A DNA stretch of 64,000 nucleotides from Escherichia phage NHEP1. The translations under genes were made by a program, and so were the position numbers. Within the stretch, counting starts at the first letter, position 1. Each line of letters starts with the position of its first letter. Location of the stretch: the sequence record PQ511146.1; one strand, written 5' to 3'. Below are positions 1-64,000 of this stretch, one piece after another. The notes under the pieces were generated by a model. The model worked only from the letters and a program-made list of their open reading frames with translations. It did not search any database and was not told where the DNA came from.

Positions 1-380
1 TGAGTTGCAGCTGTCCCACCAGAGATAGGAACTATCAAAGAGGTATTGTAGCCACCTTTTGCAATGGTCATTACGACATCGGTATCAGCTGCGGCAGCAA
101 TACCTTTAAAATCTACAGTGGTTTTTTCTTTGGCCTGTCTGCCGATCATAACATATTGTGGAGGGAATACACCACCAAAAGCTTTTGCTGCAAACTCATA
201 CGCTGCAGAGCCTTGTGCGAAACCATCTTCCACCATCTGATCCAGCTCCGCATATACGCGAGCTCGCTCAGTAAAGTTGTTGTGGATAGCGATGAACAGG
301 GGAGTTTCGAAACCTACAGTGTCAATAGGTTGGGTTCCGAGGTTAACTGTAACATCTACCACTTTATCTAAATATGGCAT
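1..380 (-). CDS. virion structural protein, N-terminal 126 codons (tail sheath or major tail protein candidate); gene runs off the window edge
   Basis: Own minus-strand translation: ATG at 378-380 preceded by AAGAGGAAA, frame open to nt 1 (MPYLDKVVDVTVNLGTQPIDTVGFETPLF...). Absent from ORF track because no stop in window. Position after head-tail joining genes. Confidence 0.45.
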   Translation of the reverse strand, partial: MPYLDKVVDVTVNLGTQPIDTVGFETPLFIAIHNNFTERARVYAELDQMVEDGFAQGSAAYEFAAKAFGGVFPPQYVMIGRQAKEKTTVDFKGIAAAADTDVVMTIAKGGYNTSLIVPISGGTAAT

Positions 381-452
381 TTGTTTCCTCTTAATATCTG
401 TGCACGGATATCAAACACGCAGTGTAATCATTACACTACACAATTATAACGA

Positions 453-1004
453 TTACTGACCACTGTCTGTAACCGATTTATCAGAATTGGGTGAAGGGAA
501 GTGTGTGGTTATTTCAGCCTTAATTCCCTGAAGATCCTCAAAAGCCCCAATGTCTGTCTCAACAAACCTTACGTTAAAAGTCAGCATTACCGTGGCTCTA
601 TTTTCATACGTCTGCTTATTCAACGGCACTCTTTGAGGTGAGATTGTTGAATTGTTAGAGTAGGCAAAGCACGATCCCAGAGGGAAATACTTGTCATAAA
701 ACATTGGAAGGTTTATTGCTTGCAATACTCTGCTAAGTGCAGCATATGCCCTGCCGCGATAAGCTGTTAACAGATAAGTAACAGTGTAACTGTGGGTGAC
801 GTAAGCATTACCCTCCGCATCTTGAAACTCATTATCTTCCCAAGTGGTGGGATTGATCGCCAGGGTTTGCAAAAGTACAAACTCACCTTCCGGCTTCGGT
901 ATGGTAGAGCTTTCTGCCAGAACTACAGTTCTTCCTGTGGCAACCTTGACAAGCTTAGCGATGGTTGTTTCAAGATCAGAAAAAACTTTTTCGAAAGCTT
1001 CCAT
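453..1004 (-). CDS. head-tail joining / tail completion protein (hypothetical)
   Basis: 183-aa ORF in co-directional late block; start overlaps upstream stop (TGATG at 1002-1006). No diagnostic motif. Confidence 0.4.
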   Translation of the reverse strand: MEAFEKVFSDLETTIAKLVKVATGRTVVLAESSTIPKPEGEFVLLQTLAINPTTWEDNEFQDAEGNAYVTHSYTVTYLLTAYRGRAYAALSRVLQAINLPMFYDKYFPLGSCFAYSNNSTISPQRVPLNKQTYENRATVMLTFNVRFVETDIGAFEDLQGIKAEITTHFPSPNSDKSVTDSGQ

Positions 1005-1429
1005 CAGTTTTCTCCTTCAGGCTCTTCTACCACAAAAAATCTGTATCTTCCACCACCAGACGTGACATAAGAATCGCATTTTAAAACGGTAAACCACTTC
1101 AGGTCACCACGGATGTCAGGCAGTTGAATTTGATCAGCCATTGCATATGTTCCTTCGTCTGGACTATACAACTTGGTTGAGGAGTAAACTGTAAAAGCCT
1201 CGTACTGTCTGTCACCCTCAGGATTTATCTGGGAGGAGTAATCTTTAGCTGCTCTTCCTGTCAACGGCTGCACAACACACTCTAAGACATCAAACTCTTC
1301 ATACTCAAGTTCTAACCCCTCGTTAGCAAAAGGACTGCCAACTGTTTTGTTATACACTCTGTGGCGACCTTTGAATGTTTTACGAGGTATTAGCCTGTTC
1401 TTTCCTATCAGCTTATAACCTGCTGCCAC
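1004..1429 (-). CDS. head-tail joining protein (hypothetical)
   Basis: 141-aa ORF, tightly packed in late block, translationally coupled to downstream gene. Confidence 0.4.
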   Translation of the reverse strand: MAAGYKLIGKNRLIPRKTFKGRHRVYNKTVGSPFANEGLELEYEEFDVLECVVQPLTGRAAKDYSSQINPEGDRQYEAFTVYSSTKLYSPDEGTYAMADQIQLPDIRGDLKWFTVLKCDSYVTSGGGRYRFFVVEEPEGEN

Positions 1430-1448
1430 TCAACCACCCCCTTATTTT

Positions 1449-1919
1449 TTACTGTCCAATTTTAAAGGTTGCAGATTCAAGCAGCACATCGTAATGCCGC
1501 ATAGCCTCGTTGAAGCCCTTCTCTTGTGCCCACTGCTCACTAACAGTAGGGTTACTAAACTGACCAGCCTCAATAACAAACTGGATAGCTTTGGCCCCTG
1601 TGTCCCCCATCTGCCTAAGAACAGCCTCTGCACTTGATCCTCTAGCCATAGCTCTCAACAATTTTTCTGTCAAGGTCTGTAGTTGCGTGCTGTGAAATGC
1701 AAAGGCCGTCTCCATGAAATTGCGAACAGGCAGCCCGTTCCAACCGAAGTTGTGAATAGCTGCCAATGTTGCCATATTTAAGCCTGACGGGTGAGGTTCA
1801 TCATAAAAGCCGTAGGTTATTGTTTTGCTTTCAAGTTTCACAAGGTCTTTATAAAAGCGATCTAAACGCTTTAGGTTGAACCTTGTTTGACATTTAACCT
1901 TTAGCATTATATTCCTCAC
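1449..1919 (-). CDS. head completion / connector module protein (hypothetical)
   Basis: 156-aa ORF in morphogenesis block; start may be internal (M5). Confidence 0.4.
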   Translation of the reverse strand: MRNIMLKVKCQTRFNLKRLDRFYKDLVKLESKTITYGFYDEPHPSGLNMATLAAIHNFGWNGLPVRNFMETAFAFHSTQLQTLTEKLLRAMARGSSAEAVLRQMGDTGAKAIQFVIEAGQFSNPTVSEQWAQEKGFNEAMRHYDVLLESATFKIGQ

Positions 1920-1960
1920 TAATGTATTTTACCACAAAGATACATCAAAAGCAACAATTT

Positions 1961-2581
1961 TTAAAAACTGCGTTTGCGTCTTGGGTGGCGAGGAGGTTGA
2001 TTATTTAGACCACTAATAGGTGTAATCCCCTGAACATCGAAAGGGCCGTTACTGTTTTCATTAAATTTAACCCGAATTCCTTCGTCTACACGAACACCAC
2101 CAATGATAATCATTCTGCTATAAGCATCTAGCTCAGAGTCTACATAATCTGGGTGTGCCAGCAGCCAATCAAGAAAATCTTTCCACTGAGCGTAGGAAGA
2201 TCCACCACGAATCTCTATGGTCTCATCACCTATTTTTTCCAGACGAGAAGTTATACTTGCATTACCACTGGAAACTTCCTGCATCATCAGCCACCGCACA
2301 AGCTGCACAAGCACATTGTACTTAAGCAGGGGTAGCTTATCAGGGTCTGCCGGATAATTTAGTTTCAGCTTCTCCATGTCAAGGAATGTTTTAATTACCT
2401 CATCAGGGAGTGTTTCCTCATCAACATTGCCAAGCAATAACCTCATAATATCAATAAGAGGTTGGTCTGGATCAGGTTCCGGAGGCACAGGATCTTCTTT
2501 TGGTGGTTCTTCTGGGGTATCGACTACACCATCATGGTCAGGCGGTGACGGGATAATCTCTTCATCTTCATACCATGCCAT
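1961..2581 (-). CDS. virion morphogenesis protein with acidic Pro/Glu-rich N-terminus
   Basis: ORF 1961-2638 trimmed to ATG at 2579-2581 (MAWYEDEE...) with GAGG upstream; no motif recognised. Confidence 0.4.
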   Translation of the reverse strand: MAWYEDEEIIPSPPDHDGVVDTPEEPPKEDPVPPEPDPDQPLIDIMRLLLGNVDEETLPDEVIKTFLDMEKLKLNYPADPDKLPLLKYNVLVQLVRWLMMQEVSSGNASITSRLEKIGDETIEIRGGSSYAQWKDFLDWLLAHPDYVDSELDAYSRMIIIGGVRVDEGIRVKFNENSNGPFDVQGITPISGLNNQPPRHPRRKRSF

Positions 2582-2640
2582 TTGAAAATACCTCGTAAAA
2601 ATAAAGCCCCATTCCTGATTTGGAAGGGGCCTTAACAAAA

Positions 2641-3495
2641 TTATGCCAGTGCAGCCTCAAAATCTTTCATCATATTTTGGAAAGTTTTTGCCTTACTTAA
2701 GGTAACACCGTGCTCTTTAGCGAAGGTTTGTAGTGCATCTTTCGAACCACTCTTGTCATCTTCGTTGTTAAGAGCTGCGGCTTGCTGCAGTATGGCATCA
2801 ACATCGCCGTGAGAAGATCTTGATTCTTGTGCCTGTTCAGGATCCTGCTCAGTACCTTCCGTACCCTCAGGTGCGGTCGGACCTGGTGATTCCTCACTGC
2901 CACCACCAGGTTCAGTAGGGCCTACAGGTGGCTCCGGCTCTGGTTCAGGTTCTGGGGCTACTGTAGAAGTCAGCCCAAGATTTACAACCTGAGAACGTTT
3001 CTTAGGCCACTCAATGGTGAAAGTCTGGGTATCTTCTGCATAAGCAACATCGCATTGCTCATCGTTTATGGTCACTTTTTTGGGCATCCCTTCAGGGTCC
3101 CACAGATGACCTTCTGCCACTGAAACTTTGAAAGCGGCATCTACCTCTTTAAACACTGACGGGGTGAGTGTGATATTGACATCACCGCTTTGCAGTGTTA
3201 AAGTGCTTTCATCAAGGTTCTCTGTGAAGAACAGAAGAATAACACCCATACGGATAGTTGAAATACCAGTATCAATTGGCAGGCCTGTATGTTTTGCAAT
3301 CTTCTCGAAGAAGTCTACAATCGTTCTGCACGGATAGTGAACCCTGCCAATAACGAATTCTGTTGGTGGCAGCAGGGCTGATAAACCAACATTGATTTCT
3401 GGATTATATTGTGCTAAAAATTGATAAAAACTTAACTGATTGTTGAAAACTCTTAATAGAGGATCATACTCAACTGGATATACGGCTCTCTTCAC
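2641..3495 (-). CDS. structural protein with (PE)n low-complexity linker
   Basis: 284-aa ORF immediately downstream of the capsid gene; PEPEPEPEPP linker then Gly/Glu-rich segment. Confidence 0.4.
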   Translation of the reverse strand: MKRAVYPVEYDPLLRVFNNQLSFYQFLAQYNPEINVGLSALLPPTEFVIGRVHYPCRTIVDFFEKIAKHTGLPIDTGISTIRMGVILLFFTENLDESTLTLQSGDVNITLTPSVFKEVDAAFKVSVAEGHLWDPEGMPKKVTINDEQCDVAYAEDTQTFTIEWPKKRSQVVNLGLTSTVAPEPEPEPEPPVGPTEPGGGSEESPGPTAPEGTEGTEQDPEQAQESRSSHGDVDAILQQAAALNNEDDKSGSKDALQTFAKEHGVTLSKAKTFQNMMKDFEAALA

Positions 3496-3516
3496 GGGAC
3501 ACTCCTGTTAAACCCT

Positions 3517-3551
3517 AATAAATAAAAAGGGGAGGGGAGAACCCCCTCCCC
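3517..3551 (-). terminator. rho-independent terminator after major capsid gene
   Basis: Plus strand GGGGAGGGG(3529-3537)-AGAAC-CCCCTCCCC(3543-3551) with A-tract 3521-3528, i.e. a 9-bp GC stem followed by a U-tract on the minus strand. Confidence 0.65.
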
Positions 3552-3575
3552 ATATGGGATGAATCACCTTAGTGA

Positions 3576-4586
3576 TTAGCCACCGTTTTTCAGAGTTGCT
3601 TTAACAACCAGCTCTGGGCGGGTGTTAACTGCCAGCATAGAAGTTTCAGATTCAATCTTCTCTTCACGCAGGTATGCAGAGTGTTTATACCACATGTACA
3701 GTTCCTGTGCTGGAGTGTTTGCTTCGTTAACATCGTCTGCCGGAGCAAAGTGCAGCTGGAACATCTGATCAATACCCATCGGCAGAATGCGAGCTTCTTT
3801 CTTAGGAATATTGCCAGAGATATCTTCGATAAAGGTGATACCTTTATGTTCAAACACACGGTATACGCTGTCTTGACCGCCAGCACCCAGACGGCGACGC
3901 AGAGGTTCCTGAGCAGAGCCGTAATAGGTGTATGCCAGTTCTACCAGTGGGTGATGGGTAATAGCACTGAAGAACTCTGGTGAGCACAGAGCTACAATAC
4001 GATAGCCAGCTGCGTTATCACCAGCTTGCAGTGCGATGTGCAGACGAGCTTCTTCCAGAACCTCCATAGGATCCTGATCTGCTTTTGCAGGGTCGATCTC
4101 AACAGACTTCTGAGACACACCCCACAGAGTGTAGTAATCATACTGGCAGGTAGCGTCACCAGGCGCATAGGATTTACCCAGAATAGCCTGGAACAGCGCT
4201 TTCTCACGCAGTGCTTCATGAGAAACACGGATACGGCGAACAACGCGGGTTACTACATCCTGAACAGTTTTCGGAGCATCAGGGGTGAAGTAACGACGGA
4301 AGTTCTGAACATCTGCAGCAGTGATGCCTTTGTCCAGAGGGAAGAACGGGATGTTCAGGTTTTTAACCTGGGCACGTTCACTACCAACGTAGTTACGCTC
4401 ACCACCACGACGGCGTGCCGGAATGTCGGTTACAACTTCATCAACACGCTCGATCTGAGCAATTGTTGAGGTGCCGAGACGGGTTTCGAACAGATCCATA
4501 CCGGTAATCAGTCGGAATTGGCGCGGAACAAGGTCCAGAGTAGCACCTAAATCGACAATGCCAAATTCATCTTTACGAGTAATCAT
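3576..4586 (-). CDS. major capsid protein
   Basis: 336-aa ORF between scaffold/decoration genes and a strong terminator; lambda-like order terminase-portal-scaffold-(D-like)-capsid. Assigned by synteny and size, not by motif. Confidence 0.6.
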   Translation of the reverse strand: MITRKDEFGIVDLGATLDLVPRQFRLITGMDLFETRLGTSTIAQIERVDEVVTDIPARRRGGERNYVGSERAQVKNLNIPFFPLDKGITAADVQNFRRYFTPDAPKTVQDVVTRVVRRIRVSHEALREKALFQAILGKSYAPGDATCQYDYYTLWGVSQKSVEIDPAKADQDPMEVLEEARLHIALQAGDNAAGYRIVALCSPEFFSAITHHPLVELAYTYYGSAQEPLRRRLGAGGQDSVYRVFEHKGITFIEDISGNIPKKEARILPMGIDQMFQLHFAPADDVNEANTPAQELYMWYKHSAYLREEKIESETSMLAVNTRPELVVKATLKNGG

Positions 4587-4636
4587 TTATTTCTCCAAAG
4601 TAAAACTTAAATATTTCCCGAACAATTTAGGGCTTA

Positions 4637-5023
4637 TTATTCACCAACAGTTTGGACGTGAACTTTGTTACCAAGGGCCTCAAGCTTGTCTAACACAGCC
4701 TGTGCTGCTTTAGCTCCATCTGCACCTAACAGCATGTCTTTTGCAAAGGTAACACCGTGAACGGCAACAACCAGGTTATAGGATTGACCAACTTCTAACG
4801 GTTTTGCAAGATGAACCGTACCAGCATCTTTGACAAGAGCACGGTCAACAAGAACGCCGTACACATCAGAACCGTCTGCGTTAGCGATGGTCCCAGTTTT
4901 TGTTACAACAGTACCAGCGTGGTGATGCTCTGTCAGTGTTACCTTGATTTCTTTAAAATTGTAGCCAGCATCGCTAGAATCAACTTTGCCGAGCACGATA
5001 TCAGAATATTGAGCGGTAATCAT
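4637..5023 (-). CDS. head decoration / accessory capsid protein candidate
   Basis: 128-aa ORF directly upstream of the capsid gene (position of lambda D); no sequence-level support. Confidence 0.35.
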   Translation of the reverse strand: MITAQYSDIVLGKVDSSDAGYNFKEIKVTLTEHHHAGTVVTKTGTIANADGSDVYGVLVDRALVKDAGTVHLAKPLEVGQSYNLVVAVHGVTFAKDMLLGADGAKAAQAVLDKLEALGNKVHVQTVGE

Positions 5024-5043
5024 TTATTTCCCCCGTTAATGTC

Positions 5044-6021
5044 TTATTTGGTAGATTCTGCACGTGCACGAGCAAGTGCTTTTGCAACGTTTTCAGCAAG
5101 AATTTCTTCTGCGGATTTTGCAATATCATCCACAACAGGTTCGCCATCATTACCATGTTCAGTGGTGGCAAACTCTTCTTTGGTTTTATGCACCTCTGCT
5201 TCCAGCTCTTTAATTTTGGCTTGAGCTTTCTCCAGCATAGCTACGATAGGTTCGTTAGCTTTTTCCAGCATGAAGTCAACCAGGGTTGCATGATCTTCTT
5301 CACCAACAAAGCTTAAAGCTTGAGCTTTAGCCAGCATTTTAGCTTTTTCAACTTCAACCTGGGCCTTGATGATTTCTTCAGCTTTACTCTGGGTTGCTTT
5401 CAGCTCTTCTACTTGCTTCAGCAGATCCAGATACTCTTTAGTTTTGGTTACGTCCACCGGATTCTCCTCGGTATTTGCGGATTTTGCAACATCATCCACC
5501 TCGGTAGTTTTATCCACCTCAGTAGGTTCCTGTACCGCCTTGATCAGGTTCCCTTCTTTATCGAAGAGATCAGCGGTTACTTGTTCAAAAATCTGTTGTG
5601 TTTTTAACAGGCTGTACTGATCTACCACGCTAAGCTGCTTGCCTTCTTTTGCAGCTTTATGAATGGTCACGTTATCACAACGCTCTTCCAGCCATGCAAT
5701 GCAAGACTCTGCGTCAGCTTGCGCCCATTCCCAATCAGGATGCTCTTTAGCCCAAGCTTCCTCTTCAATCTCAAAACCAAGCATGTGTGCAAGTGCCTTG
5801 GCATCGTCATACCACATATCGAAGAAACGACGCAGGTATTCTTCAAAACTCAGCTCCACAGTAACTTGGCGAAGTGCCTTAACAATATCGTCTGTTAACT
5901 GCTCAGGCTGAAGATCACTCTTCATCAAAAGAGATACAGGTCTGTTGTTAGCGCTATAGCCTTGCGCCTTATGGCACAGGGCAATCCCCTTCTCTTTAAT
6001 AGTGATTGTTTTTTCAGACAT
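5044..6021 (-). CDS. capsid scaffolding protein
   Basis: 325-aa acidic protein with long predicted coiled coil (EELKATQSKAEEIIKAQVEVEKAKMLAKAQ) between portal and capsid genes. Confidence 0.5.
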   Translation of the reverse strand: MSEKTITIKEKGIALCHKAQGYSANNRPVSLLMKSDLQPEQLTDDIVKALRQVTVELSFEEYLRRFFDMWYDDAKALAHMLGFEIEEEAWAKEHPDWEWAQADAESCIAWLEERCDNVTIHKAAKEGKQLSVVDQYSLLKTQQIFEQVTADLFDKEGNLIKAVQEPTEVDKTTEVDDVAKSANTEENPVDVTKTKEYLDLLKQVEELKATQSKAEEIIKAQVEVEKAKMLAKAQALSFVGEEDHATLVDFMLEKANEPIVAMLEKAQAKIKELEAEVHKTKEEFATTEHGNDGEPVVDDIAKSAEEILAENVAKALARARAESTK

Positions 6022-6440
6022 TATTCATTGCCCTCTTCTACAACACTGATCCCGAAATTTACGTTGGTAATTTCGCCCGTCTCTTCATCAACATTGCCTG
6101 TTGCCTGAATGCTTAGGCCACCAACAATGCCAGCCTTCTTAGCTTCCCATAATTCAGGATTATTGTATTTAACTTTAGCAACCCAAGAGCCAGCCTTGAT
6201 GACCTGCTCAGTACCAATTACTACAACATCAAACTCTTCTTGAATCCACGTCTTTTCAATAGTGAAAGCATCCGTAGAGGTCAAGTGGAAAAGGTTTTCA
6301 GAAACTAGGCCTGCGGCGTATGCTGCGTCCCAATTATCTTTAGCCTTTTTGATGGTGTCTTTACTCATCCACTCACCGTGAGCGTCTTTAGTGTCCGGTT
6401 CGTAGATGATTTCGTAGGAAATCATTTCTTCCTGTGGCAT
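6021..6440 (-). CDS. head morphogenesis protein (possible prohead protease)
   Basis: ORF 6021-6596 trimmed to internal ATG (6438-6440) to clear the portal stop at 6508; sits between portal and scaffold. Function inferred from position only. Confidence 0.3.
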   Translation of the reverse strand: MPQEEMISYEIIYEPDTKDAHGEWMSKDTIKKAKDNWDAAYAAGLVSENLFHLTSTDAFTIEKTWIQEEFDVVVIGTEQVIKAGSWVAKVKYNNPELWEAKKAGIVGGLSIQATGNVDEETGEITNVNFGISVVEEGNE

Positions 6441-6507
6441 CTTATTCCCCATGTGGATTATTTTATCACGCCAAAGGAGGTTTTGCAACCCCCTGCGTTG
6501 ATAATTT

Positions 6508-8064
6508 TTAATTTTCCATATTGGATATGGAATTATCTCTGGTTGATGACATCTTAGAAGTGCCGTTGCCAGTGGATCCTGCAGCCATACCATCACCAGC
6601 CCTGCTGATATCCTGGCCTAAAAGCTTCATCAGCTCTTCTTGATCCATGTCTTCGTCAAATCTTTCATCAAACCCGCCTACTTCAAGAATCTTATTAATT
6701 ACTGCAGGAGTTTTTGGCAAGTAACCTACAGCACCGATCCTCTGGACAAACTTGGAGAAGCTCTCCATGTCCACTTCTTCAATCAGACCAGGTTTCAGTT
6801 TAGGCATATCATCATCTTCAAGGATGATACCATTCAATGCCAGAAGCTGTGGAATAAGATCTTTATTGAAGGCCTCAGTGATAATATCTATATCACGCTG
6901 AACAAAATGCCCATGGATGGATTGTTTTGACTCAGACAGAGAGAAGGACCCAACGTTATCGTTACCAAGGTTAATAAAGCCAGCACCGAAACGGTCAAGA
7001 ATCGCCTTCTTACGGGCATCAATCAAATCTTTAGTGGAATACTGCTTACCCATACCATCAACCCCCTTCAGGGTCATGGAGTAAAGCTCTTTACCAGACT
7101 TATCTCTATCAGACGGAAGTATAAAGAAACTTTGCTCCCCACTATGGGCGTTTGCTGCGTCCAACATAAGATCTGCAACCATTCTCCCTTCCATCGAATT
7201 CGGGTCAATGCTGGCCTTGTTCAAAATATTGGAAGGAATTTTCAGCTCAAGCACACCACCAAGGTCTTTGGAGCAGCCAACAACCTCAAGGTTTTCAATC
7301 AAAACTTTCTCACGGAAAGATCTGTAGCAACCTATCATCGGTGACACACCTGCAGGATTAGATTCTGTTCCTGACAGAGTCATGAGCATAAGCTTTTTAG
7401 CAGGGATGAAAATTTCAGGCTCATTAAAGCCTTTTGAAGGCATTGCAGCGAGAGGTCCAGCCCAGCGTGCATTCTGAGTGTTTAGAAATGCATTAGGTGA
7501 CTGATAAATACCTGTCAGTGTTCTGCTATTCTTGTCAAAGACAAACGGCTCTGATCTGGACAAACTGGCCTGTGGTCGGAATGCAATTTTATCAATAAGA
7601 AGCATCCCGGCATATTTACCTTCTTTCTCTCTGCGGTATACTTTCTCAAACAGTGAAAAACCATACTCGTTAAAGGTAGCTGCGCTTCTTGCAATATCTC
7701 GAAGAGTTTGTTGGTTTGCCAAATTACGCAAAGAATACTCTATAAGCTCGGCGGCTTTCTTAGAGTCTTCACTTTTAACATTATAAAGGATCTTAAAATC
7801 ATTGAATGCTTTCGTGATGAAAACATATTTTGTATCTAAGGCAGTAGCAACTGTGGAATCACATTTCATAGTCTCCACTGTGGCAATCAGCTGAGGCCAA
7901 CGCAATTCCTCAACCATCATAGATTGTGATTCTGCCATAATTTGGGAAAGTGCGCCAGAACCGATCTCACTCATACGAACATTATGAGTTGGTGCGCCTG
8001 CGTTCCCAGATTTATTCACAGTTTTGGCTGTGGCGTTGTGTTTCCTGCGGTTCTTTTTGGACAC
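6508..8064 (-). CDS. portal protein
   Basis: 518-aa ORF immediately downstream of large terminase; size and position typical of portal. No motif check possible. Confidence 0.6.
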   Translation of the reverse strand: MSKKNRRKHNATAKTVNKSGNAGAPTHNVRMSEIGSGALSQIMAESQSMMVEELRWPQLIATVETMKCDSTVATALDTKYVFITKAFNDFKILYNVKSEDSKKAAELIEYSLRNLANQQTLRDIARSAATFNEYGFSLFEKVYRREKEGKYAGMLLIDKIAFRPQASLSRSEPFVFDKNSRTLTGIYQSPNAFLNTQNARWAGPLAAMPSKGFNEPEIFIPAKKLMLMTLSGTESNPAGVSPMIGCYRSFREKVLIENLEVVGCSKDLGGVLELKIPSNILNKASIDPNSMEGRMVADLMLDAANAHSGEQSFFILPSDRDKSGKELYSMTLKGVDGMGKQYSTKDLIDARKKAILDRFGAGFINLGNDNVGSFSLSESKQSIHGHFVQRDIDIITEAFNKDLIPQLLALNGIILEDDDMPKLKPGLIEEVDMESFSKFVQRIGAVGYLPKTPAVINKILEVGGFDERFDEDMDQEELMKLLGQDISRAGDGMAAGSTGNGTSKMSSTRDNSISNMEN

Positions 8065-8166
8065 AAGCTTTACCCCTCAAAACAGTATAACAAAATAGCC
8101 CTCGTGTTAGAGGGCCAGTATCTCCGATTACTCTATTCTACCACATCTAATTAAGATTGGCAACAC

Positions 8167-9714
8167 TTAGATAAAACGCTTGAACATAGAAGGTGATGAG
8201 ATTGATGGAATCACACAAGGCAGCGCTACCTCCTCTTTCTCCAGGAAATTAATCGCAGAAGCTACACAGTCGGCCCAGTCGTCTTTTCTGTTAAATGTTG
8301 ATCTTTCCCCGTTGAACTTTTCAAGTTCAGTTAGAAATGCTTCCAGAGTGTCAGGATGGAAACTGGATTTTACAATCCTCACCATTCCTTGTTGGGCAAG
8401 ATTGGCAAAGGGTGAGAACCTTGTCAGTTTAGATTTGTTGGAAGGCATTGGATCTTCTTCAACCCTGAACCCTTCGGCGAGCAAGGATCTGGACGAGGTT
8501 AAGAACTCACTCTTACCTGCCTGACCGGGGTCCACAGAAAATACGATTATGCAATCATCTCCATCAAACTGCGCCTGTTTCCTGATGATCACATCTCGTT
8601 CCCCAGCCTTTTTACAGAACTTTCCTTCCAGACCTGTGGAATACCTACCGTCATCCACGTTCTCAGGACAATAATCCCCGGACAGGTAATAAAAGCCGTC
8701 GCTATCTTTACTTACCTTAACACTGGCGGTAAAGTCAGGAAATTTATTACCGGAAGTTCTCTCGGTTCCTGCTTTATCCCATGCCCTGCAAGATACTGAT
8801 CCAAGAGGTACTCTATCGGCATCACGAAGGAAAGATCTTTGGAAATAGTTTGCACCCTCAGGTTTGGCAAACCAGTTGCCATGAAGAAGCTGGGCTTTTT
8901 CAAGCTCGGGTAGACCTTCAAGGAAAGCAAGGTATTCTGGGTTGTCTCTCAAGCAGACAGGATTATCGAAAATTGTTGCGCCTATAAACGAGAATGACAA
9001 CGGTCTTGGCTTGATCTCCACACCCAGTCCGTTAACCGTGGTGTATTTCTCTATTAACTCCTCTTTAGAGTCTCCCCAGATAAACTCACCGTCGCGTCGG
9101 ATAAAATATCTTTTCTTACCACATTTCTCCGGGTCTGGATACCCTTCATCGTCCAACCACCACCTAACCAGTTTGGCAAGCATGTGTTCTGAGTCGGGGT
9201 TACAGCTGATAACCATTCTTGATGGATACTTTGACTGAGATCGCAGACGAGACATCAAATAGTCTATCTGCTCCCATTCGAATTGCGTGCCTTCATCGAA
9301 GCAAACCATGGTGTACTCAAGGCCTTGATGGTTAAGCTTATCTTGGACATACTCCATGTGGCAGTATTTTACAACGGCCCCTTTTTTGCTCCTGTCCCAC
9401 TTGCCAGTGCTCGGATCAAACCGTGGAAAAATAAACTTATGATCCTTCTCTCTGAACTTTGGTTTAATGTTTTCAGGCAGATCACTGTAAATAGCTACTG
9501 CTTTAGGCCATAGACCACCCTCACCTTCCAACTGTGGAGTTGTTCTTCGGAACATAACCACAGAGCTGTGCGGGTCATCAATAATTTTAAGCGGCATTAG
9601 CTGCAAGAGGAACGACTTGCCAGACCCAGCTGCACCTCCGATCACCAAAATATCTGCATCGTTCTCTAGGATCATCTTCTGCTTTTCAGAACACGGTCCG
9701 TAAATCTTAGACAT
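8167..9714 (-). CDS. terminase large subunit
   Basis: 515 aa; N-terminal Walker A ILVIGGAAGSGKSF; size and placement ahead of portal. Confidence 0.85.
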   Translation of the reverse strand: MSKIYGPCSEKQKMILENDADILVIGGAAGSGKSFLLQLMPLKIIDDPHSSVVMFRRTTPQLEGEGGLWPKAVAIYSDLPENIKPKFREKDHKFIFPRFDPSTGKWDRSKKGAVVKYCHMEYVQDKLNHQGLEYTMVCFDEGTQFEWEQIDYLMSRLRSQSKYPSRMVISCNPDSEHMLAKLVRWWLDDEGYPDPEKCGKKRYFIRRDGEFIWGDSKEELIEKYTTVNGLGVEIKPRPLSFSFIGATIFDNPVCLRDNPEYLAFLEGLPELEKAQLLHGNWFAKPEGANYFQRSFLRDADRVPLGSVSCRAWDKAGTERTSGNKFPDFTASVKVSKDSDGFYYLSGDYCPENVDDGRYSTGLEGKFCKKAGERDVIIRKQAQFDGDDCIIVFSVDPGQAGKSEFLTSSRSLLAEGFRVEEDPMPSNKSKLTRFSPFANLAQQGMVRIVKSSFHPDTLEAFLTELEKFNGERSTFNRKDDWADCVASAINFLEKEEVALPCVIPSISSPSMFKRFI

Positions 9715-10001
9715 TAACCTCTCTCCTTTGGAAACAGTGTTCTTATATAGTCTTGCAAAATGATCAATTTAGCTCTATCATTACTACAAGACAGGTTATT
9801 ATCCCTCATAATGCCAGAATTCACCGCATCTGGCGCACCTTTCTTCAAAGGGATAGCTTTAGCAGGTGGTTTCATAGCACCCTCGGGAGGTTTAACAATC
9901 AACCTTCCTACATCCGGAGGGTCAATCCTGTATTCTCTCTCAACGCTGGTTGCACACCCACACAATAACAAGCACAAAACAACCAGTGCAGTAACTCTCA
10001 T
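9714..10001 (-). CDS. o-spanin (Rz1-like outer-membrane lipoprotein)
   Basis: Signal peptide plus lipobox-like LLLCGC, Pro-rich body, C-terminus ...PKERG resembling lambda Rz1 ...PSERG; 4-nt overlap with i-spanin ORF. Confidence 0.55.
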   Translation of the reverse strand: MRVTALVVLCLLLCGCATSVEREYRIDPPDVGRLIVKPPEGAMKPPAKAIPLKKGAPDAVNSGIMRDNNLSCSNDRAKLIILQDYIRTLFPKERG

Positions 10002-10396
10002 CGAACCTCCTGATTGATACTCTCATTATAAATATCTATTAGCTGATCAGGAAGTGTTGACTTCTTACCTTCAGGAGATTGGAGGTAGATAATCTGCTTT
10101 TCTTTACCTGCCTTCTCAGCCATATTTAATTTATCCTGTAGGTCAGAAAGAGATTTTTCAAGGTTTTTAACCTCCTCTGCGTGGCCCATTTTAATTTTGT
10201 CGGCCTGCTTTTGTTGTTGGTCAAGGATCCGTTCCCACTTTAACTCTGTTGCTGACACACCTTCCTGATAAGCATCATTGAGCTTAGAGTTAAACCAATA
10301 CACGGCACCAAGATAAGCCATGCCTATAGCCGCTGCAAAAACTAAACCTTTTATGATCCCTCTGTATTTACTCATCAATGTTAAAACTGAAATCAT
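9998..10396 (-). CDS. i-spanin (Rz-like)
   Basis: 132 aa; N-terminal transmembrane segment (GLVFAAAIGMAYLGAVYWF) then charged coiled-coil periplasmic domain; overlaps o-spanin ORF. Confidence 0.55.
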   Translation of the reverse strand: MISVLTLMSKYRGIIKGLVFAAAIGMAYLGAVYWFNSKLNDAYQEGVSATELKWERILDQQQKQADKIKMGHAEEVKNLEKSLSDLQDKLNMAEKAGKEKQIIYLQSPEGKKSTLPDQLIDIYNESINQEVR

Positions 10397-10424
10397 TTTA
10401 AGGCTCCAGAAACGAAAAAACCCC

Positions 10425-10445
10425 GCAGCTATACAGCTAACGGGG
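10425..10445 (-). terminator. rho-independent terminator
   Basis: Plus strand AAAAAA-CCCCG...CGGGG; on the minus strand a GC stem followed by UUUUUU, downstream of gene 10502-10771. Confidence 0.45.
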
Positions 10446-10501
10446 CGGGTTAAAATTGAGTAACCTAAATAGATCGAAACTAACTAAAAGGAGACTAATA
10501 C

Positions 10502-10771
10502 TTATCGAGGCACTCGGTGGATGATTCTGACAGTAACCGCATTCTCATTCATCAAGTAAGCATCCACATCTCTGTAAATATAAAACTTCTGCTCGCTATC
10601 AACAACACAAGCTACTGCCCCTTCAGAGTTGTCTTCAAAGAAGACCACAACTGCATCGCAGCTTAGTTCATGATACGACTCTCGAAGATTTACAGCAAGA
10701 GGGTTGAAATCGTCACGAAGATCTAAAGTATGGGTTGGATTTACACGTTCTACAATTTTAAGTGTATACAT
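10502..10771 (-). CDS. hypothetical protein (ERVNPxHTL N-terminal motif)
   Basis: 89-aa ORF with AAGGAA RBS; N-terminus shares ERVNP(T/V)HTL motif and an 11-nt identical core with ORF 52482-52763. Confidence 0.5.
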   Translation of the reverse strand: MYTLKIVERVNPTHTLDLRDDFNPLAVNLRESYHELSCDAVVVFFEDNSEGAVACVVDSEQKFYIYRDVDAYLMNENAVTVRIIHRVPR

Positions 10772-10817
10772 TTTAAAGGTTCCTTTTGTGTGTATATATT
10801 TAAAGTATAACTAAAGG

Positions 10818-10894
10818 TGGTCTCCACGGAGTGATTCGAACACTCGACCTCCTGATCCCAAATCAGGCGCTCTACCAAGCTGAGCTACGCGGAG
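10818..10894 (-). tRNA. tRNA-Pro (anticodon UGG)
   Basis: Manual fold of minus strand: 7-bp acceptor (one GU), D stem GCTC/GAGC, anticodon stem CCTGA/TCAGG, loop TTTGGGA, T stem GAGTG/CACTC with TTCGAAT loop, encoded CCA. Confidence 0.85.
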
Positions 10895-10905
10895 TATTTA
10901 TTATT

Positions 10906-10980
10906 TGGTGGCCCTGGGTGGAATTGAACCACCGTCTGGCGATTATGAGTCGCTTGCTTGAACCTTCCAGCTACAGGGCC
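10906..10980 (-). tRNA. tRNA-Met or tRNA-Ile2 (anticodon CAU)
   Basis: Manual fold: acceptor GGCCCTG/CAGGGCC, anticodon loop CTCATAA, T arm GGTGG-TTCAATT-CCACC, encoded CCA. Confidence 0.75.
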
Positions 10981-10981
10981 A

Positions 10982-11057
10982 TGGTGCTGATGGCAGGACT
11001 TGAACCTGCAACCTATTGATTACAAATCAATTGCACTACCAATTGTGCTACATCAGC
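10982..11057 (-). tRNA. tRNA-Thr (anticodon UGU)
   Basis: Manual fold: acceptor GCTGATG/CATCAGC, D stem GCAC/GTGC, anticodon stem ATTGA/TCAAT with loop TTTGTAA, T arm GCAGG-TTCAAGT-CCTGC, CCA. Confidence 0.85.
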
Positions 11058-11063
11058 AAAAGG

Positions 11064-11160
11064 TGCTAGGTGATGGAATCGAACCACCTATGTATTCAAC
11101 GACTACCTCGTCTATTTTCAGGATTAAAAATCCTCGCCCTTGCCAAAGGGCTTACCTAGC
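11064..11160 (-). tRNA. atypical tRNA-like gene (anticodon-loop-like UUUUUAA, possible tRNA-Lys-UUU variant or pseudogene) with about 30-nt extra region
   Basis: Good acceptor (GCTAGGT/ACCTAGC), D arm (GCCC-TTTGGCAA-GGGC) and T arm (GGTGG-TTCGATT-CCATC), but only a 4-bp anticodon stem (AGGA/TCCT), 97 nt long, no encoded CCA. Confidence 0.4.
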
Positions 11161-11258
11161 GCAATATGTCGACCATGTGGCTAGTCGGCGATGACGACTG
11201 TAACATTTGATAATCCGGTTCTGCTTCCGGCTTTCGCTTAATTACAAGGTCAACAATG

Positions 11259-11349
11259 TGGCGGAGAGTAATGGAATCGAACCATCATCGAGTCATCCTC
11301 AACGGGACGGTTTTCAAGACCGCTTGAGCACCATTGCTCCCTACCCTCC
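11259..11349 (-). tRNA. tRNA-Ser (anticodon UGA), class II
   Basis: Manual fold: acceptor GGAGGGT/ACTCTCC (one GU), anticodon stem GCGGT/ACCGT with loop CTTGAAA, long variable arm, T arm GATGG-TTCGATT-CCATT, encoded CCA. Confidence 0.75.
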
Positions 11350-11463
11350 TTTATAAATTACACTGATAATGACACTGATTTTCGAGCAGTTAGTGACTAG
11401 TATAAACGACGATAAATATCAATGTCATTATCTGTATGATTTATGCATTTAAAAATATAAATT

Positions 11464-11551
11464 TGGTGGTGAGTGATGGAGTCGAACCACCCGAATCGCA
11501 ATGATAACAGATTTACAGTCTGCCCCGCTACCCCTACGGAATTAACTCACC
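11464..11551 (-). tRNA. tRNA-Tyr (anticodon GUA), class II
   Basis: Acceptor GGTGAGT/ACTCACC, anticodon stem-loop GCAGA-CTGTAAA-TCTGT (as in E. coli tRNA-Tyr), T arm GGTGG-TTCGACT-CCATC, CCA; D arm could not be cleanly folded by hand. Confidence 0.7.
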
Positions 11552-11681
11552 TAAATACTAATATTTAAATTCTTTTTAAAATAGCTAGTGTTCTAACCAC
11601 TAACTATGAGGTATCGGTAAAGTGGTTACCGCCACTTGCCGAAGATTTACTCTGCTAAAGTAAGCTACATTAAAAAGAACT

Positions 11682-11756
11682 TGGCACCCCGTACTGGACT
11701 CGAACCAGTGTCAACGGCTTAGAAGGCCGCTGCTTTATCCACTAAGCTAACAGGGC
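11682..11756 (-). tRNA. tRNA-Arg (anticodon UCU)
   Basis: Acceptor GCCCTGT/ACGGGGT (two wobble pairs), D arm GCTT-AGTGGATA-AAGC, anticodon stem GCGGC/GCCGT with loop CTTCTAA, T arm ACTGG-TTCGAGT-CCAGT, CCA. Confidence 0.75.
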
Positions 11757-11852
11757 ACTGGGTGGCTTTCTTTTACACCTGAGCCGCCAGAAAAGGTGGG
11801 AGACCATGTTTATAATATTACACTGTTAGGCAAAGTTTGTCAAGAAAATATT

Positions 11853-12191
11853 TTAACTATTGCCAACAGGCTGTATTTCTGTGGTAAATGGCATAAAAGG
11901 TGCTGGTTTTTCAGCCTCTTCCACTACCACCTCTTCCTCTTCACCAAACATCTCATCATATTCTTCCTGCATTCGGTCTGCCTTATCAAGAACATACTCT
12001 GCAATGCTTTGACGAATATTTTGTTTGGTTTTCGGGTCCAACATCAGCTCTCTTAAAACTTTGTGAGCTTCTGGAACCATCGCTATAAAAGATTCCTTCA
12101 TATCAAGAATGTTCTTCTCTAGCTGAATGGCGTTGGACTCCTCTTTCAGAGGTCTGCCTCTACGGCGACGCTTTTTAGTTGTATCCGCCAT
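11853..12191 (-). CDS. hypothetical protein with basic AT-hook-like N-terminus (KKRRRRGRP) and acidic C-terminus
   Basis: ORF 11853-12311 trimmed to ATG at 12189-12191 (MADTTKK...) with GGAGG RBS; the longer start would overlap its own promoter. Confidence 0.5.
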   Translation of the reverse strand: MADTTKKRRRRGRPLKEESNAIQLEKNILDMKESFIAMVPEAHKVLRELMLDPKTKQNIRQSIAEYVLDKADRMQEEYDEMFGEEEEVVVEEAEKPAPFMPFTTEIQPVGNS

Positions 12192-12219
12192 GTTTCCTCC
12201 ATTATCACGTGATAGGTGG

Positions 12220-12248
12220 ATTTTATCACGGCAAATACTGATTGTCAA
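12220..12248 (-). promoter_or_regulatory. sigma70-like promoter with palindromic operator
   Basis: Minus strand TTGACA (12243-12248) N17 TAAAAT (12220-12225), followed by perfect palindrome ATCACGTGAT (plus 12204-12213) before the RBS. Confidence 0.5.
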
Positions 12249-12536
12249 GTTCGCCGCAGGGTGGTATTCCCTGCGACTTGCCCAGCGTCCTGGACCAGCA
12301 AGACCCAACAAGTGGGTTACCAGATACCCATTACCGCGCTCTGGCTCGACCTTATTACAGGTTGGCTGGGGTCACATCGTCATGTGCTGGCTGCCCCTAC
12401 CATTTTAAGTGTGGTGCACTATCAAGCCCTCTAAGGGGAACTCAGCCTTCTCCGAACCCTGTTTCAAAGCATCCGGAGATAAAGCCATCAAACTCATCTT
12501 TAAATTGGATATTCATCATGATACACGAAAACAACC

Positions 12537-12779
12537 TCATTGTAAAGCACAAATAAATAAAACATACTTAATTTGTTTGTTATCAGGCTCAGGGTAGAAG
12601 TAGAAGATCTTGCTATCACCGATCTGAACACCACCATCCCAACAGCATAACCCATAACCAGTATTCATACAAGCTAAGTCGTTGGCAAAATCTATTGCAT
12701 CATCTAGTGCACGAAATTCACCTTCATCTTCTAAATAATCCTCATTCATGGAACGGAAAACGAGCTTAACCTTAAACAT
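12537..12779 (-). CDS. hypothetical protein
   Basis: 80-aa minus-strand ORF, acidic; no motif. Confidence 0.4.
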   Translation of the reverse strand: MFKVKLVFRSMNEDYLEDEGEFRALDDAIDFANDLACMNTGYGLCCWDGGVQIGDSKIFYFYPEPDNKQIKYVLFICALQ

Positions 12780-12855
12780 AGCATTACCTGTAGACCTCGT
12801 AAGTTAAAATTGTATCACATCATATTGCAGATCTTATCAGGTAACATTATTTTTG

Positions 12856-13044
12856 TCAACAGATTCCGGCCTTATCCCTCCTGTCTGCGTATTCTTTAAT
12901 CGCAACCTCACCTGCATTGGTAACCAGATCTTCAAAGTAATTCTCAAGCTCCTCGTCAATGTCCGGTGACCAGCTCTTTTTCCTGTCAGTGTGAATTGCA
13001 GACTTGTTGAACTTATTACAATTCTTTGCTACCGGATTGTTCAT
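12856..13044 (-). CDS. hypothetical protein
   Basis: 62-aa minus-strand ORF. Confidence 0.35.
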   Translation of the reverse strand: MNNPVAKNCNKFNKSAIHTDRKKSWSPDIDEELENYFEDLVTNAGEVAIKEYADRRDKAGIC

Positions 13045-13054
13045 TAAGCTCTCC

Positions 13055-13633
13055 TCAACGTTCGTAGTAAATCTTATTCAACATTACCTCATCGTTTGCA
13101 GAAAGGATATCAAGATATGCATCACCAAATCTGCCTGCAACAACCTCTGCATGATACATCACTTCGTTAACATCGTCAAGAGTGATAACCGGATGACCAT
13201 ATCTTTCTGAATATTGTCTCAGTGTGCGATGTAACGAGTCGTCATCATATGCAGACTTTTTAATATCACAAACACGACGAATGGCCTTGATGTCGAAAAA
13301 ACCTGTGCGATACCACCCAAGAAAAAAGTTCCGTGTAGTGTCAACATCTACATCAATACCATTAAGAACCTTATCTACAAGATAGCTGTCATCCTTTGGA
13401 CTAGCGTCCTTAGTGCGAATGTAGTTGCCATCTTTTCCAGGTGATAGCTCCTTCTCATCACCAACCTGCATGCCATCATTTGGCGGTGTTAGCCACTTAT
13501 CAGGATGCTTACGATCACGAGCGTTAGAATGATTACGCTGGAAACCTGGCTTCCACTTGAAAGTTTTCTCCATCTGTTCTTCATTCTGATAACGTTTTGC
13601 AATCTTTTCACTGGCATCTTTGCGTGAACTCAT
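13055..13633 (-). CDS. hypothetical protein
   Basis: 192-aa minus-strand ORF with AGGAG near start; no motif recognised. Confidence 0.5.
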   Translation of the reverse strand: MSSRKDASEKIAKRYQNEEQMEKTFKWKPGFQRNHSNARDRKHPDKWLTPPNDGMQVGDEKELSPGKDGNYIRTKDASPKDDSYLVDKVLNGIDVDVDTTRNFFLGWYRTGFFDIKAIRRVCDIKKSAYDDDSLHRTLRQYSERYGHPVITLDDVNEVMYHAEVVAGRFGDAYLDILSANDEVMLNKIYYER

Positions 13634-13740
13634 AGCAGACTCCTCTTCAAGTTATAGAAAAACTCACTGTATCGCTTTGTAACGAGCTTTTCTATCAAAC
13701 TGGTGCGATTGCCTTACTTGGTATAGTTTATATAGCTGTG

Positions 13741-13990
13741 GAGCGATTTAGGGGCCTTCTTGTCAGTTTCCACACATAAACTTTATCCGAACTCGCGCGG
13801 GAGGCTCTCAACCGACTCCTTCCGGCGCTGGCAAGCTTTCGTCGGTGGTCCACATTAGTGCTCGGCCTTTGGCCTGCGCTATCGCTTCGCTCCCACACAT
13901 GTTAACAGTCCTGCATGTATGCACTTCTGTTATTGTGTGCACTATGGAGGCCCGGCATCTCGCCCCTCGTAGGCGAGTGCCAATGAAGGG
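13741..13990. other. GC-rich ORF-free island (candidate structured RNA or eroded gene)
   Basis: About 250 bp visibly GC-enriched in an AT-rich genome, no ORF of 60 aa or more in any frame; nested hairpins such as GGCCC...CTCGCC-CCTCGTA-GGCGAG...GGGCC. Confidence 0.3.
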
Positions 13991-14141
13991 CCGACACTAC
14001 CCATGATAAGTAATAAATTTAAAACATGGTACTTAGGATCTAGTATATTCTACATAAGTTAAGTATATGTACTTTAGTACCATAAGTACTAGATCTTTTA
14101 TTTTTTTTTATTATTTAGTTATTTTAGTTATATTCTTTATG

Positions 14142-14224
14142 TGTCCGTATCACGGACAGTTAGTGTCCGTATTACGGGCAGATGTGTCCGCGTGACGGAC
14201 AGTGGTGTCCGTATCACGGACAGT
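14142..14224. repeat. four-copy array of 18-bp palindromic iterons (TGTCCGTATCACGGACAG family)
   Basis: Copies at 14142-14159, 14165-14182, 14186-14203, 14207-14224 (first and last identical, two with 2-3 substitutions); each an inverted repeat; AT-rich tract 14095-14140 upstream. Confidence 0.8.
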
Positions 14225-14297
14225 TACTAACCTCTGTGCCATAGTGAACATAAAACATACAAATCCTTATAGTACAGATGTTTAAGTTTTTACTGGT

Positions 14298-14648
14298 CTA
14301 ACCAGTTGTTGACATTCGAATAACTTCTTCTGGTGGCAAAACTTTGGAAAATGTGCATCTTTTACCTCTCCCTTGTGTGGATATTTCAACCACTCCTGCA
14401 CATTCTAAAGTTTTAACGCACGCTGCTGCTTTTGTTTTCTTTATCCCAACATCTGCTGCAATTTTCCTTGTGCTGGGTGTGAAGCGTGAATTTTCTCCAA
14501 GCTTATACCAGTTGTGCAGGTAGCAGTATACAATCTTGTCATATAAGTCAAGAACAACAACCTCCCCAGTCGTGTCATTCAAAACTTTTGACATAGACAG
14601 TATTTCAAGGGGGACTTTAAGATATAGCAGCTTATCCCCATCTTTCAT
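14298..14648 (-). CDS. putative DNA-binding protein (helix-turn-helix)
   Basis: 116 aa; HTH-like segment TRKIAADVGIKKTKAAACVKTLECAGVV; gene ends 74 nt from the iteron array. Confidence 0.4.
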   Translation of the reverse strand: MKDGDKLLYLKVPLEILSMSKVLNDTTGEVVVLDLYDKIVYCYLHNWYKLGENSRFTPSTRKIAADVGIKKTKAAACVKTLECAGVVEISTQGRGKRCTFSKVLPPEEVIRMSTTG

Positions 14649-14695
14649 ATCTTCTGATTCTCCTTGTGTGGCAATTTTCTTTAAAATAGCAGGGA

Positions 14696-15250
14696 TTACT
14701 CCCCGCTGTCAATAGCAAGACTCATTGCAATACGGTATGCCTCTTCTAATGGTAAGAGTCTCCCCCACACATCCCAACCGACATCAAACTGCCTGCCAAA
14801 CAACTGCTGCGTGGTTCCGTGAGCATGACCGAACAGTTGGACTGATCCGTGAGGCTTTCTGTTCCACTTTGCAAACTGGTAATGGCTCATACAGATCAAA
14901 TTCTTGTTGTGGCGAAGCTCGTAATAATCTACAACCTCATGACCGAACTCTTTCATAATTCTGACAGTCGTCCTTGTGTCATGGTTACCACGAACAAGAA
15001 TAATATGTCCGTTCAACATATTTAGAACATCTGGAAGCAATTTGTTGATATTCTTATCATTAGTGCACGCAATATCCCCCAAGTGAAACACAGTGTCTGC
15101 AGGTGACACAACAGAGTTCCACTTGGTGATGATTCCCGCATTCATACTGTCAAGATTGTGATCATACTGAGATCTGTGTTTTTGACATGAGTCGAACTCC
15201 ATTACCCGCTGGTGGAGAAAGTGTGTGTCGCTTGTTACAAAGTATTTCAT
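14696..15250 (-). CDS. calcineurin-like metallophosphoesterase (RNA/DNA end-healing phosphatase candidate)
   Basis: ORF trimmed to ATG 15248-15250 (MKYFVTSDTHF...); motifs SDTHF, GDIA, GNHD typical of the metallophosphoesterase fold. Confidence 0.7.
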   Translation of the reverse strand: MKYFVTSDTHFLHQRVMEFDSCQKHRSQYDHNLDSMNAGIITKWNSVVSPADTVFHLGDIACTNDKNINKLLPDVLNMLNGHIILVRGNHDTRTTVRIMKEFGHEVVDYYELRHNKNLICMSHYQFAKWNRKPHGSVQLFGHAHGTTQQLFGRQFDVGWDVWGRLLPLEEAYRIAMSLAIDSGE

Positions 15251-15257
15251 ACATTCC

Positions 15258-15668
15258 TCATTTAAGTTTAATGCAGTTTTTAAGCTGGCGTTCCATACGA
15301 TCCACAACCCTGTCTGGAACATCATGAATGCTTTTATTACCATGGCGGTTTTCAACCACGATCACGGTATAACTATATCCATGACTGATCGCCATGTCAA
15401 TATATTCTTGCACATATTTTTCTTTTGTAAACGTATTACTTACCACGATACGGTCGTAGCCCATACGCATCATATCTTCTACGTTATCTTTGCACCATTT
15501 TGCTGCAAGTGTTACTTTACTTGCATCCCAATTGTAATTGCCGTCATCGTCGTACCAGAACATATCGTTCTCAAAATGTGGATACAGACCTTCTAAAGAT
15601 AGCGCATTTGCCAGTGTTGATTTGCCAGACCCTGGTAGACCACGCACGATATATAGCATTTTAGACAT
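15258..15668 (-). CDS. P-loop polynucleotide kinase-like protein
   Basis: ORF trimmed to MSKMLYIVRGLPGSGKST; Walker A and overall layout resemble the T4 PNK kinase domain; directly upstream of the phosphoesterase. Confidence 0.6.
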   Translation of the reverse strand: MSKMLYIVRGLPGSGKSTLANALSLEGLYPHFENDMFWYDDDGNYNWDASKVTLAAKWCKDNVEDMMRMGYDRIVVSNTFTKEKYVQEYIDMAISHGYSYTVIVVENRHGNKSIHDVPDRVVDRMERQLKNCIKLK

Positions 15669-15786
15669 AGTAACTCTCCGTTTTAATTTTAATGATAGTA
15701 TACCTAACTGTTTTGTTAATTTCAAGTGTTGACACCAGGTTATTTGTGTGGCAGAATAAAGGGACAAAATGACAAATGAGGAATGT

Positions 15787-16704
15787 ATGATGAAGTATTT
15801 TAATGCAGACGACCTAGTTGACAAAGGTCTTGTAACCAGCAGATATTACCCGGATCTTGGGTTAAAGATCTATAAATATGCCAGAAAAGTATTCTACAAC
15901 AATTTATGGCATTTGTCTCATCGTTTGCTGGAGTGCCGAGGCATTGTTGTCGGTAATGAAGGAAATGTTGTGGCATGGCCCTTCACAAAAGTGTTTAACT
16001 TGGGAGAAAATTCCACCAACCTGCCTGACAATAAACTTGTGACGGCGGTAGAGAAAAAGAACGGATTCCTTGGTGTGGTATCATCTCATAAAGGTGAACT
16101 ATTGTTCTCAACAACCGGGTCTCTTGATTCTCCATATTGTAACCTTGCAAAGGAAACAATCCATGAGCAATGTGGTAATTTAGATCTTATCAAGAGGGTT
16201 ATGGGCCATGAAAACATGACATTCATGTTTGAAATTTGTCACCCTTCAGATCCGCATATTGTTCAGGAAGATCATGGCGCATATTTGATAGGTTGCAGAT
16301 ATAATGATTCTGGAATAATGCTACCAGAAGCAGCTTTAGATGGGATTGCCAAATACCTTGGTGCAAAACGTCCTCACACTGTGCGTGAAATTCCGTTCAG
16401 CTATGCAAAAGAATTAGCTGCAGAAACAAGAGGTGAAGGGTATATGATTCGTAAGCCTTACTACCCTTATGATCTGCAGCTGAAGATCAAGTCTCCATAC
16501 TATTTGGCACGGAAGGCCGTAATGAGGGGTAAAGCTTGGAAGATTTGGGATGATGATATCTTTAAACGTGTTGACGAAGAGTTTTATGGCATGGTAAACT
16601 TCATTCGTAGCAATTACACAGAAGATGTGTGGAACTGCCTCCTGGAGCAAGAACGTCGTGAGATACTTGACTGCTATTTCCACAACGAGGACTATATGCA
16701 ATGA
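15787..16704 (+). CDS. RNA ligase-like nucleotidyltransferase
   Basis: GAGGA RBS then ATG 15787; motif I-like EKKNGF (KxNG), motif IV-like EGYMIRK, downstream KIKSP; divergent from the kinase/phosphatase pair. Confidence 0.55.
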   Translation: MMKYFNADDLVDKGLVTSRYYPDLGLKIYKYARKVFYNNLWHLSHRLLECRGIVVGNEGNVVAWPFTKVFNLGENSTNLPDNKLVTAVEKKNGFLGVVSSHKGELLFSTTGSLDSPYCNLAKETIHEQCGNLDLIKRVMGHENMTFMFEICHPSDPHIVQEDHGAYLIGCRYNDSGIMLPEAALDGIAKYLGAKRPHTVREIPFSYAKELAAETRGEGYMIRKPYYPYDLQLKIKSPYYLARKAVMRGKAWKIWDDDIFKRVDEEFYGMVNFIRSNYTEDVWNCLLEQERREILDCYFHNEDYMQ

Positions 16705-17051
16705 AGAAGTTGATTGTGTGGCTGGATGACTTGAGAGATCCGTCAAATTATGGGCTCCCAGATGCTCTTTGGCTAAAGAATTCCTCTGAGTTTATGGATT
16801 TTATTAACGATAATGGAAAGCTCTACAGGCGCGTTTCTGAGTGGCACATGGACAACGACCTTGGAGAGGTATTTGAAGGGTACGATTGCCTATCTATGCT
16901 GGAGGAAAAATTTGTATTTGGTAAGCCTCCTGTAGTTGACAACGTGAAGATTTTCGTGCATACTTCTAACCCATCAGCGGCTCGTAAATTCATGCTTGCT
17001 GCTGACTCGTTTAAAAAGTTTGGAATAGAGATTAAACAAAACATCTACTGA
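16701..17051 (+). CDS. hypothetical protein
   Basis: 116-aa ORF overlapping stop of RNA ligase gene (coupled); no confident motif. Confidence 0.45.
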   Translation: MKKLIVWLDDLRDPSNYGLPDALWLKNSSEFMDFINDNGKLYRRVSEWHMDNDLGEVFEGYDCLSMLEEKFVFGKPPVVDNVKIFVHTSNPSAARKFMLAADSFKKFGIEIKQNIY

Positions 17052-17059
17052 GGACACTT

Positions 17060-17821
17060 ATGCGACGACTGATCATTATCTCCGGTGCTGGTTTGAGCGC
17101 TGAATCTGGTATCCCCACTTTCCGATCTGGTGGCACTGCAATGTGGGAGAATTTCAGCATCGATGAGGTGTGTAACATCCACACCTTTGCCAAGAACTAC
17201 TATAAGGTGCATGACTTTTACAATGCACGGCGTGTAGCTCTGGGCAGTGTTGATCCTAACCTTGCACATCTCCGGATCGCTGAGTGGTATTCACGCTGGT
17301 CTGGTCGTGTGATCAACCTGACAACCAATGTAGATGATTTGCTGGAGCGTGCTGGTGTAAAACATGAAGATATTTTACATGTCCACGGATATTTGCCAGA
17401 AATAGTCTACGAGGATGATGAAGGGAGTGACGTCATTAAAGACATTGGATACTCTGAGGTAGACGCAAGCAAGTATACTTGGGTTAAGCCTAATGTAGTG
17501 TTTTTCGGAGAAGTAGCTCCAAAGTATACAGACATGTATGACCTGTTGACTTCTCTGACGAGCAATGATATGGTTATCCTTGTAGGGTGCTCCAACACAG
17601 TTATCAATTTTAACTGGGAGCTATTTCCTGCCTGTAATAAGGGAACCAAACTGCTGATCGTCAACAAATACGACTCACAGCATTTAGGGGAGAATGGCAT
17701 TTCACGTAGTGACATTTACCAGTATGAGGATCGCGGCATCCCAGTTTGGTTTAACGGGGCGGTTGACGCTTTCTCTGATAAAACATTTATTGACATCGTA
17801 GAAAACTTTATGGAACTGTAA
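17060..17821 (+). CDS. Sir2-family (sirtuin-like) NAD-dependent protein
   Basis: N-terminal GAGLSAESGIPTFR (sirtuin Rossmann signature), TTNVDDL (TQNID-like), HVHG motif; GAGGA RBS. Confidence 0.75.
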   Translation: MRRLIIISGAGLSAESGIPTFRSGGTAMWENFSIDEVCNIHTFAKNYYKVHDFYNARRVALGSVDPNLAHLRIAEWYSRWSGRVINLTTNVDDLLERAGVKHEDILHVHGYLPEIVYEDDEGSDVIKDIGYSEVDASKYTWVKPNVVFFGEVAPKYTDMYDLLTSLTSNDMVILVGCSNTVINFNWELFPACNKGTKLLIVNKYDSQHLGENGISRSDIYQYEDRGIPVWFNGAVDAFSDKTFIDIVENFMEL

Positions 17822-17835
17822 GCGGAGGCCTTTTA

Positions 17836-26509: not shown

Positions 26510-27316
26510 TTGAGCAAGAAAGAGTCCAACGACAAATATTACACAGACCCCGAGTATGCAGAATATCTTGTTGGTAAAGTAAAAGGTAAGTATGGGAATT
26601 GTGCATACGTTGAGCCTTCTGCTGGAAAGGGTTCTTTTTCAAAACTATTTTCAGAGATACTGTCGTATGATTTGGTACCAGATCCTGAATTTGAAGGCCC
26701 AACCCCGTGTATTAAGGCAAACTTCTTAGAGGTGTACCCCAAGGCCGATGTATTCATAGGTAATCCTCCATTCGGCAAAAATTCGTCTTTAGCTTGCAAG
26801 TTCTTTAACCACTGTGCATCATTGCTAGAGCCTGGTGGAGCTATAGCCTTCATCTTGCCACGGACTTTTGAAAAAATATTTTTTGCAAACAAACTGGACA
26901 TGTCGATGCACCTTATTTACAGCGAAAGGTGCCCCAAGAACTCGTTTTTACTTAACGGCAAACCTTATGACGTGCCATGTGTTTTCCAAATTTGGGAGAA
27001 AAAGGTGTGCAATAGGGACCCTGTAGAGATCGGGGAGAATAAGTTATTTTCTTTTAGCACACCGGACGATTACGACTTCTGTATAAGACGTGTTGGGTAT
27101 AATGCTGGGAAAGTATTGGGAGATGATGACCCAAAATCTGAAGAATCAACATATTTCATAAAATCTTTAGTTGATGGTGTTGACAGAGTGTTTGTTGAGT
27201 GCTATTCTTCTTTTCAAGAAGAAGCAGGTAAGACTGCTGGAATGAAGAGTATAGGCAAGAAAGAACTACAATACATTTTGGAGACCAGGTATGATCAAAA
27301 GCATAGACTTGACTAA
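26510..27316 (+). CDS. N6-adenine DNA methyltransferase
   Basis: AdoMet motif VEPSAGKGSF and catalytic NPPF (FIGNPPFGK); start set at TTG 26510 after GGAGG because the track start 26480 lies inside the terminator hairpin. Confidence 0.6.
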   Translation: MSKKESNDKYYTDPEYAEYLVGKVKGKYGNCAYVEPSAGKGSFSKLFSEILSYDLVPDPEFEGPTPCIKANFLEVYPKADVFIGNPPFGKNSSLACKFFNHCASLLEPGGAIAFILPRTFEKIFFANKLDMSMHLIYSERCPKNSFLLNGKPYDVPCVFQIWEKKVCNRDPVEIGENKLFSFSTPDDYDFCIRRVGYNAGKVLGDDDPKSEESTYFIKSLVDGVDRVFVECYSSFQEEAGKTAGMKSIGKKELQYILETRYDQKHRLD

Positions 27317-27749
27317 AGAGCTTACCGATGCAAAAGCTTTTGGTGAGACAGCCGTGCAAAGGGGGCAGGCTATGGGGCTGGCACTACCTTTTGTCTTAAA
27401 AGAGCATTTTACAGATTTTCAGCTTATCCGGGGTGAAAAGGGTATGCTTATTCTGGAACATAAGCTGAGTAAGAAACGTTATAAAGTTGTTTTTAATTCT
27501 AAAGCTCCAACAAAACTTGGATTCAGAACTTACAATCTCAACCCTTCTTATACTAAGGGTGTTGGAAGAGTGGAGCAGCAGCATTTCAGTGCTAGAGCTT
27601 CTTTAGCCCCTTTGATGATAAATTTCTCAGGTGTGGCTTTAGGATACCTAGATAAGAAAAGAGTTCTTCATGTTCGTTTTACAGACTTCGTAACGCTTTT
27701 AGCTAACAACGAAGTAGATGAAAAGGGACGTGTAAAAACAAACTTCTAA
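27291..27749 (+). CDS. hypothetical protein
   Basis: 152-aa ORF. Confidence 0.45.
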   Translation: MIKSIDLTKELTDAKAFGETAVQRGQAMGLALPFVLKEHFTDFQLIRGEKGMLILEHKLSKKRYKVVFNSKAPTKLGFRTYNLNPSYTKGVGRVEQQHFSARASLAPLMINFSGVALGYLDKKRVLHVRFTDFVTLLANNEVDEKGRVKTNF

Positions 27750-27764
27750 TAACGTGCAGTATGA

Positions 27765-27968
27765 TTGGAGACCGCAATGACACCAGAGTTAACAATTCCA
27801 GACAGCTTTTCAGAAAGCTTTATCCCAGAAATGATGAAGAAGATGCGATCACTGCTTGATCAGATTGAGGAGGCTGTTTGGGAAGACGATGCTGTAGTAG
27901 CTAACGAGCTGGTAGATAAGTGTAAAAGTATTATTGATGCAGTTGAAGAATACCACGGAGGTTTTTAA
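27765..27968 (+). CDS. hypothetical small acidic protein
   Basis: 67-aa ORF. Confidence 0.4.
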   Translation: METAMTPELTIPDSFSESFIPEMMKKMRSLLDQIEEAVWEDDAVVANELVDKCKSIIDAVEEYHGGF

Positions 27969-28570
27969 TGGATATTATTGTTCTCAATGCTCCACCAAGT
28001 TCTGGAAAAGACCATATCGCAGATCTTTTGTTGGAAGCCATTCCAAACTCGCATCACCGCGAGGTAAAGGAAATGCTATTCAGTGTGGCAATTAAGGCAG
28101 CGGGTATTTCACCACAGTTGTGGAATGCACTCTATGATCGCCGCTACAAAGAAGAACCGTGCCCGTTCTTAATGATAGACGGAAAGCATGTTTCTCCGCG
28201 AGAATGGATGATTCATTGTAGTGAAAATCTGATTAAACCTATCTTTGGTGAAGACGCTTTCGGTAAGGCCGCAGTCGCATCCTTGAAGAAAGATTTCCCT
28301 GAAGGTAAAGGGGTTGTTGTTTACTCCGATGGTGGCTTCAAAGAGGAGCTGGCATGCCTTGGCGAGTACGCATACAGCACAGGTGGCGATCTTCTACTGT
28401 TCCGTATCCACCGTGCAGGATATGATTGGGGAAATGATTCCAGAACTTACCTTAGCCTAGAGAAGAACGGGATAAAAGGTATCGAGTTTGATGTTGTTAA
28501 CCCTGAGGGGTCTCCTTGGGAGTGCGCATCTGAGATTGTGTGCAAGTATATTGATGCTAAAGAGGTCTGA
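27968..28570 (+). CDS. P-loop nucleotide kinase (dNMP kinase-like)
   Basis: N-terminal Walker A IIVLNAPPSSGKDHIADLL resembles T4 gp1 dNMP kinase start. Confidence 0.5.
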   Translation: MDIIVLNAPPSSGKDHIADLLLEAIPNSHHREVKEMLFSVAIKAAGISPQLWNALYDRRYKEEPCPFLMIDGKHVSPREWMIHCSENLIKPIFGEDAFGKAAVASLKKDFPEGKGVVVYSDGGFKEELACLGEYAYSTGGDLLLFRIHRAGYDWGNDSRTYLSLEKNGIKGIEFDVVNPEGSPWECASEIVCKYIDAKEV

Positions 28571-28575
28571 GAACA

Positions 28576-29169
28576 ATGCTGATCGGAATTGATGTAGATT
28601 TAACACTGGTAGACTCAGGAACAGCATGGTGGGAGTGGCTAGAGCGTTTATATGGTCCAGCCAGTAAGACAGTCGCTAAACCTTCTAACGGACTGATGTA
28701 TTACGATCTGTCAAAGTATTGGCCTGATCGCCCCAAAGAAAACATCATAGGGCCTTTTGATTTCTGGAGTGACCCGTTCCTCTACGACTTTCTTAAGCCT
28801 GAGGAGGGGGCTATTGAGGTTATGAAAGATTTGGTGGCTCGTGGTCACAAGCTTGCATTTATCTCTGTATGCAAGAAAGGTCACCTTGCATCTAAATCAA
28901 GGTTCTTAAAGCGTTGGACCAGCGATTTTATGGATCTGGACGATCACACCCAGGGTCACGGCTTCTACGCCACACATTTCAAAGGTAATGTGGCTGTAGA
29001 TGTTATAATTGACGACAGGCATGAATACCTGAACCAATTCGCTTCACGCCCTGAAGTTATTAAAATCTTAAAAGACACCCCTTATGAGCAATTCGAGGAG
29101 TTGAAGGTTAGTGTTGACTATACCGCTAACAGCTGGTATAAAATAGGGAAGTTTTTAGAAGGTATTTGA
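28576..29169 (+). CDS. HAD-superfamily phosphatase (5'-nucleotidase candidate)
   Basis: Motif I IGIDVDLTLVDS (DxDxT) at N-terminus. Confidence 0.55.
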   Translation: MLIGIDVDLTLVDSGTAWWEWLERLYGPASKTVAKPSNGLMYYDLSKYWPDRPKENIIGPFDFWSDPFLYDFLKPEEGAIEVMKDLVARGHKLAFISVCKKGHLASKSRFLKRWTSDFMDLDDHTQGHGFYATHFKGNVAVDVIIDDRHEYLNQFASRPEVIKILKDTPYEQFEELKVSVDYTANSWYKIGKFLEGI

Positions 29170-29170
29170 A

Positions 29171-29371
29171 ATGGGCAGATGTTCTAAGGGTGGCGATCCT
29201 GTAGTCAGATACGGTGATTGGCTAGAGGTGTATGATCTGGGTGGTAAGCTGGTGTATGCTTCTAGGATCACCCAAGATATGTGCTCCGATATGTTCAACA
29301 GATACCTTGCATTTAAGGCCAACATAAACCCAGACGAAATTTCCAAAATTAAAACAAGGAGAGCTAAATAA
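29171..29371 (+). CDS. hypothetical protein
   Basis: 66-aa ORF between HAD gene and thyX. Confidence 0.4.
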   Translation: MGRCSKGGDPVVRYGDWLEVYDLGGKLVYASRITQDMCSDMFNRYLAFKANINPDEISKIKTRRAK

Positions 29372-30354
29372 TGCTAAAACTGTGCACTGCAAAGATTATT
29401 GCCGACAGCATTTCCGAGAAAGGTAAGCGTATCACCACTTTTGAGCTAGAATATCCTCGAATTATTCACTCAGAGCTTATGACACATCGAGTGTTCAGCC
29501 GAAACGCTATGTCTTCTCGTGCAGTTCCTGTCGGTAAGATGCTGCAGCAGATCGTGGAGAATCCGGCAATGCCAGTTCGCTTCGGTGTAAATAAGCGAGG
29601 GATGGAAGATGGTGGGGAACACGATCAAAAGATCCGTGTAGAGTATACCGACATGGAGTTAACTCCTGAAGAGTTTTGGAAAGAAGCTGCAAAAAACGCC
29701 GCGTGGCATGCAGAGAAGTTCGCCCTTGCTGGTTACCATAAGCAAGTATGTAATCGCTTAGTGGAGCCGTTTCAGCGCATGAAAACAGTTGTAACAAGCA
29801 CCGAGTGGAATAATTTTTTCCACCTGCGTTGCTGGCACGATGCTGATCCTACGATTCAGATGCTGGCTAATTGTATGTGGGATGCTCTTATGAATAGCAC
29901 TCCTGAAACCCTTAAACCGGGTCAATGGCACACCCCATATGTAGAGCACGTTTATTTGGACGGTGAGTTTAACTATGCCGTGCGTGACACAGAAGGGAAG
30001 CTATGCATTCTCGATACTGGAGAAGCTCTATCTATTAGTGCGAGCTGCTGTGCACAAGTATCTTATCGCAATATTGACAGCACGTTTGAAAAAGCAGATA
30101 GTGTGGCTAAAAAATTGATTGGTGGGGATCGTATTCATGCAAGCCCTTACGAGCACCAGGCGACACCTATGGATCACGATAATGCAATGGAACGTTTAAA
30201 CTACTACCTGTCTTCATGTGAAATCACACAAGATAGTTGTGTTTGGCAGGAAGGTGTAACCCATCAAGACCGTGATGGTAAATTCTGGTCTGCCAACTTT
30301 TGTGGGTGGGTTCAGCACAGACAGTTGCTTAATAACCACTTCATGAAAGGGTAA
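29371..30354 (+). CDS. thyX: flavin-dependent thymidylate synthase ThyX
   Basis: ThyX signature RHR...S.R (THRVFSRNAMSSRA); AAGGAG RBS. Confidence 0.85.
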   Translation: MLKLCTAKIIADSISEKGKRITTFELEYPRIIHSELMTHRVFSRNAMSSRAVPVGKMLQQIVENPAMPVRFGVNKRGMEDGGEHDQKIRVEYTDMELTPEEFWKEAAKNAAWHAEKFALAGYHKQVCNRLVEPFQRMKTVVTSTEWNNFFHLRCWHDADPTIQMLANCMWDALMNSTPETLKPGQWHTPYVEHVYLDGEFNYAVRDTEGKLCILDTGEALSISASCCAQVSYRNIDSTFEKADSVAKKLIGGDRIHASPYEHQATPMDHDNAMERLNYYLSSCEITQDSCVWQEGVTHQDRDGKFWSANFCGWVQHRQLLNNHFMKG

Positions 30355-30383
30355 GCCTATCACAGCGATAGGTAACTTTTGTG

Positions 30384-30412
30384 TTGACTAATAGCATTAG
30401 ATAATCTATAAT
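30384..30412 (+). promoter_or_regulatory. sigma70-like promoter (near-consensus)
   Basis: TTGACT (30384-30389) N17 TATAAT (30407-30412). Confidence 0.65.
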
Positions 30413-30452
30413 AGTGGCTCACTTTGTTGGTGAGCCAGAAAGGGAGACAGAT

Positions 30453-30914
30453 ATGAGTGATGTTATGATTCCTAAAAAGACATTTATTTCAGTTACTTTA
30501 GATTTCCTATCTACCGTTCCTGGGTTTAACGTTCGCACACGAAACGGTCTTCGAGCTGCACTCTTTGCCGTAGGGTTTGATTTAAAAAATATTGATGTTC
30601 TTCGTGGAAAAAACGTTAGATGCAAAAATAAACCAACTCATTATCGAAAGGCAGATGTATTTGCTGGTGTCATGCGCGCAGACTTTAGATACCCACAAAT
30701 GTATAATGGTGTAGATATTCTAGATGTAGATAAAGCACCCGGTGAGACAATGCTTGTTCAAGATCTTCCGTATGATATCCCCGTAGAGGATCGTGTCAAT
30801 GTAAGAAAGTATACAAAACAATCTGAAAAGGCTGAAGATATTCATATTGTTGATGAACCTTTCAATTTTGAAGATCTGCATCGCCTGGAAAAATTATTCG
30901 GTATTGAAAGCTAA
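30453..30914 (+). CDS. hypothetical protein
   Basis: Start moved to ATG 30453 (AAGGGAGA RBS) because the track start 30414 falls at the promoter -10. Confidence 0.5.
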   Translation: MSDVMIPKKTFISVTLDFLSTVPGFNVRTRNGLRAALFAVGFDLKNIDVLRGKNVRCKNKPTHYRKADVFAGVMRADFRYPQMYNGVDILDVDKAPGETMLVQDLPYDIPVEDRVNVRKYTKQSEKAEDIHIVDEPFNFEDLHRLEKLFGIES

Positions 30915-30924
30915 GGTGGTGAAG

Positions 30925-31155
30925 ATGAGTCATAACTCCAAGTGGAAGGATCTTGGTTTTGCAAGTCGGGCAGAATATGTTGGTTGGCTTTGGTTCAATG
31001 GCCTGACAAACGATATTAAAATGTATGATGATGTTTATTATGACGAGTATACAGGTAAAATTATAAATATCTCTGTAGAAGAGGATACCTTTACCCAACA
31101 AGATACTGATACCTGCCTTGATAAATACGTTGATGAAGTGGAGGAAGCAAATTGA
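30925..31155 (+). CDS. hypothetical small acidic protein
   Basis: ORF 30847-31155 trimmed to ATG 30925 with AAGGTGG RBS. Confidence 0.4.
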   Translation: MSHNSKWKDLGFASRAEYVGWLWFNGLTNDIKMYDDVYYDEYTGKIINISVEEDTFTQQDTDTCLDKYVDEVEEAN

Positions 31156-33467
31156 TCACCAAGGTAATTAAAAGCAACGGATGTGAAGTGGCATTCGATC
31201 CGGAACGTTTAAATAAGGCAGCTATTTTCGGTGACGACGGTAACGGCAATTGGTCACATATTGCACTTGATGCATACAAACGGCTGTATGATGGATGCAC
31301 AACCAAAGAAGTTAACCAAGCTATTATAGACTCCTGTGTTAGCCGTAAGGATGAAGCACATTCTCGTATGGCTGGTCGTGTTCTTATCGGTCAGATTTAT
31401 AAAGAGGCTTTTGGAGGATTCACAAAGATCCCTTCCTTACCATCATTTTACAATACCATGGTTGATAAAGGGTATTGGGAGGATATGGGTTATAGCTTTA
31501 CCGAGTTAAACACTTTAGACACTGTTATTGATCACAGTAAAGACCTTGGTTATGGCTATGCAGTCCTTAAACAGTTTCGAGACAAATACGGGATCAAGGA
31601 TACTCTTAAAGACACCCTGTTCGAATCTCCACAGATGATGTTTATGGGGATAGCGATGGCTGTCATGAAAAATATGCCGAAAGAACGCCGTATTGACGAT
31701 GTTGTAAAATTATACACTTATCTGTCAGACTTAAAGATCAATGCCCCGACACCGTACTTAAACGGTCTACGCACAGGCAAGACAGGGTATGCATCTTGTT
31801 GTGTAATAAAAGCTGACGATACAGCAAAATCTATTGGTGTGGCACGTGAAGTTGCATACACAATGACGGTTAACCAAGCAGGTATTGGCTACTATTTATC
31901 ATCAAGATCTGCAGGTGATGGTGTTCGTGGTAACACTATTAAACATATGGGCAAGATTCCATATTATCGAGGTATTGATGCTGGGGTTAAGGAGAACAGA
32001 CAACAATCACGTGGCGGTTCTGCAACAGTATCATTCCTTGCACTGGACCCGCAGATTGATGAGCTAATCCGTTTGAGAAACCCTATGACTGTTGCTTCAA
32101 AAAGAATCAACACCATGGACTACTCTATAGGTATTAATAGGTCGTTTATCAACCGTGTGGCTAAGAATTTAGATTGGATGCTTGTTTCTTATAAGCACGC
32201 GCCTCAACTGCATGAGGGTATCTTCACCATGTCTATGGAGGAGTTTGATGCAGAGGTTGATCGTATCGCTAAAGATGACAGTATTCCTAAAACATGGATC
32301 CGAGCTAGAGATCTTGCTGTTGAGCTGATCACGCAGCGTACCGAGGTTGGAAGGCTGTACGTATACTGGACAGATGAGATGAATAGACATACACCTTTTA
32401 AAGATGTAATCTATTCAAGTAACCTGTGTGCAGAAATAGCCCTCCCGACAAAAGGCTATTCAGATATGCGTAATATCTTCAAGTACGATGTTGATGATGG
32501 CGAAGTTGCATTGTGCTTCCTGTCATCTCTTGTAGCTGGAAGGGTTACCCCAGAGGAGTATGAGGATGTTGCATACTACACGGTGCTTATGATTGACAAT
32601 GTTATGGAAATCATGACATATCCGTATGAAAATATGGAGAGCACTGTTAAAAAACGCAGATCCATTGGGGTTGGCCTTACTAATGTTGCACATTTTATTG
32701 CCAGCCACAAGGTTACTTACGGATCTCCTGAAAGTAAACAGCTTGTTCACGATCTTGCAGAGCTCCACAGCTACAGCTTGCATAAGGCAAGTTTACGATT
32801 GGCAAAAGAGCGTGGTGTCTGTGAGTGGATGCATAAAACAAAATACCCGGAGGGTTGGTTACCAATCGACACCTATAACAAAGAGGTCGATAGTGTGGTG
32901 AAAGATCCTTCTCTTAAGCAGGATTGGGAAGGGTTACGTAAAGAAATCATTGAAAATGGTGGGCTACGTAATAGCGTTCTTGAAGCATATATGCCTAATG
33001 AAAGCTCTTCGCTGGCAACAAACACCACTAACGGGGTTTATCCTGTCCGTGAGCACATTATCTTTAAAAAGTCGCCACAAGGTCAGGTGCTGTTTATCGT
33101 TCCTGAATATGATGAACTGAAAGAGTATTATACCTCGGCTTGGGACGTTGATACTAACGACATGATTGATATGTATGCTGTGATTCAAAAATTCACAGGG
33201 CAGGCAATCAGTGCTGACCTATATATTGATTACACCAAGTTGAAAGATGGTAAAATTTCAATGAAGGAGCAGCTGGGGTATCTTATCCGTGCTACTAAAT
33301 TCGGGATGAAGACATGGTATTACTTAAACTCTCGGGTTGGTGCTGGTGACTCTTTGACAGAGGAGCTTCACGCGAAGAAACAGGCTGAAGATGAAACCAG
33401 AAAGAACTATCCTTTGATTGCAGATAGTTCAGTTGAAGGTCCATATTGCGAAAGTTGTGCACTGTAA
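31152..33467 (+). CDS. nrdA: ribonucleotide reductase class Ia large subunit NrdA
   Basis: 771 aa; ATP-cone start VIKSNGCEVAFDPERLNKA; followed by nrdB; TTG start after GAGGAAG. Confidence 0.9.
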   Translation: MITKVIKSNGCEVAFDPERLNKAAIFGDDGNGNWSHIALDAYKRLYDGCTTKEVNQAIIDSCVSRKDEAHSRMAGRVLIGQIYKEAFGGFTKIPSLPSFYNTMVDKGYWEDMGYSFTELNTLDTVIDHSKDLGYGYAVLKQFRDKYGIKDTLKDTLFESPQMMFMGIAMAVMKNMPKERRIDDVVKLYTYLSDLKINAPTPYLNGLRTGKTGYASCCVIKADDTAKSIGVAREVAYTMTVNQAGIGYYLSSRSAGDGVRGNTIKHMGKIPYYRGIDAGVKENRQQSRGGSATVSFLALDPQIDELIRLRNPMTVASKRINTMDYSIGINRSFINRVAKNLDWMLVSYKHAPQLHEGIFTMSMEEFDAEVDRIAKDDSIPKTWIRARDLAVELITQRTEVGRLYVYWTDEMNRHTPFKDVIYSSNLCAEIALPTKGYSDMRNIFKYDVDDGEVALCFLSSLVAGRVTPEEYEDVAYYTVLMIDNVMEIMTYPYENMESTVKKRRSIGVGLTNVAHFIASHKVTYGSPESKQLVHDLAELHSYSLHKASLRLAKERGVCEWMHKTKYPEGWLPIDTYNKEVDSVVKDPSLKQDWEGLRKEIIENGGLRNSVLEAYMPNESSSLATNTTNGVYPVREHIIFKKSPQGQVLFIVPEYDELKEYYTSAWDVDTNDMIDMYAVIQKFTGQAISADLYIDYTKLKDGKISMKEQLGYLIRATKFGMKTWYYLNSRVGAGDSLTEELHAKKQAEDETRKNYPLIADSSVEGPYCESCAL

Positions 33468-33475
33468 TTTAAAAA

Positions 33476-33494
33476 GGGGCTTCGGCCCCATTTT
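33476..33494 (+). terminator. intercistronic stem-loop (partial terminator or processing site) between nrdA and nrdB
   Basis: GGGGC-TTCG-GCCCC followed by ATTTTA. Confidence 0.4.
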
Positions 33495-33506
33495 AGAGGT
33501 AGAATA

Positions 33507-34595
33507 ATGGCTGTATTTAATACTGAGAACACTGCTCATAAAACTGGTGATTATCCGCTGTTTTTAGGACAGCAGATGGGGATGTACGACTCTATTAACA
33601 AAAAGTACCCACAGCTGTTTGAACTATACAAAAAACAAAAAGAACAAGATTGGGCAGAGGACGAAGTAGATTTGTCACAGTCTATTTCGGATTTCGTAAC
33701 ATGCTCAAAGTCAACTTACGATGTGATGGTGCAGACACTTATGTGGCAATGGGAGGCAGACAGTGTTGCAGCAAGATCTATCATTTGTCTGTTTTCACCA
33801 TTTATCACCAATAGTGAACTTTTCACCTTGTTGATGAAGCAGTCTGAGATTGAGGTTCTTCATGCACTAACTTACTCAGAGATTGTTAGACAATGCCTTC
33901 CTAATGCTCGTGAGATTATAGAAGAGATTCAGGAAAACCAGAACGTGCTGAGCAGATCTGGAGTTATTGTCAAATACATGCAAGAGCTTGAGGTTATTGG
34001 TGCAAAATACCGACTGGATCCTTCCAGTGTTGAAGAAGATGTTGTACGGAAATGTATCCTTAGAGCACTTTTTGCACTTTTAGCTCTAGAAAGTATTGAG
34101 TTTATTGCAAGTTTTGCATGTACGTTCGCAGTAGCTGAGCAAGGTATTTTTGTTCAAGTTGCACAACTCGTTCAAAAAATTATGCTTGATGAAATGCTGC
34201 ATTCGAAAGGCGATTTTGCTATCATCGATATCCTGCTTGATGATCCTGCATGGGAGCAAAGCTTTCTTGAGATTAAGGGTGAGTTAAAAGAAATTCTTGA
34301 CGAAGTGCGAATCAAGGAGTACGGTTGGAGTGACTATATTTTCAGCGAAGGAAGAGCAATTATAGGTCTTAACTCACCATTACTTAAAGAATGGGTTGAC
34401 TATAACTGCTCACCGATTTATGATTACTACAACATCGACAAAGACTTTGTGCCGCCAACAAAGGACCCGTTACCGTTTATGCAGGTGTGGATGAAACCTT
34501 CACTGCAACAGACGGCTAACCAGGAAATGTCTAACACCGACTACCGCGTCAACACAACTGTTAATGACGCTGAAGAAGAAATTTGGGAGTTTTAA
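33507..34595 (+). CDS. nrdB: ribonucleotide reductase class Ia small subunit NrdB
   Basis: 362 aa, ferritin-like; position after nrdA. Confidence 0.85.
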   Translation: MAVFNTENTAHKTGDYPLFLGQQMGMYDSINKKYPQLFELYKKQKEQDWAEDEVDLSQSISDFVTCSKSTYDVMVQTLMWQWEADSVAARSIICLFSPFITNSELFTLLMKQSEIEVLHALTYSEIVRQCLPNAREIIEEIQENQNVLSRSGVIVKYMQELEVIGAKYRLDPSSVEEDVVRKCILRALFALLALESIEFIASFACTFAVAEQGIFVQVAQLVQKIMLDEMLHSKGDFAIIDILLDDPAWEQSFLEIKGELKEILDEVRIKEYGWSDYIFSEGRAIIGLNSPLLKEWVDYNCSPIYDYYNIDKDFVPPTKDPLPFMQVWMKPSLQQTANQEMSNTDYRVNTTVNDAEEEIWEF

Positions 34596-34598
34596 TAT

Positions 34599-34877
34599 AT
34601 GAGCTGTGAAAAATCTTTTTTCATTATCATCTACGGTAAGGATAACTGCCCACATTGTGTAAGAGCAAAAGAATTTGCAGCAAGCAAAGGTATACCTTTC
34701 GTATACAAGACGCTTGGTGAAGGATACACAAAAGAAGAGCTTATTGAGAAGTGTAGTCCATTTGTTCCCAGAACGTTGCCTCAGATCTTCTTGGAAAGCA
34801 ACCTTGATAGTGTCCACATCGGTGGTGCTGACGATTTCATCTCTTTTGTTAAGAATGGTTTTGGAGAGAAAAAGTGA
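34599..34877 (+). CDS. glutaredoxin / NrdH-like redoxin
   Basis: N-terminal CPHC active site (IIIYGKDNCPHCVRAKEF), about 90 aa, between nrdB and nrdD. Confidence 0.7.
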   Translation: MSCEKSFFIIIYGKDNCPHCVRAKEFAASKGIPFVYKTLGEGYTKEELIEKCSPFVPRTLPQIFLESNLDSVHIGGADDFISFVKNGFGEKK

Positions 34878-36997
34878 AAATTGTAAAACGGGACGGTAGA
34901 GAAGAGGTCTATAACGGAGTTAAGGTAATCAAGGCGGCAGAGTCCGCCTTACTTGAGTCTGGGCATACTGAAGAAGAAGCTTACCGGATCGCTTGTACGG
35001 TTAATGAAGTTGTTGCCAACAATCTACCAACCGACCAGTGCACGATCTCTGTAAAAAATATCCATATCCTTGTTGAAGATGCTCTTATGGATATGGGTTT
35101 AAAATGTGCAGCCAGAGAATATATCCAGTATAGACAGACAAGAGATAATAACAGAGAGGCAGGTGGAAAACTGCTTGCAGATATTAGTGGCTTCTTGGAT
35201 CGAACTTGTGATGAATTTACAAAAGAAAACGCAAATAAGCCCACTAATCATGTACATACTCATCGTGACCTGCTTGCAGGTATCCTTAGCAAACACCTTG
35301 CATCAACACAGATACTGCCAGATCGTGTCTCCGAAGAGCACAACAAGGGATTCATCCATGTGCATGATCTTGACTATCTGATCAGTCCGTTAACAAACTG
35401 CTGTTTGGTGAATTATCCGGATATGCTGGAAAACGGATTCAACATTGGCAACGCCCATGTCAGTAAGCCGAAGTCAATAGGGGTTGCAACAACAATCCTC
35501 AGCCAAATCTCTAGTGCAGTAGCTAGTGCTCAATATGGTGGTCAGACCATGAGCCATATTGATCATTACCTGGCGCAGTATGCTGAAGCAACCTATGAGA
35601 AGAATCTTAAATTTTGTCAGGAACATTGGTTGCCGGATGCTGAGACTGTTGCAATGCAAATGACGGATAAAGACGTGTTTGATAGTATGCAAACTTTGCT
35701 ATACCAAATCAATACGTTAACTTCTGTCAACGGGCAAACCCCATTCATCACATTAAGTTTAGGACTGGATACCTCAATCTTTGGTAGAATGATTACCAAA
35801 AACTACCTGAAAGTCCACAAAATGGGTCTTGGTGAAGAACGTATCACACCTGTGTTCCCTAAGGTGCTGTTCTTCCTGGAGGAGGGTATCAACATGAACC
35901 CTGGGGATCCTAACTATGATTTGAAACGATTAGCTCTGGAATGCTCTGCAGAGCGGATTTATCCTGACTTCGTATCTGTACCACTAAATAGAAAAGTGAC
36001 AGGTTCAACAGAAGGTAATGTCACAAGCATGGGTTGCCGGAGTTTTCTTAGCAAATACAATGACTTGGAAACAGGAGAGGAGAAATACCTTGGCAGATTT
36101 AACTTAGGTGTTGTTAGCCTTAACCTACCAATGATTGCGGCAAAAGCTAAAACGGAAGGTGTTGATTTCTTTGCAGTTCTTGACGAGTACTTGGATCTGG
36201 CATACGAGGCTCACCTTGTAAGGGTTAACCGTCTAAAAGGAACAAAGGCAGGGCAGAACCCCATCATGTGGTGTGAAGGAGCCCTTGCTCGCCTGGATCC
36301 TGAAGAGAGCATTGATAAACTCTTCTATGACGGGTATGCTTCCATAAGTATTGGGTATATTGGTGTGTATGAAACCTGCCAGATTTTAGGCAGAGAGGGA
36401 GACAAGTCCTTAGCTCTTGGGATCCTTCAACACATGAAAGACGCTTGTGATCGGTACAAAAAAGAAAGTGGTCTGGCATTCAGCTTGTACGGCACTCCTT
36501 CAGAGAGCTTGTGCTATAAGGCTGCAACATGTCTAGATCGTGAATACCCTGAAGTGTTGAAGCACGAGCACGAATACCTTACCAACAGTTTCCACCAACC
36601 CGTGTGGATCAATAGCTCACCTTTTGACAAGTGGAAGTATGAGGAAGGTTTTGCTATGATCTCTTCTGGCGGCAACATTGGATACATAGAAACACCTAAC
36701 CTGAAAAACAACCTGGATGCTTTGGAATCCCTTGTCGATTTCGGGTATAAACACATTATGTATTTTGGTATTAACCAACCTGTGGATAAATGTCTTAAGT
36801 GCGGATTCTCTGGTGAGTTCAGTGCAACAGCTAAAGGCTTTGTATGCCCAGAGTGCGGAAACCATGAAGAGGGAACGATCAGTGTGATTAGACGTGTATC
36901 TGGGTATCTGTCCAGTCCAAACTCCCGCCCTTACAATAAGGGTAAGCAGGCTGAGGTTATAGAACGGGTTAAGCACTACGGAAGTTGTGGTTGCTGA
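34874..36997 (+). CDS. nrdD: anaerobic ribonucleotide reductase class III NrdD
   Basis: 707 aa; N-terminal ATP cone (MKIVKRDGREEV), C-terminal glycyl-radical motif RVSGY and Cys cluster. Confidence 0.85.
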   Translation: MKIVKRDGREEVYNGVKVIKAAESALLESGHTEEEAYRIACTVNEVVANNLPTDQCTISVKNIHILVEDALMDMGLKCAAREYIQYRQTRDNNREAGGKLLADISGFLDRTCDEFTKENANKPTNHVHTHRDLLAGILSKHLASTQILPDRVSEEHNKGFIHVHDLDYLISPLTNCCLVNYPDMLENGFNIGNAHVSKPKSIGVATTILSQISSAVASAQYGGQTMSHIDHYLAQYAEATYEKNLKFCQEHWLPDAETVAMQMTDKDVFDSMQTLLYQINTLTSVNGQTPFITLSLGLDTSIFGRMITKNYLKVHKMGLGEERITPVFPKVLFFLEEGINMNPGDPNYDLKRLALECSAERIYPDFVSVPLNRKVTGSTEGNVTSMGCRSFLSKYNDLETGEEKYLGRFNLGVVSLNLPMIAAKAKTEGVDFFAVLDEYLDLAYEAHLVRVNRLKGTKAGQNPIMWCEGALARLDPEESIDKLFYDGYASISIGYIGVYETCQILGREGDKSLALGILQHMKDACDRYKKESGLAFSLYGTPSESLCYKAATCLDREYPEVLKHEHEYLTNSFHQPVWINSSPFDKWKYEEGFAMISSGGNIGYIETPNLKNNLDALESLVDFGYKHIMYFGINQPVDKCLKCGFSGEFSATAKGFVCPECGNHEEGTISVIRRVSGYLSSPNSRPYNKGKQAEVIERVKHYGSCGC

Positions 36998-37060
36998 TAC
37001 TTGACAAAAGTCACAAGGATGTGGCATATTGTTGTCACACAGTAAACTAGGAGGTGCAAT

Positions 37061-45976: not shown

Positions 45977-46220
45977 AATTCTTGACTCTAACGTCTACTT
46001 GGGACAATCCTTCCTGAAAGGAAAGGTCGTACCTGCTGTATACTTCGAAGGGTTGCCGTGGGACGATCCTGTGCGGCAAAATCACAGCCATGTAGGCCAC
46101 AATGTGGTGTTCATCTTGGGATCAGACCTGATCGCGGCTGGTGCCCCGGAATATTATTTCGGAGAGGACTTGTATTATGCCTTTGGGGCAGGGTCAGATG
46201 CGGATATTTTAGAGCTGTGA
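45966..46220 (+). CDS. small acidic protein, paralogue family member
   Basis: MKVKIL...FILGSDLIAAGAP...ADILEL; overlaps previous paralogue by 11 nt. Confidence 0.5.
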   Translation: MKVKILDSNVYLGQSFLKGKVVPAVYFEGLPWDDPVRQNHSHVGHNVVFILGSDLIAAGAPEYYFGEDLYYAFGAGSDADILEL

Positions 46221-46232
46221 TGGGGAACTATT

Positions 46233-46631
46233 GTGAAAAATAAACTGTTCAAAGTTACAATGAAAATTCGCGGAGCTTGGAGCGTAAAGCAAGGGCGTAT
46301 CCCCGAATTTGAGAAAGACTTCTACGTAGTCTCCACCTCGGAGGAGGCTGCATGCTGGCAGGCTGGCTATGCCTATGCAAGAACCTGGTACGAAGGATAC
46401 CAGACTGGTGGCTATGACGGAGAAATTATCAGCAAGGGTGTAGAAGAAATTAATGTGTTGACAAGTGAAAAAGTTTTTGTTATAGTGCATCCAGATTCCA
46501 GAGTGAAGCATTACTGGAATGCCAGAACAAAAACTTGGACACCGTTTGCAGATTCTGCTACACCACTTTTAAGCCAGAAAGCTCTTGACTCTGCTCCAAG
46601 CTACGGGGTTGTTGAAGAAAAGCTAAACTGA
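46233..46631 (+). CDS. hypothetical protein, paralogue of 48438-48833
   Basis: Shares VIVHPDSRVKHYWNARTKTWTP with VMRHPHSNIAYYWDVLNNEWTP of 48438-48833. Confidence 0.45.
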   Translation: MKNKLFKVTMKIRGAWSVKQGRIPEFEKDFYVVSTSEEAACWQAGYAYARTWYEGYQTGGYDGEIISKGVEEINVLTSEKVFVIVHPDSRVKHYWNARTKTWTPFADSATPLLSQKALDSAPSYGVVEEKLN

Positions 46632-46648
46632 AACAGTGAGGTACCAAC

Positions 46649-46939
46649 ATGATGGATTTAGTTCTGGACACTGATAACACCGGAGCGTTTAAAAAGGATG
46701 GTGCAATAAGCATTGACCAATTCTTCCCTGCCAAGATTGACTCAAAATGGACCTACAAGTTTGACGGTGAGATCTTCGCAAATGATGAGAAGGTCGTGGA
46801 TGCTGTAGCCATTTTAAACGCTTTAGGGTATGACCCTGTGAACTCATTGATCAAGGATCCTGTTGAGTTTGCAGAGTATGTTCGTAAAATGGCAGATCTT
46901 GCAGTAGATATTTTAAAAACTATCGACAACAAGTTGTAA
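46649..46939 (+). CDS. hypothetical protein
   Basis: 96-aa ORF. Confidence 0.4.
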   Translation: MMDLVLDTDNTGAFKKDGAISIDQFFPAKIDSKWTYKFDGEIFANDEKVVDAVAILNALGYDPVNSLIKDPVEFAEYVRKMADLAVDILKTIDNKL

Positions 46940-46945
46940 AAACTG

Positions 46946-46974
46946 TTGACACAACGCTTCAGATTTAGTATCAT
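46946..46974 (+). promoter_or_regulatory. sigma70-like promoter followed by leader hairpin (46984-47001)
   Basis: TTGACA (46946-46951) N17 TATCAT (46969-46974); then AGAGGG-TTGGTT-CCCTCT plus TCTTT before the HPF-like gene. Confidence 0.5.
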
Positions 46975-47020
46975 TGTTTTCAAAGAGGGTTGGTTCCCTC
47001 TTCTTTAAAAGGAACACATT

Positions 47021-47338
47021 ATGCAAATTGAAATCACTGGCAACGTAGAGATCACTGAAGGTATGGTGTCTTTCATTTCCAACAAAATGTCCAAGCTGGA
47101 GCGTTTGCACCCCTCTGCCAACTATGCACGTGTGAGTGTAAAAGTTGAAAATGATCACCAGGAAGTTATGGCTTTCATTTTTGACAATTCTGGGAAAGAA
47201 GTTATCGCCAAAGCTAAAGGCAGCGATGCTTACGAGGCAACTGACCGTATGGTGGATGTTGCAGCACGCCAGTTGGCTAAATGCGGTGGAAAGAAAGGTA
47301 AGGGAAAAGGTAAAGTAAAGATTGACTTTTTAGATTGA
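47021..47338 (+). CDS. hpf: ribosome hibernation promoting factor / YfiA (RaiA) family homologue
   Basis: MQIEITGNVEITEGMVSFISNKMSKLERL...VSVKVEND...EVIAKAKGSDAYEATDRMVDVAARQLAK aligns along its length with E. coli HPF (MQLNITGNNVEITEALREFV...KLEQ...VLKVEK...GEIHASAEGQDMYAAIDGLIDKLARQLTK) from memory; Lys/Gly-rich tail. Confidence 0.7.
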   Translation: MQIEITGNVEITEGMVSFISNKMSKLERLHPSANYARVSVKVENDHQEVMAFIFDNSGKEVIAKAKGSDAYEATDRMVDVAARQLAKCGGKKGKGKGKVKIDFLD

Positions 47339-47347
47339 GGTGCTACA

Positions 47348-47449
47348 ATGGGCATGATTAAGAAATTAGTCCCAAATGTAGAGATTGCATGCTTTGAAAT
47401 TATGTTTGCAATCGCAGTTGTAGTTAATGTGTTAGGTTACGGCTATTAA
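47348..47449 (+). CDS. 33-aa hydrophobic micro-protein (unannotated)
   Basis: Own translation MGMIKKLVPNVEIACFEIMFAIAVVVNVLGYGY; GAGGTG RBS right after the HPF-like stop. Confidence 0.3.
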   Translation: MGMIKKLVPNVEIACFEIMFAIAVVVNVLGYGY

Positions 47450-47475
47450 TATCAAATAATTGAGGAGACCTCTAA

Positions 47476-47745
47476 ATGAAAATTAAATTATTCCAAACTG
47501 AGCTGGCAGACAAAAACTGTGGACTGGTTGAAGGCATGATCGTTGAAGCACAACCAGTTGACTACATGAAGGTGGTTCGTGATGCCCTGGGTGAAGGTTT
47601 TGATCTGATGGAGCCAGCTCTGCGAGAAGATGTCATCGAGATGGCTAAAAAGCACACACCGGAAGGTTTGGTAGTGTTTGTTGCACCAGGTAACGGGGAA
47701 GAGTTGATTGTAACTCCGGATGTGTATGAGGTTGTAGAAGAGTAA
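47476..47745 (+). CDS. small acidic protein, paralogue family (divergent)
   Basis: MKIKLF... and C-terminal YEVVEE. Confidence 0.45.
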   Translation: MKIKLFQTELADKNCGLVEGMIVEAQPVDYMKVVRDALGEGFDLMEPALREDVIEMAKKHTPEGLVVFVAPGNGEELIVTPDVYEVVEE

Positions 47746-47837
47746 TCCTGCTTGGGTTAGCATACTTTCCTCTACAAGAAAGGTTTGTAATTATTTGTGG
47801 GAAAGGAATCCCCATCTCTTACCAGAGGTGATACTAT

Positions 47838-48101
47838 ATGATTGTTTATTTTAAAACTTCAGGTGGATACCCTGATTCTCAAAGCTTGATTGGAAAAACG
47901 TGCACAGCATACTCACCTCTTGATGAGGAGGTAAGCAATATCCTACGAGATATGTATCGGATTGATCCCCAAGAAGCTTTTGATCAAAACCTTGTATTTG
48001 TCAAGGGATCAGACATAAAGTCTTTGGGGGCATTCCCTGAAGCAGATGATGATGCTGTTTATTCGTTTATGACACCTTTTGAAGCTATGATTGTGGGGTG
48101 A
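47838..48101 (+). CDS. small acidic protein, paralogue family member
   Basis: Contains VFVKGSDIKSLGA, the KG.D motif. Confidence 0.45.
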   Translation: MIVYFKTSGGYPDSQSLIGKTCTAYSPLDEEVSNILRDMYRIDPQEAFDQNLVFVKGSDIKSLGAFPEADDDAVYSFMTPFEAMIVG

Positions 48102-48105
48102 GAAT

Positions 48106-48438
48106 ATGAAAGTACGCTTTATTGGTGAAACAATTCCTGTGCATCTCCGGTCTCCTGAAGACTCTGCAGATCTTGCATCTCAAAAGGCGAGAGGGTATGA
48201 TAAGAAAGTGATCTCAAGCAATGTAGAGCTTGAGGCCACCAGTCTACCTGACCCAGCTGCATTCTTCAATCATTATGGCTACTATTTTAGCAATCTGATG
48301 AATATTGGTGAGCTTGTGTTTATTAGTGGTGGAGAGATAGTTAGCAAGCTTGGTGGAGATCCGGATATCTTTCATGAAACCTGCCCTTTTGCATTTGTGG
48401 TGGGTTCAGATGTGGAAGTTATTGAGGAGGTTCGGTAA
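48106..48438 (+). CDS. small acidic protein, paralogue family (divergent)
   Basis: Trimmed to MKVRFIG after GGGGTGAG; C-terminal FVVGSDVEVIEEVR. Confidence 0.45.
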   Translation: MKVRFIGETIPVHLRSPEDSADLASQKARGYDKKVISSNVELEATSLPDPAAFFNHYGYYFSNLMNIGELVFISGGEIVSKLGGDPDIFHETCPFAFVVGSDVEVIEEVR

Positions 48439-48833
48439 TGGTAAGTCTATACCGTGTTGAGTATAGCTCGGATACTGTATACAATGTAAGAAGCAAAGAT
48501 CGCAGTGACAGAGTGCAAGAAATGTATGTTCTTGCAGACAGTCCGTTATCTGCAGCGTTCAAGGCAGGAGCTCTTGCATCTCGTTGGAAATTTGAGGGTG
48601 GATCTTTCTATGAAGAAACCCTTGAAGATTCTGTTGTTATTTCTTCTGTAGAGGTTTCAACCGACTACGAAGGGAAAAAGTTCGTAATGCGGCACCCACA
48701 CAGCAACATTGCGTACTACTGGGATGTTCTGAACAATGAGTGGACCCCTGATCTTCAGAAGGCCACTGTTCTAACCCCATTCCTGGCAGATAAGTTTCCA
48801 CCAGAAGGTAATTTATCTGCACTGTTTCAGTAA
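48438..48833 (+). CDS. hypothetical protein, paralogue of 46233-46631
   Basis: Shared HP..S...YW...N.WTP block. Confidence 0.45.
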   Translation: MVSLYRVEYSSDTVYNVRSKDRSDRVQEMYVLADSPLSAAFKAGALASRWKFEGGSFYEETLEDSVVISSVEVSTDYEGKKFVMRHPHSNIAYYWDVLNNEWTPDLQKATVLTPFLADKFPPEGNLSALFQ

Positions 48834-48851
48834 TTTTATGCCACACAGGTG

Positions 48852-48880
48852 TTGACAACACCAACCCTGTGTGCAATAAT
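48852..48880 (+). promoter_or_regulatory. sigma70-like promoter with -35 embedded in a 15-bp perfect palindrome
   Basis: TTGACA (48852-48857) N17 AATAAT with TG extension; palindrome GGTGTTGACAACACC (48848-48862) flanked by CACAGG/CCTGTG. Confidence 0.5.
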
Positions 48881-48909
48881 ACCTTCATCTTAACAAGATA
48901 GGAGACCGA

Positions 48910-49170
48910 TTGATGAAGATTAAATTGAAAAACCTTGAAACGGCAGAGATTCAGGAAGGTATTGATTTCCGTTCTAAAGATGGAGACATCCTGGAGGCGA
49001 ATGTCCCGACATATAAGTTGATTAAAGGTTTTGGCAACGTTCCGGAGGAGGATATTACAGACATTCTTATGATGTTGATCCTTGACGGGACTGTGTTTGT
49101 AGGTGAAGGTGAGAACGCTATTGCAATCCCGAGCCATTTTTATGAAGTAGTTGACGAAGAGGTGCTGTAA
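48910..49170 (+). CDS. small acidic protein, paralogue family (divergent)
   Basis: MMKIKLK... and C-terminal FYEVVDEEVL. Confidence 0.45.
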   Translation: MMKIKLKNLETAEIQEGIDFRSKDGDILEANVPTYKLIKGFGNVPEEDITDILMMLILDGTVFVGEGENAIAIPSHFYEVVDEEVL

Positions 49171-49521
49171 ATGAAAGTAGAGATCACAGGTTTTGATATG
49201 AATGCGGTTCCGGAAGATATTTTAGCTAAACTCCCGGAAGGTTTTGGTAACGGTGTTGTGGTTGATGCTGTTCCTCCTACCAAAGACATCCTGCTGCAGT
49301 ATGGTGTGGCAGAGGAAGATGTTGATAAAGTTCTTACAATGATGGCAATCGACCGTGTTGTCGTTGTTAAAGGTCTTGAAGGTTTTGATAACGATCCTCT
49401 GATTATTCGTGGTGATGACTATCATGTCATCGACAACGAAGGCCAAGAGTTCTACGAACCTTCTGCTGAAGATGTTCTTAACTTACTACTGGAAGCAGGC
49501 ACCGAAGAGGAGGAAGAATAA
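49171..49521 (+). CDS. small acidic protein, paralogue family (divergent)
   Basis: MKVEITGF..., VVVKGLEGFD, poly-Glu C-terminus EEEEE. Confidence 0.45.
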   Translation: MKVEITGFDMNAVPEDILAKLPEGFGNGVVVDAVPPTKDILLQYGVAEEDVDKVLTMMAIDRVVVVKGLEGFDNDPLIIRGDDYHVIDNEGQEFYEPSAEDVLNLLLEAGTEEEEE

Positions 49522-49850
49522 TGAAAATTGATCCGTTACTGAAGGCTCGTGCAGAAAAAGCATACACTATCAAGCTGACCTCTCTGGTCCCTACTTGTCA
49601 TCCGGATGTAGGTTGGCCTGAAGGCTTGGTAGAGGGGACTGTAACAGCTGCATACCTTCCTAACATCAAATACCTCATGGAGATCTTGGAGATGGATGAG
49701 GAAACGGCAGAACAGTTCCAGTTAGACATGAAGCAAAGTGGGACTCTGGTTATTCACGGGTGGTATAATACTAAAGATGCAGAAGATCCCCTGGTAACTT
49801 CTAATCTGGCATATGAGATCTTAGGGCCTTTGAACTTGGGGGAAGACTAA
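49521..49850 (+). CDS. hypothetical small acidic protein
   Basis: 109-aa ORF in the same tandem array. Confidence 0.4.
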   Translation: MKIDPLLKARAEKAYTIKLTSLVPTCHPDVGWPEGLVEGTVTAAYLPNIKYLMEILEMDEETAEQFQLDMKQSGTLVIHGWYNTKDAEDPLVTSNLAYEILGPLNLGED

Positions 49851-50137
49851 TGAAAGATTTGGTTAAGATCAAGATTAAAGACACCAATGGAGAACTCAGC
49901 CATTTTGGAATTAACGATGGTGACGAGCTGATCGCCCACCTGCCTACCAAGGAAGTTGTAAGCAAAGCGGTTGCCGGAGAAGAAGATGCAATGCAGGCTG
50001 CAGGTGTGGATGAAAGCTATGTAGCAATGTGTATGTGCCGAGATCAGGTTGTTCTGTATAAAGCGTATCGACCAAATGGAGCACCTGAGTGGCTTGTTTT
50101 CCGACCCGAAGGGTATGAAATTTTAGAGACGCTATGA
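49850..50137 (+). CDS. hypothetical small acidic protein
   Basis: 95-aa ORF, MKDLVKIKIK N-terminus. Confidence 0.4.
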   Translation: MKDLVKIKIKDTNGELSHFGINDGDELIAHLPTKEVVSKAVAGEEDAMQAAGVDESYVAMCMCRDQVVLYKAYRPNGAPEWLVFRPEGYEILETL

Positions 50138-50226
50138 TAAATCTTGCCAAGGTTGCAACGGCACTGTTAATTATTTGCTGGATAGTGACCTTGGCACTAT
50201 GTCTTGTATTTCATTAAGGGGGCTAT

Positions 50227-50490
50227 ATGAACATCTTGGTGTGGGTTGTAGCAGTAGCGTTTGTTGCGTGCCTCTCTTGTTGGGTTGCTGTGAGGATTTC
50301 TATAGCCACTCTTCGGAAATTAGGGTTCTCAGAGTGGGATATTAATATCCTTTCTTTTCGCAATGAGACAATCTCAGCCGCCCTGCTGTGTAAGAAGTTT
50401 AAGTGGGAACCTTGTGAGGTCATGAACTATCTAAGAACAGGAGATATTCCTGAGAGATTTAAAAAAGTTCTTGACGGCAAAGACAAATGA
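50227..50490 (+). CDS. small membrane protein
   Basis: 87 aa; N-terminal transmembrane segment ILVWVVAVAFVACLSCWVAV. Confidence 0.45.
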   Translation: MNILVWVVAVAFVACLSCWVAVRISIATLRKLGFSEWDINILSFRNETISAALLCKKFKWEPCEVMNYLRTGDIPERFKKVLDGKDK

Positions 50491-50499
50491 TAGTATAGT
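50471..50499 (+). promoter_or_regulatory. sigma70-like promoter
   Basis: TTGACG (50471-50476) N17 TATAGT (50494-50499). Confidence 0.5.
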
Positions 50500-50518
50500 G
50501 ACTAACAAGAGGTGAGGA

Positions 50519-50659
50519 ATGACTGATTTTACTGAAGCTTTAATGATGGCCTTATCTGTTTTAGCGCTATCGGTGTGTTTTGGGGCGTTATTCACATCTC
50601 TGGTTAAAGTTTTACATACCATATTCTCACCCAAGGAGCACAGTAATGACGAAGATTGA
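50519..50659 (+). CDS. 46-aa membrane micro-protein (unannotated)
   Basis: Own translation MTDFTEALMMALSVLALSVCFGALFTSLVKVLHTIFSPKEHSNDED; GAGGTGAGG RBS; overlaps next gene start. Confidence 0.35.
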   Translation: MTDFTEALMMALSVLALSVCFGALFTSLVKVLHTIFSPKEHSNDED

Positions 50660-50897
50660 CTTAAATGCTGGCGACCATGTTGTTGTCAAATGCATCGGGG
50701 ATTATCTTGGATTCACAATCGGCAATACTTACGAGGCAGTGGTGGCGAAGGTTTATCATGATAAAGTCCTCAGCCTTGTATTTGACTGCGATGATGACGG
50801 AGATGACCGTTACGTCTGTGAGGTGCTGGCACGTGACGATAGTGAAGACCAAAAATTCCTGGTTATTGAACTGAACGGTATTTTTGTAGAACGTTAA
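50646..50897 (+). CDS. hypothetical small acidic protein
   Basis: ORF 50580-50897 trimmed to ATG 50646 (MTKIDLNAGDHVV) after AAGGAG. Confidence 0.45.
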   Translation: MTKIDLNAGDHVVVKCIGDYLGFTIGNTYEAVVAKVYHDKVLSLVFDCDDDGDDRYVCEVLARDDSEDQKFLVIELNGIFVER

Positions 50898-50925
50898 TTT
50901 AAAACAATATAAGGAGACTCTTACT

Positions 50926-51231
50926 ATGGCTAAATCTAAAGTTGAACTGTTCACCTCTCTGCCTTCTGACATTGCAGAGCGTGATCGCCTCCGTAAAACA
51001 ATTGAAGAGCTGGTGGAACTTCAGCTTCAGATTAAAGATCTGAAAGATGCTATCAAAGATATTATTCTTGTCGAGAAGCAGGATCACTTGTATTCTCCTA
51101 AGTTTATCAAGTCATTGGTGGCTACCGAGTTCGATATCCGCTACGAAGCTGAAAAACGTCGAGCTAAAATCGAAGAGGAGGTTGAGCACATGTCTGAAGC
51201 AGACATTCTGTTCAAACGCTCTGCAGAATAA
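50926..51231 (+). CDS. hypothetical coiled-coil protein
   Basis: 101-aa ORF, AAGGAGA RBS, followed by a terminator. Confidence 0.5.
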   Translation: MAKSKVELFTSLPSDIAERDRLRKTIEELVELQLQIKDLKDAIKDIILVEKQDHLYSPKFIKSLVATEFDIRYEAEKRRAKIEEEVEHMSEADILFKRSAE

Positions 51232-51237
51232 TGACAA

Positions 51238-51262
51238 AGAGGGGTCTTGGCCCCTCTTTTTA
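51238..51262 (+). terminator. rho-independent terminator
   Basis: AGAGGGG-TCTTGG-CCCCTCT followed by TTTTT. Confidence 0.65.
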
Positions 51263-51284
51263 CTATCTATGAAGGAGATCAGAG

Positions 51285-51611
51285 ATGCTAATGCCGATTA
51301 CTGTAAAAGAACTAAATGAACGTGATGCAGGAGGCCTGTGGCCTGCACGGAAAATACGCTGCGTTTATATGAAAGAGAATCTTGAACACCTTGATCAACA
51401 GATTGCGGTTGGCGATATTTTCGAAGTTCTCTATTCTAATCGCCGCAACTGGGAAACCATTCAACCTTCCGGTTTTGTTCTTGCCAGACTTGATACCGGA
51501 GAAGTGATTATCCCCGGGCTGGATATTGTCTTCGAAATTATCCAGGAGTGGGATCCTGATAAGATTAAATATGAAGAGTTATTCGGCGAAGGTATTATCA
51601 AGCCTGTGTGA
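51285..51611 (+). CDS. hypothetical protein
   Basis: 108-aa ORF. Confidence 0.45.
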   Translation: MLMPITVKELNERDAGGLWPARKIRCVYMKENLEHLDQQIAVGDIFEVLYSNRRNWETIQPSGFVLARLDTGEVIIPGLDIVFEIIQEWDPDKIKYEELFGEGIIKPV

Positions 51612-51919
51612 GGTGGATTATGTCTACAACGACAGCTAAATACTCCTATATGCCAGCAACCTCAGCAGAAATAGACTTCAGTTTCGATGTGTTTCCATTG
51701 TTTGAGATAGTCCTGGCATACCCAACAATTCTATCTACTCCTGAATCACTTGTACCTGTTAAGTTGCAGAACGCTATGCATTCCATGCACTACAACAATA
51801 AATGCAGGCACAGATGGTGTCAGGACGAGGAAAAAGATCTGGAGAGTTTGAAAGATTTTGACAGTCACCTTTTGACACCTTTTAGTTACTCAAACCTAGA
51901 CAAGCCTTCATGGGTATAG
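51608..51919 (+). CDS. hypothetical protein
   Basis: 103-aa ORF, coupled. Confidence 0.45.
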   Translation: MRWIMSTTTAKYSYMPATSAEIDFSFDVFPLFEIVLAYPTILSTPESLVPVKLQNAMHSMHYNNKCRHRWCQDEEKDLESLKDFDSHLLTPFSYSNLDKPSWV

Positions 51920-51944
51920 CAAAGTATCAAATTTAAGGCACATA

Positions 51945-51970
51945 GGACGCTCTGTGGCGTCCTTTTCTTT
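51945..51970 (+). terminator. rho-independent terminator
   Basis: GGACGC-TCTGTG-GCGTCC followed by TTTTCTTT. Confidence 0.6.
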
Positions 51971-52481
51971 ATCTGGTGAACGATTCCATACCTTAAGCAG
52001 TTAATATCATTACAGAGCGTTTAAAGGCGGCTTACAAGCAACTCTCTATTTCGAGCGTAGCGAGAACGCACGTCCGTTTTGACCCAAATCACCATACGCT
52101 CGGATTTTAACCAAACCCTCGCGGTGTTTCTGTTGACACATTACCGCTCCTGAAATATGCTTATAGCATCGACACGTTCCAGCCATATGTCGATAAAGTC
52201 TTATTTTTTAAACATGTTGCCGGAATACTCACGGGTGGAACATGACCAACACACATGCATCTACAGAAACATCTGGAGGAGTGAAAGAGGAAAACTTCAA
52301 TTCTGAGGATTCTCTATCTCCGTCCCAGGTGGATCCTGAGGCTGATGACCTAACGTGGGAGGATATCATAGCCATCTGGTTCTCTATTATGCCTGAGCAC
52401 GAAGAGTTCAGAGGTGGGAGACTATAAAGCACCGAGCCCACATAAGTTTATCATGCTAAAGCATGGCCTGAAGAGGCAAAC

Positions 52482-52763
52482 GTGCATAATTCCATCGTAT
52501 TGGAACGTGTAAACCCTGTTCACACTCTCATTTCCAGAGGAGATTCCATGAAAATAGAGATATTTGGTGGGGCTGACAACACTCGTGGCCTGATTTACCT
52601 TGAATTCGATGAATCATACCTGCCAGAGGTGTTAAATATAGATGCTGTTGCGGAAGCCCTTGATGTAGACCCTAAAGATCTCTACTCCCGTGCTGAGATT
52701 GATGGTTGGGAAGAGACTCTGAACATTGATTTCAGTGAAGTAGTAGATGAACCTTTGGACTGA
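52482..52763 (+). CDS. hypothetical acidic protein (ERVNPxHTL motif; start uncertain)
   Basis: GTG start after AGAGG, or ATG 52551 after GAGGAG; N-terminal region paralogous to 10502-10771. Confidence 0.4.
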   Translation: MHNSIVLERVNPVHTLISRGDSMKIEIFGGADNTRGLIYLEFDESYLPEVLNIDAVAEALDVDPKDLYSRAEIDGWEETLNIDFSEVVDEPLD

Positions 52764-54191
52764 CACACAAGTCTGCTTTGCAGGTTTAGCTGCTCAGCTA
52801 AGGTTCTGGAGGCACCTATAACATCTTCCAACTAAATTTCCTACCAACACAGTTACTTACCTACCACACATGACTGTTTGCTTGTTTAGTGAGCAGTCAT
52901 CACTTGACATTCTTGCCTATCTTGATAAAATTAAGTTCTTCTCTTTTCTTTTACCGAGTAATTCGGGTTTTCTGTTCTCTTCGGTTTGAAGGGGTATGGA
53001 GATACACCTGAGTGAACAGGGTGAACAACCGAACCTTTAGCTATGGCATTAGCATGGCGAAGCGGACGGGTGACGAAAGAGGGGCCGGAGGACACCAGTC
53101 ACTGCCATATAGTATATGGGTGATAACCTGAAGAGTCTGAATAAGTGTTTAAGTACCAGTCAGAGGAAAAGGTGAATGGTAGCCGAAGGGGGAGGGGGGT
53201 TTCTTATATCTTTAATTTGTATACTTTATATACACTTGTAAACCAATTCAATTAGAATCTGTTTACCACACAAAGGGGATGGAGACAAATATCACCTATT
53301 AAACTTGAATTATTTATAGAAAATACCACAACACCCGTTAAGTCTTTGATTTTACACACAAATCTTACAAATATCCTACCTCCACATTTAACATACTTGT
53401 AACATATTCCATATCCTACCTGCCTGATCAATTTACTCCATCACATTCCCACATTTTCCCTGTCTGTACTACCCCACCCCCGCCGGGAGTCCCGTCATAT
53501 CTGGCTTTCCAGCAAATATCACACCAACAAATATCATCACCTGAAGAGGGTTTCATCCCATAATACCTGCCTTACCTGAAGAGCGCTTCATACACCACGT
53601 AAATTTTTTAATTGACCCCTCCCCGCCGCCAGAGAGGTTGGCTTTTCCCACACAGGCCTGAAGAGTCAGCCAGAAATATCTGAACAGGCAGTTATGTCCC
53701 GATTTTGTGCTTGTCCTACAGGAGTGCTGCCAGGCGGACGGAATGGGAATACTTCTCATTCTTATAATAATTCTCAAATATCGAGGCAGTGAGGCAAATT
53801 AATAGGCCAGGCCGTTCACACAGTGGCACAACATTTGCAATCTATCTTGTGTGGATGAATGAGAATACCTATCATTGTGAGAATGGTTATCATTACGGGC
53901 AATTTAACATAATACCCATTATGCGCACCACTGGCGATACATACAGGGATTGATAACATGGGTTACTGTTTACGCATATAACAATTATATTTCTTACTAT
54001 TTGTGTGGGATATAGTTAGCAACCAATAGATTAGATATTGACCTGCAGACTTCTGACCGTCCAGACGTCTAAACGCCCACACAACAAGGATTATACATAC
54101 ACTCCTGCATGTAACCAGGGCCGCAAAAATGCTACCATACCAGTTTGTAAATTTTTCATGCAGCACTTGACAAAGAGGAGAAAAACTTGTC

Positions 54192-54250
54192 TGACACAAT
54201 GTGACAATTTTGTCACTTTTGACACTTTTACCTTTGACACAATATGACAC
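54192..54250. repeat. cluster of TGACA(C) iterons
   Basis: TGACAC at 54192, 54220, 54235, 54245, GTGACA at 54201 and inverted copy TGTCAC at 54211, all within 59 bp. Confidence 0.75.
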
Positions 54251-54330
54251 AATAACGGCTGTTACTATTCCATATCTCACTGTTTACGCCTGAATAGTTT
54301 ACGCAAAAACTGTTTACACAGAGATGATAA

Positions 54331-54608
54331 GCCATGCCATTCGTTTGCATGAAAACAATTAACAAGATAACAATTGACAAGCTAACAGCCAACAAGCTGA
54401 CAGTTAATAAGTTAATAAGTTATGACATAATATAAAAGCAGGGCAACTATTAGAAGATCTATAGTTGCCTTGCTTGTTATGTCATGATTAACTAAATACA
54501 AGGCAACTATGATCTGAATAATAGATTGCAGACAAACTATCACGGGGGTGATTGTTACTGCTTTTATATTATGTCGCGACTCCGTCGCGCCATGCCATTC
54601 GTTTGCAT
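54331..54608. repeat. 20-bp direct repeats flanking an 18-bp inverted-repeat element
   Basis: Direct repeat GCCATGCCATTCGTTTGCAT at 54331-54350 and 54589-54608; inverted repeat GACATAATATAAAAGCAG (54424-54441) / CTGCTTTTATATTATGTC (54559-54576); inner palindrome GGCAACTAT...ATAGTTGCC (54442-54469). Confidence 0.75.
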
Positions 54609-55223
54609 AGTTGCCTTATTGTTACAGGTAAAACAATTACATTATTAATTATTTCTTATCTTTCTCTTAGTCATCTAATGATTCCAGTCAGTATAGTAAT
54701 GTACAGTAAACATTAGACGACTAAATATTTCTCTGTGTATAATAACTTATCGTGACAATTTCGAACTGTTTACGAAAAATGTTGACACCTGAGCTGATTT
54801 ATGTTATGCAGTTTACACGAATAATTATTTTATGCAGGTATTGACTATTCCGTTATTCTGTGGTTGGAATAAATACTTTGCAGACTATAGAATGGCGTGC
54901 GTACGTGAATTCTGAGATCTGGCGGCTATAGTTATACTCGATTTTTCGCGTAGAACACGCTTTCGATGCTGTGTAAGTGTATGACTTATAAAGATTTTTA
55001 GTTGTTGACAAGATATTGGAGATGTGCATCAGGTTAAAATTTGTGCAATAGCGGCATTACGTGCACTTTTGGGAGAGAAAACGGGTAAAAATGGCCCTGC
55101 TACCACACAATGAAAGATTATGCAATAGTTATTTTCCATGTATATTTGTACAGTATGTGGGATTGATGGCTAGTCAATTATTCCACTTGCCAGGTAGGGC
55201 CGTTTATGGTAGGAGAAGAGCAG

Positions 55224-55250
55224 ACAAAAAGAAAGGGGCCTTTAAGCCCC
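55224..55250 (-). terminator. rho-independent terminator at end of minus-strand early block
   Basis: Plus strand A-tract then GGGGC-CTTTAA-GCCCC; on the minus strand a stem followed by UUUCUUUUUGU, right after the 55271-55690 stop. Confidence 0.55.
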
Positions 55251-55270
55251 TTGATAATTCAGTTAAGAAA

Positions 55271-55690
55271 TTATAATGATTCGTATATTTCAAAAATCCG
55301 ATTTGCCAGGTCGTTACGGTAGCGGAATTTTTCATCGCGCTTGATCATTAAATCCTTATAGCCGTACTCTTTAAGCACTTCATTAACTTTATAGCGGCAT
55401 ACCTGCATATTATCTTGAGCGTCACCAATAAACTTGTTGCTGTGGTGCATTGCTTTAATTTCTTCTTCCAGGACCAGGGCAACTACCCGGACCGGATCAA
55501 GCTGATAGGCGGTAACATCTATGCGGCATTGTAGACGGCTTTTAACGTCTGCCACCGGATATACTGCAACCTCTTCCCCGTCAACATTGACAATAATTAG
55601 TTTACCATCGATTTCGAATCCTTTCGCCGCCGGACCGTGACAAAAAGCGTTATCAAAGCTATATGCCGGATTATCAGATTTAATGTTCAT
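55271..55690 (-). CDS. hypothetical early protein
   Basis: 139-aa ORF with AAGAGG RBS. Confidence 0.5.
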   Translation of the reverse strand: MNIKSDNPAYSFDNAFCHGPAAKGFEIDGKLIIVNVDGEEVAVYPVADVKSRLQCRIDVTAYQLDPVRVVALVLEEEIKAMHHSNKFIGDAQDNMQVCRYKVNEVLKEYGYKDLMIKRDEKFRYRNDLANRIFEIYESL

Positions 55691-55834
55691 GGTGTTTTTA
55701 CCTCTTAGTTAATTTTCTTACAACTTCCCTTCAAAAAAGAATATAGCAAAACTGCCGATCCCTGTCAACAAGGGATAGCATAATTTTTATGTGATCAAGG
55801 GGCTTTATCGCCCCTGACCATGCAACCTGTTGTA

Positions 55835-56098
55835 TTATTTGTTGCTCATCCAGTTTTCCCAAGCTGCCTGATAATCTGCCTCACTACGGCGGATCTCTTC
55901 TTGTTCTTCAAGCCGGATCTCTTCTTCCAGGTACCCCAAGATGTCAGCCTTTTTAGTCTGGCGCAACATCCAATCGTCTTTTTTGCGAGTAAAGATCTTG
56001 TACGCTTTCTCGCAAACTTCTTTTTTGCTACCTTTTTGGACTTCAAGAATTCTGTAAGCCATGTACTGAACTAGTTTGAGCTGGTCAAGACGTTTCAT
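55835..56098 (-). CDS. hypothetical early protein
   Basis: 87-aa ORF. Confidence 0.4.
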   Translation of the reverse strand: MKRLDQLKLVQYMAYRILEVQKGSKKEVCEKAYKIFTRKKDDWMLRQTKKADILGYLEEEIRLEEQEEIRRSEADYQAAWENWMSNK

Positions 56099-56161
56099 GA
56101 TGTTTTCCTCTTTATGGGGTTCTGGTTTGGTGGGGGCCTTTTGGCCCGTGTCATTATCTTA

Positions 56162-56434
56162 TTACTTACGGCGGCAAAATTCAAGTGTTTTTAATTGATA
56201 ATCTTCCTCAGCCTGGAGTACAACCGCCTCGATCATTTCGTTGGCATTGTTGAAGCCATACCCTTGAGCGAACTCATCCGCGCCACCTTTGTGATCATGT
56301 TCTGCGTTCATCGCTTCCACAAAATGGAATTCAAGATTATTGAGGTAGGGGCTTGATGTTCCGTCCTCTTTTTCGATGAGATCCCAGATAGCGTTAAAAC
56401 GTGATTCGACTTCTTGGTTAATCCAGCTTGACAC
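56162..56434 (-). CDS. hypothetical early protein (acidic)
   Basis: 90-aa ORF. Confidence 0.4.
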   Translation of the reverse strand: MSSWINQEVESRFNAIWDLIEKEDGTSSPYLNNLEFHFVEAMNAEHDHKGGADEFAQGYGFNNANEMIEAVVLQAEEDYQLKTLEFCRRK

Positions 56435-56639
56435 GGCGTTTTCCTCTCTTCTGGTTGTTGTGTGGGCACTTTTGCCCCTTCAAGGTAAATGCTACCCCAC
56501 CACCCGGCAGATGTCAACGGTTTTTATAGTTTTTTATATGACAGGCACCCCCGGTGATTGTCTCCCCCCGTCGCCAGGTGCCTGCCGTGAAATAAGCATA
56601 ACAAAAAACAGGACAAAAACAAGCCCTGTTTTGTAAAGA

Positions 56640-56843
56640 TTAGATGATCTGCATATCCTCCACGATAATTTCTAATTTCCAAATAAGATGATCTAAGCTC
56701 CCTGATAAAAATGATTCCGATACATAACCGCCATCGGATACCGTAGCAAGGATCTCGCCATTTGCTTGCTCTTTGATTTGAACATCCAGGCGGTTAGCCT
56801 TTGCTTTATTCAGGACGGCGATCAGGCGGTTAGCTGTAGTCAT
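56640..56843 (-). CDS. hypothetical early protein
   Basis: 67-aa ORF downstream of promoter 56894-56921. Confidence 0.45.
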   Translation of the reverse strand: MTTANRLIAVLNKAKANRLDVQIKEQANGEILATVSDGGYVSESFLSGSLDHLIWKLEIIVEDMQII

Positions 56844-56893
56844 GGTGTTTTCCTTCCAGTTGTGAGCGGCACTATTGCCGCCCTACGTGATAC

Positions 56894-56921
56894 ATCTTAC
56901 ACTATCCGGCACATCATGCAA
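56894..56921 (-). promoter_or_regulatory. sigma70-like early promoter plus conserved leader hairpin
   Basis: Minus strand TTGCAT N16 TAAGAT, then GTATCACGTAGGGCGG and hairpin GCGGCA-ATAG-TGCCGC (plus 56862-56880). Confidence 0.5.
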
Positions 56922-56927
56922 GCTATT

Positions 56928-57119
56928 TTATACTTCCTCACCTATAAAGTCGGATCTATTCTTCTCCGTCATGCGTTTAAGTAGTTCTTGCATGTTGCTG
57001 ATAGCTTGCAATGTATCTTCTTCCAGGCTTGAATCAAGATAATCAGGATCATTCTTCACCTTGCTATGATTGTGATACCGCAACGCTGCTAATACCTTTC
57101 TAACTTGTTCTGCATTCAT
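56928..57119 (-). CDS. hypothetical early protein
   Basis: 63-aa ORF. Confidence 0.35.
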   Translation of the reverse strand: MNAEQVRKVLAALRYHNHSKVKNDPDYLDSSLEEDTLQAISNMQELLKRMTEKNRSDFIGEEV

Positions 57120-57131
57120 TTTTATTACTCC

Positions 57132-57344
57132 TTAAAACCAGGTGCCAACCGTTTCCAATAGGTCACTGACTACCAGAACAACACCGATTAGCACATATTT
57201 AATCAGGAAGGGGATTAGCGCCAGCGCCGCTACTATGATCCCCATTGTCATGATTATTTTTCTCATGGTTAACGGTTCACGTAAGTTTTTTTTTCCCATC
57301 TTCTGATCCTCTGTTAGCATACGATAGCGATCACGCCGCCACAA
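57132..57344 (-). CDS. small membrane protein
   Basis: 70 aa; hydrophobic IIMTMGIIVAALALIPFLIKYVLIGVVLVV. Confidence 0.4.
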   Translation of the reverse strand: MWRRDRYRMLTEDQKMGKKNLREPLTMRKIIMTMGIIVAALALIPFLIKYVLIGVVLVVSDLLETVGTWF

Positions 57345-57577
57345 ATAGAAGGTAAATCAAAACGGTCTAACTTGCAAGCTATTTTTAAACGAAAGGCAAC
57401 ATAAAAGAAAATTTGCAAACAATCGATCATTGTGTTAGCTGTTGAAACGCTGCCAGCATTAAACACCACCCCGCCCACGGCGTTAAACGTTGCGTTACTC
57501 ACGAAAGCGGAAAGGCAAGCGATCACGGTGGCGATCATAATGTTGCGTTTTGTCAATCTGTAGATGATGTTTTTCAT
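57314..57577 (-). CDS. hypothetical membrane protein
   Basis: ORF 57314-57619 trimmed to MKNIIYRL because the longer start overlaps the promoter; hydrophobic IMIATVIACLSAF. Confidence 0.35.
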   Translation of the reverse strand: MKNIIYRLTKRNIMIATVIACLSAFVSNATFNAVGGVVFNAGSVSTANTMIDCLQIFFYVAFRLKIACKLDRFDLPSICGGVIAIVC

Positions 57578-57617
57578 TCTGTCATGTTGGCGGCAGCATT
57601 GCCGCCCTACGAAATAC

Positions 57618-57645
57618 ATTCTACCCGATTTGTAATTGTTGTCAA
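57618..57645 (-). promoter_or_regulatory. sigma70-like early promoter plus conserved leader hairpin
   Basis: Minus strand TTGACA (plus 57640-57645) N16 TAGAAT (plus 57618-57623), then GTATTTCGTAGGGCGG and hairpin GGCGGCA-ATGC-TGCCGCC. Confidence 0.55.
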
Positions 57646-57646
57646 A

Positions 57647-57916
57647 CTAATTTTTCAAGCTCGACCAGTCAAAACACGGCGGGATCTCGTTAAAACTTGT
57701 GCCCTGTAAAGCACATAATTTTTTAGCAATAGCCGCCGTGACCTGGCGCTGTACGCGCGGATCTGCTACTGATTGGAGAAAGTAGGCGGCTTTATACGTG
57801 ATCATGCTTTCGCCTGTTTCCTTGCTAACATGATGCACTATTTTAGCCTTATCATCTTTTACCAGGGTGTAACCGGATTCGATGGCCTTGATTGCAACGT
57901 CCAATGATATTTTCAT
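57647..57916 (-). CDS. hypothetical early protein
   Basis: 89-aa ORF. Confidence 0.45.
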   Translation of the reverse strand: MKISLDVAIKAIESGYTLVKDDKAKIVHHVSKETGESMITYKAAYFLQSVADPRVQRQVTAAIAKKLCALQGTSFNEIPPCFDWSSLKN

Positions 57917-57963
57917 GATTTATCTCTTTATTGATGGCGGGGAATACTCCCCCGCCTTATTAA

Positions 57964-58134
57964 TTACTCTTCATCGTCGCCGTTATAGTATTCAATGCCG
58001 TTTTCATCGGTTACGGTAATATTAACGCCACCGATAGCAACACGATCACGGGCAAACGTCATGGCTTCATTTAAATCTTCAGACCAAAAAATATTGTGAC
58101 CTTTGCGCGATACGTAAAACATAGTCGGGATCAT
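57964..58134 (-). CDS. 56-aa micro-protein (unannotated)
   Basis: Own translation MIPTMFYVSRKGHNIFWSEDLNEAMTFARDRVAIGGVNITVTDENGIEYYNGDDEE downstream of promoter 58189-58216. Confidence 0.35.
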   Translation of the reverse strand: MIPTMFYVSRKGHNIFWSEDLNEAMTFARDRVAIGGVNITVTDENGIEYYNGDDEE

Positions 58135-58188
58135 GATTTGTTTCTCTTTTGTTGTGAGCGGGAAACCATTTCCCGCCCTATGTGATAC

Positions 58189-58216
58189 ATCTTAAACTAA
58201 TTTAAAACGTTGTCAA
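58189..58216 (-). promoter_or_regulatory. sigma70-like early promoter plus conserved leader hairpin
   Basis: Minus strand TTGACA (plus 58211-58216) N16 TAAGAT (plus 58189-58194), then GTATCACATAGGGCGGG and hairpin GCGGGAAA-TGG-TTTCCCGC. Confidence 0.55.
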
Positions 58217-58446
58217 TTATTTTCAAAAAATTTTTCTGCCGTGATATTCTTCCCGGTAGGGTTCGCTACTTTCAAAATTTTATCATGCACTGGACGCCCA
58301 AAAGAATAAGCGCCGTACACAGTGCACCAATAATCGCCGTCAGGCTGTACTATTACCGCCGCATAGGGTACGCCTTTTTCGTTTTTGCTGACAAAATAGA
58401 TCACATTGCCATTAATAGCCTCAGCGCGTTTAATTTGTTCCATCAT
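58213..58446 (-). CDS. hypothetical early protein
   Basis: 77-aa ORF. Confidence 0.4.
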   Translation of the reverse strand: MMEQIKRAEAINGNVIYFVSKNEKGVPYAAVIVQPDGDYWCTVYGAYSFGRPVHDKILKVANPTGKNITAEKFFENN

Positions 58447-58509
58447 GATGATTCACCTATCTTTATTTTTTCATAGTTTCAGGAGGGGCCTTTTTCGGCC
58501 CCGCCAGGC

Positions 58510-58794
58510 TTATTTATTGATGGCGTGCAGCGGGAAAGGTACGCCAGGTTGATAGATAACTTTTACAACCTCATCAGGGCAAAAGAAGTTACAAAATTCA
58601 CCCCGATAAGCTTCATCTTCTTTTAATTCTTCATCAACATACTCAAAAAAGTAGTCGATGCTTGGATAATCCTGGCCGGGATTATAGTCAACCATTGTCA
58701 GGACCAGTTCAAGATCGTTGCGTAGGATATGCATACCTGCTTTTAAGTATTTTGCTTCCATTTCTACTACATCGCCAACGGTAACAATAGCCAT
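58510..58794 (-). CDS. hypothetical early protein
   Basis: 94-aa ORF. Confidence 0.45.
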   Translation of the reverse strand: MAIVTVGDVVEMEAKYLKAGMHILRNDLELVLTMVDYNPGQDYPSIDYFFEYVDEELKEDEAYRGEFCNFFCPDEVVKVIYQPGVPFPLHAINK

Positions 58795-58998
58795 GGTTTT
58801 AACTCCTATCTATCTGGTTAATGATTGGAGGCCTCACCGCTCCCCCGACACCCTTTATTATCCATATTGTAGGACTTGATGCAAGTACTTCTTTAAAAAT
58901 TTTTAAGCGCCTTGAGGCCGCTGTAACGCCAAAATAATAAAGGCCATGCGGTTGCATAGCCATTAGATGATTATATCGCTGTAGGCCCTGCTGGGGCC

Positions 58999-59349
58999 TT
59001 ATTTTGCATTATTTCCTATATTGCCGCTACGGTACCAGCGTTTACGGTGAAAATGGTAATAATCGCCATCGGCATTAAACATCAGATGGTTTTCAATAAC
59101 CAGCTTACGAAGGTGGGCCGGATCTTGTTCCATTCTTGCCAGATTCTGGCGGCTGTTACGTAAGCGGATAAATTCCATATTCAGGCCGTTGATTGCAGCA
59201 TGGATGTCAAAGTAACCACCTTTGAGACGTTCACGCATGGCGTTAATCTCAACACAATATACAGATTTCTCACAAATCAAGGTATTAGCCAGGGCGCGGA
59301 CCTGGGCAAGGGGGTTAAGCTCATTAAGGTAATATAGTTTTACTTTCAT
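58999..59349 (-). CDS. hypothetical early protein
   Basis: 116-aa ORF. Confidence 0.45.
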   Translation of the reverse strand: MKVKLYYLNELNPLAQVRALANTLICEKSVYCVEINAMRERLKGGYFDIHAAINGLNMEFIRLRNSRQNLARMEQDPAHLRKLVIENHLMFNADGDYYHFHRKRWYRSGNIGNNAK

Positions 59350-59366
59350 AAAATAACCTGCTGAAA

Positions 59367-59672
59367 CTAGTTTGAGAAAACATCGTTCACAATAGCGATC
59401 ACAATGCCGTTCACCTTGTCACGGTCAACAATGCACAAATCACCATAGATCATGTGGTAGTCTGGATGATCTTTGACGGAATAGTCAATCAATGTTTTCT
59501 TATCATCCAGCTTACCAACTTCCATTCTCATAACGATATGAGAATCATCAAAGGCATTATTCCGAAAAGTCATAACCTGACCGCCAGGGCACCCAGTGAT
59601 TTCCACCTCCACGCCGTCTACGATCTGACCATCAAAGAAATAAAGATTATTAGCCTGGATAAACATGATCAT
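59367..59672 (-). CDS. hypothetical early protein
   Basis: 101-aa ORF with AAGGAG RBS. Confidence 0.45.
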   Translation of the reverse strand: MIMFIQANNLYFFDGQIVDGVEVEITGCPGGQVMTFRNNAFDDSHIVMRMEVGKLDDKKTLIDYSVKDHPDYHMIYGDLCIVDRDKVNGIVIAIVNDVFSN

Positions 59673-59717
59673 TACTCCTTTTTTGCACTGATTATTTTAA
59701 CAGGGTTTAAATTTACT

Positions 59718-59760
59718 TTATTGATGGCCCTGGAATCAAGGCCATCTAAAAATAAATTTT
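59718..59760. promoter_or_regulatory. conserved intergenic hairpin element (motif B, copy 1)
   Basis: TTATTGATGGCCCTG-GAAT-CAAGGCCATCTAAAAATAAATTTTA; a 10-bp stem with AT-rich flanks; near-identical copy at 63424-63466. Confidence 0.5.
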
Positions 59761-59959
59761 ACAGGCCTACAATCTCTTTAATTCGTTTTACTGCTGCCTC
59801 AGCGCCTTGAGGGTAAAAATTATGGTAACCAATCACGCGAGTGATACTAATCGCCGTTTGATGATCTTCATAATCACCTTTAAAGATTTCTTGACCGTCA
59901 ATCAGCACGGCAATTTTTTCTTCTTTTTTGAAGTTAATAACGCGGATATTGTTGCTCAT
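59759..59959 (-). CDS. hypothetical early protein
   Basis: 66-aa ORF. Confidence 0.4.
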   Translation of the reverse strand: MSNNIRVINFKKEEKIAVLIDGQEIFKGDYEDHQTAISITRVIGYHNFYPQGAEAAVKRIKEIVGL

Positions 59960-60235
59960 TTTGTTTCTCCTTTCTAGTCTTTGTGGTGGGGATTGCTCCC
60001 CGTTGATTGTTATTATCCATATTCCGGACCGGATTGCAACACCCTAGAAGAAAAATTTTTGAAAAAGTTAAGCCCCCAGGGATTGGGGGCCGTTATCAGT
60101 TACTTACAGCGATAAAGTACATCCCTACGCCTAACAATATTTCAAGAGCGATGATCTCAAGCCATACCGTAACACGGCGCACCTTATCGGTGCGGGGCTT
60201 ATCCTTGGGTGTCATCGTCTCCCCCTTTCCTCCTG

Positions 60236-60454
60236 TTAGCAGTTACGTGGTTTGCAATGGTCCCCAGGAGTATTATCACCACGCACATTACAAGAAAAAT
60301 TATCTCTGTCGTTGTTCGATCCATTGTTATAAAATTCCTTAAGATCAGGCCTGAAAATAAAGCTTTCGTTATTGAATCCATCCCGCCAGGCGGCTGGCTT
60401 CAAATCTTCACTAAATGGATTAATTAACGTGGCATTATTTCGGCTGGCCCACAT
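60236..60454 (-). CDS. hypothetical early protein
   Basis: 72-aa ORF with strong AAGAGGAA RBS; preferred over the overlapping 60199-60381 frame. Confidence 0.35.
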   Translation of the reverse strand: MWASRNNATLINPFSEDLKPAAWRDGFNNESFIFRPDLKEFYNNGSNNDRDNFSCNVRGDNTPGDHCKPRNC

Positions 60455-60836
60455 ATTTTCTATTCCTCTTAAATAAGCGATCCGCCTCAGTTAAACAAAT
60501 CTCATGGGCGTGATCTCTGGTTTTAGCTTCATCGAAAACCTGTTGTGCAAGGCTGCAACGTAGGGAGACTGGAAGATCACTATAATAGGCGTTGACAAAC
60601 GTTTGAGCGTCGTACAGGTCTGAAAATACTTTACCCTTTCTATTATTCCCCTTGTCAACAATTGCAAGGATAACCAATACAATAGTTGCAACCACCCCCA
60701 GGAAAATAGATATAATAAACCATAAAAAGGCGGATCTTCCCATCTTGCCAGCGATCCAGGCGTTAAACAAGGCAACCAATACAGCCAAAATAATAAATTC
60801 CATTCTATGTACCTCTTTTACAGTTCTGATTAACAA
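60435..60836 (-). CDS. membrane protein (two transmembrane segments)
   Basis: 133 aa; FIILAVLVALFNAWIAG and FLWFIISIFLGVVATIVLVILAIV. Confidence 0.45.
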   Translation of the reverse strand: MLIRTVKEVHRMEFIILAVLVALFNAWIAGKMGRSAFLWFIISIFLGVVATIVLVILAIVDKGNNRKGKVFSDLYDAQTFVNAYYSDLPVSLRCSLAQQVFDEAKTRDHAHEICLTEADRLFKRNRKYVGQPK

Positions 60837-60867
60837 TAAGGCGGCAAATATGCCGCCTGTTACCTGA

Positions 60868-61248
60868 TTAAAAATTATCGCCGTAAATCTTTCCGCTTTC
60901 TACCCATACCACCACGCGAGGCATACTATCCCACACGTCTTGTTTTAGATTGAGCGCGTGCAATTCTTCGGTGGTGCTCATACCAGGCACGGGCTGATTG
61001 TATACTGCAAAACGACCACCCGCATAATCATAGGCCAGGGTTAAATCACACTGGATCATCTTTTTGATCATGGCATTAAGCATGGCGTTAGCCGCATATT
61101 GATCACGTTTTAAAGGCAACTCTTTGATTAGTTTGCGATAGTTTTCGATATGGTCGCACACTGTTTCACGCGGAAGATCTTTCATATCTTCACGGAATGT
61201 GACCAGGTTAAACATAACGGTGTCAATAGCCTTGGTAGTGTTTTTCAT
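60868..61248 (-). CDS. hypothetical early protein
   Basis: 126-aa ORF. Confidence 0.45.
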   Translation of the reverse strand: MKNTTKAIDTVMFNLVTFREDMKDLPRETVCDHIENYRKLIKELPLKRDQYAANAMLNAMIKKMIQCDLTLAYDYAGGRFAVYNQPVPGMSTTEELHALNLKQDVWDSMPRVVVWVESGKIYGDNF

Positions 61249-61338
61249 GATGTTATCCTCTTTGTTTTGTGTTGGGGCAAACGTCTTGCCCCCTTGAGTT
61301 TTAATATAGCAGGTTTTTAGGTTATTGCAACACTTTAT

Positions 61339-61962
61339 TTATGAAAAAGTCATCTCACCATATTCATCGACATCAAACCGCCAATCATTGGCCTCGATAA
61401 GGCCGATCAGGTTTTCTGCGGTGAACTGTTCTAGATAGGCCTCCTCCAGGTCTACGTAAACCTTGCGGGATAGCTCCCGTGCCGTCTCGGTGATCAGTTC
61501 TTCCAGGTCTTCCACTTTGTTTTCTTGTTTGGCGGTCAGATCTAGCCAAGTGGTATCAATGTACCCGTTTACAGTGTTTTCATGGCTGTAATGGCTGTAC
61601 TTGTCGCGTTCAATACTGGCGGATAGTTCGCCATCGTGCATTGTGCCGAACAAGTGACGAATTGATCTGAACTTGGTCAGGGCCTTGACTTTACGCAAGA
61701 ATTTTTCTAAGTCTACATTTTCAGCACTGATCGATGCGCCATCGCCTTGACACCAAAAGCCGGACCAATGTACTTCGGTATCTTCAAGGCCGTACTCTGG
61801 AAAGATATATTCTTTGTAGTATTCAATTACATTTTCTGCAAAAAAGTCATCCCCGCTGCGTTCTTCTCTTTCGCGTACCATTTCAATGGCTTTTTCTTTT
61901 TGTTCGTCGGTCAGCACGTCGAAAGATAAATTGTAACCTGTGGTAATGTTAACGGTGGTCAT
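61339..61962 (-). CDS. hypothetical acidic early protein
   Basis: 207 aa, strongly acidic, conserved-looking WSGFWCQGDGASI block; first gene after promoter 62010-62037. Confidence 0.5.
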   Translation of the reverse strand: MTTVNITTGYNLSFDVLTDEQKEKAIEMVREREERSGDDFFAENVIEYYKEYIFPEYGLEDTEVHWSGFWCQGDGASISAENVDLEKFLRKVKALTKFRSIRHLFGTMHDGELSASIERDKYSHYSHENTVNGYIDTTWLDLTAKQENKVEDLEELITETARELSRKVYVDLEEAYLEQFTAENLIGLIEANDWRFDVDEYGEMTFS

Positions 61963-62009
61963 GATATTTTCTCCTGTTTTCTTTGTTAGTGGCGGGAAGT
62001 TTTCCCGCC

Positions 62010-62037
62010 TGCGTGTTTAATTATACTTATTGGGATT
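62010..62037 (-). promoter_or_regulatory. sigma70-like early promoter (consensus) plus leader hairpin
   Basis: Minus strand TTGACA (plus 62032-62037) N16 TATAAT (plus 62010-62015), then AAACACGCAGGCGGG and hairpin GGCGGGAA-AACT-TCCCGCC. Confidence 0.65.
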
Positions 62038-62297
62038 TACTTGTCAACACTATTTTTTAAATTATTGTGGCGCAAAATGTTTAAAATCTCCTCAACGTCA
62101 TCAACACGGCGGCAATTTTTAAACGCTACCAATTGCCCCATGATTTTAATCACTGGGCGGCCTTGCCAGTGCCCCTGAAGAAAGCGCGCCTTGACTTTAT
62201 CGGTGGAACTATCACGCCACCAAATAGCCTTGTTGTTGCAGTAGTAAAAATTATTCAGGATAACATCAACTTTATCAAAATTTTTTAATTTACGCAT
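62037..62297 (-). CDS. hypothetical early protein
   Basis: 86-aa ORF. Confidence 0.45.
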   Translation of the reverse strand: MRKLKNFDKVDVILNNFYYCNNKAIWWRDSSTDKVKARFLQGHWQGRPVIKIMGQLVAFKNCRRVDDVEEILNILRHNNLKNSVDK

Positions 62298-62516
62298 GGC
62301 GTTTACTCCTTTCTCTCTTTGATGTGGTTAGTATAGCTAACCTGTTGACGATGTCAATGATATTTTTAACGCCATAAAACGGCCCTGGGCGATGTTTTCA
62401 GGTTAAAGGGGGGCGATTGCATAGGTGGGGGCCTTTTTGGCACTTACAGGGCCAACCAGGGGCGCTATTCGTAGGATAGAAATAAAAAGCCCCGCACAAT
62501 GGCGGGGCGTTGGTTG

Positions 62517-62714
62517 TTATTTGTCTTTATGGCGGTATCGTTCTGCCTGTCGTTCACGTTCCAAAAGTAGGCAGGGCAATTTACGATCATAATGATTCCG
62601 CCAGATCTTCCCAAACCTTTTTGGCTTATTCAGTTTATTGTTACGCTGTCGGCGTTCTGGCAGCTCTTCGGAATCATGAGGGCGCTTTACAATTTTCTCG
62701 AAATTAATTTTCAT
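62517..62714 (-). CDS. small basic protein (Arg/Lys-rich)
   Basis: Trimmed to MKINFEKIVKRP after AAGGGGGG RBS; RRQRNNKLNKPKRFGKIWRNHYDRK. Confidence 0.4.
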   Translation of the reverse strand: MKINFEKIVKRPHDSEELPERRQRNNKLNKPKRFGKIWRNHYDRKLPCLLLERERQAERYRHKDK

Positions 62715-63057
62715 ATATTCCCCCCTTGCTAACTTCAATATTGGCCTGAATGGCCCGGATACGGCGCTTTATAACTTCCTGATCTGTGTGGTCGTATCCC
62801 CAAAAGTCCACAATTTTTGCGCCCCCAGCCTCCAGGCGGTATAGTGTTTCCTGCATTTTGTAAGCCGGGATCGGTCGCGGTGTTACTTGGTCACCTTCTT
62901 TATTTTTATACTTTATAATATAATCTTCGTTATCGTTGAATTCCCAAAATGGATATTCTGCAAGGGCGGTACTTCCTCTTTCCTTTTTATCCTGGATCTT
63001 ATTTACAATTAAAGCCGTAGCAATAGCGCCAATAATAAAACTAGCCCCGCTGATCAT
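62704..63057 (-). CDS. membrane-anchored early protein
   Basis: Trimmed to MISGASFIIGAIATALIV after AAAGGAGAAA. Confidence 0.4.
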   Translation of the reverse strand: MISGASFIIGAIATALIVNKIQDKKERGSTALAEYPFWEFNDNEDYIIKYKNKEGDQVTPRPIPAYKMQETLYRLEAGGAKIVDFWGYDHTDQEVIKRRIRAIQANIEVSKGGIYEN

Positions 63058-63088
63058 GTTACTTTCTCCTTTCATGGTGTTAATAAAT

Positions 63089-63125
63089 TATCTTTATAGA
63101 TGGCCCTGCAACCAGGACCACCGAA
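63089..63125. promoter_or_regulatory. conserved intergenic hairpin element (motif B, degenerate copy)
   Basis: TATAGATGGCCCTG-CAAC-CAGGACCACCGAAAAATAAC. Confidence 0.4.
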
Positions 63126-63131
63126 AAATAA

Positions 63132-63377
63132 CTATTTCACAATGCCTACAAAACAGATCCCGCCTTCACCTATGTAAGCAATATCGGTCACTTTGTAGTC
63201 GGTTAAGATCTGTTTATTCAGATCATTAATAAAATCGGTCATTGCGTTGGTGTAGTTGTCTTCTGTATCTAAGGCATAATCCCAGGTGTAAACCTTTTTA
63301 CGTCCGAAGCCTTTTACCATGATACGGGCGCTTTTGGTGTTAGTAGGGGCATAATACTTGGTGATTAGTGCTGCCAT
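63132..63377 (-). CDS. hypothetical early protein
   Basis: 81-aa ORF with GAGGAG RBS. Confidence 0.45.
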   Translation of the reverse strand: MAALITKYYAPTNTKSARIMVKGFGRKKVYTWDYALDTEDNYTNAMTDFINDLNKQILTDYKVTDIAYIGEGGICFVGIVK

Positions 63378-63423
63378 GGTTTTAACTCCTCATTAGTTCA
63401 GTGTTAACAGTGTAAAGTTTACT

Positions 63424-63466
63424 TTATTGATGGCCCTGAAGTCAAGGCCATCTAAAAATAAATTTT
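63424..63466. promoter_or_regulatory. conserved intergenic hairpin element (motif B, copy 2)
   Basis: TTATTGATGGCCCTG-AAGT-CAAGGCCATCTAAAAATAAATTTTA. Confidence 0.5.
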
Positions 63467-63806
63467 ACTCGTTTTCTTCCAGCTTTGAAAGCTCTTCTTT
63501 CACTTCTTCAAGCTCTGTCTGCAATTCTTGGTATTCTTCGTCGTCCTCAATATCCAGGCTGTCGATGTAGTCGCTAAATCCGCAGCGGTAAGCGATAGGA
63601 TCTAACTCCTTGAGGATACGCGACGGAAGAAAAGAAATGCTTCCGATCATAATTTCGCCGTAGATCTCGTCTAACCATTCATCATAGTTTTCGTCGTACT
63701 TGTCCTCGTCGATTTCAAAGTTATCGATCTTGTTCTCAAGGTCTGCGATCTGTTTTTTCAGCGCGGCGATCTGCATAGCTTTTTCTGCGGCGGTCATAGT
63801 AGTCAT
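63465..63806 (-). CDS. acidic coiled-coil early protein
   Basis: 113-aa ORF; AAAAGGAGAAAA RBS; downstream of promoter 63858-63885. Confidence 0.5.
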   Translation of the reverse strand: MTTMTAAEKAMQIAALKKQIADLENKIDNFEIDEDKYDENYDEWLDEIYGEIMIGSISFLPSRILKELDPIAYRCGFSDYIDSLDIEDDEEYQELQTELEEVKEELSKLEENE

Positions 63807-63857
63807 GGTGTTTTCTCCTTTTGTGTATTCTGGGAAGTTTTCCCGTTTACGTGTTTA

Positions 63858-63885
63858 AGTATATCAATCTAAGTTAGCTTGTCAA
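63858..63885 (-). promoter_or_regulatory. sigma70-like early promoter plus leader hairpin
   Basis: Minus strand TTGACA (plus 63880-63885) N16 TATACT (plus 63858-63863), then AAACACGTAAACGGG and hairpin GGGAA-AACT-TCCC. Confidence 0.6.
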
Positions 63886-64000
63886 TTAAAAATTTAAGAA
63901 AAATTTTGCAAAACTGTTAGCGCTACTCATTAACATTTGCGCCAGGATGTAACCGACAACGCAAACGATAATAGTTACCTTTGTGTATTGGCGTGTAGTG

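Follow-up and report, generated by a model that had tools for sequence, protein, structure and literature searches.

A short-HPF-type gene of the HPF/YfiA family in an rV5-like coliphage: family assignment, genomic setting and possible roles during infection

What use could a phage of Escherichia coli have for a gene that encodes a ribosome hibernation factor? The question is raised by an open reading frame at 47021-47338 (plus strand, ATG to TGA, 105 aa), identifiable both in the letters and in the ORF list of the 64,000 nucleotides of Escherichia phage NHEP1 (PQ511146.1) that we have analyzed, hereafter the window. Its translation is MQIEITGNVEITEGMVSFISNKMSKLERLHPSANYARVSVKVENDHQEVMAFIFDNSGKEVIAKAKGSDAYEATDRMVDVAARQLAKCGGKKGKGKGKVKIDFLD. 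A previous sequence-only reading of this DNA had given exactly these coordinates and this length, and had described the product as a homolog of the E. coli hibernation factor HPF, preceded by a promoter and a leader hairpin and possibly acting to shut off host translation. The gene is the hpf of the rV5-like (Vequintavirus) coliphages, which are virulent, and was already known as ORF144/gp139 of rV5 (protein ABI79209, YP_002003641). Since the rV5 reference and around a hundred relatives carry it as an annotated gene, and it has been published together with experiments, its presence here is no discovery. What is added by our analysis are the contact residues that have been kept or replaced, a C-terminal tail of intermediate length, a leader hairpin that is lineage-specific and the confinement of the gene to a single genus.

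The annotation of this gene is rather heterogeneous. The rV5 RefSeq genome (NC_011041) describes ORF 144 (rv5_gp139) as 'similar to Klebsiella oxytoca probable sigma(54) modulation protein', and other records label it 'ribosome hibernation factor', 'hpf' or 'RaiA'. The last label comes from NCBI annotation and is generic, and therefore provides no evidence for a RaiA-type function. In the bov* and SA_NWU records the true HPF is labeled 'ATP-dependent protease La type I'. Over the 2.5 kb around hpf, the identity is 97.6% with Escherichia phage vB_EcoM-ECP32 and 94-95% with rV5, FV3 and some 110 other Vequintavirus records. The protein of rV5 is 99% identical over 103 of the 105 residues and differs at residue 21 (N here, H in rV5) and at the C-terminal two (LD here, GE in rV5). 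Promoter, hairpin, Shine-Dalgarno sequence and gene order are also shared with rV5, the loop of the rV5 hairpin being 1 nt longer.

Regarding family membership, the expectation was that the Ribosomal_S30AE profile would recognize the protein, and it did so above the cut-off (PF02482, 48.9 bits, gathering score 23.7, E = 1.1e-12, profile positions 1-83 of 88). The NCBIfam profile of the HPF/YfiA family (TIGR00741) gave 46.2 bits, its cut-off being 40.9. The alignment to E. coli HPF along the whole length, which the sequence-only reading had proposed, was recovered by HMMER against the PDB entry 2rql, in which residues 1-89 are paired with residues 1-89 with a single one-residue gap in each protein and 37 identical columns out of 90 (overall identity is about 41-43%). 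The three motifs that had been singled out are found where they were expected, namely the start (MQIEITG-NVEITE in the phage, opposite MQLNITGNNVEITE in E. coli HPF), the KVE block (VKVE opposite LKVE) and the RQLxK end (RQLAK opposite RQLTK). At the level of subfamily neither equivalog cut-off was reached. The gammaproteobacterial short-HPF model NF007780 gave 56.2 bits (cut-off 125), although it was still the top-scoring subfamily, and the RaiA/YfiA model NF007654 gave 18.2 bits (cut-off 158). Because of this difference, and because the best phmmer matches in the PDB were E. coli HPF chains (2rql, 4v8h and 6h4n, E = 5.6e-12) versus E = 0.17 for YfiA chains, the phage core is nearer to HPF than to RaiA.

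The structural prediction points in the same direction. The AF2 model (mean pLDDT 83.8) has the HPF/YfiA fold, with the order of elements E-H-E-E-E-H that the sequence-only reading had foreseen (E2-7, H13-29, E33-42, E47-55, E60-67 and H70-89). The core (residues 1-80) is modeled with pLDDT of 86-96 and the tail (residues 90-105) is disordered. The input alignment for this model was shallow (5 sequences); the word-indexed protein search returned only 5 close relatives, too few for a deep alignment. When the model was compared with the PDB by Foldseek, all 35 matches with E <= 0.001 were HPF, YfiA or pY structures, with rmsd values of 1.1 A for the HPF of Vibrio cholerae (4hei) and 1.2 A for the ribosome-bound E. 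coli HPF (6h4n_x, 42% identity). Given these profile matches and this fold, the family assignment holds, and we consider it near certain that the gene encodes a short-HPF-type member of the HPF/YfiA (Ribosomal_S30AE) family. The S30AE core corresponds to 47021-47281 (plus strand) and is supported by PF02482, TIGR00741, the AF2 model, Foldseek and the dN/dS values described below.

A way to look into the likely behavior of the protein is to examine the residues by which cellular HPFs touch the ribosome. We have aligned the phage HPF with 17 diverse cellular HPFs, with E. coli HPF and with the protein of a distant sister lineage (P0004). The invariant or nearly invariant columns (G7, T12, K22, A63, D69, Y71 and D75) and the RQL motif are all kept in the phage protein. 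Cryo-EM of HPFs of Gram-negative bacteria (bioRxiv 10.1101/2025.10.07.680626, E. coli numbering) has shown that K26 and Q29 touch phosphates near m3U1498, that T53 and residue 62 touch m2G966, that R83 touches m4C1402 and that H55 and E60 touch the C-terminus of uS9, and basic residues K80, K87, K89 and K91 are described on helix alpha-2. By HMMER mapping, K26 (K25 in the phage), E60, R83, K87 and K91 are kept; K91 was assigned by continuing the numbering directly, as the printed alignment stops at residue 89. Q29 is conservatively replaced by R, and position 62 is I (compare V in Pseudomonas aeruginosa). Four contacts are replaced, T53F, H55F, K80V and K89G. On balance this pattern of residues favors a protein that would have retained ribosome binding with an altered detail.

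The comparison with the two E. coli paralogs is instructive. With the short HPF (YhbH, 95 aa; 2rql, 6h4n, 6y69) the phage protein shares the fold, a collinear alignment over the full length and residues K23, K26, E60, R83, K87, K91, D69, Y71 and D75; M70A is to be added to the four replacements mentioned above. The phage gene has a sigma-70 promoter of its own, whereas E. coli hpf is under the regulation of the host. RaiA (YfiA, pY; 113 aa) has the same fold and the same ribosomal site as the rest of the family, but a far weaker sequence similarity to the phage protein. A difference from both lies in the C-terminal tail (aa 88-105 plus the stop codon, 47282-47338, plus strand; CGGKKGKGKGKVKIDFLD), which is Lys/Gly-rich, with a net charge of +4, and is predicted to be disordered (pLDDT 42-46 in the AF2 model). 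After the RQLxK motif there are 18 residues in the phage protein, 8 in E. coli HPF and 27 in RaiA. As in RaiA, a basic spacer leads to an aromatic-acidic end (...KVKIDFLD in the phage); the charge of the RaiA tail is -3. In RaiA the extended tail points to the RMF site, where it presumably prevents the dimerization that depends on RMF (PMC10502375). A tail of intermediate length like this one would be compatible with either HPF-like or RaiA-like behavior.

In the sister lineage the tail has a different sequence (SKSKGIDKRTAKWDY; ...KRTAKWDY) but a similar length, a basic character and an aromatic-acidic end. Within the genus it is truncated or altered in three phages. The HPF of Murica (L015, 625-924) has 99 aa and ends inside the Lys/Gly repeat, and those of APECc02 and YN3 match residues 1-88 only. 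The tail may thus be non-essential, or the shortened records may hold errors in the slippery AAAGG repeat. In a fourth phage, YP-6 (L009, 628-639), the hpf frame is interrupted by a stop at its fourth codon (after MQI) and the CDS has been annotated from an internal Met. These four variants could be either natural loss and tail variation or sequencing errors, the AAAGG tract being repetitive.

The rV5 protein has already been studied experimentally. Mizuno et al. (2019; PMC6375957) catalogued ABI79209 and its relatives as virus-encoded HPFs, located among gammaproteobacterial sequences, and proposed that viral HPFs might compete with host factors, preventing ribosome dimerization. In E. coli NM522 with the rV5 HPF on pBAD24, the protein was found in the lysate and was absent from the 70S and 100S fractions, and the abundance of 100S particles, few of which were formed even in the control, was unchanged (PMC6375957). 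The promotion of 100S that is known for E. coli HPF, by which RMF-dependent 90S particles mature into 100S dimers, was thus not seen for the rV5 protein in the only test available, one in which few 100S particles form. The cells had been harvested at the end of the exponential phase and the ribosomes pelleted through 500 mM NH4Cl, and the authors considered the result inconclusive, with growth phase, loss of binding and stripping by salt as the alternatives (PMC6375957). Under induction with arabinose the cells still grew, overnight as well as to OD 1, and their ribosome profiles were normal (PMC6375957). The gene was mentioned again in five rV5 isolates from the gut (Mathieu et al., 2020; PMC6969025), and our literature search retrieved no functional work on phage HPFs after 2019. 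Genes of the HPF family are also found in other large myovirus genomes, those of Cronobacter phage GAP32 and the Xanthomonas jumbo phage XaC1, but with low similarity to the present one and classified in a separate PHROG (phrog_8990, the present one being in phrog_12469), and the acquisitions of HPF by phages have been considered independent (PMC6375957).

Among sequenced phages, hpf is a genus-wide trait that is missing from the sister genera. We base this on the confinement of the matches to genus-level records, as tblastn (E <= 1e-5) detected hpf in 117 GenBank phage records, with a protein at least 95% identical in 116 of them, and in none from the sister genera of the Vequintavirinae. Used as denominator, the large terminase of the window identified about 120 genus-level records (>= 99% identity) and 76 records from sister Vequintavirinae genera (60-80% identity). 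The terminase gene itself (terL, 8167-9714, minus strand) matches phages phiWec191 and A142 in 2-3 pieces across 1.9-3.4 kb, which suggests that in these two phages it may carry an insertion (an intron or a homing-endonuclease gene). Eighteen GenBank records of the MG0656xx series, named 'UNVERIFIED: Campylobacter phage' (for example, L011, L014 and L017), are 94-95% identical to the hpf region; the C. jejuni host given in them looks doubtful.

The gene is under strong purifying selection across the genus. The dN/dS values (Nei-Gojobori, codons 1-87) between the window and 11 genus-level variants were 0.02-0.17, with dS up to 0.76, and the mean over the 65 genus-level pairs having dS above 0 was 0.05. 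This codon-level selection fits the plus-strand frame, and the two minus-strand ORFs that lie beneath hpf (46913-47158 and 47230-47355) were discarded as unsupported. The gene is likewise retained in a distant syntenic lineage (P0004, loci L003-L006, 64% identity) that is represented by metagenomic assemblies. When 1.84 billion cluster representatives were searched with HMMER there were 23 matches at E <= 0.001, one of which (P0006, 1160 aa, repetitive) was spurious and was dropped; the best match outside the phage lineage had 45% identity and E = 2.7e-7. The phage HPF is thus isolated in sequence space. A gammaproteobacterial origin would fit, and the acquisition does not look particularly recent.

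Upstream of the gene the sequence-only reading had recognized a TTGACA-N17-TATCAT promoter, and this is indeed what the letters show at 46946-46974 (plus strand), with TTGACA at 46946-46951, a spacer of 17 nt and TATCAT at 46969-46974 (scan score 11 of 12). At the equivalent place NC_011041 annotates 'Sigma70-type promoter; P144'. Sites with at most one mismatch to TTGACA-N17-TATAAT are strongly enriched in the window, 8 versus 0.49 expected (about 16-fold), and none of 100 shuffles reached 8. The -35 element with its flank (AAACTGTTGACACA) is invariant in 15 genus-level variants and also in the lineage with 64% identity (L003-L006). We take the site for a real promoter, because it belongs to an enriched class, is intergenic and on the coding strand and has a -35 block that does not vary even at 64% identity. 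It would be read by the host RNA polymerase, presumably early, a timing suggested by the type of promoter alone, and hpf sits within a block of small genes that resemble early genes. Our literature search retrieved neither a transcriptome nor a mapped transcription start of a vequintavirus.

Between promoter and gene there is a stem-loop at 46983-47002 (plus strand), in which AAGAGGG (46983-46989) and CCCTCTT (46996-47002) form 7 bp around a loop of 6 nt (TTGGTT), at -10.5 kcal/mol. It had been placed before at 46984-47001, with ends within one base of ours. The hairpin starts about 2-3 nt past the predicted transcription start, and at this same distance all 15 genus-level leaders have a stem-loop (-5.3 to -11.7 kcal/mol); the leaders were taken from GenBank records, as the scan of IMG/VR provided only 2 loci. 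The signs of selection on the structure are weak. The folding of the 60-nt leader is unexceptional compared with shuffled sequences (z = -0.53, with 55 of 200 shuffles equal or better), and the 15 leaders vary most in the loop and the distal stem. In the RNAalifold analysis of 11 distinct variants a single one of 6 stem pairs is compensated (G-C to A-U, in 3 sequences), with a covariation term of -0.11, and the same pair is broken (A.C) in 3 of the 11. The hairpin is absent from the sister lineage (L003/L005), where the leader has about 20 nt and GAGGG, which here belongs to the 5' arm, stands at Shine-Dalgarno distance from the ATG.

The suggestion that this hairpin might attenuate transcription could not be upheld, as there is no U-tract after the stem (CUUCUUUAAAA), the terminator scan did not flag it and the search of the leader against Rfam matched no family. 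A terminator of the upstream gene was also rejected, the hairpin being 3' of the promoter and devoid of a U-tract. Nor is a hairpin after the start a general trait of the early promoters of this phage, since 15 plus-strand TTGACA promoters gave no consistent pattern. In E. coli, 5'-terminal stem-loops stabilize mRNA, as in the ompA 5' UTR. By analogy this lineage-specific, 5'-proximal stem-loop would plausibly stabilize the hpf mRNA, the other possibility that had been mentioned. Translation would start from the Shine-Dalgarno sequence AAGGA at 47009-47013 (plus strand), 7 nt 5' of the ATG. The motif AAAAGGA(A/G)CAC is conserved in most genus variants, and Murica has a ribosome-binding site annotated at the equivalent place. 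In some variants a weak helix of 4 bp (UCUU/AAGG) can pair with the Shine-Dalgarno sequence.

What would such a protein do in an infected cell? The reading that we prefer, to which we would give a probability of about 55%, is that of an early HPF-type factor, which would attach to vacant ribosomes at the canonical site and preserve or park them during infection. The host RNA polymerase would transcribe hpf soon after infection, and the 5' stem-loop would probably slow decay that depends on the 5' end rather than act by attenuation. The protein would then bind vacant 30S or 70S ribosomes in the decoding channel, as the cellular HPF does, through K25 (E. coli K26), E60, R83, K87 and K91. Idle ribosomes bound in this manner would be parked, that is, protected and reversibly inactive, something relevant mainly in slow-growing, starved or infection-stressed hosts, and the longer Lys/Gly tail may change the interplay with RMF so that 70S monomers are formed instead of 100S dimers. 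Each of these components has its difficulties. Binding faces the negative outcome of the only experiment (PMC6375957), with the caveats of its authors about growth phase and 500 mM NH4Cl, and also the four replaced contacts; the role of the leader has to cope with a hairpin almost without covariation that is dispensable in the sister lineage, and that of the tail with its shortening in a few deposited genomes.

The same experiment, with no rise in 100S and no stable association after the salt wash (PMC6375957), also agrees with the anti-hibernation factor hypothesized by Mizuno et al. In that scenario the phage protein sits at the HPF/RaiA site, or is a competitor of HPF, RaiA or RMF of the host, but gives no support to 100S formation and is easily displaced, and the ribosomes of dormant or stressed hosts stay available for phage mRNAs. 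A strongly basic tail, 10 residues longer than that of E. coli HPF, would suit such a factor, given that the extended tail of RaiA is thought to block RMF, and the changes at T53, H55, K80 and K89 could weaken binding. We see this as possible, if doubtful, as the core is much nearer to HPF than to RaiA, the 100S data were obtained from late-exponential cells with few 100S particles even in the control, and the tail is lost in some deposited relatives. The absence of the expressed protein from purified ribosomes (PMC6375957) could be taken one step further, to a repurposed fold that does not bind ribosomes at all, its dsRBD-like alpha/beta fold and lysine tail acting on some other RNA or protein during takeover. 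The isolation in sequence space (45% and E = 2.7e-7 for the best match outside the phage lineage) and the four changed contacts would go along with this, and purifying selection shows a functional gene and is silent about which function. Yet the columns invariant in the family and the RQL motif are kept, including R83 that contacts m4C1402, the model deviates from ribosome-bound HPF by an rmsd of 1.2 A and the conditions of the negative experiment could strip the factor according to its own authors, so that a repurposing seems improbable to us.

The role as a weapon that silences host translation globally, as the sequence-only reading had in part proposed, has in its favor the early-type promoter, the location among small early genes and the capacity of the HPF family to block the A and P sites (PMC10502375; bioRxiv 10.1101/2025.10.07.680626). 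But the factors of this family bind vacant ribosomes, and phage mRNAs would be blocked to the same extent, the sequence shows no mechanism of selectivity and E. coli tolerated the induced expression during overnight growth and up to OD 1, its 70S profiles being normal. Because the cells grew with the gene induced, and neither ribosome profiles nor 100S were affected (PMC6375957), we disfavor a shut-off toxin and hold a strong effect of this kind for very unlikely. There is also a more speculative reading, which we would rate as rather unlikely. HPF might be, instead of a hibernation factor as the host uses it, a counter-measure of the phage that occupies idle decoding channels from the first minutes of infection, with the Lys/Gly tail excluding RMF. 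The dormancy of the host by 100S formation, or the attack of nucleases or toxins on vacant ribosomes, would be prevented, and the factor could be displaced when phage mRNAs initiate.

If HPF did act as a counter-measure, it would be the first characterized viral modulator of bacterial ribosome hibernation. More generally, phage proteins that associate with the ribosome bear on how viruses tune the translation apparatus of their hosts, and hpf belongs to the small number of such genes in a well-studied group of E. coli phages used for therapy and biocontrol. A demonstrated function would matter, for example, if it enabled productive infection of stationary-phase or dormant cells. The question is tractable, as rV5-like phages (including those of the BASEL collection) and E. 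coli rmf, hpf and raiA mutants exist.

Some features of the neighborhood are worth describing. The gene is followed, 9 nt after its stop codon, by a hydrophobic ORF of 33 aa (47348-47449, plus strand; MGMIKKLVPNVEIACFEIMFAIAVVVNVLGYGY, rv5_gp140) that is annotated throughout the genus; in the divergent lineage L003 we found no counterpart of it. A TTGACT-N16-TACAAT site at 47322-47349 extends from the 3' end of hpf into the start codon of this small ORF. Further downstream, the ORF at 47476-47745 (plus strand, 89 aa) was considered as a paralog of HPF and rejected, with no Pfam match at E <= 0.1. It is labeled 'sigma 54 modulation factor' in ECP32, ECP26, JLBYU08, nomine, naam and ime, which looks like a mis-annotation that has spread from the neighboring true HPF.

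Several small ORFs of the early region (all on the plus strand) are paralogous and form at least two families, one comprising 42094-42327, 45752-45976 and 45966-46220 and another one 46260-46631 and 48438-48833, with identities of 32-40% and 31%, respectively (E from 1e-7 to 3e-14); the members tested had no match in Pfam. Far from this region, at 10818-11756 (minus strand), six tRNA calls are clustered (Pro, Met, Thr, Ser and Arg), one of which is an ARAGORN call of 99 nt (11062-11160) with no assigned identity and a 4-base anticodon, 'atcc'. Genes for ribonucleotide reductases of classes I and III, a DNA ligase, a portal protein and a terminase are likewise found in the window.

Follow-up and report, generated by a model that had tools for sequence, protein, structure and literature searches.

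A gene-free stretch of 2.5 kb lies in the window (the whole 64,000-nt stretch of DNA that was analysed) from Escherichia phage NHEP1, a Vequintavirus, that is, an rV5-like E. coli myophage with the 136-kb genome of a myovirus without a phage RNA polymerase. The region is matched by 121 Vequintavirus records at 80-98% identity, and the gap is present in all 121 of these independently sequenced genomes, nearly all of which are without any annotation in it. In rV5 it was drawn in 2013 as a 'non-coding' box without ORFs, at 104013-106618 (PMC3606486). Gene-like ORFs are likewise absent within 52764-55270 of the NHEP1 window, and neither Pfam nor PHROGs gave a function for the neighbouring proteins. 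The preliminary description of this DNA, made from the letters alone, had seen no credible ORFs here, and the alignment of 22 genomes agrees: every ORF of at least 30 aa in 52764-55270 accumulates more non-synonymous than synonymous changes and most of them are broken in relatives, the few intact ones lying mainly in near-invariant stretches, whereas the control coding sequence at 52548-52763 shows 267 synonymous versus 157 non-synonymous changes, its frame being intact in 20 of 21 genomes. The observation that the same description had named as contradicting it, a protein-coding gene conserved among related phages, was looked for across the 22 genomes and not found. The features of the gap, from left to right, are the following.

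52870-52901, no strand: inverted repeat with 7-bp arms, ATGACTG...CAGTCAT, immediately preceding the promoter, its columns near-invariant in 22 genomes.
52904-52931, + strand: near-consensus sigma-70 promoter with TTGACA, a 16-nt spacer and a TG-extended TAAAAT (promoter scan, 11/12 with TG).
52932-53200, + strand: ultraconserved sequence downstream of the promoter, with a hairpin and T-run (52954-52966), CCTGAAGAG (53127) and G5AG6 (53188-53199) followed by TTTCTT.
53201-53340, no strand: AT-rich stretch directly past the G-tract (composition, GC 28%).
53341-53717, + strand: C/A-rich spacer with three conserved CCTGAAGAG at 53540, 53575 and 53657 (repeat and motif scans, alignment).
53718-53732, no strand: conserved 15 nt ACAGGAGTGCTGCCA adjoining the left boundary of the terminal repeat (alignment slices).
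53733-54191, no strand: direct terminal repeat (DTR) of 459 bp, one copy as at a concatemer junction, matching both record ends of relatives.
53859-53896, no strand: Fur-box-like 18-bp tandem repeat in the DTR (TGAGAATACCTATCATTG and TGAGAATGGTTATCATTA), a repeat_region in naswa and Alma.
54192-54254, + strand: TGACAY array with a phasing of about 10 bp, from the first base past the right terminus (motif counts, alignment).
54279-54320, + strand: (A/C)TGTTTACRC array repeating every 15-16 bp, its copy number variable (repeat scan, alignment).
54331-54350, + strand: 20-bp direct repeat, copy 1, GCCATGCCATTCGTTTGCAT (repeat scan).
54354-54422, + strand: short tandem arrays of AACAAG type and of AGTTAATA, hypervariable in copy number (alignment).
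54424-54575, no strand: nested inverted-repeat unit with 18-bp perfect arms (54424-54441, 54558-54575) and an inner palindrome (54436-54475).
54589-54618, + strand: copy 2 of the 20-bp direct repeat, then the fourth GGCAACTAT (inverted, 54607-54615; repeat scan).
54619-55232, no strand: conserved non-coding DNA, AT-rich (GC about 36%), in which two further GTTTAC copies lie (alignment, composition).
55233-55252, - strand: intrinsic terminator that closes the leftward gene block (gene 55271-55690), found by a terminator scan and annotated in EdH4, HdK5 and Murica.

The 459 bp at 53733-54191 are the homologue of a terminal repeat that was published as 458 bp long in EdH4 and HdK5 (Korf et al. 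2019, PMC6563267) and as 459 bp long in Gotham (Dias et al. 2020, PMC7471380). Over 459 bp the element is 95.7-96.5% identical among these phages and NHEP1, and both boundaries of the published repeats are identical to 53733 and 54191. Base-for-base checking located an exact repeat that maps to 53733-54191 at both record ends of EdH4 and HdK5 (459 bp) and of YN3 (458 bp); Gotham and ECP2309 have a repeat match at 1-459 and two places per record, and six further records, including ECP2303, Pr121LW, Aya, bov10K2 and bov22_2, begin or end precisely on one DTR boundary. The record ends of EdH4 and HdK5 are PacBio read ends. Among the options of the preliminary description, the genome-end junction or packaging site is the one supported here, since record ends from several laboratories fall on exactly these two boundaries. 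The DTR of relatives is 95-99% identical to the NHEP1 copy, and the 22-genome alignment shows 6% divergence and 0 gaps in it. One copy is present in the window, and a single place was matched in 111 of 119 matching records (127 places in total); the junction is visible inside a record because the record was opened elsewhere. In CM1, an exact 523-bp tandem duplication begins at 53733. The large 'insertions' of I29 and CM1 were considered as mobile elements and set aside, as they are exact duplications that point to assembly relics.

These observations indicate that the gap is very probably the terminal region of the Vequintavirus chromosome, seen as a concatemer-type junction. As 53733-54191 corresponds to the DTR, the virion DNA of NHEP1 would start at 53733 and end at 54191, a placement inferred from the published end-mapping of relatives. 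The left virion end begins GGCGGACGG... and the right one closes ...AAAACTTGTC; about 1.0-1.1 kb of gene-free DNA lies inside each end, and in both flanking gene blocks transcription runs outward, in the direction of the ends. The kind of feature is already known and is documented in relatives. The two earlier reports give the length of the repeat alone, without a link to the rV5 'non-coding' box (PMC3606486), and leave undescribed the flanking arrays, the conserved boundary sequences and an ultraconserved block to the left (PMC6563267, PMC7471380). The conserved pieces around the DTR include this block, of 376 bp, and four conserved CCTGAAGAG motifs. Within the DTR, the 18-bp tandem repeat has conserved arms and a variable 3-nt spacer, and the putative Fur box at 53879 matches the Fur consensus at 15 of 19 positions, a score that places it in the top two for the window.

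Both DTR boundaries are bordered on the outside by indel hotspots and by short-repeat arrays with a very variable copy number, while the DTR is gapless. On the left, the hypervariable site (inserts of 0-57 bp) follows 53717, directly left of ACAGGAGTGCTGCCA. The spacer that precedes it contains AAATATC-type repeats and TACCTGCC repeats besides CCTGAAGAG, in a single orientation throughout. The motif CCTGAAGAG, absent from the preliminary description, has five copies on the + strand (52467, 53127, 53540, 53575, 53657); 3-4 copies are found in 21 of 22 genomes, with flanks that vary, and I29 has seven owing to a duplicated segment. A hammerhead ribozyme was considered at 53128 (CUGAAGAG...GAAA) and rejected for its G-G mismatch at the base of helix II, the lack of a helix III and the lack of an Rfam match.

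On the right, the cluster of TGACA(C) copies that had been noted at 54192-54250 is real, with six copies in 59 bp (five direct and one inverted) versus at most four in 300 Markov simulations of the window. The first TGACAY copy is invariant and the total ranges from 1 to 6 among genomes; FV3 and bov10K2 have a single strict copy each, which is evidence against a need for the complete array. Clustering of GTTTAC(G/A)C was also confirmed, although the 'six or more' copies of the preliminary description come down to five exact + strand copies in the range that it covered: exact GTTTACRC on the + strand occurs at 53968, 54282, 54297, 54312 and 54811, and near-variants start at 53260 and at 54766. 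Of the eight window copies on both strands, six fall within 52400-55300; for CTGTTTAC, given beside this clustering, the figure is five of six (binomial P about 5e-7). The arrays at 54192-54420 have 27% pairwise divergence and 22% gaps. Further to the right, the conserved AT-rich DNA includes a near-invariant 50-mer at 54800-54850. The best-scoring promoter-like site in 54192-55232, at 54714-54743, has a -10 hexamer that varies among relatives and is therefore not a conserved promoter.

The direct-repeat/inverted-repeat/direct-repeat arrangement had been described correctly for the pair of perfect 20-bp direct repeats (54331, 54589) and for the existence of an 18-bp perfect inverted repeat, whose second arm lies at 54558-54575, one base off the coordinates given before. 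A small hairpin is located inside the unit (54540-54553) and another just past its outer arm (54576-54588). Folded as single-stranded DNA, the unit reaches -46.3 kcal/mol (z = -9.8). On the - strand, the inner palindrome consists of a 15-bp stem followed by the UUUUAUAUUAU U-tract (z = -6.0), and it is annotated as a terminator in Murica and Alma. The four GGCAACTAT boxes (54442 +, 54461 -, 54502 +, 54607 -), the first three of them inside the unit, have no other copies in the 64 kb. Comparison of 121 records for the presence or absence of the arrangement found the unit in single copy in 117 of them, and in no other phage group. In FV3, one direct-repeat copy is kept and everything up to copy 2 is missing, a clean loss that also removes three of the four GGCAACTAT boxes. 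In V18 the unit is kept and it is the left direct repeat that was lost. Because the absence in FV3 is precise, the unit is dispensable as judged from this comparison.

The best conserved part of the gap, missed in the preliminary description, is the 376-bp block at 52870-53245, which has a mean pairwise divergence of 1.8%, versus 6.0% in the adjacent coding sequence and about 6% elsewhere; across 118 records its identity is 96-99.7%. The promoter at 52904 points toward the right end of the genome; its -10 hexamer is invariant and its -35 hexamer is intact in 21 of 22 genomes. The tract G5AG6 is the sole one in the 64-kb window in which two G-runs of at least five flank an A, a shorter GGGGAGGGG being found at 3529; the length of its G-runs varies by plus or minus one, and a T is inserted in one genome. 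As a side observation, the components of the block can be listed as an operator-like inverted repeat, a promoter, about 260 invariant nt, a CSB2-like G5AG6 with a T-run, and AT-rich DNA. Searches for homologues of the block and the region by blastn (E <=1) in 50,697 phage records returned Vequintavirus alone, none was found for the block in E. coli genomes, and a search of IMG/VR with a neighbouring protein and a 21-mer returned the same two Vequintavirus contigs only. Rfam 15 gave no match beyond noise (E <=10) in 52760-53740 and, over 50000-58000, nothing but a sub-threshold sraA match outside the region.

Several other accounts of the gap have to be weighed against a chromosome terminus. 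Hidden protein-coding genes, missed or broken through sequencing errors, have a practically negligible probability: short hypothetical proteins are annotated in the gap (Murica150, APCEc02_065/066, I29_150), but their position and length differ from record to record, the non-synonymous excess and the broken frames are contrary to the control coding sequence, and the gap recurs in 121 independently sequenced genomes. Headful packaging of a circularly permuted genome, with the region as a mere pac site or preferred start and the '459-bp repeats' as assembly conventions, would agree with PhageTerm analyses that classed four bov phages as 'circular permutated' (PMC8407724) and BpE1AUH as headful (PMC13211470), as well as with the permutation reported for Certrevirus relatives (PMC7344957). 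It is nevertheless very unlikely, because the records of independent submissions end at one and the same pair of nucleotides, separated by 459 bp, and in EdH4 and HdK5 these are PacBio read ends. Overlaps left by assemblers look otherwise, as in 241Ecol014PP, where a 99-bp overlap lies at an arbitrary site, and bov10K2 and bov22_2, phages of the study that called permutation, have version 2 records re-opened at 53733 (PMC8407724). The preliminary description had also considered a MITE-like insertion. This would be a mobile element at 54331-54608, marked by inverted repeats at its termini and by a duplicated target site. The 18-bp perfect arms bracketed by 20-bp perfect direct repeats would suit such an element, and FV3 resembles an empty site with one direct repeat and no interior. 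This possibility is extremely unlikely, given one copy per genome, always at the same locus and with no dispersed copies, in 117 of 121 records. A duplication of 20 bp is well above the usual length of a target-site duplication, the left inverted arm and the left direct repeat outside it are not adjacent but about 70 bp apart, V18 keeps the unit without that repeat, and the FV3 pattern is more simply a deletion between two direct repeats. The inverted-repeat unit is, on these comparisons, not a MITE.

A replication origin could coexist with the genome-end function. The evidence first cited for it did not hold. The 'DnaA-box-like' TGTGGATGA at 53850 exists as a string, but the window has four copies of it, and the one at 53850 falls in a part of the DTR that is among the least conserved and is therefore attributable to chance; the exact DnaA box TTATCCACA has no copy in the region; and the inverted-repeat unit with its GGCAACTAT boxes is dispensable in FV3. 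Direct-repeat arrays and AT-rich DNA are both present, the arrays with a copy number that varies freely among relatives. By analogy, 52870-53340 might instead be a transcription-primed origin, where RNA from the conserved, near-consensus promoter at 52904 would end or stall at G5AG6 and the T-run and an R-loop or hybrid G-quadruplex would prime synthesis beside the 28%-GC stretch. In human mitochondria, CSB2 (G5AG7 and a T-tract) terminates transcription to make a replication primer (PMC5027508; PMC3488243, PMC4176368), and rV5 has genes for a primase-helicase resembling T7 gp4 and for a family-A polymerase (PMC3606486). The likeness to mitochondrial CSB2 and to ColE1 RNA II consists of a promoter, then G5AG6 with a T-run, then AT-rich DNA (PMC5027508), and the promoter-plus-AT-rich origins of T7 are a further precedent; but the polymerases differ, homology is lacking and the reading is built on resemblance. 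Further, the GC-skew switch at this place is accounted for by the changed direction of transcription (PMC3606486), the G-runs of the tract vary by one and a T is inserted in one genome, and no comparable element was found outside the genus. A primed origin should accordingly be regarded with doubt, in spite of the conservation of the block and the singularity of its double G-run. Doubtful, too, is the proposal that the block encodes a stable non-coding RNA that would start at the 52904 promoter, extend over about 260 nt as far as the G-tract and U-run, and act in trans on host or phage expression. A conserved promoter is followed by about 260 near-invariant nt without a coding signature, and in the minimum-free-energy fold the pyrimidine-rich 5' end can pair with the purine-rich 3' end. 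Against this, the fold z-score is weak (-1.5 on the + strand, -0.35 on the - strand), Rfam offered no match even at E <=10, the two variable spots of the block do not pair with each other, variation is too low for covariation, and the searches of E. coli genomes and IMG/VR found no homologue beyond the two Vequintavirus contigs. Finally, the block may conceivably, although this is rather improbable, represent a new kind of cis-element, in which transcription by the host polymerase toward the chromosome end would form an R-loop or hybrid G-quadruplex that primes replication or triggers terminase processing, with the CCTGAAGAG and TGACAY sets as a recognition code.

A chromosome terminus suggests a course of events modelled on the short-repeat phages of T7/T3 type. 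Replication or recombination would generate concatemers with one repeat per junction, terminase would cut at fixed sites on both repeat boundaries, and the repeat would be duplicated in the course of processing. The left cut would fall within the conserved ...GTGCTGCCA/GGCGGACG... and the right cut within ...AAAACTTGTC/TGACAY..., the slash marking the cut. Conserved at these sites are the 15 nt left of the left cut and the first TGACAY copy, and no sequence common to the left and right cut sites was found. More tentatively, CCTGAAGAG on the left and the 10-bp-phased TGACAY on the right are candidate cis-acting sites for recognition or processing of the junction, with spacers and copy numbers that would drift through slippage. 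The promoter at 52904 would send host RNA polymerase toward the junction, and the inner palindrome and the terminator at 55233-55252 would stop leftward transcription short of the end.

Repeat arrays are recognised by terminase in other phages, as in the pac hexamer arrays of P1, the cosB R sites of lambda and the pacL/pacR boxes of SPP1. The likeness lies in a 5-6-bp motif that recurs at intervals of about one helical turn immediately beside a terminase cut; these phages, however, are headful or cos packagers, and the strict copies of TGACAY, as a candidate site, go down to one in some viable relatives. The junction of T7/T3 shares with that of NHEP1 a short exact repeat at both ends, gene-free DNA beside the ends, a promoter into the junction and short repeat arrays on the flanks of the repeat, those of T7 being reportedly described by Dunn and Studier (1983). 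The T7 repeat measures 160 bp, in contrast to 459 bp, the sequences have no similarity and NHEP1 is a myovirus of 136 kb. Because phages of the NHEP1 type have no RNA polymerase of their own, any transcription coupling must use the host polymerase. In T7, terminase is recruited when RNA polymerase pauses at the junction (PMC3276506), and T7 phagemids require an origin, a pac site and a terminal repeat (PMC13236587). A short terminal repeat of 328 bp is known from the Phapecoctavirus Schickermooser (PMC6563267). In another member of that genus, Mt1B1_P17, the first 1.2 kb of the record are gene-free, GAGAATnnTTATCATT motifs are found near the record start, and the first gene inside it is a 139-aa ORFan in common with NHEP1 (89% amino-acid identity); Phapecoctavirus belongs to a different subfamily, and its non-coding DNA is unrelated apart from short motifs. 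The distant Septuagintavirus A73 has CCTGAAGAG, the 11-mer TGCTGCCAGGC spanning the left cut site and a G5AG5AG5 tract in the same order, in non-coding DNA that is otherwise unrelated; none of the Septuagintavirus records ends at the candidate site. A candidate for a cut-site motif shared with Septuagintavirus and Phapecoctavirus is TGCTGCCA/GGC.

Most of the 121 public Vequintavirus records were opened at arbitrary points with the gap left unannotated. Recognition of 53733 and 54191 as physical ends would allow correct linearisation and annotation and would be useful for engineering phages and rebooting their genomes. Phages that package from fixed ends are commonly regarded as less likely to carry out generalized transduction than headful phages, and the nature of the ends therefore bears on the transduction risk of candidate therapeutic phages. 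In large myoviruses with short terminal repeats, the recognition and processing of ends are essentially unstudied, and the region supplies candidate elements for them: two cut-site contexts, phased arrays, a junction-facing promoter and a block whose conservation exceeds that of the neighbouring gene more than threefold.

Searching the phage collection with 52770-55060 returned 121 phage records, 98 of which span 80% or more of it with 80–98% identity. The matching records are E. coli/Shigella Vequintavirus (rV5-like myophages of ~136 kb), barring 19 labelled 'Campylobacter phage' (MG0656xx, host C. jejuni) that match 52770-55260; those listed are ~87–93% identical, and the 19 are probably contaminant or mislabelled genomes. 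In annotated relatives, the rightward genes end at the counterpart of 52763, the leftward ones begin with 55271-55690 (or the next gene along where this is missing), and annotation between them is near-absent. An alignment of 22 genomes showed that non-synonymous changes outnumber synonymous ones in every ORF of at least 30 aa in the region and that most of these ORFs are broken in relatives, unlike the control CDS 52548-52763 (267 synonymous versus 157 non-synonymous changes; unbroken in 20 of 21 genomes). The region is genuinely non-coding, as the preliminary description had held in finding no credible ORFs. The GC-skew switch present here reflects the change of transcription direction, the view also reached by the rV5 authors (PMC3606486). 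The 15-bp segment 52771-52785, which directly follows the last rightward gene's stop codon, is confined to the window phage and B9-1: of the 20 other aligned genomes, 19 lack it, and one more lacks part of it. The gene 55271-55690 (− strand) encodes a 139-aa ORFan (phrog_12277, without a Pfam domain) with 89% protein identity in Phapecoctavirus (phAPEC8-like) and ~85% in Septuagintavirus; it is missing in EdH4, HdK5, FV3 and Alma. In Phapecoctavirus its homologue is likewise the first gene, ~1.2 kb from the record start, and a short terminal repeat of 328 bp has been reported for that group (PMC6563267). Elsewhere in the window, within the tRNA cluster 10818-11756, ARAGORN called a tRNA-like gene of 99 nt at 11062-11160 (− strand) whose anticodon has four bases (atcc); the call may be false, or the gene may be a tRNA of the intron-containing or frameshift-suppressor type.

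Several database records share one start position inside this region. An exact 459-bp repeat stands at each end of EdH4 and HdK5, and a 458-bp exact repeat at both ends of YN3, all mapping to 53733-54191; with that interval as query, Gotham (where it is an annotated repeat_region) and ECP2309 match at 1-459, with two places per record. The ECP2303 record ends exactly on the right boundary, the reversed Pr121LW record starts on it, the Aya record, also reversed, starts at 54191, and version 2 of bov10K2 and bov22_2 starts at 53733. This mapping of record ends indicates that the virion DNA of the phage group starts with GGCGGACGG... at 53733 and ends with ...AAAACTTGTC at 54191. The window carries the direct terminal repeat (DTR) in a single-copy, junction-like form, which bears out the genome-end junction suggested in the preliminary description. 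In the Shigella phage CM1 record (1425-2470), 523 bp are exactly duplicated in tandem, the second copy opening at 53733, the left DTR boundary; this was left behind when a linear contig was joined. In the phage I29 record (1027-2166), a 546-bp segment is exactly duplicated, with a 120-bp palindrome at the join. Each duplication resembles an artefact of assembly or linearisation and bears annotated hypothetical proteins. An ordinary assembler overlap differs from the shared record ends: that of 241Ecol014PP spans 99 bp at an arbitrary site.

The anatomy around the DTR was read from the 22-genome alignment. The DTR has no gaps and 6.0% divergence, similar to the neighbouring gene, and indel hotspots lie directly outside both boundaries. 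The 15 nt next to the left cut (ACAGGAGTGCTGCCA) are conserved; just beyond them, after 53717, relatives hold 0–57 bp that are hairpin-forming or duplicated. At the right boundary, all aligned genomes read ...AAAACTTGTC|TGACAY, and therefore the TGACA(C) cluster 54192-54250 starts at the first base beyond the terminus. Right of the first TGACAY, the alignment breaks into arrays of constant repeat unit and variable number and spacing (jointly 27% divergence and 22% gaps). The flanking motifs are:

53127, 53540, 53575 and 53657, left of the DTR, and additionally 52467; all five + strand: CCTGAAGAG
Right of the DTR: TGACAY array, ~10-bp phasing, 1–6 strict copies
Right of the DTR: (A/C)TGTTTACRC array, period 15–16 bp
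Right of the DTR: AACAAG and AGTTAATA repeats

Three to four CCTGAAGAG copies are kept in nearly all genomes while their flanks vary. In Septuagintavirus A73 (reverse complement, ~3840-3980), compared with 53655-53735, GGCCTGAAGAGGC is followed ~90 nt on by TGCTGCCAGGC, then G5AG5AG5. The motif order is that of the window, where TGCTGCCAGGC is the 11-mer spanning the left DTR boundary; its presence in A73 could by itself be chance (E ~0.2), and no Septuagintavirus record ends at this site. Inside the DTR, an 18-bp tandem (TGAGAATACCTATCATTG / TGAGAATGGTTATCATTA, 53859-53896) resembles, as a lead, the E. coli Fur box. Against the Fur consensus, the site at 53879 scores 15/19, among the two best in 64 kb, and 4 of the 38 sites scoring at least 13/19 fall in the 459-bp DTR. 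Akin motifs (GAGAATnnTTATCATT) occur at ~60, 240 and 980 of Phapecoctavirus Mt1B1_P17, in its first 1 kb.

By analogy with T7-type systems, replication or recombination would yield concatemers in which each junction holds one repeat, both DTR boundaries would be cut site-specifically and the DTR would be duplicated during processing. More tentatively, the same-orientation motif sets either side of the DTR may be recognition or processing sites whose spacers drift by slippage. A permuted genome would agree with two PhageTerm classifications as permuted or headful (PMC8407724; PMC13211470) and with the permuted Certrevirus relatives (PMC7344957); it is nevertheless very improbable, since several independent submissions, one of them based on PacBio read ends, agree to the nucleotide on the two end positions.

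All the repeat families of the preliminary description are present, far above chance, with small corrections. TGACA occurs six times in 59 bp, against at most four in 300 Markov simulations. The GTTTACRC repeats are real, at five exact + strand copies between 53966 and 54830 plus two near-variants rather than six or more, and the 18-bp inverted repeat has its second arm at 54558-54575, not 54559-54576. Five of the six window copies of CTGTTTAC (P ~5e-7) and all four of GGCAACTAT (P ~2e-6) fall in the region. The supposed DnaA-like TGTGGATGA is not special: the identical 9-mer occurs four times in the window, and the stretch is poorly conserved in the 22-genome alignment. As single-stranded DNA, the inverted-repeat unit folds at −46.3 kcal/mol (z = −9.8). 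With its 20-bp direct repeats, this unit is found once each in 117 of the 121 records, and other phage groups lack it. FV3 has exactly one direct repeat copy and nothing between the repeats, most simply read as a deletion between the two, so the unit is dispensable for a viable phage; V18 has lost the left direct repeat and kept the unit. The single copy and the FV3 pattern rule out the MITE-like insertion once entertained. The presence of four GGCAACTAT boxes suggests that the unit also serves a DNA-binding protein. Two elements probably shield the chromosome end from leftward read-through:

54436-54475, − strand: inner palindrome, 15-bp hairpin then UUUUAUAUUAU (z = −6.0), annotated as a terminator in Murica and Alma
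55252-55233: terminator from the terminator scan

The best conserved stretch of the neighbourhood is 52870-53245 (mean divergence 1.8%; 96–99.7% identity in all 118 records containing it). It comprises:

7-bp inverted repeat
Near-consensus promoter pointing to the right chromosome end (TTGACA / 16-nt spacer / TGaTAAAAT)
~260 almost invariant nt
G5AG6 tract plus T-run; no other double run of at least five G occurs in 64 kb
28%-GC stretch

The block showed no coding signature in the 22-genome alignment, no Rfam match, no convincing fold, no usable covariation and no relatives beyond the genus among phage records, E. coli genomes and IMG/VR. It may be a non-coding RNA, or a transcription-driven cis-element acting as a primer-forming origin or in transcription into the junction. 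Both cis-element versions are modelled on resemblance only: the origin on mitochondrial CSB2, a G5AG7 with a T-tract (PMC5027508; PMC3488243), and the junction on T7, whose polymerase, paused at the concatemer junction, engages terminase (PMC3276506). Downstream of the G5AG6 tract (53188-53199), the complementary C-tracts CCCCACCCCC (53472-53481) and CCCCTCCCC (53616-53624) make long-range pairing possible in a transcript or single-stranded DNA.

The terminal repeat itself is already known, because the element is the published repeat of EdH4, HdK5 and Gotham (PMC6563267; PMC7471380) and short-repeat chromosome ends of T7 type are a well-known kind. Apparently new against published accounts are the explicit link of the rV5 "non-coding box" to chromosome ends, the boundary and array anatomy, and the ultraconserved block, which is the one piece that could prove to be new biology.

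Follow-up and report, generated by a model that had tools for sequence, protein, structure and literature searches.

Escherichia phage NHEP1 (PQ511146.1), an rV5-like myophage of the genus Vequintavirus, carries on the plus strand of its non-coding region a tract of 200 nt that is strongly depleted in G, and from its composition and setting we tentatively read this tract as a rut-type, Rho-dependent termination zone that might stop rightward transcription before the putative terminal repeat of the phage DNA. All positions refer to the window, i.e. the whole stretch of 64,000 nt that was analysed. The tract sits inside a 2.5-kb "non-coding" box at the same locus as positions 104014-106617 of rV5, for which the absence of ORFs was noted by Kropinski et al. 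2013 (PMC3606486); that study gives the box no internal anatomy, and tract, promoter, invariant block and the connection to the terminal repeat are all absent from its description. The features on the rightward side are as follows.

52806 to 52875, plus strand: first short G-poor stretch, directly after the last plus-strand gene (G 8.6%, C 33%)
52904 to 52931, plus strand: near-consensus sigma-70 promoter predicted by the promoter scan, TTGACA-16-TGaTAAAAT (11/12 matches, extended -10)
52938 to 53204, plus strand: G-rich, almost invariant block of ~265 nt (G 31.5%, C 17%), ending in GGGGGAGGGGGG-UUUCUU
53205 to 53284, plus strand: variable spacer, 72% AT, containing indels; its end is formed by the anchor CTGTTTACCACACAAAGGGGA, shared with PVP-SE1
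53285 to 53484, plus strand: core G-depleted, C-enriched tract, candidate rut site (G 5.5%, C 31%)
53485 to 53736, plus strand: C>G zone continuing to the putative boundary of the repeat (G 20.6%, C 28.6%)
53503 to 53514, plus strand: small hairpin CUGG-CUUU-CCAG read from the sequence, ~20 nt after the tract, candidate pause or release site
53737 to 54191, no strand assigned: putative terminal repeat (direct, 455 bp) of the virion DNA, from homology and record ends

With 11 G in 200 nt (5.5%; C 31%, A 32%, T 31.5%), the core is the lowest-G 200-nt window of the 64 kb, the runner-up having 11.5%. A binomial model gives a probability of 5.6e-11 for a count this low or lower, which becomes ~4e-6 after multiplication by the 64,000 start positions. 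The homologous segment of rV5 (104524-104723) has 6.5% G and is the most G-depleted of the parts of the rV5 genome scanned. The sequence-only reading had placed a strongly G-depleted, C/T-rich tract of roughly 300 nt at 53280-53600, and the depletion itself is real (33 G in 321 nt, 10.3% against a window mean of 22.4%, or about -3.5 sd at an sd of 3.5% for 321-nt windows). Its extent had to be reduced, however, as strong depletion spans ~200 nt and 53485-53736 is only mildly C>G, and the label "C/T-rich" does not fit a core that is enriched in C but has T and A at genome-average levels. The repeated motifs were likewise overstated: CCTACC indeed occurs twice, as ATATCCTACCT at 53371 and 53411, but CATATCC is present once and CCACAC is absent from 53280-53600, with its nearest copies at 53266 and 53648 both lying outside. 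The 8-mer CAAATATC has five copies in the non-coding region and two elsewhere in the window; its copies within the core (53286 and 53368) are mutated in 8/11 of the aligned genomes. Since short motifs within the core are not conserved, the suggestion that the tract is a protein-coated region is weakened.

Low G has been kept in all 11 aligned Vequintavirus genomes (5.0-6.5%), though 47 of 204 columns (23%) vary. In the count of selection against G, made on these 11 genomes, polymorphisms involving G were under-represented in the tract (10/47 versus 37.5% expected, p=0.013); for the non-coding DNA on its flanks the figure was 50/93. Septuagintavirus A73 has a G-poor tract at the same place and in the same orientation which cannot be aligned with that of the window, and both A73 and phAPEC8 carry sense-strand tracts of 6-7% G after the homologous last gene. 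PVP-SE1, Hena1 and KB57 show no significant skew at the syntenic position, so that the terminus region of these phages does not generally require the tract, which counts against the rut reading; genera without the G-rich block show just mild C>G where the tract would lie. The claim that the tract is no neutral spacer thus receives modest support from the low G kept in relatives, the scarcity of polymorphisms involving G and the similar tract in A73. We consider it rather improbable that the tract lacks a specific function and is a compositional accident or relic, for example the decayed antisense of former minus-strand genes or the product of a mutational bias. Such an origin would agree with the position of the core among the faster-evolving, less conserved parts of the region (77-97% conservation per 40-nt window) and with the confinement of strong skew to Vequintavirus and A73, and the aligned genomes are so closely related that their conserved G content is not decisive. 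However, nothing else in the 64 kb comes near 5.5% G, antisense of coding DNA in this phage skews only by about -0.1 to -0.2, and neither the shortage of polymorphisms involving G nor the independent tract of A73 would be expected of a relic. Deamination of the non-template strand would lower C rather than raise it, which is a further argument against mere mutational bias.

In rV5 the box is the convergence point of two long transcription units read by the host RNA polymerase; only promoters of the host type were found genome-wide, and the bidirectional terminators expected at the convergent junction of genes 163 and 164 were not found (PMC3606486). The plus-strand gene unit of the window (~37 kb) ends at 52763, ~520 nt before the tract, and the short G-poor stretch behind it contains two copies of CCTACC and a run of 39 nt without any G. 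The predicted promoter, of which both hexamers are invariant in the 11 genomes, points into the tract from ~350 nt upstream, and predicted transcription over the tract, from the promoter as from the gene unit, is in the sense of the G-poor strand. No plus-strand intrinsic terminator was detected by the terminator scan between 53000 and 53740, and a literature search for Vequintavirus transcriptomics gave nothing relevant. On the leftward side, two features mirror this arrangement.

55233 to 55252, minus strand: intrinsic terminator of the leftward unit, AAGGGGCTTAAAGGCCCCTT then TCTTTTTG
54970 to 55169, minus strand: milder mirror-image tract, G-poor on the minus strand (plus-strand C 11.5%, 0.6th percentile)

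The mirror-image tract follows just downstream (in minus sense) of the terminator of the last minus-strand gene, and its rV5 counterpart at 106312 has 10% C.

We propose that the tract could be the template for an unstructured, untranslated, C-rich and G-poor RNA acting as a rut site. Rightward host RNA polymerase would arrive from the ~37-kb unit and, above all, from the strong promoter at 52904 that may drive the invariant 265-nt element, and polymerase from either source would meet no intrinsic terminator. Rho would then load on the RNA of 53285-53484 and of the weaker C>G zone after it, and polymerase would be released within the next ~250 nt, e.g. at the hairpins at 53470-53515, before it enters the terminal repeat or concatemer junction at 53737-54191; termination would also prevent antisense reading into the converging early unit. 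Transcription of the tract, the action of Rho and the shielding of the repeat as the benefit are all steps that we infer. The rut reading is supported because the G-poor strand is the sense strand for incoming transcription and lies downstream of a conserved promoter, because a convergent junction needs termination and intrinsic terminators were not found, because composition and not sequence is conserved across the 11 genomes, because the leftward unit is mirrored by an intrinsic terminator and then a milder sense-strand G-poor tract, and because the extreme tract co-occurs with promoter and block only in Vequintavirus. T7 probably requires transcription toward its concatemer junction instead of blocking it, which counts against this proposal.

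The predicted plus-strand RNA of the tract is essentially unstructured, with an MFE of -13.9 kcal/mol over 211 nt (z=+1.5 versus shuffles) and 192 of 200 shuffles folding at least as well. Its best 78-nt window (53407-53484; 34 C, 5 G and 25 YC dimers) is the top C>G window of the 64 kb on the plus strand. A rut site is expected to comprise 70-80 nt or more of RNA in which C far exceeds G and C or YC recur often and at regular spacing, to have little RNA structure and to be free of translation, and the tract agrees with all three expectations. RhoTermPredict asks for a C/G above 1 over 78 nt (the mean is 1.6 for E. coli predictions) and for a hairpin no more than 150 nt away from the rut site, and is permissive, with 23,930 predictions in E. 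coli (PMC6407284), so that agreement with criteria of this type is weak evidence. The small hairpin at 53503-53514 lies inside that distance. Small GC hairpins are present at 53470-53515 (CCCGCCGGG, GGGAGUCCC, CUGGCUUUCCAG); such hairpins are common. As in the rut sites of E. coli and coliphages (lambda tR1 rutA/rutB, trp t'), the sequence is C-rich, G-poor, unstructured and untranslated over at least 70-80 nt, follows the last gene of an operon, has a small hairpin downstream and lies in what is here predicted to be a host-RNA-polymerase transcript. Unlike known rut sites, it has a core of 200 nt and a total of ~450 nt with a C/G of ~5.6-6.8 versus the typical 1.6, and it is found in a virulent myophage next to a putative terminal repeat. 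That it is far longer and more G-depleted than a rut site requires counts against the rut reading. Of the three single-stranded states suggested for the tract by the sequence-only reading (transcribed RNA, replication initiation zone and protein-coated region), transcribed RNA alone gains positive, if circumstantial, support, from the upstream same-strand promoter, the unstructured plus-strand RNA and the composition of a Rho-utilisation site.

The block at 52938-53204 is a candidate non-coding RNA that would start from the promoter at 52904. It has 16 variable columns in 269, versus 38 in 215 for the neighbouring gene, every one of the 118 Vequintavirus records carries it at an identity of 96.6% or more, and it is absent from other genera; promoter and block together are found only in Vequintavirus. 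Neither folding of the block (z=-1.5) nor covariation, of which there was none, supports a structure. A search of 52000-56500 against Rfam 15 gave no match at E<=1 (the whole window gave tRNAs only), and the homologous regions of A73, Hena1, KB57 and phAPEC8 gave none at E<=0.1. Block and tract could also belong to one long non-coding RNA, with a structured head of 265 nt and, as its 3' domain, an unstructured C-rich tail of 200-500 nt that would act in trans, e.g. as a decoy or landing platform for Rho or another RNA-binding factor of the host. This is improbable in our view. The strong predicted promoter and the extreme conservation of the head would imply an abundant RNA, the interval between head and tail holds no intrinsic terminator, the tail is free of structure, and head and extreme tract occur together only in Vequintavirus; but conservation drops sharply at 53205, where the indels of the spacer begin and the end of a functional RNA is suggested, no Rfam family was matched, and the global fold of the whole 763-nt RNA (52938-53700) was discarded as no better than shuffles (z=+0.66). 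We know of no precedent for such a head-plus-tail RNA, which also counts against it. Long-range pairing of GGGGGAGGGGGG (53189) with the C-boxes further downstream was no better than shuffles either and was rejected as well; the C-box variant CCCCTGCCCC does not compensate in most relatives.

The order of promoter, G-rich block, G5AG6 run, 72% AT spacer and nearly structure-free strand could alternatively be that of a transcription-primed replication origin, in which RNA from 52904 would stay in a persistent hybrid over the block and the GGGGGAGGGGGG run, the spacer would melt, and the displaced G-poor plus strand would load the phage primase-helicase for a rightward fork. We regard a role of the tract in such an origin as quite unlikely. 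The same logic operates at R-loop origins (ColE1 RNA II, T4 oriF, mitochondrial CSB II with G5-6AG7-8), and promoters close to the genome ends of T7 serve as origins; the likeness to ColE1 RNA II, T4 oriF/oriG and mitochondrial LSP-CSB II comprises the promoter, the G-rich G5AG6 transcript and the AT-rich segment, and the G5AG6 run at the end of the block is what we take to be a resemblance to human CSB II. To our knowledge there is no initiator protein for these phages, which would also speak for an origin of this kind. The polarity of the tract is nevertheless wrong for a hybrid with rightward RNA: its plus transcript is rich in pyrimidines and C (5.5% G, 31% C) and unfavourable for stable RNA-DNA hybrids, and the upstream block alone would provide G-rich RNA over a C-rich template. 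Favourable polarity within the tract needs a leftward promoter, for which there is only a weak 9/12 candidate at 53937-53909. Promoter and block, a genus-specific module, are missing from the other Vequintavirinae genera, which must replicate as well, and homology to any plasmid origin is absent, the sole plasmid match being a mislabelled Vequintavirus genome. The authors of the rV5 study, who sought an origin, saw a change in GC skew at exactly 104425-105475; as they pointed out, this coincides with the switch in transcription direction, which weakens its value for the origin, and the rV5 skew analysis was uninformative for origin mapping (PMC3606486). Inspection gave only 8/9 near-matches to DnaA boxes, and specific support for a replication initiation zone was not found in this analysis. 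Taken as one unit, promoter, 265-nt G-rich RNA, AT spacer and G-free strand might form a transcription-primed start of (end-)replication beside the repeat, or, in a variant, a C-rich tail serving as Rho decoy, which we think is a long shot; it would be the bacterial-virus analogue of mitochondrial LSP-CSB II, with the G-poor strand as a possible loading zone for the primase-helicase.

The putative terminal repeat begins ~250 nt downstream of the core, which lies 253-452 bp from 53737. Its left end is predicted at ~53737 (GACGGAAT...) and its right end at 54191 (...AAAAACTTGTC). Both repeat boundary sequences of Erwinia phage Hena1 are homologous to these boundaries, and a 30-nt island within the putative repeat (53902-53931), conserved across Vequintavirinae genera, falls within the annotated 519-bp terminal repeat of Hena1. 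The ends of several records point to the same positions, as the last base of ECP2303 is window position 54191 and its first base 54192, YN3 and ECP2309 end at 54191 by coordinates, and bov11CS3 starts at ~53733. The zone between core and repeat contains the C-box CCCCTCCCCGCCGCC at 53615, another, CCCCACCCCCGCCGGGAG, being located at 53472, as well as three copies of CCTGAAGAG (53540, 53575 and 53657) and AAATATC motifs. A C-box followed by GCC(C)GGAG and the composite AAATATC...CCTGA are colinear in PVP-SE1 and Hena1.

The nearby putative repeat and the CCTGAAGAG and AAATATC repeats leave room for a DNA-level role in packaging, in which the tract would be a packaging or end-processing element, bound or melted by terminase or accessory proteins, and would belong to a recognition and processing region comparable to pacB and the short repeats left of the T7 repeat. 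We judge this explanation unlikely, though not negligible. It agrees with the short distance from the core to the left repeat boundary, with the same-strand repeats between tract and repeat and their colinearity in PVP-SE1 and Hena1, and with the CCTAAAG/CCTAAGG repeats that T7 carries at the equivalent position. KPP-1 has a 514-bp repeat, and its packaging is called T7-type by PhageTerm (PMC9862379). The right end of T7 consists of the phiOR promoter, short CCTAAAG repeats, pacB and the 160-bp terminal repeat, and the window resembles it in three respects: it has non-coding DNA to the left of a short (here putative) direct terminal repeat, its predicted promoter faces that repeat, and heptamer-like repeats recur on the same strand (CCTGAAGAG compared with CCTAAAG of T7, ACCTGAAGAGGGT with ACCTAAAGAGGGT of T7). 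Unlike the window phage, T7 uses its own RNA polymerase; it has no counterpart of the G-depleted core, its right end being only mildly C>G, and 9-mers are shared with the window at chance level. Moreover, the conserved CCTGAAGAG and AAATATC repeats are situated at 53513-53680, outside the core, and genera with the same repeat boundaries have no strong G depletion. We also know of no packaging mechanism that needs depletion of one base on one strand, a further point against this role.

Several other leads in the region were rejected. CCTGAAGAG as a hammerhead core or a lambda boxB-like GAAGA pentaloop was dropped, since by inspection a hairpin is possible in only 1-2 of 5 copies. GGGNAGGG flanks the tract convergently and brought FtsK/KOPS to mind, but the motif is not enriched (7 versus 3.9 expected), and in the protein of the neighbouring gene annotated as "DNA translocase FtsK" Pfam finds no FtsK-gamma domain. 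The pseudo-ToxI RNA of phiTE is located in the tRNA/terminase region, another locus, and the "transcriptional regulator" gene was given up as a synteny anchor because it sits elsewhere in PVP-SE1 and KB57.

Phages of the rV5 type are widely used in phage-therapy and biocontrol cocktails, and the 2.5-kb box has been without an assigned function since 2013. It now has an anatomy of putative repeat boundaries and a conserved, predicted promoter-driven element, with an extreme rut-like tract between them. Should the tract act as a Rho-dependent insulator, the missing terminators at the convergent junction would be explained, and a virulent myophage would rely on host Rho to protect its concatemer junction from transcription. 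For engineering, tract and repeat boundaries help to tell sites where an insertion is likely to do harm from sites where it is likely to be safe.

Three open reading frames lie in and beside the tract on the opposite strand.

53252-53431, 53428-53556 and 53553-53777, minus strand: ORFs of the window without a PHROG family

It is hardly credible that they encode small minus-strand proteins, even though hypothetical proteins are annotated at the tract in six GenBank records (HMD-6, Murica, APCEc02, MiataMamis, Alma and Pr121LW). A PHROG family was found for none of the three, unlike both flanking genes, which match at E<=1e-44, and 5.5% C on the supposed coding strand is implausible for coding sequence. 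In the 11 genomes no ORF in the tract is conserved on either strand, as stop-free stretches vary in frame and length and the alignment shows frame-breaking indels of 1 nt. An IMG/VR search with the flanking 71-aa protein matched close relatives only. The annotated ORFs vary in position, length and frame among genomes and most annotators call none, and several GenBank records carry spurious small ORFs at the locus of the tract.

Base counts bore out a strong depletion of G on the plus strand, with 10.3% G at 53280-53600, the interval singled out by the sequence-only reading, and 5.5% (11/200) in a core at 53285-53484, compared to a window mean of 22.4%. This core, called the tract below, is the lowest-G 200-nt window of the 64 kb (runner-up 11.5%), with a chance probability of about 4e-6 when all start positions are allowed for, and its rV5 homologue (6.5% G) was likewise the most extreme of the rV5 segments scanned. 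The description as C/T-rich over roughly 300 nt is only partly correct: C is enriched (31%) but T, like A, is average, and the depletion is strong in the core but only mild from 53485 onward. Repetition of motifs had been overstated, as the interval contains two copies of CCTACC, one of CATATCC and none of CCACAC.

Around the tract, most annotators place no genes in some 2.5 kb (52764-55270); this stretch belongs to a region that shares 97% identity with Escherichia phage vB_EcoM-ECP32 and about 90% with rV5 and some 120 further Vequintavirus genomes. The rV5 counterpart of this stretch (104014-106617) was shown as a grey "non-coding" box in 2013, in a paper that identified none of the bidirectional terminators it anticipated between genes 163 and 164, described promoters of host sigma-70 type only across the genome and placed a change of GC skew at 104425-105475 (PMC3606486). 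The literature searched knows the locus as an empty box but describes neither the tract, nor the promoter with its invariant block, nor the link to a terminal repeat. The features of the stretch and its flanks are:

up to 52763, plus strand: gene block, left flank
52806-52875, plus strand: shorter G-poor run (8.6% G) after the last plus-strand gene
52904-52931, plus strand: near-consensus sigma-70 promoter, TTGACA-16-TGaTAAAAT
from the promoter to about 53204, plus strand: almost invariant G-rich block of ~265 nt, ending GGGGGAGGGGGG-TTTCTT
53205-53284: AT spacer between invariant block and tract, 72% AT, with indels and a collapse of conservation
54970-55169, minus strand: mirror tract, G-poor in the leftward sense (plus-strand C 11.5%, 0.6th percentile)
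55252-55233, minus strand: intrinsic terminator of the leftward unit
55271-55690, minus strand: last gene of the minus-strand block, right flank

The tract is non-coding, as frame and length of the stop-free stretches vary among 11 aligned Vequintavirus genomes and single-base indels are present. Peptides encoded on its minus strand are highly improbable for the same reasons, and because none of the three minus-strand ORFs over it matched a PHROG family while both flanking genes did. Searches of the tract against Rfam and against plasmids gave neither a family nor a homologue, and beyond Vequintavirus no sequence aligned to it. Small ORFs, called "hypothetical protein" or in one case "structural protein", are annotated over tract and invariant block in HMD-6, Murica, APCEc02, MiataMamis, Alma and Pr121LW; they disagree between these records and are probably gene-calling artefacts.

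With 47 of 204 alignment columns variable, the tract belongs to the faster-evolving parts of the region. The asymmetry had been taken as a sign of something other than neutral spacer, and despite these variable columns low G is indeed kept in all 11 genomes (5.0-6.5%). Of the 47 polymorphisms 10 involve G, where base counts and strand-symmetric mutation would predict 37.5% (p=0.013); in neighbouring non-coding DNA the figure is 50 of 93. This suggests a constraint on G, for which the evidence is modest since the genomes are close and alignment columns are not independent events. A neutral relic is hard to square with either the size of the depletion or the deficit of G-involving polymorphisms, and appears improbable. 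In Septuagintavirus A73 the corresponding position, directly behind an intrinsic terminator, is occupied by an unalignable tract with 9-11% G on the same strand.

Upstream, the invariant block (31.5% G) is at least 96.6% identical in 118/118 Vequintavirus records and absent elsewhere, with 16/269 variable columns in the 11 genomes compared to 38/215 in the adjacent gene; its conservation exceeds that of the neighbouring genes. It had no Rfam match, and folding statistics together with the few substitutions did not establish a structure; the block probably specifies a phage non-coding RNA not described before. Its terminal sequence is GGGGGAGGGGGGTTTCTT. That the tract is the functional tail of one long RNA sits poorly with the sharp drop of conservation at 53205, and we give this little credence. 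The model for a transcription-primed origin would have its elements in the order seen here (a promoter, then G-rich RNA containing a G-run, an AT-rich spacer and a strand free of structure), but the polarity of the tract is wrong for hybrid formation by a rightward RNA and the leftward promoter candidate is only weak, making such an origin unlikely. More novel readings, with an origin placed next to the repeat or with the RNA as a decoy for Rho, have a small chance.

Rho-dependent termination explains the tract best, if tentatively. For plus-strand RNA of the tract (211 nt) the folding energy is -13.9 kcal/mol, a value equalled or bettered by 192 of 200 shuffled sequences. No other 78-nt window on the plus strand of the 64 kb ranks higher for C>G than the best one of the tract (C=34, G=5, 25 YC dimers). 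C-rich, G-poor, untranslated and nearly structure-free RNA defines Rho utilisation (rut) sites (PMC6407284), and in composition, little structure and lack of translation the tract would, by sequence criteria, functionally resemble a very strong one. The polarity of the tract suits both the incoming gene unit and the one strong promoter close by. Between the 52904 promoter and the repeat no plus-strand intrinsic terminator was found, and the rV5 analysis likewise missed the terminators anticipated at this junction. The mirror tract (plus-strand C 10% in the rV5 equivalent) is a weaker version of the tract, after the leftward terminator. Based on these observations the tract is a candidate Rho-dependent termination zone, which we consider possible though somewhat short of even odds, as rut criteria are permissive and every functional step is inferred. 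Rightward transcripts, chiefly from the 52904 promoter, would be terminated by Rho before crossing the terminal repeat or concatemer junction, which would prevent antisense read-through into the converging unit. The extreme tract exists only together with the promoter and its invariant block; at the syntenic position PVP-SE1, Hena1 and KB57 showed no more than mild C>G (top 7-28% of windows), which would fit a tract evolved to handle the strong local promoter. Sense-strand tracts of 6-7% G, stronger than the mirror tract, shortly follow the terminator of the 139-aa gene homologue in the A73 (L011 5761-5940) and phAPEC8 (L012 5621-5770) segments.

To the right, a direct terminal repeat of the virion DNA is placed at about 53737-54191 (455 bp), from clear counterparts, in PVP-SE1 and the window, of both boundaries of the annotated 519-bp direct terminal repeat of Erwinia phage Hena1 (A|GACGGACAACC and CTTGACAGGAAGATAGAAAAGTGTT|TAGCAC). 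A 514-bp repeat was found in Klebsiella phage KPP-1 by coverage and PhageTerm (PMC9862379). Vequintavirus record ends support the boundaries independently: the ECP2303 record closes precisely on ...CACTTGACAAAGAGGAGAAAAACTTGTC (window 54191) and opens with 54192, YN3 and ECP2309 by coordinates also end at 54191, and bov11CS3 starts at about 53733, near the left boundary. As Vequintavirus genomes are termed circularly permuted in some reports (PMC8407724; PMC13211470), the repeat of this phage is one that we infer. With this placement the tract would belong to the unique DNA of the right genome end, 253-452 bp short of the repeat. The intervening DNA contains C-boxes, AAATATC motifs and three copies of CCTGAAGAG, all colinear in PVP-SE1 and Hena1; CCTGAAGAG occurs seven times in the window (0.48 expected). 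A packaging or end-processing element could account for the position beside the repeat and the sequence repeats close by, and CCTGAAGAG is similar to CCTAAAG, which is repeated at the corresponding position next to the terminal repeat of T7. Against such an element, window and T7 share no more sequence than expected by chance, motif conservation is confined to DNA outside the quickly evolving core, and the depletion is missing in other genera; we regard it as rather unlikely, if less so than an origin.

Five CCTGAAGAG copies fall within 1.2 kb (52467, 53127, 53540, 53575 and 53657, plus strand), all non-coding and on one strand; CCTGAAG(T/A)G is repeated in the syntenic PVP-SE1 region, with one copy in A73. 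The C-boxes read CCCCTGCCCC in most relatives (GGGCAGGG on the opposite strand). Two GGGGAGGG copies, fitting the FtsK KOPS pattern GGGNAGGG, face each other across the tract (53189-53196, plus; 53617-53624, minus); the motif is not enriched across the window and the convergent pair may be coincidence. No other non-coding sequence of the region is conserved as widely as a 30-nt island at 53902-53931, ATTTAACATAATACCCATTATGCGCACCAC, found in at least five Vequintavirinae genera (87-93% conserved in Seunavirus, Certrevirus, Henunavirus, Mydovirus and other relatives), whose Hena1 counterpart lies within the annotated repeat. Nearby, in a segment about 99% conserved, the tandem GAGAATACCTATCATT / GAGAATGGTTATCATT (53862-53897) is similar to a Fur box: read as the reverse complement it gives TAATGATAACCATTCTC, to be compared with the consensus GATAATGATAATCATTATC. 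The phAPEC8 non-coding region (L012 5672-5692) has AATGATAACCATTATCAT. Directly right of the repeat, 54192-54625 is hypervariable (31-58% column identity between genomes) and dense in short direct repeats (TGACAC six times, GTTTACGC/CTGTTTAC, AACAAGCTAACAG), followed by nested perfect palindromes (54424-54625); it looks like an iteron array or specificity region.

The 139-aa product of the last leftward gene (55271-55690), without a Pfam domain, is 85-90% identical in Phapecoctavirus (the phAPEC8 group) and Septuagintavirus, far above the overall similarity between these phages. As its gene adjoins a large non-coding region in the window and both groups alike, this suggests that the genome end carrying it may have been exchanged horizontally. 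Elsewhere in the window, a cluster of six or seven tRNA genes (10818-11756, minus strand) includes an Rfam tRNA match not called by ARAGORN (11467-11551) and a 99-nt tRNA-like gene (11062-11160) with a four-base anticodon according to ARAGORN.

Follow-up and report, generated by a model that had tools for sequence, protein, structure and literature searches.

Promoter-linked leader hairpins and putative expression cassettes in the early region of an rV5-like coliphage

Gene content and promoter layout

The window analysed is a stretch of 64,000 nucleotides from Escherichia phage NHEP1 (PQ511146.1). The region studied here belongs to an rV5-like coliphage (Vequintavirus) and is 91-95% identical to Vequintavirus early regions. 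None of its 20 ORFs matched a Pfam family above the cutoff.

Between 55.7 and 63.9 kb we identified at least ten minus-strand sigma70-type promoters with a leader hairpin layout (Table 1). The five promoters of the original prediction, with -35 starts at 63885, 62047, 58216, 57645 and 56921, are all located where they had been placed and have a TTGACA or TTGCAT hexamer, a 16-nt spacer and a TAnnnT -10, and the family is larger than had been claimed. Promoters with a matching layout but other stem sequences are found at 61330, 60039, 58884, 56517 and 56184, and two promoters, at 62357 and 55768, have no hairpin.

In these cassettes an A/T-rich UP region is followed by a near-consensus sigma70 promoter (16-17 nt spacer), a leader of 8-11 nt, and a GC-rich stem-loop of 5-10 bp with its G-rich arm first. 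On the 3' side of the stem-loop lie an A/C-rich unstructured spacer, a free Shine-Dalgarno sequence and then a small ORFan. The hairpin starts 8-11 nt past the -10, at about +2 to +5 of the predicted transcript, and its offset from the -10 peaks at 10-11 nt among 62 unique elements; the distance from hairpin to start codon is variable (19-35 nt), in contrast to this fixed spacing. Loop length is 3-6 nt in the window and reaches 8 nt in the full collection of elements. A qualifying hairpin 8-12 nt past a -10 is expected by chance at 0.9% of window positions, but accompanies 7 of the 22 promoter-like sites of the early region (binomial p = 7e-10) and none of the 67 promoter-like sites on the minus strand outside it.

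Table 1. Promoter modules and related features of the early region
Feature	Coordinates	Strand	Promoter	Leader	Hairpin (position)	Fold (kcal/mol)	z	ORF driven or remark
P63885	63832..63885	-	TTGACA (63885-63880)-N16-TATACT (63863-63858)	TAAACACGTAAAC	GGGAA-AAC-TTCCC (63844-63832), degenerate, 5-bp stem	-5.6	-1.7	63465-63806
P62357	62330..62357	-	TTGACA-N16-TATACT		none	0		contrast case
P62047	61991..62047	-	TTGACA-N16-TATAAT (12/12 consensus)	TAAACACGCA	GGCGGGAA-AAC-TTCCCGCC (62009-61991)	-14.6	-4.4	61339-61962
P61330	61274..61330	-	TTGCAA-N16-(TGc)TATATT		GGGGCAAG-ACG-TTTGCCCC (61292-61274)	-12.5	-3.8	60868-61248
Terminator	60839-60858				GGCGGCA...TGCCGCC			stem identical to a leader-hairpin stem
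Terminator	60071-60091							precedes P60039
P60039	59988..60039	-	TTGCAA-N16-GATAAT		GGGGA-GCAA-TCCCC (60001-59988)	-9.4	-3.1	59759-59959
P58884	58827..58884	-	TTGCAT-N16-GATAAT		decayed G/C run		+0.7	58510-58794
P58216	58156..58216	-	TTGACA-N16-TAAGAT	GTATCACATA	GGGCGGGAAA-TGG-TTTCCCGCTC (58178-58156)	-15.8	-5.0	57964-58134; family D2
Two-gene cassette	57590..58187	-						~600 bp
Intercistronic hairpin	57937..57956	-	none		GCGGGGGAGTATTCCCCCGC core, then ATCAATAAAGAGATAAATC-ATG			related to module hairpins
P57645	57589..57645	-	TTGACA-N16-TAGAAT	GTATTTCGTAG	GGCGGCA-ATGC-TGCCGCC (57606-57589)	-14.6	-2.8	small membrane-like ORF, probable start 57577
P56921	56864..56921	-	TTGCAT-N16-TAAGAT	GTATCACGTA	GGGCGGCA-ATAG-TGCCGCTC (56883-56864), one G-U pair	-14.9	-3.0	56640-56843
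P56517	56464..56517	-	TTGACA-N17-TAGCAT		GGGCA-AAAG-TGCCC (56477-56464)	-8.6	-2.1	56162-56434
P56184	56134..56184	-	TTGAAT-N17-TAAGAT		GGGCC-AAAA-GGCCC (56147-56134)	-10.6	-1.9	55835-56098
P55768	55740..55768	-	TTGACA-N17-TATATT		none			contrast case

Folding and motif statistics

Eight of the ten window hairpins fold better than shuffled sequences in RNAfold (z -1.9 to -5.0), the weak copies being P58884, which is no better than shuffles, and P63885. Each of the five original promoters had been described as followed by a conserved leader and a GC-rich stem-loop. This holds for four of them, whose hairpins are strong (-14.6 to -15.8 kcal/mol, z -2.8 to -5.0), but P63885 has only its degenerate stem. 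GTATCACGTAGGGCGG, allowing up to 3 mismatches, occurs three times against 0.16 expected, a number reached in 0 of 100 shuffles, while AAACACGCAGGCGGG is weak on its own, since two true copies and one spurious match stand against 0.85 expected. The two true copies align over 54 nt with 74% identity (family D3). No Rfam family matches the leader-hairpin.

The leader hairpins have no U-tract on their 3' side and are therefore poor intrinsic terminators; a reading of them as such was rejected on this ground and because the Shine-Dalgarno sequence is never sequestered. RNase III needs about 20 bp of duplex. RNase processing had been among the roles first suggested, and with stems of only 5-10 bp processing by RNase III is unlikely.

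Conservation among orthologs and paralogs

The hairpin is present in every ortholog examined (11 related phages), mostly strong and weakened in a few, some with disruptive single mismatches in the stem. The P63885 core is identical in nine of nine ortholog variants, with varying flanks, and the P56184 hairpin is retained in every ortholog that has the promoter. Orthologs of P62047 likewise retain the hairpin, with a single stem mismatch in two and loop changes in two. At P61330 the stem is always retained through a loop inversion (GACGT/ACGTC), an A-to-G change that yields a G-U pair, and changes in the length of the G/C runs; a C-to-T change in one ortholog of P56517 also gives a G-U pair. 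The stem GGGGA/TCCCC of P60039 alternates with GGGGAG/CTCCCC and is weakened in two orthologs. Orthologs of P58884, decayed in the window, have strong hairpins (-9.4 to -16.5) with stems GGGGG/CCCCC, GGGGG/CCTCC and GGAGG/CCTCC, in which one pair runs through the series G-C, G-U, A-U.

Diversity among orthologs is 0.085 in the stem, 0.12 in the leader, 0.149 in the spacer and 0.204 in the loop. The leader had been thought conserved beyond the needs of promoter recognition, in keeping with a sequence-specific function, but the ortholog comparison does not support this, its diversity being close to that of the spacer and above that of the stem. The suggestion of an RNA-level role such as stability fits better. 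With its fixed distance from the -10, at least eight distinct stem sequences at the equivalent position behind promoters, retention in orthologs, and G-U and compensatory changes, the hairpin behaves like a selected structure, and this evidence most plausibly fits a role at the RNA level, in the stability of the 5' end.

The phi92-like phages show a different pattern. Leader, stem and loop are conserved there in sequence, beyond structure alone, and paralogs within one such phage have a conservation of 0.73 in leader plus hairpin versus 0.51 in the spacer. A factor that recognises the sequence would account for this as well.

Recombination and cassette exchange

Local blastn placed synteny breakpoints at 58211 (in a -35), 58187 (-10/leader), 57590 (hairpin loop) and 56925-56941. 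The two-gene cassette is 95-98.5% identical to phi92-like phages (Justusliebigvirus), which belong to another subfamily, and its junctions lie in the P58216 leader on one side and the P57645 hairpin loop on the other. Justusliebigvirus alia has a copy that matches P58216 exactly in leader and hairpin but has a different promoter, and homology to alia stops within the loop of the P57645 hairpin. One -35 is the junction for three alternative cassettes, and FV3 has a chimeric element. The promoter-plus-ORF cassette of P56921 is complete in slur16 and A141 and absent from EdH4, Aya and A112b.

Identical stem-plus-loop variants occur in multiple copies in the phi92-like phages alia, muut and A110a, and similar leader-hairpin variants occur in Pectobacterium phage POP18. 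In phi92-like phages the post-hairpin leader of the promoter-less intercistronic element is found behind promoter-linked hairpins. As the modules are repeated many times per genome and are common to several phage lineages, each serves as a homology patch for the insertion, deletion or swapping of ORFan cassettes. The comparison of genomes shows them as recombination joints for ORFan swapping between phages, similar to the PeSL elements discussed below, with the caveat that intergenic breakpoints are partly expected from any viable gene insertion or deletion. The near-identity of the five original copies is thus better accounted for by shared ancestry and by recombination of a module that can move as a unit than by an RNA function tied to its sequence.

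Proposed role of the leader hairpin

The explanation we favour, at somewhat better than even chances, is that the region is the distal part of a long early transcription unit and consists of a string of small, self-contained expression cassettes, in which the 5' stem-loop shields the mRNA and the modules double as recombination joints. The structure and its distance from the -10 are observed; from that constant distance, and so from promoter geometry only, the stem-loop is predicted to lie within about 2-4 nt of the transcript's 5' terminus. In the literature that could be searched we found no transcript-start, half-life or RNA-seq data for this group of phages. Both RNase E and RppH require a 5' terminus that is single-stranded, the principle behind the stabilising effect of 5' structures (PMC3997798). 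We propose that the stem-loop is such a structure and blocks RppH and 5'-end-dependent attack by RNase E. Early messages would thereby be stabilised with translation unhindered. The repeated modules, as the genome comparison shows, act as homology patches for cassette exchange, as PeSL elements do in T4-like phages. An overhang of 2-4 nt might not fully block RppH, since it prefers single-stranded 5' termini and the Bacillus enzyme requires 2-3 unpaired nucleotides, and loss of RppH affects only about 10% of E. coli mRNAs (PMC3997798). Also against a protective role are the two good promoters of the region without hairpins, the weak copies at P58884 and P63885, and the disruptive single mismatches of a few orthologs.

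The pattern in the phi92-like phages raises the possibility, which we judge unlikely, that leader and hairpin (consensus CAYRTAGG-GCGGGRAA-loop-TTYCCCGC) form a sequence-specific RNA signal, recognised or cleaved by an RNA-binding protein or endoribonuclease of phage or host, the factor co-regulating a regulon of early messages, for example by timed shut-off or processing. In the paralogs of the phi92-like phage no part apart from the hexamers is better conserved than leader plus hairpin, and near-identical copies follow promoters of different build in phages of E. coli and in one of Pectobacterium. The unrelated stems and many loops at the equivalent position in the window, ortholog leaders as variable as the spacer, and the lack of an Rfam match speak against such a signal, and given stem variants go together with given loop variants, a pattern suggestive of spread by recombination and not of position-by-position selection. 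The hairpins could instead be terminator or insulator leftovers on mobile, PeSL-like promoter cassettes, mainly providing homology for recombination or a barrier to upstream transcripts with no role in the transcript of their own promoter. Crossovers within hairpin and promoter, the use of the GGCGGCA...TGCCGCC stem in a true terminator, and loop inversions, which reveal DNA-level dynamics, are all consistent with this. We consider it improbable nonetheless, given that the hairpins lack a U-tract, occur with or without a terminator preceding the promoter (P60039, P56517 and P58884 already have a real one upstream), keep a distance of 9-12 nt from the -10 in most elements collected across lineages, which a passenger would not need, and vary less in their ortholog stems than loops and spacers do.

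Fixed spacing from the -10 would also be expected if the inverted repeat, centred near +14, were a DNA operator at which a dimeric phage repressor switches the early promoters off. Repressor operators typically overlap +1 to +25, as lacO does, and arms of the GGCGGGAA/TTCCCGCC type recur. This reading is highly improbable, because the arms of co-located promoters differ with only their complementarity kept, G-T wobbles and G-C to A-T double changes maintain pairing in RNA but not a half-site in DNA, the variable loop length alters half-site spacing, and like hairpin types also lie between genes without any promoter. The same promoter distance, together with the G-rich arm coming first in all collected hairpins, could instead point to transcription itself, with a GC-rich initially transcribed region and nascent hairpin tuning promoter escape, promoter-proximal pausing or Rho access; Kammerer and coworkers are said to have found in 1986 that T5 early promoters carry function in their transcribed region. 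The leaders contain no conserved -10-like pause element and the diversity of stem sequences argues against a specific contact with RNA polymerase, making a role of this kind extremely doubtful.

Comparison with known systems

Lambda-type nut sites, which consist of boxA and a boxB hairpin downstream of early promoters, resemble the modules in placing a small GC hairpin in early leader RNA. They occur once per long operon, whereas here each operon of 300-700 bp has an element of its own, and the loops here vary and do not resemble GNRA-like pentaloops. Inspection by eye revealed no boxA consensus, and antitermination would not be needed, since the terminators between cassettes are followed by new promoters. 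Morons, in the concept of Hendrix and Juhala, are autonomous promoter-gene-terminator insertions in phage genomes. Like them, the cassettes are single small genes, each with a promoter and often a terminator of its own, and their presence varies between close relatives (e.g. P56921). Morons, however, are known from temperate phages, where the prophage expresses them; the present cassettes belong to the early region of a myophage that is virulent, and have a common leader-hairpin.

The leader hairpin of T7 phi10 is one example of a 5'-terminal stem-loop that stabilises mRNA. Others are hp1 of the ompA 5' UTR and the papA hairpin (Emory, Bouvet and Belasco 1992; reviewed in PMC3997798). These share with the present elements a short stable hairpin a few nucleotides from the 5' end with an accessible ribosome-binding site after it, and are likewise sequence-independent and portable. 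Unlike these single-gene features, the elements here form a multi-copy family hard-wired to promoters, their 5' position is predicted from promoter geometry, and stabilisation is putative.

The PeSL elements of T4-like phages (Arbiol et al. 2010, PMC2839356; Comeau et al. 2014, PMC4122927) are also repeated composite motifs, in which a strong early promoter of the sigma70-like type is joined to an AT-rich region and a G(n)-loop-C(n) stem-loop. As here, they are found in ORFan-packed regions, where they mark the edges of segments inserted, deleted or replaced from one related phage to another, and some crossovers fall within the loop. The PeSL stem-loop, however, sits immediately 5' of the promoter and has been demonstrated to terminate transcription that enters from upstream (PMC2839356, PMC4122927), whereas the stem-loop here is downstream of the -10, inside the predicted transcript, and without a U-tract. 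Unlike the T4-like hosts of PeSL, the phages that carry the present modules belong to the Vequintavirinae and Stephanstirmvirinae.

Size and layout of the promoter family

The promoter family is real, non-random, and larger than the original prediction had it. All five minus-strand promoters first noted are present as described, and the same layout recurs at other good minus-strand promoters anchored on their -10 boxes (see table), so that 8 kb of the window holds 10 copies or more. The promoter part consists of an A/T-rich upstream sequence, a -35 box of TTGACA, TTGCAA, or TTGCAT, a spacer of 16-17 nt (mostly 16), and a -10 box of the form TAnnnT. The transcribed part consists of an 8-11 nt leader, a GC hairpin with its G-rich arm first, an A/C-rich tract, a Shine-Dalgarno sequence, and ATG. 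Two promoters of the same region, P62357 and P55768 (modules and promoters are named by the start of the -35 box), do not have the hairpin. The spacer is 16 nt rather than the canonical 17 in nine of the 12 strong minus-strand promoters between 55.7 and 64 kb; several minus-strand promoters of this interval have TG one base 5' of the -10 box (extended -10), and all have A/T-rich UP-like tracts.

The two leader motifs that had been proposed both recur. Allowing up to three mismatches, GTATCACGTAGGGCGG has three copies against 0.16 expected, a number reached in 0 of 100 shuffles, and the second motif has two true copies that align with each other over 54 nt at 74% identity. A hairpin had been predicted behind each of the five promoters. 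This holds for four of them, where it is strong (-14.6 to -15.8 kcal/mol, z -2.8 to -5.0), but P63885 has only a 5-bp remnant.

A hairpin of at least 5 bp, with at least 4 G-C pairs and starting 8-12 nt past a given position, is found at a background rate of 0.9% of window positions. Such hairpins follow 7 of 22 promoter-like sites in the early region (p=7e-10), as against 0 of 67 elsewhere on the strand. When the 62 unique elements of all phages examined are pooled, the offset from the -10 box to the hairpin has a sharp peak at 10-11 nt, whereas in the elements of the window itself 19 to 35 nt separate the hairpin from the start codon. Since the offset from the -10 box is fixed and the distance to ATG is variable, the hairpin is tied to the promoter or transcript start rather than to ribosome binding. 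Some strong promoter-like sites outside the early ORFan region, at 30384, 15400(-), 44055(-), and 46946, also have a stable hairpin behind them, unrelated in sequence and at another offset (2-9 nt); at 46946 a T-run comes after the hairpin, which resembles a terminator.

Positions of promoter modules, synteny breakpoints, and neighboring elements in the window
Position	Feature	Remark
63885	-35 start of module, minus strand	in original prediction
62047	-35 start of module, minus strand	in original prediction
61330	-35 start of module, minus strand	added here
60039	-35 start of module, minus strand	added here
58884	-35 start of module, minus strand	added here
58216	-35 start of module, minus strand	in original prediction
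57645	-35 start of module, minus strand	in original prediction
56921	-35 start of module, minus strand	in original prediction
56517	-35 start of module, minus strand	added here
56184	-35 start of module, minus strand	added here
58211	breakpoint	inside -35 of P58216; five phages
58187	breakpoint	-10/leader boundary of P58216
57590	breakpoint	hairpin of P57645
56925-56941	breakpoint	just upstream of P56921
55797	breakpoint	upstream of P55768
62489-62508	true terminator	example from scan
60839-60858	true terminator	example from scan
56605-56632	true terminator	example from scan
57937-57956	promoter-less hairpin	between two genes
63415-63468	54-nt repeat	
63085-63138	54-nt repeat	
59709-59762	54-nt repeat	
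54202-54422	short tandem repeats	

Conservation of the hairpin

In a MAFFT alignment of 30 paralogous leader-hairpins the stems were out of register, and a pair-count test on paralogs would be circular because the paralogs were picked for having stems. We used orthologs instead, gathered by homology of the downstream gene rather than by the hairpin. They come from 11 related phages, and the search took in 13 loci, two of them phi92-like. A 5'-proximal hairpin is kept in every ortholog of all ten elements, with few weakened copies. Pooled nucleotide diversity among orthologs was lowest in the -35 (0.031) and -10 (0.064) boxes, followed by the stem (0.085), the post-hairpin sequence (0.106), the leader (0.12), the spacer (0.149), the upstream region (0.172), and the loop (0.204). 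The leader is no better kept than the spacer, and the proposal that its sequence is conserved beyond promoter needs and so has an RNA-level function is not supported.

Ortholog stems of P58884 occur as GGGGG/CCCCC, GGGGG/CCTCC (with a G-U pair), and GGAGG/CCTCC, and RNAalifold recovers the compensatory pair. Single substitutions in orthologs of P61330 and P56517 likewise produce G-U pairs. These compensatory and G-U changes, together with the many different stems found at the same position, argue that the hairpin acts by its structure and not by its sequence. Counted by hand, the independent events came to about six G-U versus two A-C changes, which is suggestive only. Genome-wide, sense and antisense folding energies did not differ significantly (p=0.059, with equal G-U counts), in a comparison where spurious intragenic promoter-like sites swamp the signal. 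The case that the hairpin would work as sense RNA rests on the few pair-keeping changes and the fixed distance from the promoter.

Possible functions of the hairpin

A Rho-independent terminator was rejected, as no U-tract follows the hairpin; the tails read CACAAC, ACTAAC, AACAC, and ACCAC. The terminator scan that finds the true terminators of the region found none of the minus-strand leader hairpins. The hairpin occurs both with a real terminator 5' of the promoter (P60039, P56517, and P58884) and without one (P62047 and P58216). A palindromic repressor operator with a common half-site would not fit the at least eight unrelated arm sequences found at the same position, nor the variable loop length, which is 3-6 nt within the window and reaches 8 nt among all elements collected. 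Antisense-terminator, nut/boxB, and RNase III-site readings were weighed and put aside. No Rfam 15 family matched the elements; at E<=1, the interval 49-64 kb yielded just two sub-threshold chance matches, to SurC and sraA, both away from the elements. The Shine-Dalgarno sequence is unpaired in all predicted folds.

The module combines a promoter consensus with a hairpin of fixed position and conserved structure, and it is located at cassette junctions. In the window, the hairpin starts 8-11 nt past the -10 box, and a pyrimidine-purine step is found at positions 7/8. If transcription starts at this step, 7-8 nt past the -10 box, 2-4 unpaired nucleotides would precede the stem. Stabilization by 5' structures is generally explained by the requirement of both RNase E and RppH for a single-stranded 5' terminus (PMC3997798), and the likeliest role of the hairpin would therefore be to shield early messages. 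The T4 protein Srd stimulates RNase E. In the rV5 genome paper, gp11 was listed as a possible Srd homologue; we can speculate that a shielded 5' end could be of importance while host mRNA is being degraded.

Recombination joints

The repeated module probably also provides homology at which cassettes are exchanged. When the window was compared with nine related loci by local blastn, several synteny breakpoints fell in or beside the modules (see table), with the others at terminators or gene ends. Five phages have in common the gene, the UP region, and the TTGACA 5' of P58216, after which three alternative cassettes follow; the window and FV3 diverge again inside the hairpin. The clearest case is the alignment with the phi92-like phage alia. 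The corresponding promoters of the window and of alia are unrelated, but identity is 98.5% from the leader, through two genes and the next promoter, to the loop of the next hairpin. The next gene in alia is a homologue of FV3_162, which in the rV5-like phage FV3 follows a P58216-type promoter. Some close relatives have the P56921 promoter-plus-ORF unit and others lack it.

The two-gene cassette at 57590-58187 is 95-98.5% identical to Justusliebigvirus (alia and A110a), which belongs to another subfamily, and its flanks are unrelated. Its genes were found in no other Vequintavirus locus examined. Judged by this pattern, the cassette looks like a recent horizontal transfer between Vequintavirinae and Stephanstirmvirinae.

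In two cases the loop is inverted with the stems unchanged: GACGT versus ACGTC between the window (61274-61292) and FV3 (L003, about 7640), and TAG versus CTA between alia (82017) and A110a (L009:10699). Exact loop inversion is the signature that DNA-level flip-flop of a small inverted repeat would leave. Beyond passive homology, the leader-hairpin could serve large virulent enterobacterial myophages as a dedicated signal for cassette exchange, at which structure- or sequence-directed recombination would move promoter-plus-ORFan cassettes between unrelated phages and give each new gene a stable, translation-ready 5' end. This would account for the crossovers in loops, the loop flips, and the variants common to subfamilies and host genera, and the movement of cassettes would be functionally analogous to that of integron attC cassettes; the cassettes moved could be anti-defence genes. 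We nevertheless consider a dedicated signal improbable, and favor mRNA protection with the repeated module as homology for exchange.

Copies in other phages

The module is far commoner in the phi92-like phages (Justusliebigvirus, Stephanstirmvirinae); alia has 11-12 copies within 8.5 kb. These copies are built from a few fixed stem-plus-loop combinations, namely GGCGGGAAA-TGG-TTTCCCGCC, GGGCGGCA-ATAG-TGCCGCTC, and GCGGGAA-TAG-TTCCCGC, all of which recur in both the window and FV3. A Pectobacterium phage has CACATAGG-GCGGGGA-ATGG-TCCCCGC behind promoters of the form TTGACG-N18-TATAAT. Among the alia paralogs, mean identity is 0.73 in the leader plus hairpin versus 0.51 in the spacer. The near-identity of paralogs points to descent and exchange as its probable source. 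An IMG/VR scan anchored on the flanks of P61330 returned a single contig; a looser scan with ATAGGGCGGG...CCCGC returned more than 100 single-match contigs that look like chance and were not used.

The promoter-less hairpin between two genes (GCGGGGGAGTATTCCCCCGC core) is followed by ATCAATAAAGAGATAAATC-ATG. In phi92-like phages this post-hairpin leader is also found behind hairpins that do have a promoter (alia 85144), and the hairpin plus ribosome-binding leader therefore looks like a sub-module that can occur with or without a promoter. A separate 54-nt intergenic repeat has three copies of 78-94% identity and is also found in FV3. It carries a 10-bp hairpin, GATGGCCTTG-ACTT-CAGGGCCATC, between minus-strand genes and then AATAAAGTAAAC, with no U-tract and no good promoter (TTGACT lies within the stem-loop). 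The repeat may serve between cistrons in the stability or processing of the mRNA.

Comparison with known systems

Of the systems described so far, PeSL, the promoter-early stem-loop cassette of T4-like phages, comes closest: it shares the components, the setting among ORFans, and the part played in shuffling. The PeSL features present here are a sigma70-like early promoter preceded by AT-rich sequence, multiple copies in ORFan-rich hyperplastic regions, and elements that flank indels or replacements, with crossovers inside the element. The PeSL stem-loop, however, lies just upstream of the promoter and terminates incoming transcription (PMC4122927, Fig. 3 legend; PMC2839356). The stem-loop here lies 8-11 nt downstream of the -10 box and has no U-tract, so that a defining PeSL feature is absent. 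Functionally, the hairpin resembles 5' stabilizers of the ompA, papA, and T7 phi10 type, its 5' position being predicted from promoter geometry. Both ingredients, a 5' hairpin and promoter-based shuffling, have precedents; the function here is a predicted one. Several of these promoters were listed in the rV5 genome paper up to the -10 box with the hairpin missing, and adding it would improve the annotation of such lists. Our literature search, in a library that is incompletely searchable, found no description of the hairpin, of module-mediated shuffling, or of start sites in rV5-like or phi92-like phages.

Many host-takeover and anti-defence genes of virulent phages lie among the early ORFans, whose expression and exchange are poorly understood outside the T4-like phages. 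If confirmed, our reading would mean that PeSL-type promoter-based shuffling is not peculiar to T4-like phages and operates, in another arrangement, in therapeutic coliphages of the rV5-like and phi92-like groups, and even across the two subfamilies. A hairpin protecting the 5' end would then be routinely part of early promoters, which bears on the survival of phage messages during host mRNA degradation, and the modules would offer compact, portable promoter/5' UTR parts for phage engineering and synthetic biology.

Genomic setting

The 7.5-kb early stretch is 91-95% identical to the matching region of rV5-like E. coli myophages (Vequintavirus: FV3, EdH4, slur16, and about 270 others). Its counterpart in FV3 and EdH4 is the distal end of a long leftward unit of small hypothetical genes, described in the rV5 genome paper as one of four transcription units. 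None of the 20 minus-strand ORFs between 55.2 and 63.9 kb has a Pfam family above threshold, and we therefore regard them as ORFans.

Five GenBank records of the MG0656xx series labeled "Campylobacter phage" (A13b, A141, A112b, C12, and A110a; loci L006, L007, L009, L011, and L012) are flagged UNVERIFIED. They have 91-95% identity to E. coli rV5-like or phi92-like phages, and their Campylobacter host labels are doubtful.

An ORF-poor segment of lowered GC content (0.35-0.37) at about 52800-55200 is the meeting point of two converging transcription units. It carries short tandem repeats (TGACACTTT x4.7, TGACACAATA x2, and 15-mers) and matches both the "non-coding" box on the rV5 genome map and a 2.2-kb gene-free gap in FV3. 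This segment is a candidate replication origin or packaging region.

Follow-up and report, generated by a model that had tools for sequence, protein, structure and literature searches.

The 64,000-nucleotide stretch of Escherichia phage NHEP1 analyzed here (the window) comes from an rV5-like Vequintavirus and carries copies of a hairpin element, A, B, and C, in three early intergenic gaps (Table 1). The preliminary description had recognized a repeat in these gaps, and this holds: a scan of the 64 kb for the core pattern GATGGCCCTG-N4-CAAGGCCATC, with as many as 3 mismatches allowed, locates it at 59723-59746, 63099-63122, and 63429-63452 only, compared with 0.01 matches expected by chance, and the observed count was reached in 0 of 100 shuffles. 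Every gene around the three copies is encoded on the minus strand. Each element starts at the upstream ORF's stop codon, with the UAA at 59761-59759 abutting the stem of copy A, the UAG at 63134-63132 overlapping the stem base of copy B, and the UAA at 63467-63465 contained in the outer stem of copy C. The elements end 14 to 47 nt before the next start codons (59672, 63075, and 63377, respectively), in agreement with the 15 to 50 nt given earlier.

Each copy is preceded by a sigma-70 promoter and followed by a canonical U-tract terminator and is therefore intercistronic within one transcript. The promoter that starts the operon of copies C and B has an annotated counterpart (P192) at the orthologous position of the rV5 record, and the sequence at 60012..60039 is the probable promoter of the copy A operon, judging from a layout, a promoter followed by a hairpin, like that of the 11-12/12 promoters of the region. 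Both terminators are annotated as such in EdH4 and Murica. A 5'-UTR hairpin is present on every primary transcript of this region. No Pfam family was found above the cut-off for the 113-aa ORF or for the other ORFs flanking the elements, while homologs of the 81-aa ORF occur in Seuratvirus, T7-like Klebsiella phages, and others. A search in related phages, which had been proposed as a check, found the element kept at the same places in ∼120 relatives. Many relatives carry a fourth copy (D) ∼630 nt upstream of copy C, and in NHEP1 this copy would be expected near position 64083, just beyond the end of the window.

Table 1. Features of the hairpin-bearing early region of NHEP1, with scores under the model of this element, motif B (R1), and under the model built from T7 sites (R2).
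Feature	Coordinates	Strand	Description	Predicted cut	R1	R2
Copy C hairpin	63412..63468	-	Fold -25.6 kcal/mol, z -6.0; outer stem GUAAA/UUUAC; lower stem UUUAUUUU/AAAGUAAA; internal loop 5' UA / 3' AAU; upper stem GAUGGCCUUG/CAGGGCCAUC (63452-63429); tetraloop ACUU	After AAU, 63426/63425	81.7 bits sense, 43 antisense	21.6 bits, E 0.0026
Copy B hairpin (degenerate copy of the preliminary description)	63086..63133	-	Sense fold -24 kcal/mol, z -4.9; lower stem AGUUAUUUUU/AAAGAUAAUU; internal loop 5' C / 3' UAU; upper stem GGUGGUCCUG/CAGGGCCAUC with two G.U pairs; tetraloop GUUG	After UAU, 63096/63095	65.5 bits	20.0 bits, E 0.0079
Copy A hairpin	59709..59759	-	Fold -25.2 kcal/mol, z -4.6; lower stem AAAUUUAUUUU/AAAGUAAAUUU (11 bp); internal loop 5' UA / 3' AAU; upper stem GAUGGCCUUG/CAGGGCCAUC; tetraloop AUUC	After AAU, 59720/59719	77.8 bits	23.0 bits, E 0.00099
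Sigma-70 promoter, operon of copies C and B	63858..63885	-	TTGACA-16-TATACT, 11/12, with TG
Intrinsic terminator (canonical), operon of copies C and B	62489..62508	-	GCCCCGCCATTGTGCGGGGC then TTTTTATTTC
Probable sigma-70 promoter, operon of copy A	60012..60039	-	TTGCAA-16-GATAAT, 9/12, then 5'-UTR hairpin
Intrinsic terminator, operon of copy A	58942..58961	-	GGCTATGCAACCGCATGGCC then TTTATTATTT
113-aa ORF	63465..63806	-	First cistron of operon; stop codon in copy C base
81-aa ORF	63132..63377	-	Copy C upstream, copy B downstream
66-aa ORF	59759..59959	-	First cistron of operon; stop codon adjoins copy A

On the transcribed (minus) strand, each copy folds into one long hairpin of ∼50 nt, with energies from -24 to -25.6 kcal/mol (z, -4.6 to -6.0). 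A GC-rich upper stem of 10 bp, capped by a variable tetraloop, is joined through a small asymmetric internal loop (5' UA or C, 3' NAU) to an AU-rich lower stem of 10 to 13 bp. Copy B folds on the sense strand only, with no hairpin formed on its antisense strand (fold, -10.6; z, -1.0). The AT-rich flanks of the preliminary description are present as quoted, but in the predicted folds they are not mere flanks: they pair with each other into the lower stem, and the element is by this model a longer hairpin than first described. This paired lower stem is the feature that makes a reading as an RNase III site strong.

We examined the conservation of pairing in 34 distinct variants, gathered from 15 related genomes or contigs and the window by exact match to the 3' arm CAGGGCCAUC. 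In the upper stem, 100% of cells are paired in the sense orientation versus 86.8% in antisense, and the three variable pairs switch between Watson-Crick and G.U only. Compensatory changes occur at four pairs of the lower stem (GC/AU/GU, 12/8/8; UA/CG, 23/5; UA/GU/AU/GC, 22/7/4/1; AU/UA, 22/10). Paired cells make up 91%, versus ≤54% when the partners are slid. To judge from these aligned variants, the G.U pairs and compensatory changes show that selection acts on the sense RNA. The U.G pair of copies A and C and of copy D in relatives also yields the TTGAC of a -35-like hexamer, and this is a possible second explanation for that wobble. The 3' arm and the following NAUAAAG do not vary in any of the 34 variants; the invariance of the arm is partly an artifact of selection because the variants were gathered by exact match to it. 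Conservation of CAGGGCCAUC-NAUAAAG exceeds the need of a purely structural signal and may be due to a further constraint or to recent gene conversion among the copies. The tetraloop comes in 10 versions among the same variants, as expected for an RNase III site, because RNase III does not strictly require a particular loop sequence (PMC1540722).

A covariance model built solely from the T7 sites R0.3, R0.5, R1, R1.1, and R1.3 (R2) was searched against both strands of the 64-kb window with filters off, and its top three matches were copies A, C, and B, all on the sense strand and across the full model (E, 0.001, 0.0026, and 0.0079; these values are rough, as the calibration was shortened). The same model recovered all four copies in relatives, with scores of up to 31.9 bits (E, 2e-6). 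A T7-like Klebsiella phage, serving as a positive control, gave 37 bits, and 50 kb of coliphage phi92, the negative control, gave no match below an E of 0.9. The reciprocal search was weak, with R1 recovering only T7 R0.3 (14 bits; E, 0.56).

The T7 cleavage coordinates, reportedly those of Dunn and Studier in 1983, are 890, 1468, 3138, 5887, and 6450; the first four coincide with the final U of the UAU or AAU that makes up the internal loop's 3' side, and the fifth (R1.3) lies at equivalent depth in a more regular helix. In NHEP1, with a 10-bp upper stem followed by NAU, the cleavage position carried over from the T7 alignment lies 13 nt to the 3' side of the tetraloop, the same distance as in R1.1. 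Copies A and C have the canonical UA/UG distal box, with U-A at the second and U.G at the third pair below the loop, and the U.G is missing from copy B. Position 2 of the proximal box is A-U, and the strong G/C antideterminant is therefore absent; position 4 is not G-C. The G-C in mid-stem corresponds to a substitution that reportedly enhances cleavage (PMC1540722). Proximal-box positions 1 (U-A) and 3 (G-C) are off the optimum of G-C and A-U established with the minimal R1.1 substrate, in which substitutions at these two places lower binding (PMC1540722).

Based on the structure, strand, covariation, in-operon position, and likeness to T7 sites observed here, we suggest that the three hairpins are probably T7-type signals for processing by host RNase III. 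Such a site had been listed without ranking alongside a protein operator and a promoter, and it is now favored by the covariation, the two-turn helix with its internal loop, the position within operons, and the top-three rank under a model derived from T7 sites alone. RNase III preferentially cuts this class of intercistronic site in E. coli (PMC6212723). We hypothesize that the hairpin would form in polycistronic early mRNA transcribed from the minus strand by host RNA polymerase and that RNase III would bind the ∼two-turn helix in which the upper stem is coaxial with the lower stem, with the small asymmetric internal loop potentially limiting cleavage to one strand. The cut would fall after the 3'-side NAU, 13 nt from the tetraloop; the upstream cistron would keep a stable 10-bp 3' hairpin resistant to 3' exonucleases, and the downstream cistrons would gain a 5'-monophosphate AU-rich leader. 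If so, the stability and expression of neighboring early genes would be uncoupled. A literature search found no transcript mapping for any rV5-like phage, and the elements are most likely unreported mRNA processing signals that public records label as terminators or promoters.

We consider it unlikely that the hairpins are instead passive RNA stability or insulation elements in which RNase III is uninvolved, blocking 3' exonucleases after a cut by RNase E or another nuclease or keeping neighboring cistrons from co-folding. A stable, covarying sense-strand hairpin just after a stop codon would suit this role, RNase E prefers AU-rich surroundings such as those found here, and the 5'-UTR hairpins suggest a general use of protective hairpins in the region; the AU-rich segments, however, are paired in a conserved, compensating lower stem rather than single-stranded as RNase E needs, and a plain barrier needs no two-turn helix, conserved internal loop, or T7-like register of the kind seen by the T7-only model. 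It is quite improbable that the hairpin is recognized by a phage or host RNA-binding protein, whether as an operator controlling translation or as a nut/put-like antitermination element. Sequence-specific recognition is suggested by the invariant 3' arm and NAUAAAG, and the copies do lie early in operons that end at terminators, but ten different tetraloops are unlike boxB or coat-protein operators, the spacing to the start codons leaves ribosome-binding sites uncovered, an Rfam search returned no family matching the element at gathering score, no candidate protein is known, and the flanking ORFs have no Pfam family.

Internal sigma-70 promoters, whether alone or in addition to RNA signals, seem very improbable. 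In this reading, the 5' arm together with the loop would supply the -35 (TTGAC), and the 3' flank would supply the -10 (TAAACT or TAAATT). The earlier suggestion of a promoter with its -35 in the loop survives as a weak possibility for copies A and C (8-10/12): a promoter scan gave TTGACT-18-TAAACT (9/12) at copy C, the loop provides a perfect TTGACA in 6 of the 34 variants (10/12), PhagePromoter predictions in phage Gotham span copies A and C, and T7 has minor E. coli promoters beside R0.5 and R1. Yet copies A and B in the window each score 8/12, the latter with no recognizable -35, the spacer is always a suboptimal 18 nt, matches of 9/12 show no excess over shuffles (28 found, 21.4 expected), and real promoters of the region score 11-12/12. 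A transcript from such a promoter would start 3' of the hairpin, and the sense-only G.U pairs and compensatory changes would be left unexplained. Unconventional terminators or attenuators are highly improbable, even though the Murica record annotates the orthologs of copies A and B as 45-nt terminators and a stable GC-rich upper-stem hairpin immediately follows the stop codon. The stem is followed by AAUAAAGUAAA in the sense and UAAAAAUAAA in the antisense direction, with a U-tract on neither strand, and a terminator scan that picks up five canonical terminators within the same 6 kb omits the elements, confirming the original view that they are not intrinsic terminators. They are likewise absent from the ARNold-based terminator list of the rV5 paper and from the EdH4 record, in which canonical terminators are annotated, and genes with their own ribosome-binding sites follow directly without a strong promoter. 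Least probable of all is that the elements are primarily DNA-level recombination cassettes, near-identical repeats around small early genes that promote gene gain and loss. ECP32, phiWec189, and an IMG/VR contig lack the ∼630 bp separating copies D and C and have a single hybrid copy that combines the 5' flank of the former with the 3' flank of the latter, and in CAjan, an unrelated phage, a homolog of the 81-aa gene is flanked by similar hairpins. Recombination is nevertheless expected between any repeats and need not be their function, and a DNA-level role leaves the strand-specific G.U pairing and compensatory changes unexplained.

As candidate RNase III sites, the elements share with intrinsic (Rho-independent) terminators a GC-rich stem-loop directly 3' of a stop codon but differ in that their flanks pair into a lower stem and genuine U-tract terminators stand elsewhere in the same operons. 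They also recall PeSLs, the promoter-stem-loop repeats of T4-type phages that have been proposed to promote gene gain and loss: both are short, near-identical intergenic stem-loop repeats among small early ORFs in a variable region, with evidence of recombination between copies. Unlike in PeSLs, the promoter component here is weak or absent, the region's strong promoters make up a module of their own, and selection acts on structure at the RNA level. NHEP1 itself differs from T7 in being a 136-kb myovirus (Vequintavirus) without a T7-type RNA polymerase, and its predicted sites lie in several short operons rather than in one 7-kb precursor. Its lower stems are longer, almost purely A/U, and more regular than those of T7, and sequence homology between the sites is limited to short stretches (GGCC, NAU). 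As in NHEP1, the T7 sites R0.3, R0.5, R1, R1.1, and R1.3 are hairpins of the sense strand that separate early genes read by the host RNA polymerase, R0.5 and R1 start at or near the upstream stop codon, and the sites within the phage resemble each other in sequence. Both sets have a GC-rich upper stem (9 to 10 bp) with a loop of free sequence (4 to 5 nt), a small asymmetric internal loop with 3' UAU or AAU, and an AU-rich lower stem (PMC1540722, PMC3867540). The internal loop with 5' UA and 3' AAU is identical to that of T7 R1, and the distal box of copies A and C (U-A, U.G) and the 13-nt distance from loop to aligned cleavage position match T7 R1.1.

About 120 Vequintavirus (rV5-like) coliphage genomes, EdH4 and Murica among them, share 94-96% identity with the window over the 5 kb around motif B, the repeated intergenic hairpin considered here, and every ORF between 57 and 64 kb lies on the minus strand. 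In the rV5 paper this small-gene region belongs to a single transcription unit that runs leftward from sigma-70 promoters (PMC3606486). The core pattern of motif B, which the preliminary description had reported three times, matches at 59723-59746, 63099-63122 and 63429-63452 against 0.01 matches expected; the AT-rich flanks quoted with it are present in the sequence, and the copies do stand upstream of minus-strand starts, with 14-47 nt to the next start codon. In every copy the stop codon of the upstream ORF is the beginning of motif B. A covariance model of motif B found no copy in the window beyond these three. The motif search in related phages that had been proposed as a check located motif B by blastn in Vequintavirus genomes, in three places each in nearly all of them, and these were the only genomes with it. 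In a blastn search of 5,426 complete E. coli genomes with a cut-off of E 0.01, motif B had no match, and a host repeated element (REP/BIME and the like) or prophage sequence was rejected on this result. Seventeen GenBank records named "Campylobacter phage" (MG0656xx) have 93-96% identity to NHEP1 over 5 kb, which suggests that they are mislabelled or contaminating Vequintavirus genomes.

In an IMG/VR scan with CAGGGCCATCNATAAAG, the rV5-like matches came down to three loci (L008, L011 and L012) on two contigs, and the remaining 15 loci are probably chance matches. A permissive Rfam scan of 56-64 kb gave no family at its gathering threshold, the best scores over the motif-B copies being 20-30 bits against thresholds of 47-80 and coming from unrelated families, and a Pfam search of six flanking ORFs gave none above the cut-off. 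The flanking proteins of 81 aa and 207 aa served as tblastn queries for orthologous early regions in other Vequintavirinae genera; the matches fell in unrelated phages (Seuratvirus, T7-like, jumbo), so that no orthologous intergenic regions were obtained from sister genera. Generic sliding-window folding of the whole window listed 253 stable hairpins and was too unspecific. We also observed a near-perfect hairpin of 25-27 bp on both strands at 54421-54484 (-32.5 and -26.2 kcal/mol), possibly a bidirectional terminator, and, at 13937-14224, clustered hairpins of very high stability (down to -34.7 kcal/mol) in which GTCCGT/ACGGAC units recur on both strands.

Folded as minus-strand RNA, the AT-rich flanks of motif B pair with each other and each copy becomes a single long hairpin, with an AU-rich lower stem of 10-13 bp in all three copies, a GC-rich upper stem of 10 bp capped by a tetraloop, and an internal loop with 5' UA (C in copy B) and 3' AAU (UAU in copy B). 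Fold energies of the three copies are -24 to -25.6 kcal/mol (z -4.6 to -6.0); in plus-strand RNA, C.A mismatches enter the upper stem and copy B is unfolded (z -1.0). We assembled 34 distinct variants from 15 related genomes or contigs plus the window, representing four paralogous copies, the fourth of which (copy D) lies ~630 nt upstream of copy C in relatives and in NHEP1 would fall just past the window end. Across these variants the proposed structure pairs 91% of cells versus at most 54% with the partners slid, and pairing in the upper stem reaches 100% of cells in sense versus 86.8% in antisense. Core pairs are formed in 98.2% of cases in sense versus 86.0% in antisense, a difference on which a purely DNA-level palindrome was rejected. 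Three variable upper-stem pairs show only changes between Watson-Crick and G.U, compatible with the sense strand only, and four lower-stem pairs show compensatory changes. The internal loop has 5' UA or UC and 3' AAU, UAU or GAU, with a 5' side of 1 nt (C) in two variants carrying a one-base deletion. In the window, the motif-B model scores the sense strand 35-39 bits above the antisense strand. Folding, covariation and sense-strand bias together therefore establish motif B as an RNA structure under selection in early mRNA.

Each copy is intercistronic, with a predicted sigma-70 promoter on one side and a predicted U-tract terminator on the other, and the same 6 kb holds canonical terminators with U-tracts as well as strong promoters that match the consensus at 11-12 of 12 positions. 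The promoters and terminators predicted for the motif-B operons are backed by the rV5, EdH4 and Murica annotations. The motif-B copies are absent from the promoter and terminator table of the rV5 paper and stand without annotation in the rV5 RefSeq record; the Murica record labels two of them terminators, and the Gotham record labels two of them PhagePromoter promoters. We note that each sigma-70 promoter of the early region has a short GC-rich 5'-UTR hairpin within ~10-25 nt downstream, an arrangement that resembles a recurring module of promoter and 5' stabiliser and is probably motif A of the preliminary description. The ~190 nt at 62300-62490, which separate the terminator at 62489-62508 from the minus-strand promoter that follows downstream (62330-62357), contain no convincingly sized ORF; some relatives have extra small ORFs annotated there.

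Coordinates of motif-B copies, associated operon features and comparable hairpins in other phages (window positions unless a locus is given)
Feature	Position	Strand	Details
Motif B, copy A	59709-59759	minus	predicted cut 59720/59719
Motif B, copy B	63086-63133	minus	predicted cut 63096/63095
Motif B, copy C	63412-63468	minus	predicted cut 63426/63425
Predicted operon	P63885 to terminator 62508	minus	copies C and B after first and second cistrons
Predicted operon	P60039 to terminator 58961	minus	copy A after first cistron
Promoter + 5'-UTR hairpin	63830-63885	minus	hairpin GGGAAAACTTCCC
Promoter + 5'-UTR hairpin	61990-62047	minus	hairpin GGCGGGAAAACTTCCCGCC
Promoter + 5'-UTR hairpin	61270-61330	minus	hairpin GGGGCAAGACGTTTGCCCC
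Promoter + 5'-UTR hairpin	59985-60039	minus	hairpin GGGGAGCAATCCCC
Hybrid hairpin, ECP32	L022 1274-1297		compared with rV5 L031 4389, 5020
Hybrid hairpin, phiWec189	L030 1640-1663		compared with rV5 L031 4389, 5020
Hybrid hairpin, IMG/VR contig	L011 228-251		compared with rV5 L031 4389, 5020
CAjan hairpin	L033 2410-2479	plus	motif-B model weak, E 0.006-0.5 over the three
CAjan hairpin	L033 2732-2798	plus	as preceding
CAjan hairpin	L033 1491-1557	minus	as preceding
T7-type site, phi1_146030	L032 2165-2214		

We consider it probable, from the predicted structure and its likeness to characterized substrates, that motif B is a processing signal for host RNase III of the T7 early-mRNA type. Signals for E. 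coli RNase III are quasi-continuous helices of about two turns, ~20-22 bp (PMC1540722, PMC6212723), a length provided in all three copies by the 10-bp upper and 10-13-bp lower stems, and the enzyme favours intergenic regions within transcripts (PMC6212723). The reactivity rules that we applied are those defined on the minimal R1.1 substrate, in which an 11-bp helix separates the cut from the loop and the tetraloop is not strictly required (PMC1540722). The distal box, a positive determinant in which the second pair below the loop is U-A and the third U.G (PMC1540722), is found in copies A and C and in copy D of relatives (22 of the 34 variants); copy B has U-A then C-G (12 of 34). For the proximal box, the optimum is G-C at position 1, A-U at position 3 and either A-U or U-A at positions 2 and 4, with G-C blocking binding at position 2 and catalysis at position 4 (PMC1540722). 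Motif B has A-U at position 2 (G.U in copy B), with no G-C or C-G pair there, and position 4 is unpaired in the three copies; U-A at position 1 and G-C at position 3 are not the preferred pairs. All three copies also have a mid-stem G-C at a position where GC substitution enhanced cleavage (PMC1540722). Judged from sequence, the match to the R1.1 rules would be good, not perfect, because of the non-preferred positions 1 and 3 and the C-G in place of U.G in copy B. According to reviews, internal loops let RNase III cut a single strand only, and the 3' hairpins left behind stabilise upstream RNA (PMC1540722, PMC3867540); as a structural feature, an asymmetric internal loop at the predicted target site is conserved in motif B.

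We hypothesize that host RNase III would cut each transcript after the NAU, leaving the 10-bp hairpin at the 3' end of the upstream cistron, which in two cases would also retain its promoter-proximal 5'-UTR hairpin, and that the downstream cistrons would then start with a monophosphorylated AU-rich leader. Literature searches gave no relevant report on RNase III or the transcriptome for rV5 or Vequintavirus, and no transcript mapping of an rV5-like phage; as far as such searches go, RNase III processing, known for T7, is unreported in rV5-like phages.

The five competing readings have in common that none accounts jointly for the sense-only pairing, the two-turn helix with its conserved loop, and recognition by a covariance model built only from the T7 sites R0.3, R0.5, R1, R1.1 and R1.3. 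A hairpin acting as a passive stabiliser is unlikely, though it is the strongest of the five, and a protein operator or antitermination site is clearly less probable than that. An internal sigma-70 promoter, to which we give slightly less credence again, could be assembled from TTGAC (arm plus loop) and TAAACT 18 nt on, which together reach 8-10 of 12 consensus positions in copies A, C and D and 10 of 12 in some orthologues. In the window the 18-nt spacer is common to copy C, at 9 of 12, and copy A, at 8 of 12; copy B scores 8 of 12 without a recognisable -35 and offers nothing usable, and such scores are no better than the region's chance matches. Of the candidates put forward in the preliminary description, the RNase III-type site is the one we favour, and the promoter with its -35 in the loop is considered improbable.

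The earlier judgement that the copies are not intrinsic terminators on either strand stands: they have no U-tract, and a terminator scan does not list them. We rejected an intrinsic terminator, for which a GC-rich hairpin should run directly into a U-rich tract on the transcribed strand, on the tails observed (AAUAAAGUAAA in sense, UAAAAAUAAAUUUUA in antisense) and on the absence of the copies from both the scan and the rV5 terminator table. An unconventional terminator is marginally less plausible than the internal promoter, and a DNA recombination cassette is the least probable of all.

A wider extension of RNase III processing, which we regard as speculative and rather improbable, would make motif B one of a hitherto unrecognised class of mobile cassettes, each with an RNase III site, that accompany small early genes as these pass among unrelated lineages of coliphages (Vequintavirus, Seuratvirus, T7-like). 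Such cassettes would have a dual role, the RNA setting the stability of single early cistrons and the DNA repeats giving homology for the gain and loss of those genes. The idea arises from three hints. ECP32, phiWec189 and an IMG/VR contig carry, as a single copy, a hybrid hairpin whose 5' flank is that of copy D and whose 3' flank is that of copy C, and these genomes are without the ~630 bp between the two copies (rV5 ORF193, promoter P192 and ORF192), a gene module that appears to have been deleted through recombination between hairpin copies. In CAjan (Seuratvirus), the homologue of the 81-aa gene is flanked by motif-B-like hairpins built of an AU-rich lower stem and a 10-bp GC-rich upper stem followed by AAUAAG. 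The T7-like Klebsiella phage phi1_146030 has a clear T7-type RNase III site, at 37 bits with the T7 model, directly upstream of its 81-aa gene homologue; copy C precedes the same gene family in the window.

If motif B is an RNase III signal, the rV5-like phages, in wide use against E. coli O157 and as components of phage cocktails, would rely on host RNase III in shaping their early gene expression; to our knowledge, textbooks so far describe such dependence only in T7-like phages and lambda. The terminator labels in Murica and the promoter labels in Gotham would then need correction, and the first cistrons of the two operons (113 aa and 66 aa) would give unusually stable monocistronic mRNAs with a hairpin at both ends, which flags their products as proteins that may be needed in quantity early in infection. 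The reading yields exact, testable cleavage positions, and a model of five T7 sites would be able to locate RNase III signals in unrelated phages.

Processing of T7 early mRNA by RNase III is classical. When the T7 model was searched with filters off against the whole window on both strands (128 kb), copies A, C and B ranked first to third, on the sense strand and over the full model, with E of 0.001, 0.0026 and 0.0079, values that are rough because calibration was shortened. In the alignment, the NAU of motif B sits on the T7 UAU. The same model recovered all four copies in relatives, at up to 31.9 bits, and the 37-bit site in the Klebsiella phage as a positive control; in the first 50 kb of coliphage phi92, the negative control, nothing fell below E 0.9. 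Reciprocally, the motif-B model matches T7 weakly. The fourth T7-model match in the window (E 0.05, partial) is a plus-strand hairpin at 40525-40557, AAAGCCCUC-UUCG-GAGGGCUUU followed by UAUGAU, in the gap that separates plus-strand ORFs 39469-40518 and 40570-41103; its appearance is that of an intrinsic terminator, yet it shares CUUUUAUGAU with the T7 sites.

The five T7 early-site intergenic regions, folded in the same manner, share a GC-rich upper stem of 9-10 bp with a loop of 4-5 nt, then UAU or AAU on the 3' side of the internal loop, and a lower stem. Dunn and Studier are said to have placed the T7 cleavages in 1983 at 890, 1468, 3138, 5887 and 6450; on the folded regions the first four of these reported cuts coincide with the final U of the UAU or AAU, and that of R1.3, the fifth, lies equally deep in a helix of more regular build. 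The internal loop of T7 R1, 5' UA and 3' AAU, is identical to that of motif B. By its reported coordinate, the R1.1 cut lies 13 nt 3' of the tetraloop, the distance at which 10 paired nt plus NAU would place the predicted cut in motif B. In motif B the eleventh pair would be non-canonical (A x A), as is the U x C pair in R1.1 (PMC1540722).
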